Assembly (NCBI GenBank): GCA_045805065.1
Contig: JBJMMA010000003.1
Span: forward strand, 1 to 18,969
Length of the DNA: 18,969 nucleotides
Source: Bdellovibrionia bacterium
GTDB taxonomy: Bacteria; Bdellovibrionota; UBA1018
Direction: 5' to 3'
A program made the position numbers and the translations under genes. Below the pieces are notes generated by a model. That model worked only from the letters and a program-made list of their open reading frames with translations, did no database searches and had not been told where the DNA came from. Shown here one piece after another: positions 1 through 18,969 of this stretch. Position 1 is the first letter of the stretch, and the number at the start of each line of letters is the position of its first letter.

Positions 1-723
1 CAACTTCGAGGTCCGATTCAGAGCGACTTCGCCGTTTCTATTTTCCCATCGTGTCTGAAAGTCCGATCCGATTACTTGCTCCATGGGAACGCCGTAGGTT
101 TCCCGCGAAATGGCTCGAACAAACTCAGTGTCGCCTCCGGTCACAATGTAAGTCTTAAAGCCTTTGTCCCGAAGATATGCGAGCAACTCAAGCATGGGAG
201 CGTAAGCTCTCTCAGTGTAGGGCCTCTGTGTTTCTGTATCTTTCGAAGACTGAAACCACCGCAGGACTTCATTCTTATAAGACTGCATAGGCATTCCTGA
301 ATGAGTCTCGGCAAGCAGCGTGAGGGCTTGTTGGAACTTCTCCTTCTCTGGGAGTTGAGCAAAATATGCCAGGTTGCCTTCAAGCACCGCTTTGAAAGGT
401 TGCTTCGACTTCCACTCCGGATGACTGGGGGCCATTCTCCTGACTTGATCGCGCGTAAAATAGAACTCAACAGGAAGGGGCTTTTCGTCCCAGAGTGTCC
501 CGTCATTGTCAAAAACCGCGACTCGATCCGGGGGCGGCACGTAATTCGGAGTGCCTTCTTGAGTCACGTTTTCCACAAATCGAACGATCCGGTCCCGAGT
601 TGAGCCAGAGACCCAGGACGACAACTCTGCGCCCAGCGCCGCCTGGCTAAAGACAGCGCACGCAGCGACGATAGTCAGGAGTCGCCGCGTGCGCCGAACA
701 TGCACTAAGATAGCTTGGTTCAT
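1..723 (-). CDS. HAD-family hydrolase / secreted nonspecific acid phosphatase-like protein (partial, runs off left edge)
   Basis: Not in the ORF track because it has no stop in the window. Manual translation from ATG 723 is open to base 1: MNQAILVHVRRTRRLLTIVAACAVFSQAALGAELSSW...DRVAVFDNDGTLWDEKP...YAPMLELLAYLRDKGFKTYIVTGG. It has HAD motif I (FDNDGTLW), motif II (IVTGG) and a signal-peptide-like N-terminus, and starts 15 bp downstream of the sulfatase. Confidence 0.88.
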   Translation of the reverse strand, partial: MNQAILVHVRRTRRLLTIVAACAVFSQAALGAELSSWVSGSTRDRIVRFVENVTQEGTPNYVPPPDRVAVFDNDGTLWDEKPLPVEFYFTRDQVRRMAPSHPEWKSKQPFKAVLEGNLAYFAQLPEKEKFQQALTLLAETHSGMPMQSYKNEVLRWFQSSKDTETQRPYTERAYAPMLELLAYLRDKGFKTYIVTGGDTEFVRAISRETYGVPMEQVIGSDFQTRWENRNGEVALNRTSKL

Positions 724-738
724 AGGTGCAAGAGCTGA

Positions 739-2262
739 CTATGCCGCGTGAGCATTCGCCGCTTTTTTCAGCTGATCCACGATGGCGTCCATATTGAACG
801 ATGCAGACTTCTGGAATGGAGGAAACTCGATAAAGCTCTTTCCTGCCGTTTCGACTACCTGCTGTACAAACACAAAGCGCCAGAACTCAAAAACAAACCA
901 GTTGTAATACGACATAGAACCCACAAGCCCCGTACGCTCCAACGGGTCAAGTCGGAGATGAGTCAGAATCGGCATGTCGGGCTTCACCGTTCCTCCAAGC
1001 CAGCCGCCAGGCTGATCGATGAAGCGGTACTTGAAGTCATCCACCCGTACAGCGCCAAGCGTAGACTCGGCAAAGTAAAAGATCTCTCGTCGGCGAGAAG
1101 GTCCCTTTCCCGTGATGAGGTCGGTCTGATCATAGCCGTCGAGGTGGACCTTGTAGGTCATTTCGCCAAGCTGCTTGCCCTTCTTCAACTCCTCCGCAAT
1201 ATTCGGGTCACCCGCAATCGACACGAAAGTCGGGAACCAATCGAGACCAGATATGATCTGATTTTCGACTACTCCAGCAGGCACCTTGCCCGGCCACCGG
1301 ATCATGCAAGGAACACGAAATCCGCCCTCCAGCACTGTCCCCTTTCCGCCCGCAAACGGAGTTTGTCCGCCATCAGGCCAGGTGAAGTTTTCGGCACCAT
1401 TATCCGTGGTGAAAACCACGATCGTATTGTCATCCAGACCGTCATCTTTGAGCTTTTTCATGAGGGTGCCCACGATGTCATCCAGCTGCGCCATCCCGGC
1501 TTCATAAACGCTCCAGCCGTTCTGCGCATTTCGCATCTTCTGGTATTTCTCAGAAAGATGAGTGACAACGTGCATTCGAGTCGGATTGAGATAAGCAAAG
1601 AACGGTTGATTTGCTTTCCTTGCTCGATCGATGAAGTCCATCGTGTGGCCGAGAATTTCGTCGTCCACAGTAGTCATTCTATCAGGGTAAAGCGGGCCGG
1701 CGTCCTTGATCTTTTGCTTTCCCACCCGTCCCCACCGCAGATCCTCAGTCGGGTCATCTTCATCGCTTGCCACACAATGAAGCATGTTTCTTGGTCCCAC
1801 TTTATTCTTCAGCTCTTGAGGATAGTTTGGATGCGCAGGATCTTCCATTGCATCGAGATGATAAAGATATCCAAAAAACTCATCAAATCCATGAACCGTT
1901 GGTAGGTATTCATTGCGATCGCCGAGGTGGTTTTTCCCAAACTGCCCTGTTGCGTATCCCATAGCTTTTAATGCAGTAGCAATTGTCGGCACCTCCGCCG
2001 GGAGCCCGACCTTGGCTCCTGCCTGTCCTACGGTAGTGAGTCCAGTTCGGATCGGAAGTTGACCCGTGACAAAATTAGCTCGACCCGCCGTGCAGCTTGC
2101 CTCGGCATAATAGTCAGTAAACATCATTCCCTCCGCCGCAAGACGGTCGAGATTTGGGGTTCGTCCTGCCATCATGCCGCGGTGATAGGCCCCAATATTC
2201 AACCAGCCGATATCATCGCCCATGATGAAAACTATGTTGGGCTGTTTTCCCTTTGCGGTCAT
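739..2262 (-). CDS. Arylsulfatase (formylglycine-dependent sulfatase family)
   Basis: PNIVFIMGDDIG metal-binding start, SCTAGRANFVTG formylglycine motif (CxAxR), GYATGQFGKNHLG, HGFDEFFG, TTDNG and GGKG..EGGFRVP. RBS-like GAAGGG upstream. No signal peptide. Confidence 0.95.
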   Translation of the reverse strand: MTAKGKQPNIVFIMGDDIGWLNIGAYHRGMMAGRTPNLDRLAAEGMMFTDYYAEASCTAGRANFVTGQLPIRTGLTTVGQAGAKVGLPAEVPTIATALKAMGYATGQFGKNHLGDRNEYLPTVHGFDEFFGYLYHLDAMEDPAHPNYPQELKNKVGPRNMLHCVASDEDDPTEDLRWGRVGKQKIKDAGPLYPDRMTTVDDEILGHTMDFIDRARKANQPFFAYLNPTRMHVVTHLSEKYQKMRNAQNGWSVYEAGMAQLDDIVGTLMKKLKDDGLDDNTIVVFTTDNGAENFTWPDGGQTPFAGGKGTVLEGGFRVPCMIRWPGKVPAGVVENQIISGLDWFPTFVSIAGDPNIAEELKKGKQLGEMTYKVHLDGYDQTDLITGKGPSRRREIFYFAESTLGAVRVDDFKYRFIDQPGGWLGGTVKPDMPILTHLRLDPLERTGLVGSMSYYNWFVFEFWRFVFVQQVVETAGKSFIEFPPFQKSASFNMDAIVDQLKKAANAHAA

Positions 2263-2277
2263 AAAACTTTCCCTTCT

Positions 2278-3180
2278 TTATGCACTTCGTTTGTGTATTT
2301 CTGTAACGTTCTCACCCATTAAATGCTTTTTTCGCGACCTCAGGGCGAGGACCCGGGTCAGCTCGGCGCCCACCAGAAAGATCTGTGCGTAAAAATAGAA
2401 CAGAAGCAGGAATGCGAAAATATCGCCCACGACACCGGAGAGCGAAGCAAGATCCTTTGACATCAGATAGTGATTGCCAAAGTACCTGCCTACCCCGATA
2501 AAAAGGCTTGTCAGAAAGGCGCCAGGCAGGATCTCTTTCCATCTCACCTGAGCTGGAATCAGCAGCTTATAAATGACAGCGCAGCACAACCCCCAATAAA
2601 CCACCGTGCCTACAAGCTCCAGTGCCTCCATGCGAAATGGCAATGCCGTGCTGATCTGACTATATCCCAGCAGCGCTCGCAAAAAGATCCGGATCTGAAC
2701 CCCTAAGGCAACCATGATGCCAAGAGTGAGTGGAATCAAAACGGCCATGAACTGCTCACGCGCGAGCTCAGCAGGGCTTACTTCAGCAACCTTCTTTCCC
2801 CAGATCAATCGGATCGATGTTCGCAGCTGTGAGGCAAATCCGCCCACCCCTAGAGCCATCAGAATGACCCCGGAAATGGTGATTGCCATTTTATTAGGGT
2901 TGAATGCGGTGACATCTGTAACGAGGTAGCGAATAAGGACTGCCTCGCGAGGATTCAACCAGTGGCTGAGAAAAGGAATCACTTGTGTCATCAGCGTTTC
3001 CCTGCCCCGCATCTCGTCGACCAGCATGAACGCAAGGACAAAGAACGACGGGACGGCAAGCAGCGCGAAGAAAGCGAGTGCGGCACCCAAGCCATTGCAA
3101 CGGTCGCCTTTCCAACCTTTGAAAGTCTCCCAGATAATCTCGAGAGTAGCTTTTAAGCGTAGACCGTGAACGTTCCTCAT
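2278..3180 (-). CDS. YihY/virulence factor BrkB family membrane protein
   Basis: W..DRCNGLGAALAFFALL, multiple TM segments, WKEILPGA and YFYAQIFLVGAELT. Start moved to ATG 3180 (GGGAG RBS upstream); the longer track ORF overlaps the divergent gene. Confidence 0.88.
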   Translation of the reverse strand: MRNVHGLRLKATLEIIWETFKGWKGDRCNGLGAALAFFALLAVPSFFVLAFMLVDEMRGRETLMTQVIPFLSHWLNPREAVLIRYLVTDVTAFNPNKMAITISGVILMALGVGGFASQLRTSIRLIWGKKVAEVSPAELAREQFMAVLIPLTLGIMVALGVQIRIFLRALLGYSQISTALPFRMEALELVGTVVYWGLCCAVIYKLLIPAQVRWKEILPGAFLTSLFIGVGRYFGNHYLMSKDLASLSGVVGDIFAFLLLFYFYAQIFLVGAELTRVLALRSRKKHLMGENVTEIHKRSA

Positions 3181-3318
3181 CTGTCTCCCGAAAGCTGTGC
3201 GCATCTTATAGATATCGCCTGGGTGTATTTCGACTGAGTATTTCGACCGGATCACTACAAGTAGCGTTCCTGACTTGCGGCTATTACCTGCCCGCCACGA
3301 ATAGCTTATTGTTTCCAG

Positions 3319-3334
3319 TGGACTCTCAGTTGCA
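3319..3334 (+). promoter_or_regulatory. Sigma54-type -24/-12 promoter for the DUF4136 lipoprotein
   Basis: TGGACTCTCAGTTGCA matches TGG-N8-TTGC-A, 40 bp upstream of ATG 3375. Confidence 0.55.
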
Positions 3335-3374
3335 AACACCTCATCACTCGAACCGGCCTCCACAGGAGACACTG

Positions 3375-3980
3375 ATGAATCGCATGCAATGCATTGCTCG
3401 GAACTGGATGACTGCAGGAACGCTGATCTGGGTTGCCGCATGCTCGACTTCTCAGAACCACGTCGACCGCGCCGCAAATGTGGACGCTCGAGCTTATAAA
3501 ACCTACAGGTGGGTATCTCAGGATGATGCACAATACCTGAGCCTCAGCAATCCGAACACAAATCAGCCTGTGTACAACTACGTCAAAATCACGCAGCGGC
3601 CACAAGCCGAGGAGCAGATTAAACAGGTCGTCGAGCAAGACCTCAATCAGCAAGGATATACTCAAGAGCTGTCAGGTACACCTGACTTCTTCGTAACCTA
3701 CTACGCTCCTGCCCGGGATAAGGACTGGATCAGCAGTTGGACGGGGAGCACGCTTTCGTTTCGAGGGGCACCATTGGTAATATTTCCAGGCTTCGATATG
3801 ACCAAGGCGCAACAGTTTCGTCCCGGGATGGCCTATGTCGTCATCTACGACTCAAAAACCAAACAGCCGGCATGGACTGGAACAATTATGGATGCCATTT
3901 CTCCTGAGGGCAAAGTCAATGCACCTCAGGTGACAGCCTCTGTCAATGATCTGCTTTCCCAGGTAAAAAAACCTGCTTGA
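3375..3980 (+). CDS. DUF4136 domain lipoprotein
   Basis: AGGAG RBS before ATG 3375 and lipobox VAAC. Family-typical blocks YKTYRW, L..QGY....PDFFV and VIYDSKTKQPAWTG. Confidence 0.8.
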   Translation: MNRMQCIARNWMTAGTLIWVAACSTSQNHVDRAANVDARAYKTYRWVSQDDAQYLSLSNPNTNQPVYNYVKITQRPQAEEQIKQVVEQDLNQQGYTQELSGTPDFFVTYYAPARDKDWISSWTGSTLSFRGAPLVIFPGFDMTKAQQFRPGMAYVVIYDSKTKQPAWTGTIMDAISPEGKVNAPQVTASVNDLLSQVKKPA

Positions 3981-4008
3981 TACGCCCGAGCTTCCCTCTG
4001 AGATTTTA

Positions 4009-4968
4009 CTAAGCAGCCTTTTGCTCTTTACCGTGAGACACCTGGCTCAAAGATTCTTTCTTTAAGGGCCTACGCACCAGAACCGGACATCGAGATCTGC
4101 GGATAATCGTTCGAACTTTGCTGCTCTTGATAAAAGACTGGAATATTCCACTCCGCGACTCGAGGAGAATCATGCCGGCGTGCTGCTCCTCTGCCAACCG
4201 CAAAATTTGCTCGGTGATCTCGCTGGAGATGTCCTCAAACACAACGTCAGTCGACACTCCTTTTTTAGACGCCCATTTTGACCAGGCACGCGCACGACGC
4301 ATCAGATGGGAGCATTCGGGAAGTGGCTCGCCAACCGCCGTCGAGCTATCGCTGTCTTGATCTCTTTGACGGCGCGAAAGGGCGTGAAAAATAGTCAGTT
4401 CAGAACGAAACGAGCTGGCAATCTCCACTGCATAACGAAAATCCGACTTTGAAACAGGGTCCAGATGAGTGGCATAGAGAATCCGATCACACGGACGCAC
4501 TTCGGTAACATAGGGTCCGAGCGCCAACACGGGAATCGATGATCTGAGCAGGAGTCGGTTGATGAAACTTCCTCGAAAGAACTGCGCAAGCCCCTTCCCT
4601 CCACGCGTATTGACAATAAGCAAGTCTGCACGAATACCCACTGCATAATTGAGCAGAGCGTCTGTGATATGATGGGTCTGATTCGAACTCGCCTGAATGA
4701 TCCGTGGAGGACGAAGATTTTTTAAGGAAATATCTTTAAAAAGATCGACGGTACTTTTTCGGTCACGGGAAAAATCACTTTGGTTTCGACCGCCCACCTC
4801 CTGTTTCCCTTCTGAACTTCCTGCAACGGAAACCACATAGACGGGATGAATGACCGAATGCACCACCTGAACGATATATTCGAGCATCCGAAGTGATCGC
4901 ATCAATCTTTCTGGATCATCACTTGGGTCAATCGCCCATACAATTTTAGCAAATTGTACCATAATCAT
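4009..4968 (-). CDS. Tandem-domain universal stress protein (USP)
   Basis: Two USP domains: KIVWAID...ADLLIVNTRGGKGL..FFRGS....LL..S.IPVLAL, and RILYATHL...ELTIFHA...GMILLESR...IIRRSRCPVLV. Confidence 0.9.
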   Translation of the reverse strand: MIMVQFAKIVWAIDPSDDPERLMRSLRMLEYIVQVVHSVIHPVYVVSVAGSSEGKQEVGGRNQSDFSRDRKSTVDLFKDISLKNLRPPRIIQASSNQTHHITDALLNYAVGIRADLLIVNTRGGKGLAQFFRGSFINRLLLRSSIPVLALGPYVTEVRPCDRILYATHLDPVSKSDFRYAVEIASSFRSELTIFHALSRRQRDQDSDSSTAVGEPLPECSHLMRRARAWSKWASKKGVSTDVVFEDISSEITEQILRLAEEQHAGMILLESRSGIFQSFIKSSKVRTIIRRSRCPVLVRRPLKKESLSQVSHGKEQKAA

Positions 4969-4975
4969 TCTTTTT

Positions 4976-5224
4976 CTAAGGTCGCCACTTGGTATCGAAC
5001 TGCCGACTCAACGCTCGAAACAGCCGTCCAAAGATTCCATCGGATACTTTCTCAACCGGAGCAGAGCGAACGGACTTGAGGCGAGCGCGTTCTTCTTTCT
5101 CTCGCTTCTCTTGCTCTACTTCGGCAGATTTTTCCCGCTCCTGCTTAAAGAAATACTCGTCCTCGGGCGTTGGCTCGCGTCGACTTAACTCTTGCTGCCG
5201 AATGCCTGCACTTGCTTTAGCCAT
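4976..5224 (-). CDS. Small charged hypothetical protein (EDEYF motif, coiled coil, C-terminal amphipathic helix)
   Basis: MAKASAGIRQQELSRREPTPEDEYFFKQEREK...IFGRLFRALSRQF. It ends 7 bp before the USP start. ATG 5224 was chosen to avoid overlap with the desaturase. Confidence 0.6.
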   Translation of the reverse strand: MAKASAGIRQQELSRREPTPEDEYFFKQEREKSAEVEQEKREKEERARLKSVRSAPVEKVSDGIFGRLFRALSRQFDTKWRP

Positions 5225-5271
5225 AGCTTGACATGCTGCAATCCACATACTTCCAACCTGAGTTGCACGGT

Positions 5272-5287
5272 TGGAATAATCCCTGCA
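5272..5287 (+). promoter_or_regulatory. Possible sigma54-type promoter for the desaturase
   Basis: TGGAATAATCCCTGCA has GG-N10-GC spacing with a CTGC variant. Confidence 0.35.
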
Positions 5288-5330
5288 TATGGCTTCCGCC
5301 TGAGTTTTTGACGCTTCAATACAGGTGACC

Positions 5331-6401
5331 ATGGCCAAACAGCAATCCATCCTCAATCGCGTTCTTGATCCGCCCAGATACGGCTTTGAGAGAAACGGAA
5401 ATCTGTATATTCCCTCTCACTCTGAAATCTTCCGCGAGTTTTTCCACAGGCTCAACATTTTCCACTCGCGGAAGAATTGGCTTCCTTTCTTTGGATGGCT
5501 CTCTACTCTCAGCTTTTCGCTTCCACTAGTGATCTTCTTTGCTCGCTTCTTTAGCTGGCCCATCGCACTGGCCGGCTTCATTTACAGCGCAGTGATTCTG
5601 GGAAGCCACGGTACTTTTTGGCTTCACCGCTACTCGACGCATCGGGCGTTTTGCTTTAGGAACGCGCTGGTCCGAGAGATCTGCAGAAACCTTGTGATCA
5701 AGATCATTCCCGAAGAGACTTATGTCATTTCGCATCACGTTCATCACAACATGACAGAACAACCAGGCGATCCCTATAACGCTCATGCTGGAGGGCTCTA
5801 CTGCTTTTTAGCTGACGTTAACCACCAAAGTATCCACAAAGACCTGTCGGAAAAAGACTATCAGATGCTCTGCAAGCTGATGAGTCACACCGGAGTTCGT
5901 TTAAACACCTATTCCCAATATCGAAAATGGGGTTCACTTTGCCATCCGGGCTGGACTTGTCTTCACTACGTTTTGAACTGGAGCTTCTGGTACGGCGTCT
6001 TTTTTATGATCGGTGGACACGCTTTAGCCTGCGCACTTTTTGGCGGAGCCGGGGTATGGGCGATCGGCGTCCGGACCTTCAACTATGAAGGCCATGGTCA
6101 GGGAAAGGACCGGAGGCGAGATGGAATCGATTTCAATCGCCGCGATCTATCGATCAACCAGCTTTGGCCAGGGTATGTTGCCGGTGAGTGGCACAACAAC
6201 CACCACCTGTACCCCAATGGAGCAAGAAGCGGATTTTTGCGATACCAGCTCGATCTTCCCTGGCTCTTCATCCGGATGCTGAGCACAGTGGGCGTCGTGA
6301 CCACATACAAAGATTACCGGAACGAGTTTTTCAGGGATTACTATTCTCCCTATTTAACTTCGCGCTCGTTAGAACGTCCGATCACATTGAGTGGCCCTTA
6401 A
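5331..6401 (+). CDS. Membrane fatty acid desaturase (Delta9 acyl-CoA/acyl-lipid desaturase-like)
   Basis: Three His boxes (HRYSTH, HHVHH, GEWHNNHHLYP), N.EGH and hydrophobic segments. Alternative GTG start at 5325. Confidence 0.9.
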   Translation: MAKQQSILNRVLDPPRYGFERNGNLYIPSHSEIFREFFHRLNIFHSRKNWLPFFGWLSTLSFSLPLVIFFARFFSWPIALAGFIYSAVILGSHGTFWLHRYSTHRAFCFRNALVREICRNLVIKIIPEETYVISHHVHHNMTEQPGDPYNAHAGGLYCFLADVNHQSIHKDLSEKDYQMLCKLMSHTGVRLNTYSQYRKWGSLCHPGWTCLHYVLNWSFWYGVFFMIGGHALACALFGGAGVWAIGVRTFNYEGHGQGKDRRRDGIDFNRRDLSINQLWPGYVAGEWHNNHHLYPNGARSGFLRYQLDLPWLFIRMLSTVGVVTTYKDYRNEFFRDYYSPYLTSRSLERPITLSGP

Positions 6402-8239
6402 TAGGCCATCACCTTTATGATCGTATCAGCTTTTCCTGAAGCTACGGCATCGGTAGAGAGCAACGACACTCCTGGATTTTTCTCATCATAAACATGAGGT
6501 GGAGGATCGGCGGCTTTCAGGTTCCATGTCCCGTCTTTAGGCTCAATGAGCTTGAGTCGAAGCGTCTTGCCCGACTGAGTGAGTGTCGCAATACGGCCGT
6601 GAATCTTGACTTGTGCTCGGGTAGCAAAGTTCCAATGAATGACTTTGCCTTTGCTTATTCCTGCGACAGTATCCAGAATCCGAACAGATCGTTGATTCAC
6701 GATCGAGAACTGCCGGGTCACTTTCGTTGCTTGGCCGGCAAAAACGGATGAGAGGTCAAGAGTAACTCCTGGTGAGAGGCCCTTTCCTGTGAACTCGGTG
6801 ATTTGTCCGCTACCTTGAACTTGGTGGAGCTGGCCCCCAATCGTTAACGTGTTATGGCTAAATGGGCCGATTCTAAAAACGTCCCAACGTTGGCTGTCCT
6901 GTTTGCGACTCCAGAGGTCGACGTTCTTTGATTCGAGAGAAAAATAGTTTTGCATTCCTAGGTCGATGGCCCAACGAACTCCATCTCGATCCAGAACAAA
7001 CGAACCAGCATCCATATGCGCGTGACTCAGAGATGCGGAACCGCCTTTCACGGCAAGATAAAGCGCATTTGGATTGGTCCAACTGCTTCTAAAAACTGCC
7101 AGAGGCTGTGGCCCGTCTCCTTTCCAATTTAGCGGCATCCGCGGCTTTGTGGCATGAGTAAGGCTCGGGGCCCAGATCGCTATCAAGGGAAAGAAACGAT
7201 CCAGCCACGAAGACTCATTGGCTAATGTTTCTCTAAGTAAACGGTTTTGAAAAATCAGAAGGTCAGGCCTGGAGAGCTCTCTCGCAATTTCGAACACGGC
7301 GGATTGCAGGTCAGCATCCTCATCACCGTCCGAGAAATTGAATTGTTTCAGCGCGGGTCCTGTGACTTCAGCTAAGTAATCTGCCGTTGTTCTGAAACCA
7401 GGAGAATTTCCCAATTCCCAGTCGCTTCCAAGCGCGCTTTTCAAGCTGGCATTCAACAAGACCTGGTAAGTGGTTCCGTAACCCCAGTAACCGGGTCCTT
7501 CAGGGTAAATGCCATCCGGAGCGTAGGGTTTCAGTCCATATGAAACGTTTTGCAAAACCTGGCCTAGAATCTTACCGGCTTCCGTTGGCTCCTCATCCGC
7601 AATCGCCAATGCACCCATGCCAAGGCCGCCAAAGCAAACCTGATTCCAATTCATTTCTTTATGGTACCAGCTCGTATTAGGAAGACTTGGATCGTCGCCT
7701 AACTTGAGAGCCTTTTCGATAATGGCGTTTTTTAGTATTTTCCGAGTTTCAGGAGCAAGATCTGCGTAGAGCCAATCATAGCCAAAAGACACAGCCGTGG
7801 TCATTTCCGCGACATCCAAGAAATGAGTTGGGTTCCAGTCCGGAAAGCCAGCCACAGTAATCAGTTCTTTCTCAGCGCGTGCTTTGTACTGATTTGCCAA
7901 TGTGTTTTGATCAGTGGTTTTGTAAGCAAGCGTTAGATCCAGAATTCGTCGAATCGCTTCCCGACTCACGGACAAAAGGCGCTTTCCTTCCTTTTTATAA
8001 GTGAGCGGAGGTTTGACGAGGATCGCTTGAGCTTCCTTCTCAACACGAAGAAGAATCTGATTCAGCACTGGCTCCGTTTTGCGGCGTTCTTTGAGTTGAC
8101 TCCAGGTCGCTTCATTCACTAGAAGCCGTGGGTGCACTTTTCTCAAGCCAGTCAGGATATCGTCTTTGGCGAACGCAGGCTTTGCGGCCGGAAGCAAAGT
8201 CATCCCCATCGCAAGGCCTGTCAGCAGGATCCGTTTCAT
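6398..8239 (-). CDS. Secreted heparinase II/III-family polysaccharide lyase
   Basis: Signal peptide ending PAFA, then HPRLL, WNP.HFLD.AEM, NWNQVC, YPEGPGYWGYG, HAHMDAGSFV and HNTLTI. Confidence 0.88.
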   Translation of the reverse strand: MKRILLTGLAMGMTLLPAAKPAFAKDDILTGLRKVHPRLLVNEATWSQLKERRKTEPVLNQILLRVEKEAQAILVKPPLTYKKEGKRLLSVSREAIRRILDLTLAYKTTDQNTLANQYKARAEKELITVAGFPDWNPTHFLDVAEMTTAVSFGYDWLYADLAPETRKILKNAIIEKALKLGDDPSLPNTSWYHKEMNWNQVCFGGLGMGALAIADEEPTEAGKILGQVLQNVSYGLKPYAPDGIYPEGPGYWGYGTTYQVLLNASLKSALGSDWELGNSPGFRTTADYLAEVTGPALKQFNFSDGDEDADLQSAVFEIARELSRPDLLIFQNRLLRETLANESSWLDRFFPLIAIWAPSLTHATKPRMPLNWKGDGPQPLAVFRSSWTNPNALYLAVKGGSASLSHAHMDAGSFVLDRDGVRWAIDLGMQNYFSLESKNVDLWSRKQDSQRWDVFRIGPFSHNTLTIGGQLHQVQGSGQITEFTGKGLSPGVTLDLSSVFAGQATKVTRQFSIVNQRSVRILDTVAGISKGKVIHWNFATRAQVKIHGRIATLTQSGKTLRLKLIEPKDGTWNLKAADPPPHVYDEKNPGVSLLSTDAVASGKADTIIKVMAY

Positions 8240-8340
8240 AGGGTTAAGTTGCGGAGAAAGCTCCTTACGGTCAACTAGTAATTTCTAGCCTGAGCCGCCT
8301 CGCACGTGTACACTTTTCATAAAATAGGAGAACCGCCCCC

Positions 8341-8820
8341 ATGTCTAAAATTTACGCCTGCGTTTGGTCCAACGACAAAGCCGAAGAGATGGCCAAATTC
8401 TACAAGTCGATCTTCAAAGGAACCAAGATCGGCAAGACCTCTTACTGGGGCAGTAACCCGATGGGTGTCAAAGAGGGCTCCGTCCTGACCATGCACCTGA
8501 CCCTCCTGGGCCAAAAAATCATGCTCCTGAATGGTTTCACCAAGATGACCTTCAACGAGTCCATTTCGTTCGTCGTGCCCTGCAAGACCCAGCGTGAGAT
8601 CGACACCTATTGGAAGAAGCTGATCAAAGGTGGGGGTAAGCCTGTGCAATGCGGATGGCTGATCGACAAGTACGGTGTTCGCTGGCAGATCACGCCAGCT
8701 GAGTTTGACAAATGGAACACCACCAAGAACAAGAAGAAGAAGGAAGCCGTCATGCACGCGATGTGGCAGATGGTCAAACTGGACCGCAAAAAACTGCAAG
8801 AAGCCTTCGATCGCGCTTAA
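8341..8820 (+). CDS. VOC/PhnB-like (3-demethylubiquinone-9 3-methyltransferase family) protein
   Basis: AEE.AKFY.SIF, FNESISFVV.C.TQ.EID.YW, QCGWLIDKYGVRWQI and AMWQMVKLD. AGGAG RBS. Confidence 0.92.
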   Translation: MSKIYACVWSNDKAEEMAKFYKSIFKGTKIGKTSYWGSNPMGVKEGSVLTMHLTLLGQKIMLLNGFTKMTFNESISFVVPCKTQREIDTYWKKLIKGGGKPVQCGWLIDKYGVRWQITPAEFDKWNTTKNKKKKEAVMHAMWQMVKLDRKKLQEAFDRA

Positions 8821-8843
8821 TCTGATCGCGCAGAAAAAACATT

Positions 8844-9437
8844 ATGCGAAAACTCAAGATCATCGAACATATCTCGCTGGACGGCGTGATCCAGATCTCC
8901 AACTGTCTAAACAACGACGGCGACTTCCCATACGGCGACTGGACCGCGCCCTATCGAACTCCTGCTGGATTAGAGACAGTGCTTTCGATTTATGGCGCGA
9001 AGTTCGATCTGCTCCTTGGCCGCCGAACCTACGATCAATGGTCAAGCTTCTGGCCCAAGGCACCCAAAAGTCCGATGGCGGATCGCCTGAATGCGGCGAC
9101 AAAGTACGTCGCAACCCACAGACCAGAGAGTCTGGCGTGGGGCCCGTACGAGGGCGTTGGACCGAACCTTGTGGATGGCGTTCGCAGCATCAAGGAGAAG
9201 GAAGGACCGGACCTGATCCTCTCAGGCAGCTCGACACTGACTTCGGCGCTGCTGGAGCATGGGCTTGCCGATGAGTTGGTTCTGCTGGTCAATCCTGTCC
9301 TGCTGGGCAAAGGGAAACGCCTTTTTGCGGACGGAACTCCTCCCCTCGCATTTACACTCGAGGGCACGAAGGTGATGCCATCAGGCATCATCATCAATAC
9401 CTACAAGGCCGCTGGCCCTTTGCAAAACCTGAAATAG
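8844..9437 (+). CDS. Dihydrofolate reductase family / RibD C-terminal domain protein
   Basis: HISLDGVIQ, LLLGRRTY, KYVAT, GSSTL and DELVLLVNPVLLGKGKRLF. Confidence 0.92.
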   Translation: MRKLKIIEHISLDGVIQISNCLNNDGDFPYGDWTAPYRTPAGLETVLSIYGAKFDLLLGRRTYDQWSSFWPKAPKSPMADRLNAATKYVATHRPESLAWGPYEGVGPNLVDGVRSIKEKEGPDLILSGSSTLTSALLEHGLADELVLLVNPVLLGKGKRLFADGTPPLAFTLEGTKVMPSGIIINTYKAAGPLQNLK

Positions 9438-9452
9438 GGCGATGAAGCTCAG

Positions 9453-9785
9453 TTATTGGCCTTGTCCGCTCAACGCAACCTGTTCAAGCACTTCCCCGTT
9501 TGAGCGGATTTGCATGGAGCCTGTGCGACTTCCCACAGCACTTGGGGTGAATTGAACGCTTAAGGTGCAACTTTCACCGGGAGCTAAACTGCCTCCACAT
9601 GGCTTCAACGAGTCTTCTGGCGGCTGAGAAGAGCCGGAATGAAGAGGGTTGGAATTTAAGGAGGAAAAACTGAGTTTTGTTTGAGTGCCCGGACTCAAAA
9701 GAGCGCTGGACAGGTCACAGCTCTGAATACTGAGCGCAACGATCAGAAACACCGGGGTTAAAAATAGCACTCGTTTTGAGTTCAT
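9453..9785 (-). CDS. Small putative lipoprotein carrying the C-terminal half of an ASH/choice-of-anchor-D Ig-like domain
   Basis: Signal MNSKR-VLFLTPVFLIVAL-SIQS-C, a Ser/Pro linker, then CGGSLAPGESCTLSVQFTPSAVGSRTGSMQI...QVALSGQG. ATGA overlap with the upstream stop. Confidence 0.75.
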   Translation of the reverse strand: MNSKRVLFLTPVFLIVALSIQSCDLSSALLSPGTQTKLSFSSLNSNPLHSGSSQPPEDSLKPCGGSLAPGESCTLSVQFTPSAVGSRTGSMQIRSNGEVLEQVALSGQGQ

Positions 9786-11038
9786 AAAGAAACCTCGAAG
9801 TCTCCAGAAATGCCGTAATCTGAATCAAGATTCAACGGCTCTGTTCCGGTATTCGTCACGGTAATGACTTGAGCGGCACTTTGGGTTCCCACGGCCTGGT
9901 TTCCGAAATTCAGAGTTTTCGTAGAAAGGGTCACAACCGGAGCACTTCTGTACTGATAGGCGCCGAGGTCGATACTCGAACCGCGACCATTCCCGTCGAA
10001 ATCAGTAGACGGTGCAGAAGTGAGAGTGCCTTTCCCAATCGCTGGAGATGAAGATCGAAGGTGATAATCGCCACTCCCATCGGCCCGGTACTGAACGAAT
10101 AGCGGATCTCGGGAGATTGTGCCACTGACTGATCCGCTGATCATTTTCACATTGGTTCCACTTGAATAGACCAGGTTGTTGACGTATCGATTGTTCGCGC
10201 CAACCGAGCCGTACTCAACAATTCCGTAGGTACTGTTGTCATAAACGACATTGTTAGCGACGTAGTTGTCCTCAGAGCCTCCTGGCAATGCGCCACCGTC
10301 GCCATCACCGATCAGAATCCCCTCTTTGTTATGAAAGACGGTATTATTGACGATCGTCGAGGAAGTGGCTCCATGCCACTGATGAATACCGACGGCCCCG
10401 ACGCCCGAGACAATATTATTGATCACCACGTTATCTGGGCTTGCGATGTAAATTCCCTGTACCGTATTGCAGGTGCCCATCAGGGCATAGCCGATATTTG
10501 ACACAATATTACCCGAGATGAGAACGTCACCGATGGTGCCAGGAGTATCAATGGCTCCGCCACCGCTTCCATTACACCCACCGGTCACGGTGAGGTCATG
10601 GACATAATTGTTTGTAATAGTGAGATGGGCGCCTTCAGCTAAAATACCGAGGCGTCCGCTGCCGGTAATCTCAAAACCGTCAATATCGACGTAGCTTCCT
10701 TTGGAATCCCAGGCAATTCCAGTTCCGCTCATCACGATTTTTGCGCGATTTTTTGGATCAGAAACATAGCGAATATGGGCCGAGGCTGTTCCACTGGTTG
10801 ACGATACAATTCCGTAATTGCTCAGGCTCGGAGCGGATACATTGTAAGCTCCACCAGCGACGTGAATTGTCGTACCTGGCGAGGCTGCTTGAGAGGCTTT
10901 TGAAATCGTTAAAAACGGAGATGACTGAGTACCTGAGTTGGAGTCGCTTCCACCCGGTGATACGTAAAGATCTGCAGCAAGCGCGCTGAGCGAGAACAAT
11001 ACGGACATCGACGATAGTAAACTTTTAGAAAAAGTCAT
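9782..11038 (-). CDS. Secreted right-handed beta-helix (pectin-lyase-like, DUF1565-type N-terminus) protein with choice-of-anchor-Q motif and a C-terminal half ASH domain
   Basis: GAAGGGG RBS before ATG 11038 and signal peptide ending SALA. DLYVSPGGSDSNSGT..SPFLTISKA, repeated I.NN.V strands, DPLFV..DYHL..SSPAI..G..D.DG..R..IDLGAY, then TLS..TLNFGNQAVGT.S.AQ.ITVTNTG..PL. Confidence 0.9.
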   Translation of the reverse strand: MTFSKSLLSSMSVLFSLSALAADLYVSPGGSDSNSGTQSSPFLTISKASQAASPGTTIHVAGGAYNVSAPSLSNYGIVSSTSGTASAHIRYVSDPKNRAKIVMSGTGIAWDSKGSYVDIDGFEITGSGRLGILAEGAHLTITNNYVHDLTVTGGCNGSGGGAIDTPGTIGDVLISGNIVSNIGYALMGTCNTVQGIYIASPDNVVINNIVSGVGAVGIHQWHGATSSTIVNNTVFHNKEGILIGDGDGGALPGGSEDNYVANNVVYDNSTYGIVEYGSVGANNRYVNNLVYSSGTNVKMISGSVSGTISRDPLFVQYRADGSGDYHLRSSSPAIGKGTLTSAPSTDFDGNGRGSSIDLGAYQYRSAPVVTLSTKTLNFGNQAVGTQSAAQVITVTNTGTEPLNLDSDYGISGDFEVSL

Positions 11039-11138
11039 CTGTCCCCTTCTCTTCAGTCTACCCGTATAGAATAATTTAAAAATGTGTCGTGCCTGGCCCT
11101 CTGTATGAACGCTGACACACGTCCTCTTGGACATCATT

Positions 11139-11186
11139 GTCAACGTCTACAAGGGTCAACATCTACAAGAGTCAAAATCTACAAGG
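11139..11186. repeat. Three tandem 16-bp direct repeats (GTCAAMRTCTACAAGR)
   Basis: gtcaacgtctacaagg (11139-11154), gtcaacatctacaaga (11155-11170) and gtcaaaatctacaagg (11171-11186). Confidence 0.9.
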
Positions 11187-11198
11187 CCGCTGAACAGT

Positions 11199-11222
11199 CT
11201 CAGCAACTGGCTCAGCAACTGG
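11199..11222. repeat. Perfect 12-bp tandem duplication CTCAGCAACTGG x2
   Basis: Copies at 11199-11210 and 11211-11222, spanning the stop codon of the upstream minus-strand gene. Confidence 0.85.
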
Positions 11223-11565
11223 ATTTGGCTCCATGAACCTGCTTGGACTCGCTTCCAAGAACGGCCTGCCTTTGAGCTCGCCCTGTACTGGTAAATGCAC
11301 CATTGATGTCTTTTTGCTGTGGCTGCCATGCGGTGAAGTCATTGCTCAGGATGTCGTTGAGAGGATCCCCCACAGTCATAAAGTCGCGTGTTACATCATT
11401 CGGGCCGTTATTTTTTGGGCCCGGGACCTTCGACCAGTCTATCTGCCCCGACTCAGGACAGACATCACTCTGATTGCTGTTTGCTGCCGCTGAAGCTGAC
11501 TGACCGCTCATCGCGGCTACAAATAACAAAACCAGCGCCTCAATCATTCGTTTAAACCTAAGCAC
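11212..11565 (-). CDS. Hypothetical secreted protein (~117 aa)
   Basis: GTG 11565 with AAGGAG RBS 6 nt upstream gives MLRFKRMIEALVLLFVAAMSGQSASA|A, a classic signal peptide. No family recognised. Confidence 0.6.
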   Translation of the reverse strand: MLRFKRMIEALVLLFVAAMSGQSASAAANSNQSDVCPESGQIDWSKVPGPKNNGPNDVTRDFMTVGDPLNDILSNDFTAWQPQQKDINGAFTSTGRAQRQAVLGSESKQVHGAKSSC

Positions 11566-11630
11566 GTCTCTCTCCTTGCTACTCTCCTTAGGACCATCCA
11601 CTGGGATCGCTCCTTGGGACCTTATTTTGC

Positions 11631-11646
11631 TGCAATGCCTTAGCCA
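11631..11646 (-). promoter_or_regulatory. Sigma54-type -24/-12 promoter for the secreted hypothetical (possibly the beta-helix unit)
   Basis: Minus strand reads TGGCTAAGGCATTGCA. Confidence 0.6.
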
Positions 11647-11671
11647 TATTTTATAAGCCCCTCGCACCCAG

Positions 11672-11687
11672 CGGAATGAGGCATGCA
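11672..11687 (+). promoter_or_regulatory. Possible sigma54-type promoter for the cupredoxin lipoprotein
   Basis: CGGAATGAGGCATGCA has GG-N10-GC spacing and lies back-to-back with the 11631-11646 motif. Confidence 0.3.
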
Positions 11688-11748
11688 CAAGTTGAGCGTA
11701 AAGAAAAAGCGAGCATGCCATGGGAGCAAATCCCGACGGGAGCTGTTT

Positions 11749-12693
11749 ATGATCCGCTACACCCAAACATCGGCAGTTATCGGACTCTTACTGGTTTGGA
11801 CTTCCTTCGCCGTTATCGGGTGCGGTGGAGATAATAATGAACAAGCCGCGCCACCTCCTCCAGCTCCAGGTGTGGTTTCACCCACGCCAAGTCCTAGTGC
11901 TAGTCCAAGCCCAAGCGTTACTCCCGTTATCATCAATATTAATATCACTCAAATCTTCGTCTCGCAGACGATCATCGTGCAACAAAACATCGTGAATAAC
12001 ATCGTCACGGTGAACTTCTTCAACAATGACTCGATCAACCACTCAATTGTCGCTGATGACGGAAGCTTTGATTCAGGTGTGATTGCTCCAGGACAAAGCG
12101 GATCGATTAACATCAGCCAGCCAGGCGATTTTGCGATTCATTGTGATGTGCATCCCAATGATCCAAATGAACGAGGTACCGTTCGTGTCCTTTCGCCTAC
12201 TGCGCCTTCTCCTAGCCCGAGCGTATCCCCATCTCCAAGTCCAAGCACTTCGCCTTCCCCAAGTCCAAGCCCGTCCCCTTCGGCTAGTCCAAGTGTATCT
12301 CCATCACCTAGCCCAAGCATTTCTCCATCGCCAACAGCTACCTCCTCCCCGGGAGCAGGAACACCCGCACCGGTTGTTTCACCTCCAGGAACCATTCTCA
12401 TCGCAACAGGTGCCGCAACTCGAACCAGCGATGCTTTTGCGCCAGGCCCCGTAAACGTTCCTCAGAACTCGACTGTGACGATTACGAACAACGATACCGT
12501 TGCCCACACGGCAACGGCTGATGATGGAAGCTTTGATACCGGCGTGATTCAACCAGGACAAAGCGCCACAATCACGGTGTCACAGTCAGGAGACATCCCG
12601 TTCCATTGCAGTATTCATCCGAACATGACGGGGGTCGTTCATGTGGAAGGTACCGCGCAGGCTTCGCCAACGCCAAGCGCGACCTCTTCATAG
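11749..12693 (+). CDS. Lipoprotein with two cupredoxin (plastocyanin/amicyanin-like) domains joined by Pro/Ser linkers
   Basis: GGGAG RBS and lipobox VIGC. Domain 1 is NND..NHSI.ADDGSFDSG...HCDVHP; domain 2 is NND..AHTATADDGSFDTG...HCSIHPNMTG. Confidence 0.88.
   Translation: MIRYTQTSAVIGLLLVWTSFAVIGCGGDNNEQAAPPPPAPGVVSPTPSPSASPSPSVTPVIININITQIFVSQTIIVQQNIVNNIVTVNFFNNDSINHSIVADDGSFDSGVIAPGQSGSINISQPGDFAIHCDVHPNDPNERGTVRVLSPTAPSPSPSVSPSPSPSTSPSPSPSPSPSASPSVSPSPSPSISPSPTATSSPGAGTPAPVVSPPGTILIATGAATRTSDAFAPGPVNVPQNSTVTITNNDTVAHTATADDGSFDTGVIQPGQSATITVSQSGDIPFHCSIHPNMTGVVHVEGTAQASPTPSATSS
12196..12350 (+). repeat. (Ser-Pro)n low-complexity linker in the cupredoxin gene
   Basis: SPSPSVSPSPSPSTSPSPSPSPSPSASPSVSPSPSPSISPSP, written with varied codons. 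Confidence 0.85.
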
Positions 12694-12702
12694 CGTATTC
12701 CA

Positions 12703-13551
12703 CTATTTATCAGCGGTAGTACCGGCGGCACTGTCAGATCGTGACTCGGCTTCCTTTCCCTGGCTGTCTTGAATCGATTTACGAATCAGATTCCGGACGA
12801 TTCGATTGTGATTTACTTCGCCGACCAGCGCTTTGGCGTTGTCATAAAGTGCAGGATCATTAATAAGCCCGCTGACTGTTCCCGCTCCATGATCCGCTTT
12901 TGCAAGAATGCTATTCAGATTATTGACCGCTTCTTTCAGCTTGATCCCTCTGAGCTGGTCATTCAAGAGCTCGGCTGACGTCGAGGCGTTTTGGGAAGTC
13001 AATAGCAACGCATCCATCAGCTTATCCATCTTTCCGTTCTTGGTAGTGCTCGCTAACAATTGATCCAGATGTCTGATGACTTGTTCGAACGACTCCAAGA
13101 CACGATCACCTCGCCTTCCAAATAGATTGCTAAATGTCGTCGTCGTCTCAGCACGAATCTCACTTCCAGGACTGAGTTTCGGCAGTGACGGGTCGCCAGC
13201 GGAAATGGTGATCACCTTATCGCCTAAAACGCCATGAGTAGTCATTTGCGCCAGAGAGTCCTGACGGAGGGATTCGGCGTCGTGAGCCGAGATGCTCAAT
13301 ACCACCCTCACCCTCCGCTGGCCTGGTTCCAATGCGAGATCTTCAACGGATCCGGATCGCACGCCGGCAATCATCACCAAAGCTCCAGGAGCAATTCCCT
13401 CCGCGTTCGGCAACGACAGATAATAAGTCAGTTTACTCGAAAACAGCTGATGCGTACTGCCTAGCATCCAGACAGCAACAAGGATAAGTCCAAGCGCCAT
13501 GGATGCGAAAAGGCCAATCTTGAATTCCAGTGATTTTATATTCTTTTTCAT
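12703..13551 (-). CDS. mlaD: MCE/MlaD-family lipid-binding subunit
   Basis: N-terminal TM helix, MCE domain (AEGI.PGA.V..AGV..GSV, T.GVLGDK.I.I..G) and helical tail GTV.GLINDP.LY. Confidence 0.9.
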   Translation of the reverse strand: MKKNIKSLEFKIGLFASMALGLILVAVWMLGSTHQLFSSKLTYYLSLPNAEGIAPGALVMIAGVRSGSVEDLALEPGQRRVRVVLSISAHDAESLRQDSLAQMTTHGVLGDKVITISAGDPSLPKLSPGSEIRAETTTTFSNLFGRRGDRVLESFEQVIRHLDQLLASTTKNGKMDKLMDALLLTSQNASTSAELLNDQLRGIKLKEAVNNLNSILAKADHGAGTVSGLINDPALYDNAKALVGEVNHNRIVRNLIRKSIQDSQGKEAESRSDSAAGTTADK

Positions 13552-14327
13552 GAGGACCTCCTGCGTCTTCCTCCAAAATCGGGATGAAGAATTCCTCGGA
13601 CAATGGGGTCCTGGCTTCGATCCAACTCTTCCACGGTTCCGATCGCGTGAATGACGCCATCGGCGAGAATCGCAATTCGATCACAGATGGCAAACACCGC
13701 ATCGACATCATGAGTGACAACGATCACGGAGGTACCCAGCGTGATCTTGACGCGATTGGCGTTTTCAAGAAATTGCTTGATGTGAGGTGGATCAAGGCCA
13801 GCGGTCGGCTCATCGACCAGGGCCACTCGCGGATGCAGCATGGTCGCACGTATGAGACCGACCCTTTTTTGCATCCCGCCAGATAGCTCACTTGGGTAAA
13901 GGTCATTGATTCCTTTGAGATCAGCCTCGTCCAGGCGACGATCTACCTCTTCACGAATCTTCTCTTCGGTTAATTGCGTATGCAGCTCCATTGGGTATCT
14001 CAGATTCTCCTCGACCGTAAGAGAATCGAAGAGAGCCCCATCCTGGAAAACGAAGCCGATTTTACAGCGAATGGAATAAAGCTCTCTCTCTGAAAGTTCC
14101 GCCAAGTTCCGCCCTTCAAACCAGATCTGCCCGGAGTCGGATCTTTCGAGCCCAACAATCGCTCTCAGAATCAAGCTTTTCCCACCGCCTGAGGTTCCCA
14201 TCAAAGCGAGAAACTCGTTCCGGTATAAATCAAAGCTCACGCCTTTATGAACTGCCTTTTCTCCGAAGCTCTTCTTGAGATCGCGGATTTGAAGTACGCA
14301 TCTCGATTCATATTCCGTTTCACTCAT
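13548..14327 (-). CDS. mlaF: MlaF-type ABC ATPase
   Basis: Walker A GTSGGGKS, FQDGALFDSL, LSGGMQKR, Walker B ALVDEPTAGLDP and VTHD. Start at ATG 14327 makes an ATGA overlap with mlaE. Confidence 0.92.
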   Translation of the reverse strand: MSETEYESRCVLQIRDLKKSFGEKAVHKGVSFDLYRNEFLALMGTSGGGKSLILRAIVGLERSDSGQIWFEGRNLAELSERELYSIRCKIGFVFQDGALFDSLTVEENLRYPMELHTQLTEEKIREEVDRRLDEADLKGINDLYPSELSGGMQKRVGLIRATMLHPRVALVDEPTAGLDPPHIKQFLENANRVKITLGTSVIVVTHDVDAVFAICDRIAILADGVIHAIGTVEELDRSQDPIVRGILHPDFGGRRRRSS

Positions 14328-15115
14328 GTTCGTACCATGAAGAAATTCAGGGAGAGGAACAGCTTGCTCATGAATACATCCGATACGAAGATAAAGATGC
14401 ACGACGCCACAACCACTTGCGTGGTCGATACGCCAACTTCTCGCGTTCCTCCCTGGGTCTGCATCCCTTTCCAGCAACCCAGCATTCCAATTCCCAACCC
14501 AAAGACGACTGATTTGATGAGACCTGCCGTCAAATCAGACAAGTCAGTCGATTGAAGGAGCCTTGCAACGGAATAGCTCGGCTCAAGTCCGAATTGACCT
14601 CGAGAGACAGCGATAGCACTCAGAATGGCGACATAGTCAGAAAGTAAGGTGAGCACAGGAAACACAATGATGCATCCGATTGCTCGCGGCAAAACCAGAG
14701 TTGCAATGGGGCTTGTCCCGAGCGCTCGAACCGCCTCGATCTGCCGGGTCACGGCCATGGAAGAAAGTTCTGCCGTGATCCCCGAACCTACTCTTCCGGC
14801 AAGCAGCAGACCTGTCAGGACAGGTCCAAGCTCACGCAAAATCGCAAGCCCCACGATGGTAGGGATGTAGGGTTTTCCGCCAAATCTCTCCAATCCGTAT
14901 CCAAGCTGGAGAGCAAAAACGGTTCCTGTCGCTATTCCTGTCACCAACACGAGCGACATGGATCGGACTCCGAGGACGAGAACTTGTTGCAGTAAAAGCC
15001 GGAAGACATACGAATAGGAGACGGTGAGATGCCGCAACTCATCGAACATGTTTTTCGCTAATAGAAGAATCTGACCGAAACTTTCGAAAAAGCTTTCTAT
15101 CTTCGGCAGCAACAT
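14324..15115 (-). CDS. mlaE: MlaE-family ABC permease
   Basis: LRELGPVLTGLLLAGRVGSGITAEL.SM..T.QIEA.RALG..P, LVLPR and GG...VG.STT..VV. Confidence 0.93.
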   Translation of the reverse strand: MLLPKIESFFESFGQILLLAKNMFDELRHLTVSYSYVFRLLLQQVLVLGVRSMSLVLVTGIATGTVFALQLGYGLERFGGKPYIPTIVGLAILRELGPVLTGLLLAGRVGSGITAELSSMAVTRQIEAVRALGTSPIATLVLPRAIGCIIVFPVLTLLSDYVAILSAIAVSRGQFGLEPSYSVARLLQSTDLSDLTAGLIKSVVFGLGIGMLGCWKGMQTQGGTREVGVSTTQVVVASCIFIFVSDVFMSKLFLSLNFFMVRT

Positions 15116-15222
15116 CGAGTATCCGCCTTCTCTATCCGGGTTAGAAAAGATGACGTCGACGGCACATCGAGGGTTACTTATCTAAGATGCAAGGCCGCAT
15201 CCGACAACGGTCGCTGCATCTA

Positions 15223-15238
15223 AGCAAGCATTGCGCCA
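15223..15238 (-). promoter_or_regulatory. Sigma54-type -24/-12 promoter upstream of mlaE
   Basis: Minus strand reads TGGCGCAATGCTTGCT, close to consensus TGGCAC-N5-TTGCW. Confidence 0.65.
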
Positions 15239-15264
15239 CTGCGCGAAGCAACGATCCCTTTTAA

Positions 15265-15867
15265 TTAGTATCCACTACGCTCACGGATCACCTGCACAAA
15301 CGTCTCCCCATATGGGTAGAACGCCCTGCGGTCTCCTCGCCGCCATGCCTCTCTCATTTCGGGCCGAGTAATATCCCAGTCTGGCCGGCACTTGCGAGTC
15401 ACTTCACGCAGATCGTTGCGAAGCTCATCAACCGTGGGTCGCCCAAAGTACCAATAACCCGAATAGATCTTAAAGATGACCAGATTCGGCTCTAGAACGA
15501 TCGTGTGCGGAATCATCGGATTGTGAGTGGGGTCAGTGTACTCCTTGATGTCGAGATCCTTCTGAATGATCCGGCCAGGATCCGAAAGAAACGTCCAGTG
15601 GGCACCTATCCCACTCCGGTACTCTTCGGTTTGGAACAGATTATCGGTACTGATTGTAACGAGCTGGCAGTATCCGACTTCCATCTCCCGATGCAGCTGC
15701 AGCAAACCTTCCGCCTGCCGGCGATCTTTTGGGCAATAGCCCCCGCGACTCAAGACGAGAATCATCGGATCCCTGCCTTGGAGCTCCGAAAGTTTTCGCC
15801 GCCTTGCCGCATGATCGGTCAGTTCATAATCCGGAAACTTTGATCCGGGCACGACATCCACTCTCAT
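15265..15867 (-). CDS. Redoxin / AhpC-TSA-like thioredoxin-fold protein
   Basis: PG..FPDYELTDH, LSRGGYCPKD, VTISTD, FLSDP and P.TIVLEP. GGAGG RBS. Confidence 0.85.
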   Translation of the reverse strand: MRVDVVPGSKFPDYELTDHAARRRKLSELQGRDPMILVLSRGGYCPKDRRQAEGLLQLHREMEVGYCQLVTISTDNLFQTEEYRSGIGAHWTFLSDPGRIIQKDLDIKEYTDPTHNPMIPHTIVLEPNLVIFKIYSGYWYFGRPTVDELRNDLREVTRKCRPDWDITRPEMREAWRRGDRRAFYPYGETFVQVIRERSGY

Positions 15868-15991
15868 AACGCCTCCGTTTTCTTTGATCGCCTCGCCTAT
15901 TTTGAAAGTGCAAAAACCGTTTCACTGCTCCTCTTGCACAGGCACTCCACGTAGAAGTGCCAACCGAGTTTTTTTAACCCAATAAGTCGCT

Positions 15992-16007
15992 CGGCACGAT
16001 CCCTGCT
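15992..16007 (+). promoter_or_regulatory. Sigma54-type promoter for the alpha/beta hydrolase
   Basis: CGGCACGATCCCTGCT has a strong GGCACG -24 box and CTGC at -12. Confidence 0.5.
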
Positions 16008-16019
16008 TGGGCGACTGAT

Positions 16020-16844
16020 ATGCAGCGCCATACATCACTTTTGTTCTTCATCTTGGGACTTTGCATCATCAACACTTCCTGCGCACCGGACACATCAAGT
16101 CAAATCTTGACCCAATCCACCCAGTGGATTGAACCCGTTGCAACGCCAGAGAGTCTGCAGTTACCTACATCAGAAGGCGAAATGGCCGAAGGCAAGATCT
16201 GGAAACCTCGGACCAATCCCTACAAAGCAGGGATCGTTTTCGTCTCCGGTGTGGATGGAGGCTTTGTTGAACCGGTAAATGGCATTTATGAAAGAATCGC
16301 GACCGAACTCTCTCACACGGGAGTCACTTCCATCTTTGTCCAATATCGAAAGCCTGGCGAACTCGAACCTTCCATTCAAGACGCACTGGCAGCAATCGAT
16401 CATCTGAAGAGTTTGGGTGTGCAGCGAGTAGCGCTTGTAGGATGGTCCTTCGGAGGCGCCGTCATCACTCATTCCGCCACTCGCGCTCCCGAGGTGGCCA
16501 CAGTCGTTGGATTCGCCCCCCAGTCCCGCGACACAGAAGCGGTTCAGCAATTCACTAAACAATCCATTCTCCTCGTTCATTCTGACGAGGACGAAAATGT
16601 ACCCTTTGAGGCGTCTCAACAGATATTGGACGAAGCTCCAACAGGCATTGAAAAGCAATTGGTGGATCTCAAGGGGTTTAACCACATCCTGGACGGTGCA
16701 CAAGGCCAGGTCGATCCTATCGTGCTCGATTGGCTTAACAAGAAACTAGGGATTCCCGTTCAGGCTTCCCGCACACTGAATGTGCTCAATGCGACAGTTA
16801 TTCCGCACAAAGACCGCTTGGGATTAATCTTGCGTAAGCACTAG
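16020..16844 (+). CDS. Exported (probable lipoprotein) alpha/beta hydrolase
   Basis: Nucleophile elbow GWSFGG, LLVHSDEDENVP (Asp) and GFNH (His). Hydrophobic N-terminus ending NTSC. Confidence 0.88.
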   Translation: MQRHTSLLFFILGLCIINTSCAPDTSSQILTQSTQWIEPVATPESLQLPTSEGEMAEGKIWKPRTNPYKAGIVFVSGVDGGFVEPVNGIYERIATELSHTGVTSIFVQYRKPGELEPSIQDALAAIDHLKSLGVQRVALVGWSFGGAVITHSATRAPEVATVVGFAPQSRDTEAVQQFTKQSILLVHSDEDENVPFEASQQILDEAPTGIEKQLVDLKGFNHILDGAQGQVDPIVLDWLNKKLGIPVQASRTLNVLNATVIPHKDRLGLILRKH

Positions 16845-16912
16845 TCGAAGCTGGAATATCGTTAAAGTACATCTTAATCTCAAGCTGCCGTCCCCTCAGG
16901 TTATAGAATATG

Positions 16913-16932
16913 CCCATGCTCACCCATGCTCA
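16913..16932. repeat. 10-bp tandem direct repeat CCCATGCTCA x2
   Basis: Copies at 16913-16922 and 16923-16932, intergenic and upstream of the receiver gene. Confidence 0.75.
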
Positions 16933-17011
16933 ATTATGTTCGCTGGAGCGATTCAGCTGATTTAAACATTGAAAACAAATCGTGAACGTGTGAACAAAAT
17001 ATGAGCGCCAC

Positions 17012-17401
17012 ATGAAGAACGTTAAAGGTACGGTTTTAATCGTAGAAGATGAGCCCGAGATTCGAACTGTACTTGGACAACTCCTCGAACAGTTTGGCTA
17101 TCGCGTCATCGGTGCGACCAACGGCAAAGCAGCACTGGAGATATTGGAAAGCACGGCTTCGCCAACGGCCATTCTTCTCGACATGATGATGCCCATCATG
17201 AACGGTGATACCTTTCTAGAAGTGCTCAATTCTCATTCGGATCTATCGGAGATTCCGGTCATTCAAATGTCCGCCGCACTTTTAGAAAAGCATAAGAGCG
17301 CATGTTGCGCGATCGACAAGCCCTTTGGGATCGAAAAGCTCATTTATCTGCTTGAATCTTGCCCCAAAATCGCGGCCAGGGTCGAGTTGACCCGCCATTA
17401 A
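17012..17401 (+). CDS. Single-domain response regulator (CheY-like receiver)
   Basis: VLIVEDE, ILLDMMMPIMNG, MSA and KPF. Confidence 0.9.
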   Translation: MKNVKGTVLIVEDEPEIRTVLGQLLEQFGYRVIGATNGKAALEILESTASPTAILLDMMMPIMNGDTFLEVLNSHSDLSEIPVIQMSAALLEKHKSACCAIDKPFGIEKLIYLLESCPKIAARVELTRH

Positions 17402-17417
17402 GGCAATTCTCAAAACA

Positions 17418-17894
17418 TCACTGCTTTTCAGTCTCGGTGGTAGTCGTAGTTTGCACCTGATCGGTTCCAGCCTGCTGATCCTGCTGCTCTTGCTGAGCTT
17501 GGCCGGCCTGTTCCTTGGGCTGTGGCGTCTTAAGCTTCTGCTGCTCAGCACTCTGCTGCTTCTGCTGGGCCTGGGTCTGCTGTTGCGCTGTCTGTTGCTT
17601 CGTGGTCTGCTCCTCGAGAGCGCCGGCCTGCTCCTTGCCCTGCGACTCCTTCACAGCAGCCTTTTGCTCGCCACGCTCCTGAAGTGTGTCAGCCTGCTTC
17701 CGCAGAGCGTCCGCCTGACTCTTGGATTGCTCACGAATTGTACCAGCCTGCTCCTTCGACTGCTGTTTCAGAGCTTCAGCCTGCTCACTGCCTGAACTCT
17801 TCATCTTGTTTGCTTGCTGCTTTGCCTGATCACAGGCCACTCCAGTGACCAGGACCGCCATCGTCGCCAAAAAAATCTGAATATTTGTTTTCAT
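17418..17894 (-). CDS. Gln/Ala/Lys/Glu-rich lipoprotein with 11-residue repeats (LEA/apolipoprotein-like)
   Basis: MKTNIQIFLATMAVLVTGVA-C lipoprotein signal, then KEQA..L.EQ repeats. Confidence 0.8.
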   Translation of the reverse strand: MKTNIQIFLATMAVLVTGVACDQAKQQANKMKSSGSEQAEALKQQSKEQAGTIREQSKSQADALRKQADTLQERGEQKAAVKESQGKEQAGALEEQTTKQQTAQQQTQAQQKQQSAEQQKLKTPQPKEQAGQAQQEQQDQQAGTDQVQTTTTTETEKQ

Positions 17895-17907
17895 ACCTGA
17901 ATCGCCT

Positions 17908-17923
17908 CGCAACATGCGCGCCA
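17908..17923 (-). promoter_or_regulatory. Sigma54-type promoter for the Gln-rich lipoprotein
   Basis: Minus strand reads TGGCGCGCATGTTGCG. Confidence 0.6.
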
Positions 17924-17991
17924 GGATGTGTCAGCCGACCTTCCCATAGGTTCGGCAAGCATCTCAAGATACCTGTCCGAGCAGGTTTTTC

Positions 17992-18444
17992 CTAAACGCC
18001 CGAAGAGTTGCCCGAGGCCTCGAGAGAATCACTCTGCGAAGTAAAAGATGTCCCAGGCTTTCCGTCAGCTAGGCCACCGATGCAGGATTCAATTGCCTCG
18101 ACCAAGGTTTCAATCACGAGTGGCTTTGACAAGATCGTAAAAGCGAATTCAGAAACATCACTCAAGTCTTTTGCAAGCCCGGGCGATGCGGTCAGCATGA
18201 TGACCGGAACAGAGGCAAGCTTCTGATTTTTCACCTGTGCTTTGCGAAACTCGATGCCGTCCATATCGGGCATCATCAGATCCAGTAAAATGAGATCAGG
18301 CAGAACCTGTGAAGCCTTGAGCCAATCAATTCCTTCGCGACCGTTGGTGACTACTGATACTGAGTATCCCTCGTTCTCCAGGACCAGAGAAAGGGCTTCG
18401 CGAATGGCTTTGTCATCTTCGATGAGTAAAATTGTTTTTCCCAT
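17992..18444 (-). CDS. Single-domain response regulator with short C-terminal tail
   Basis: ILLIEDD, PDLILLDLMMPDMDG, MLTA and SKPL. Confidence 0.92.
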   Translation of the reverse strand: MGKTILLIEDDKAIREALSLVLENEGYSVSVVTNGREGIDWLKASQVLPDLILLDLMMPDMDGIEFRKAQVKNQKLASVPVIMLTASPGLAKDLSDVSEFAFTILSKPLVIETLVEAIESCIGGLADGKPGTSFTSQSDSLEASGNSSGV

Positions 18445-18547
18445 GCTGCACTCGTATGAAAAAACTTGGTTGCATTACCGCTTCAGAAAAGTCAACCGAT
18501 TAGACCAAGCAGACCTCCGCGCGGCAGTGCGTCAGGCCTAAGGCCCG

Positions 18548-18969
18548 CTACTGAATCGGTAGCGTCAACGTAAATACCGACCCCTTACTGAGCTCACTTT
18601 GAACCGTGACACTCCCGCCATGCGCGGTCGCGATCTCACGGCAAATATACAATCCAACCCCCATTCCGCTTGCGCCGCCATCTGCGCCTCGCTCGAATCG
18701 TTCGAAAATCCGAGACTGGCTTTCCAGAGCGATACCAGGACCGTGGTCTCGGACGGAGACTTTCGCACTGCTTCCTTCGCGTGACACCGTCACTTCGATC
18801 GGTAAACCGGGGCAATATCGGATCGCATTGGAGAGGAGATTGGTCACAATCTGCTCAACCCTGAAGCGATCCCAGTTTCCCTTTACTTCGTGCGAGGCTA
18901 ACACTTCGATACGACATCCAACAGCAGTGCCCTGAGGTTGCATCCTCTCAACCGTTTCCGCAATCAGAC
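18548..18969 (-). CDS. Sensor histidine kinase, HATPase_c C-terminus (partial)
   Basis: N box QIVTNLLSNAIRY, G1 DHGPGI, F box IFERFER and G2 GMGVGLYI. The frame stays open to the right edge. Confidence 0.93.
   Translation of the reverse strand, partial: LIAETVERMQPQGTAVGCRIEVLASHEVKGNWDRFRVEQIVTNLLSNAIRYCPGLPIEVTVSREGSSAKVSVRDHGPGIALESQSRIFERFERGADGGASGMGVGLYICREIATAHGGSVTVQSELSKGSVFTLTLPIQ

What the first reader, a model, noticed from the sequence alone, without database searches (positions are those of the whole stretch)
9453..9945. One ASH/choice-of-anchor-D Ig domain split between a secreted beta-helix protein and a coupled lipoprotein
Seen: the beta-helix protein ends with PVVTLSTKTLNFGNQAVGTQSAAQVITVTNTGTEPLNLDSDYGISGDFEVSL*. 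The next gene starts at an ATGA overlap (9785-9782) with its own lipoprotein-type signal (MNSKRVLFLTPVFLIVALSIQSC) and a ~40 aa Ser/Pro linker. It ends with CGGSLAPGESCTLSVQFTPSAVGSRTGSMQIRSNGEVLEQVALSGQGQ*. Established: ASH/choice-of-anchor-D domains read 'L.FG...G......T.TN.G..PL......DF...C...LAPG.SC...V.F.P...G...G.....V.LSG.G' as one chain. The two pieces are therefore complementary halves, with no obvious strand missing or repeated. Inference: both are exported, and translational coupling favours 1:1 synthesis. The halves could reassemble in trans, tethering the beta-helix enzyme or adhesin to the membrane through a natural split-Ig tag/catcher, analogous to pilus donor-strand complementation. 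The alternative is a one-off ~186-bp insertion or rearrangement, but no target-site duplication is visible.
Basis: partly seen in the sequence, partly recalled or inferred. Interest (0 to 1): 0.85.

Follow-up and report, generated by a model that had tools for sequence, protein, structure and literature searches.

The report
Two-gene split Ig-domain lipoprotein anchor
A secreted sugar-cutting enzyme of an uncultured soil bacterium stops halfway through a small Ig-like domain. The next gene, a tiny likely lipoprotein, carries the other half, and related organisms keep the same split, so the halves probably rejoin to tether the enzyme to a membrane.

Summary
Gene A (9782-11038, minus) is signal peptide, PL9-like beta-helix, then profile positions 13-58/64 of the 108-position choice-of-anchor-D model. 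Gene B (9453-9785, minus; ATGA overlap, GAGG 7 nt upstream) is a lipoprotein-type signal, a 37-aa low-complexity linker, then positions 60/61-104.

It is not a one-off insertion. Five more B-type proteins (40-63% identity) and three more A-type proteins that stop at the same point exist in other assemblies. Three such pairs share contig statistics. Both halves are about as conserved as the enzyme (75% and 72% against 82%), while the linker is not (30%). All seven other copies of the domain in this genome are continuous.

Trans-reassembly is inferred, not shown. The complex prediction gave only weak support (0.55 against 0.00 for controls).

The closest known thing is NCBIfam's untested "lipo-invert" tail, an Ig domain interrupted by a membrane hairpin that ends in a lipobox. 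This locus does not match that model and looks like a two-gene counterpart. Earlier notes of this scan describe a similar two-gene split in a phage on other DNA.

Verdict: a real feature and a new variant of a known kind.

The parts
9782..11038 (-). Gene A: 418-aa secreted beta-helix protein that ends inside a choice-of-anchor-D domain. An upstream TTG at 11143 would add 35 aa and is probably not used.
   Evidence: the 418-aa form is the one on record. Pfam Beta_helix 46.2 bits and DUF1565 32.2 bits. choice_anch_Q 32.5 bits.
10973..11038 (-). Signal peptide of A (residues 1-22, ...SLSALA|ADLYVSP), Sec/SPase I type by eye.
   Evidence: Sequence. The same layout is seen in orthologues P0010 and P0011. 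No signal-peptide predictor was available.
9953..10972 (-). PL9-like right-handed beta-helix, with the choice_anch_Q segment at its end (residues 23-362).
   Evidence: AF2 model, pLDDT mostly above 85. Best Foldseek hit is pectate lyase Pel9A, 1ru4, E 4.3e-11, TM 0.58/0.60.
9785..9946 (-). N-terminal half of the choice-of-anchor-D Ig-like domain (A residues 365-418; strands A, A', B, C, C').
   Evidence: NF012200 profile 13-58 or 13-64. Local HMM positions 1-52 of 107. Mapped on the model of a complete paralogue.
9782..9785 (-). ATGA overlap: the stop codon of A (TGA) overlaps the start codon of B (ATG).
9793..9796 (-). GAGG, a Shine-Dalgarno-like motif 7 nt upstream of the ATG of B, lying inside the end of gene A.
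   Evidence: Read. Its function is inferred.
9453..9785 (-). Gene B: 110-aa small putative lipoprotein.
   Evidence: Five relatives of 100-110 aa exist.
9717..9785 (-). Signal peptide of B with the lipobox SIQS|C (residues 1-23, with Cys23 invariant in the family).
   Evidence: Rule check. Alignment.
9606..9716 (-). Low-complexity Ser/Pro/Asn-rich linker of B (residues 24-60). It contains the conserved KLSFSS motif and a spacer of variable length.
   Evidence: 30% mean pairwise identity, with in-frame length changes of 9-10 residues.
9456..9605 (-). C-terminal half of the choice-of-anchor-D domain (B residues 61-110; the Cys-Cys loop and strands E, F, G).
   Evidence: NF012200 profile 60-104 or 61-104. 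Local HMM positions 57-106 of 107. 72% mean pairwise identity among six family members.

Best explanation
This is an inherited two-gene split of one Ig-like (choice-of-anchor-D/ASH) domain that most likely serves as an anchor supplied in trans.

Gene A makes a Sec-exported PL9-like beta-helix polysaccharide lyase whose chain stops after strands A-C' of its last domain. Gene B is translated from an overlapping start. It makes a small exported protein that is probably lipidated on the invariant Cys after its signal peptide. A flexible linker follows, then the missing Cys-loop and strands E-G.

Outside the cytoplasm the two incomplete halves would fold together into one beta-sandwich. The enzyme would then hang non-covalently from a lipid-anchored stub.

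Shown: the complementary halves, their conservation, co-occurrence of the pair, and export-type signals.
Inferred: binding, lipidation, 1:1 translational coupling, and the final location (periplasmic face or cell surface).
For: 1. Complementary profile coverage: 13-58/64 for A and 60/61-104 of 108 for B. A local HMM built from nine complete paralogue domains gives 1-52/55 for A and 57-106 for B.

2. The break maps to a loop. In the AF2 model of complete paralogue P0013 (domain pLDDT 90-97), it falls between strand 423-427 and Cys429.

3. The split is inherited.
- A-type proteins P0010, P0011 (both 420 aa) and P0017 (a fragment) all stop after ...SGDFQ[MI][IM]G[AT]GK.
- There are five other B-type proteins of 100-110 aa at 40-63% identity.
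- Three of three pairs that could be checked have the same number of contigs and the same longest contig: 2/249886, 2/129615 and 4/46285.

4. Constraint. The N-half shows 75% mean pairwise identity against 82% for the beta-helix (6 pairs each). The C-half shows 72%, against 30% for the linker and 42% for the signal peptide (15 pairs). Linker length changes are all in frame.

5. All seven other choice_anch_D domains of this genome are continuous, and all sit on paralogues of A.

6. Modelled alone, the N-half of A is poor: pLDDT 75, 71, 74, 56, 44 over residues 371-418, with almost no strands.

7. Complex prediction returned the verdict 'weak support'.
- Score 0.55 (runs 0.55, 0.54, 0.56); best of 3 controls 0.00.
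- The mark was reached by 116 of 157 solved complexes and 2 of 215 mismatched pairs. At 0.60 or under, it was reached by only 18 of the 157 solved complexes and by both of the mismatches that passed.
- Runs agree in at least 97% of contacts; partner pLDDT is at least 62.
- My own 3-row alignments were used. A pass may only reflect likeness to intact Ig domains.

8. The window's B meets a lipobox rule recalled from PROSITE. All six B proteins have K/R in the n-region, a hydrophobic core and a Cys at the aligned position.

9. The same design principle, a lipobox placed inside the last Ig-like domain, is catalogued as NF058595. I verified it on the tail of locus L021 (38.1 bits, cut-off 37).
Against: - No experiment and no RNA data exist.
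- The complex score is in the weak band, and no contacts were returned.
- Two of six B proteins fail the strict lipobox rule at the aligned Cys (E at -2; N at -1), and one matches only at another Cys three residues upstream. SPase I cleavage that leaves a free Cys is therefore not excluded.
- Adjacency and overlap of the orthologous pairs could not be seen, because their DNA is in none of the collections I could scan.
- The tail of A differs here (EVSL) from the three orthologues (Q[MI][IM]G[AT]GK).
- B keeps a conserved [VLF]xFSS motif that full-length alignments place on the strand before the break, in 2 of 3 B proteins and 4 of 6. The halves may therefore overlap rather than fit exactly.
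- A beta-helix tree does not resolve the split proteins as one clade. Monophyly is not rejected (p-AU 0.29), but it is not shown either.
- No orthologue was found in the 116 (order), 127 (class) or 401 (phylum sample) genomes searched, each count including G000.
Confidence: 0.6

Rival explanations
1. The halves are both functional but do not pair with each other. The N-half of A would be an 'atrophied' partial domain or spacer. B would be an independent small lipoprotein that homodimerises through its half-sandwich or binds another partner.
For: - Binding is not demonstrated, and the complex score is weak.
- B carries a conserved [VLF]xFSS motif of its own.
- Functional partial domains are known. 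I saw only the abstract of PMC4432964, in the search listing.
Against: - The two pieces cover complementary profile ranges.
- They co-occur with identical contig statistics in 3 of 3 pairs that could be checked.
- No other N-only or C-only choice_anch_D piece exists in this genome.
- The core pattern of a whole domain is kept in both halves.
Confidence: 0.25
2. This is a decaying remnant. An insertion or rearrangement broke the last domain of one paralogue, and both stubs are drifting without function.
For: - Paralogues in the same genome keep a continuous domain.
- The 186-nt intervening piece has no other copy in the genome.
- The tail of A has changed in this lineage.
Against: - The split is shared by four A-type and six B-type proteins, down to 40% identity, with open frames and in-frame indels.
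- The halves are far more conserved than the linker: 72-75% against 30%.
- A start codon, a GAGG motif, n-region charges, a hydrophobic core and the Cys are all in place.
Confidence: 0.07
3. A and B are joined into one chain by recoding (frameshift or read-through at the ATGA). That would give a single protein with an internal hydrophobic segment, a one-chain lipo-invert-like tail.
For: - The catalogued lipo-invert tails are single chains with an internal lipobox.
- The two frames are one base apart at an overlap.
Against: - B has its own ATG, a GAGG at the right spacing and a basic n-region in all six family members.
- There is no first membrane helix before the stop of A.
- No slippery heptamer can be read at 9782-9800.
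- NF058595 does not match: 0 of 6 B and 0 of 3 A proteins at E<=1.
Confidence: 0.04
4. It is an assembly or annotation artefact of a metagenome-assembled genome.
For: - The genome is a 262-contig MAG.
- Depth in the runs that hold it is about 3.
- No laid contig covers 9747-9778.
Against: - Logan contigs identical to the window cover 9300-9746 and 9779-10053, including the junction between linker and C-half. They may, however, come from the source sample.
- Decisive point: assemblies from other sources (JGI, Logan) give the same two gene products.
Confidence: 0.02

Closest known systems
NCBIfam NF058595 'invert_tail'
   Same: A lipoprotein-type signal with a Cys sits inside the last Ig-like domain of an exported protein. 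A low-complexity linker and the remaining strands of that domain follow. I verified this layout on locus L021: tail TM - HRRRR - TM ending VSSC - G/S linker - last strands, 38.1 bits against a cut-off of 37.
   Different: - Here there are two genes, with a stop/start in place of the first membrane helix and basic loop.
- The cut is in mid-domain (about 5 strands plus 3) rather than before the last strands.
- The domain is choice-of-anchor D.
- The model does not match A or B: 0 of 9 proteins at E<=1, and there is no match on this contig at E<=10.
Two-gene split beta-sandwich with a mini-lipoprotein in a Bacteroidota phage
   Same: A secreted enzyme lacks the end of its last small beta-sandwich, and a neighbouring small lipoprotein carries it.
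   Different: Different host type (phage), enzyme (esterase) and domain. Only the last two strands sit on a 57-residue lipoprotein. I did not examine that locus.
Phage Tuc2009 baseplate joint BppU-BppA (PMC4742702; passages read)
   Same: It is a solved case of an Ig-like (titin-like) domain built from two polypeptides. A beta-hairpin of BppU (residues 296-321) completes a sheet of BppA domain 2.
   Different: Two strands are donated rather than half a domain. It is a virion structure with no export and no lipid anchor.
Donor-strand complementation in chaperone-usher pili (general knowledge; search listing)
   Same: An incomplete Ig-like fold is completed by a strand from another chain in the periplasm.
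   Different: One strand only, polymerising subunits, and a dedicated PapD-like chaperone and usher. None of these is present among 19 window ORFs scanned.
Naturally split inteins, and autoproteolysed SEA/GAIN/FIIND domains (recalled; a FIIND abstract was seen in the listing)
   Same: One fold is held together non-covalently by two polypeptides.
   Different: Different folds. These are cytoplasmic or produced by self-cleavage, and they have no anchoring role through a lipoprotein.

Membership tests
choice-of-anchor D domain (NCBIfam NF012200) | One chain matches the model end to end at or above 45 bits. | tested here: not met
   A: 38.5 bits for profile 13-58, or 42.8 bits for 13-64. B: 39.3 bits for 60-104, or 38.1 bits for 61-104. 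The seven complete paralogue domains score 60.8-78.8 bits.
choice-of-anchor D domain (NCBIfam NF012200) | Taken together, the two chains cover the model once. | tested here: met
   Coverage is 13-104 of 108 with an overlap of at most 4 positions for the window pair. In 4 of 6 B proteins the alignment begins earlier, at profile positions 40-52.
Bacterial lipoprotein (SPase II substrate) | K/R in the n-region, a hydrophobic core, a lipobox and Cys +1. The rule {DERK}(6)-[LIVMFWSTAG](2)-[LIVMFYSTAGCQ]-[AGS]-C is recalled from PROSITE. | tested here: met
   The window's B matches at Cys23. Across the family, 3 of 6 match at the aligned Cys, 1 matches at a Cys three residues upstream, and 2 fail (E at -2; N at -1). 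All 6 have K/R and a hydrophobic core.
Bacterial lipoprotein (SPase II substrate) | Actual lipidation and LspA cleavage. | not testable with these tools
   This needs palmitate labelling, globomycin or mass spectrometry.
lipo-invert tail (NCBIfam NF058595) | Match to the model at or above 37 bits. | tested here: not met
   0 of 6 B proteins and 0 of 3 A proteins match at E<=1. In the whole genome the best score is 19.6 bits and there is none on contig C3. Positive control: the L021 tail scores 38.1 bits.
lipo-invert tail (NCBIfam NF058595) | TM helix - basic loop - TM helix with lipobox, inserted in one reading frame. | tested here: not met
   A stops at 9782-9784 without a hydrophobic segment. 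B starts with its own ATG.
lipo-invert tail (NCBIfam NF058595) | The lipobox Cys is followed by a low-complexity linker and the remaining strands of the interrupted Ig-like domain. | tested here: met
   Compare the L021 tail.
Chaperone-usher donor-strand complementation | A PapD-like chaperone, an usher, and pilin subunits lacking one strand. | tested here: not met
   No such Pfam family was found in 19 window ORFs. Half a domain is missing here, not one strand.
PL9-like right-handed beta-helix polysaccharide lyase | Beta-helix fold nearest to PL9 structures. | tested here: met
   Pfam Beta_helix 46.2 bits against a cut-off of 25.9. Foldseek: 1ru4 Pel9A, E 4.3e-11, TM 0.58/0.60; 5olq rhamnogalacturonan lyase, E 4.6e-9.
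PL9-like right-handed beta-helix polysaccharide lyase | Catalytic base and Ca2+-binding residues. | not tested
   No residue-level comparison was made.

The most novel reading that the evidence does not exclude
The pair would be a self-contained, portable 'anchor in trans': the two-gene form of the lipo-invert principle. A half-and-half split of an Ig domain lets lipoprotein sorting of the 9-kDa partner decide where a secreted enzyme ends up, possibly carrying it to the outer membrane or cell surface. B's conserved [VLF]xFSS strand would first cap B's own half-domain and then be displaced by the N-half of A, which is a strand-exchange step. It would be a natural periplasmic split-protein tag.
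Probability: 0.2. Interest if true: 0.85.

Novelty: new variant of a known kind. Interest (0 to 1): 0.62.

Why it matters
If the halves do reassemble, this is a very small natural system for testing how an Ig-like domain interrupted by a lipoprotein signal anchors exported proteins. It consists of a 54-residue tail on one protein and an 87-residue mature lipoprotein. NCBI has catalogued that design as the lipo-invert tail. My search for the term found no paper.

Because the two parts are separate genes, each can be expressed, deleted or swapped on its own. That is not possible with the one-chain tails.

It would also be an example of a cellular protein domain split roughly in half between two gene products and kept that way by selection. 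It could serve as a starting point for periplasm-compatible split tags.

If the halves do not bind, the pair is still a clean case of two conserved partial domains, which are usually artefacts. On that last point I saw only the abstract of PMC4443539, in the listing.

Tried and rejected
1. Mobile element or repeat as the source of the 186-nt intervening piece. blastn (word size 7) and tblastn against the whole genome gave only the self hit (next best E 0.6 and 0.31).

2. A vestigial strand in B's linker. The six linkers alone score 0.8-2.1 bits against the local domain HMM, and 15-47 of 200 shuffles score as high. This is not supported on its own, although full-length alignments do extend into the linker. 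Left open.

3. Orthologues in species-representative genomes. None were found in 116 genomes of the order (E<=1e-5; only generic ASH matches), 127 of the class or 401 sampled from the phylum (E<=1e-12). Each count includes G000. The same-genus genome G001 has no match to A at all.

4. DNA of the orthologous pairs.
- Two scans of metagenome contigs found no split-type locus. In one search the best hits cover only the beta-helix, at 71% identity or less.
- One scan of genome contigs gave 10 loci, all generic ASH repeats.
- Adjacency, overlap and dN/dS in orthologues therefore remain untested.

5. Exhaustive profile search with the B alignment. It gave 16335 hits, and the best 150 are all giant multi-ASH proteins of 1024-7259 aa. 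It was of no use for finding more small B-type proteins.

6. Tree of the beta-helix part (16 rows). It is unresolved: the split group needs 2 changes, and monophyly is not rejected (p-AU 0.29).

7. Reads. Four soil-metagenome runs from one study hold the stretch or parts of it. They are kept as Logan contigs at depth about 3 and may include the source sample. No differences from the window were seen. Nothing was laid on 9747-9778. No RNA holder is listed.

8. NF058595 in this genome. There are 14 matches at E<=10, all below the cut-off and none on this contig.

9. Literature. No paper in the listings describes a two-gene split of a choice-of-anchor-D/ASH domain. The search for 'lipo-invert' returned 0 papers. 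Supplements were not consulted.

10. Look-up of the B sequence in this scan's earlier findings gave no look-alike.
Full report
**What is there**

On the minus strand, gene A runs from 11038 (ATG; an upstream TTG at 11143 is probably not used, since the 418-aa form is the one on record) to the stop at 9782-9784. Gene B runs from 9785 to 9453. The stop of A and the start of B overlap as ATGA, and a GAGG lies 7 nt upstream of B's ATG.

A consists of:
- a signal peptide (...SLSALA|ADLYVSP);
- a right-handed beta-helix (Pfam Beta_helix 46.2 bits, DUF1565 32.2 bits; choice_anch_Q 32.5 bits);
- 54 final residues that match only positions 13-58 of the 108-position choice_anch_D model (E 1.3e-9).

B (110 aa) consists of:
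- a signal peptide ending SIQS|C;
- a 37-residue Ser/Pro/Asn-rich linker;
- 50 residues that match positions 60-104 of the same model (E 7.4e-10). Pfam's ASH and HYDIN/VesB Ig models agree.

**More than chance, and unique in this genome**

A scan of the whole 4.2-Mb assembly with NF012200 finds nine matches. Seven are complete domains (60.8-78.8 bits), and all sit at the C-termini of paralogues of A on contigs C27, C87, C144, C260 (two domains) and C248 (two domains). The other two are the partial ones here: 13-64 at 42.8 bits and 61-104 at 38.1 bits.

A local HMM built from nine complete domains (seven from those paralogues, two from P0012 and P0013 of another assembly) places the A tails on positions 1-52/55 and the window's B on 57-106 of 107.

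I modelled a complete paralogue, P0013, with AF2 (domain pLDDT 90-97). On that model the break lies in the loop between strand 423-427 and Cys429. A thus keeps strands A, A', B, C and C'. B keeps the Cys-Cys loop and strands E, F and G.

**Not a one-off**

Searches of the 5.8-billion-protein collection found five more B-type proteins of 100-110 aa: P0003, P0004, P0275, P0276 and P0277, at 40-63% identity and 96-100% coverage.

They also found three more A-type proteins: P0010 and P0011 (both 420 aa, 77% and 75% identity) and the fragment P0017. All three stop at the same point of the domain...SGDFQ[MI][IM]G[AT]GK.

For the three pairs that could be checked, the A-type and B-type proteins have identical contig statistics: 2 contigs with longest 249886; 2 contigs with longest 129615; 4 contigs with longest 46285. 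This points to tight linkage. I could not see the DNA itself.

Conservation is domain-like in both halves:
- N-half 75% mean pairwise identity against 82% for the beta-helix (6 pairs each);
- C-half 72% against 30% for the linker and 42% for the signal peptide (15 pairs);
- linker length varies by 9-10 residues, always in frame.

This pattern rules out a recent insertion, a pseudogene and an assembly error as the main explanation.

**Export signals**

All six B proteins have K/R in the first seven residues, a hydrophobic core and a Cys at the aligned position. I applied a lipobox rule recalled from PROSITE. It is met at that Cys by three of the six, including the window's B. One meets it at a Cys three residues upstream. 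Two fail (E at -2; N at -1).

The two remaining Cys residues of mature B correspond to the Cys pair that flanks the LAPG loop in complete domains. Lipidation is a natural role for the third, but it is not shown.

The contig also carries MlaD, MlaE and an ABC ATPase, which fits a bacterium with two membranes. Earlier notes of this scan call the genome Bdellovibrio-like. I did not check that.

**What A does**

The AF2 model of A (mean pLDDT 83.6) is closest to pectate lyase Pel9A (1ru4, E 4.3e-11, TM 0.58/0.60) and to a rhamnogalacturonan lyase (5olq), followed by PL6 lyases and alginate epimerases. A heparinase II/III-like gene and a sulfatase lie nearby. A is most likely a secreted polysaccharide lyase.

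**Do the halves bind?**

This is inferred. In the model of A alone, the N-half is poorly defined: pLDDT 75, 71, 74, 56, 44 over residues 371-418, with almost no strands.

Complex prediction with A 358-418 and mature B 24-110 gave these results:
- Score 0.55 (runs 0.55, 0.54, 0.56); best of three controls 0.00; verdict 'weak support'.
- The mark was reached by 116 of 157 solved complexes and 2 of 215 mismatched pairs. At 0.60 or under it was reached by only 18 of those 157 and by both mismatches that passed.
- Runs agree in at least 97% of contacts; partner pLDDT is at least 62.
- My own small alignments were used, and no contacts were given.

Halves of one domain can pass simply because intact Ig domains are well known to the model. 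I therefore count this as a small addition. The main argument is evolutionary: two half-sandwiches that cannot bury their cores alone are kept, together, with whole-domain conservation.

**Closest known**

A word search of this scan's earlier notes led me to NCBIfam NF058595, the 'lipo-invert' putative C-terminal anchoring domain.

I checked what it looks like on locus L021, the top hit of the genome-contig scan. That 1817-aa acidobacterial protein ends with a hydrophobic helix, HRRRR, a second helix ending VSSC, a G/S linker and the last strands of an Ig-like domain. It scores 38.1 bits against a cut-off of 37.

The window's pair shares the idea: a lipobox inside the last Ig-like domain, then a linker, then the rest of the domain. 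It is not a member, for these reasons:
- 0 of 6 B and 0 of 3 A proteins match at E<=1.
- Nothing on this contig matches at E<=10.
- There is no first helix.
- The cut is in mid-domain.
- There are two genes.

So the scan has met this principle before on other DNA.

A solved precedent for an Ig-like domain built from two chains is the Tuc2009 BppU hairpin that completes BppA domain 2 (PMC4742702, passages read). Pilus donor-strand complementation supplies one strand and needs a chaperone and an usher, which are absent here.

**Open points and negative results**

- The intervening 186 nt has no other copy in the genome, so its origin is unknown.
- B's conserved [VLF]xFSS motif is drawn onto the strand before the break in several full-length alignments. 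The linkers alone score like shuffles, so a repeated strand is neither shown nor excluded.
- The beta-helix tree does not resolve a single origin of the split.
- No orthologue turned up in the 116, 127 or 401 genomes of the order, class and phylum searched, or in the contig collections.
- Contigs from four runs of one soil study are identical to the window but leave 9747-9778 unlaid. No RNA run is listed.
- In my six literature searches I found no description of this arrangement.

**Verdict**

This is a real two-gene split of a choice-of-anchor-D domain that several related organisms keep. Its most likely role is as a lipoprotein anchor supplied in trans for a secreted lyase (confidence 0.6).

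It is a new variant of a known kind, being related in principle to the untested lipo-invert tail and to strand complementation. Its main value is as a simple experimental handle on that anchoring principle.

Noticed in passing
G000 contigs C27:455-2014, C87:5848-7368, C144:24090-25595, C260:16139-17956, C248:21423-23405, C161:1-1110, C2:3-362: The genome holds an expanded family of paralogues of gene A with interchangeable C-terminal modules: one or two complete choice_anch_D domains, or a Cys-rich repeat (C161). These usually follow Pro/Thr/Ser linkers. C27 repeats PSPSPTVTPK four times. The same-genus genome G001 has no match to A at all.
   Followed up: partly
window 6398-8239 (-) and 739-2262 (-): A heparinase II/III-like protein (PF07940, E 5.8e-13) and a sulfatase (PF00884, E 2.8e-57) lie on the same contig. 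This suggests a setting of sulfated or acidic polysaccharide breakdown for the lyase-like gene A.
   Followed up: no
window 11212-11766 (-): An ORF directly upstream of gene A on the same strand has no family match. An internal Met begins a signal-like stretch (MIEALVLLFVAAMSGQSASA...), so a small secreted protein may be encoded there.
   Followed up: partly
L021:2788-8241 (+): A 1817-aa acidobacterial protein made of many ASH/choice_anch_D repeats ends in a lipo-invert tail (NF058595, 38.1 bits): hydrophobic helix, HRRRR, a helix ending VSSC, a G/S linker, then the last strands.
   Followed up: partly
proteins P0006 and P0008 (other metagenomes): Relatives of gene A of 680-729 aa carry two beta-helix modules in tandem, joined by a poly-Pro/Thr linker.
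   Followed up: no
window 17418-17915 (-): A 165-aa ORF with no Pfam match has a weak sub-threshold hit to ZorA (NF033915, E 0.0066, 15.5 bits against a cut-off of 100). This is probably chance.
   Followed up: no
window 11683-12693 (+): A 336-aa protein has a C-terminal cupredoxin-like domain (PF13473, E 1.6e-15) and a weak CsgH-like stretch. It is transcribed divergently from the upstream ORF at 11212-11766, one gene beyond gene A, and overlaps that ORF's 5' end.
   Followed up: no
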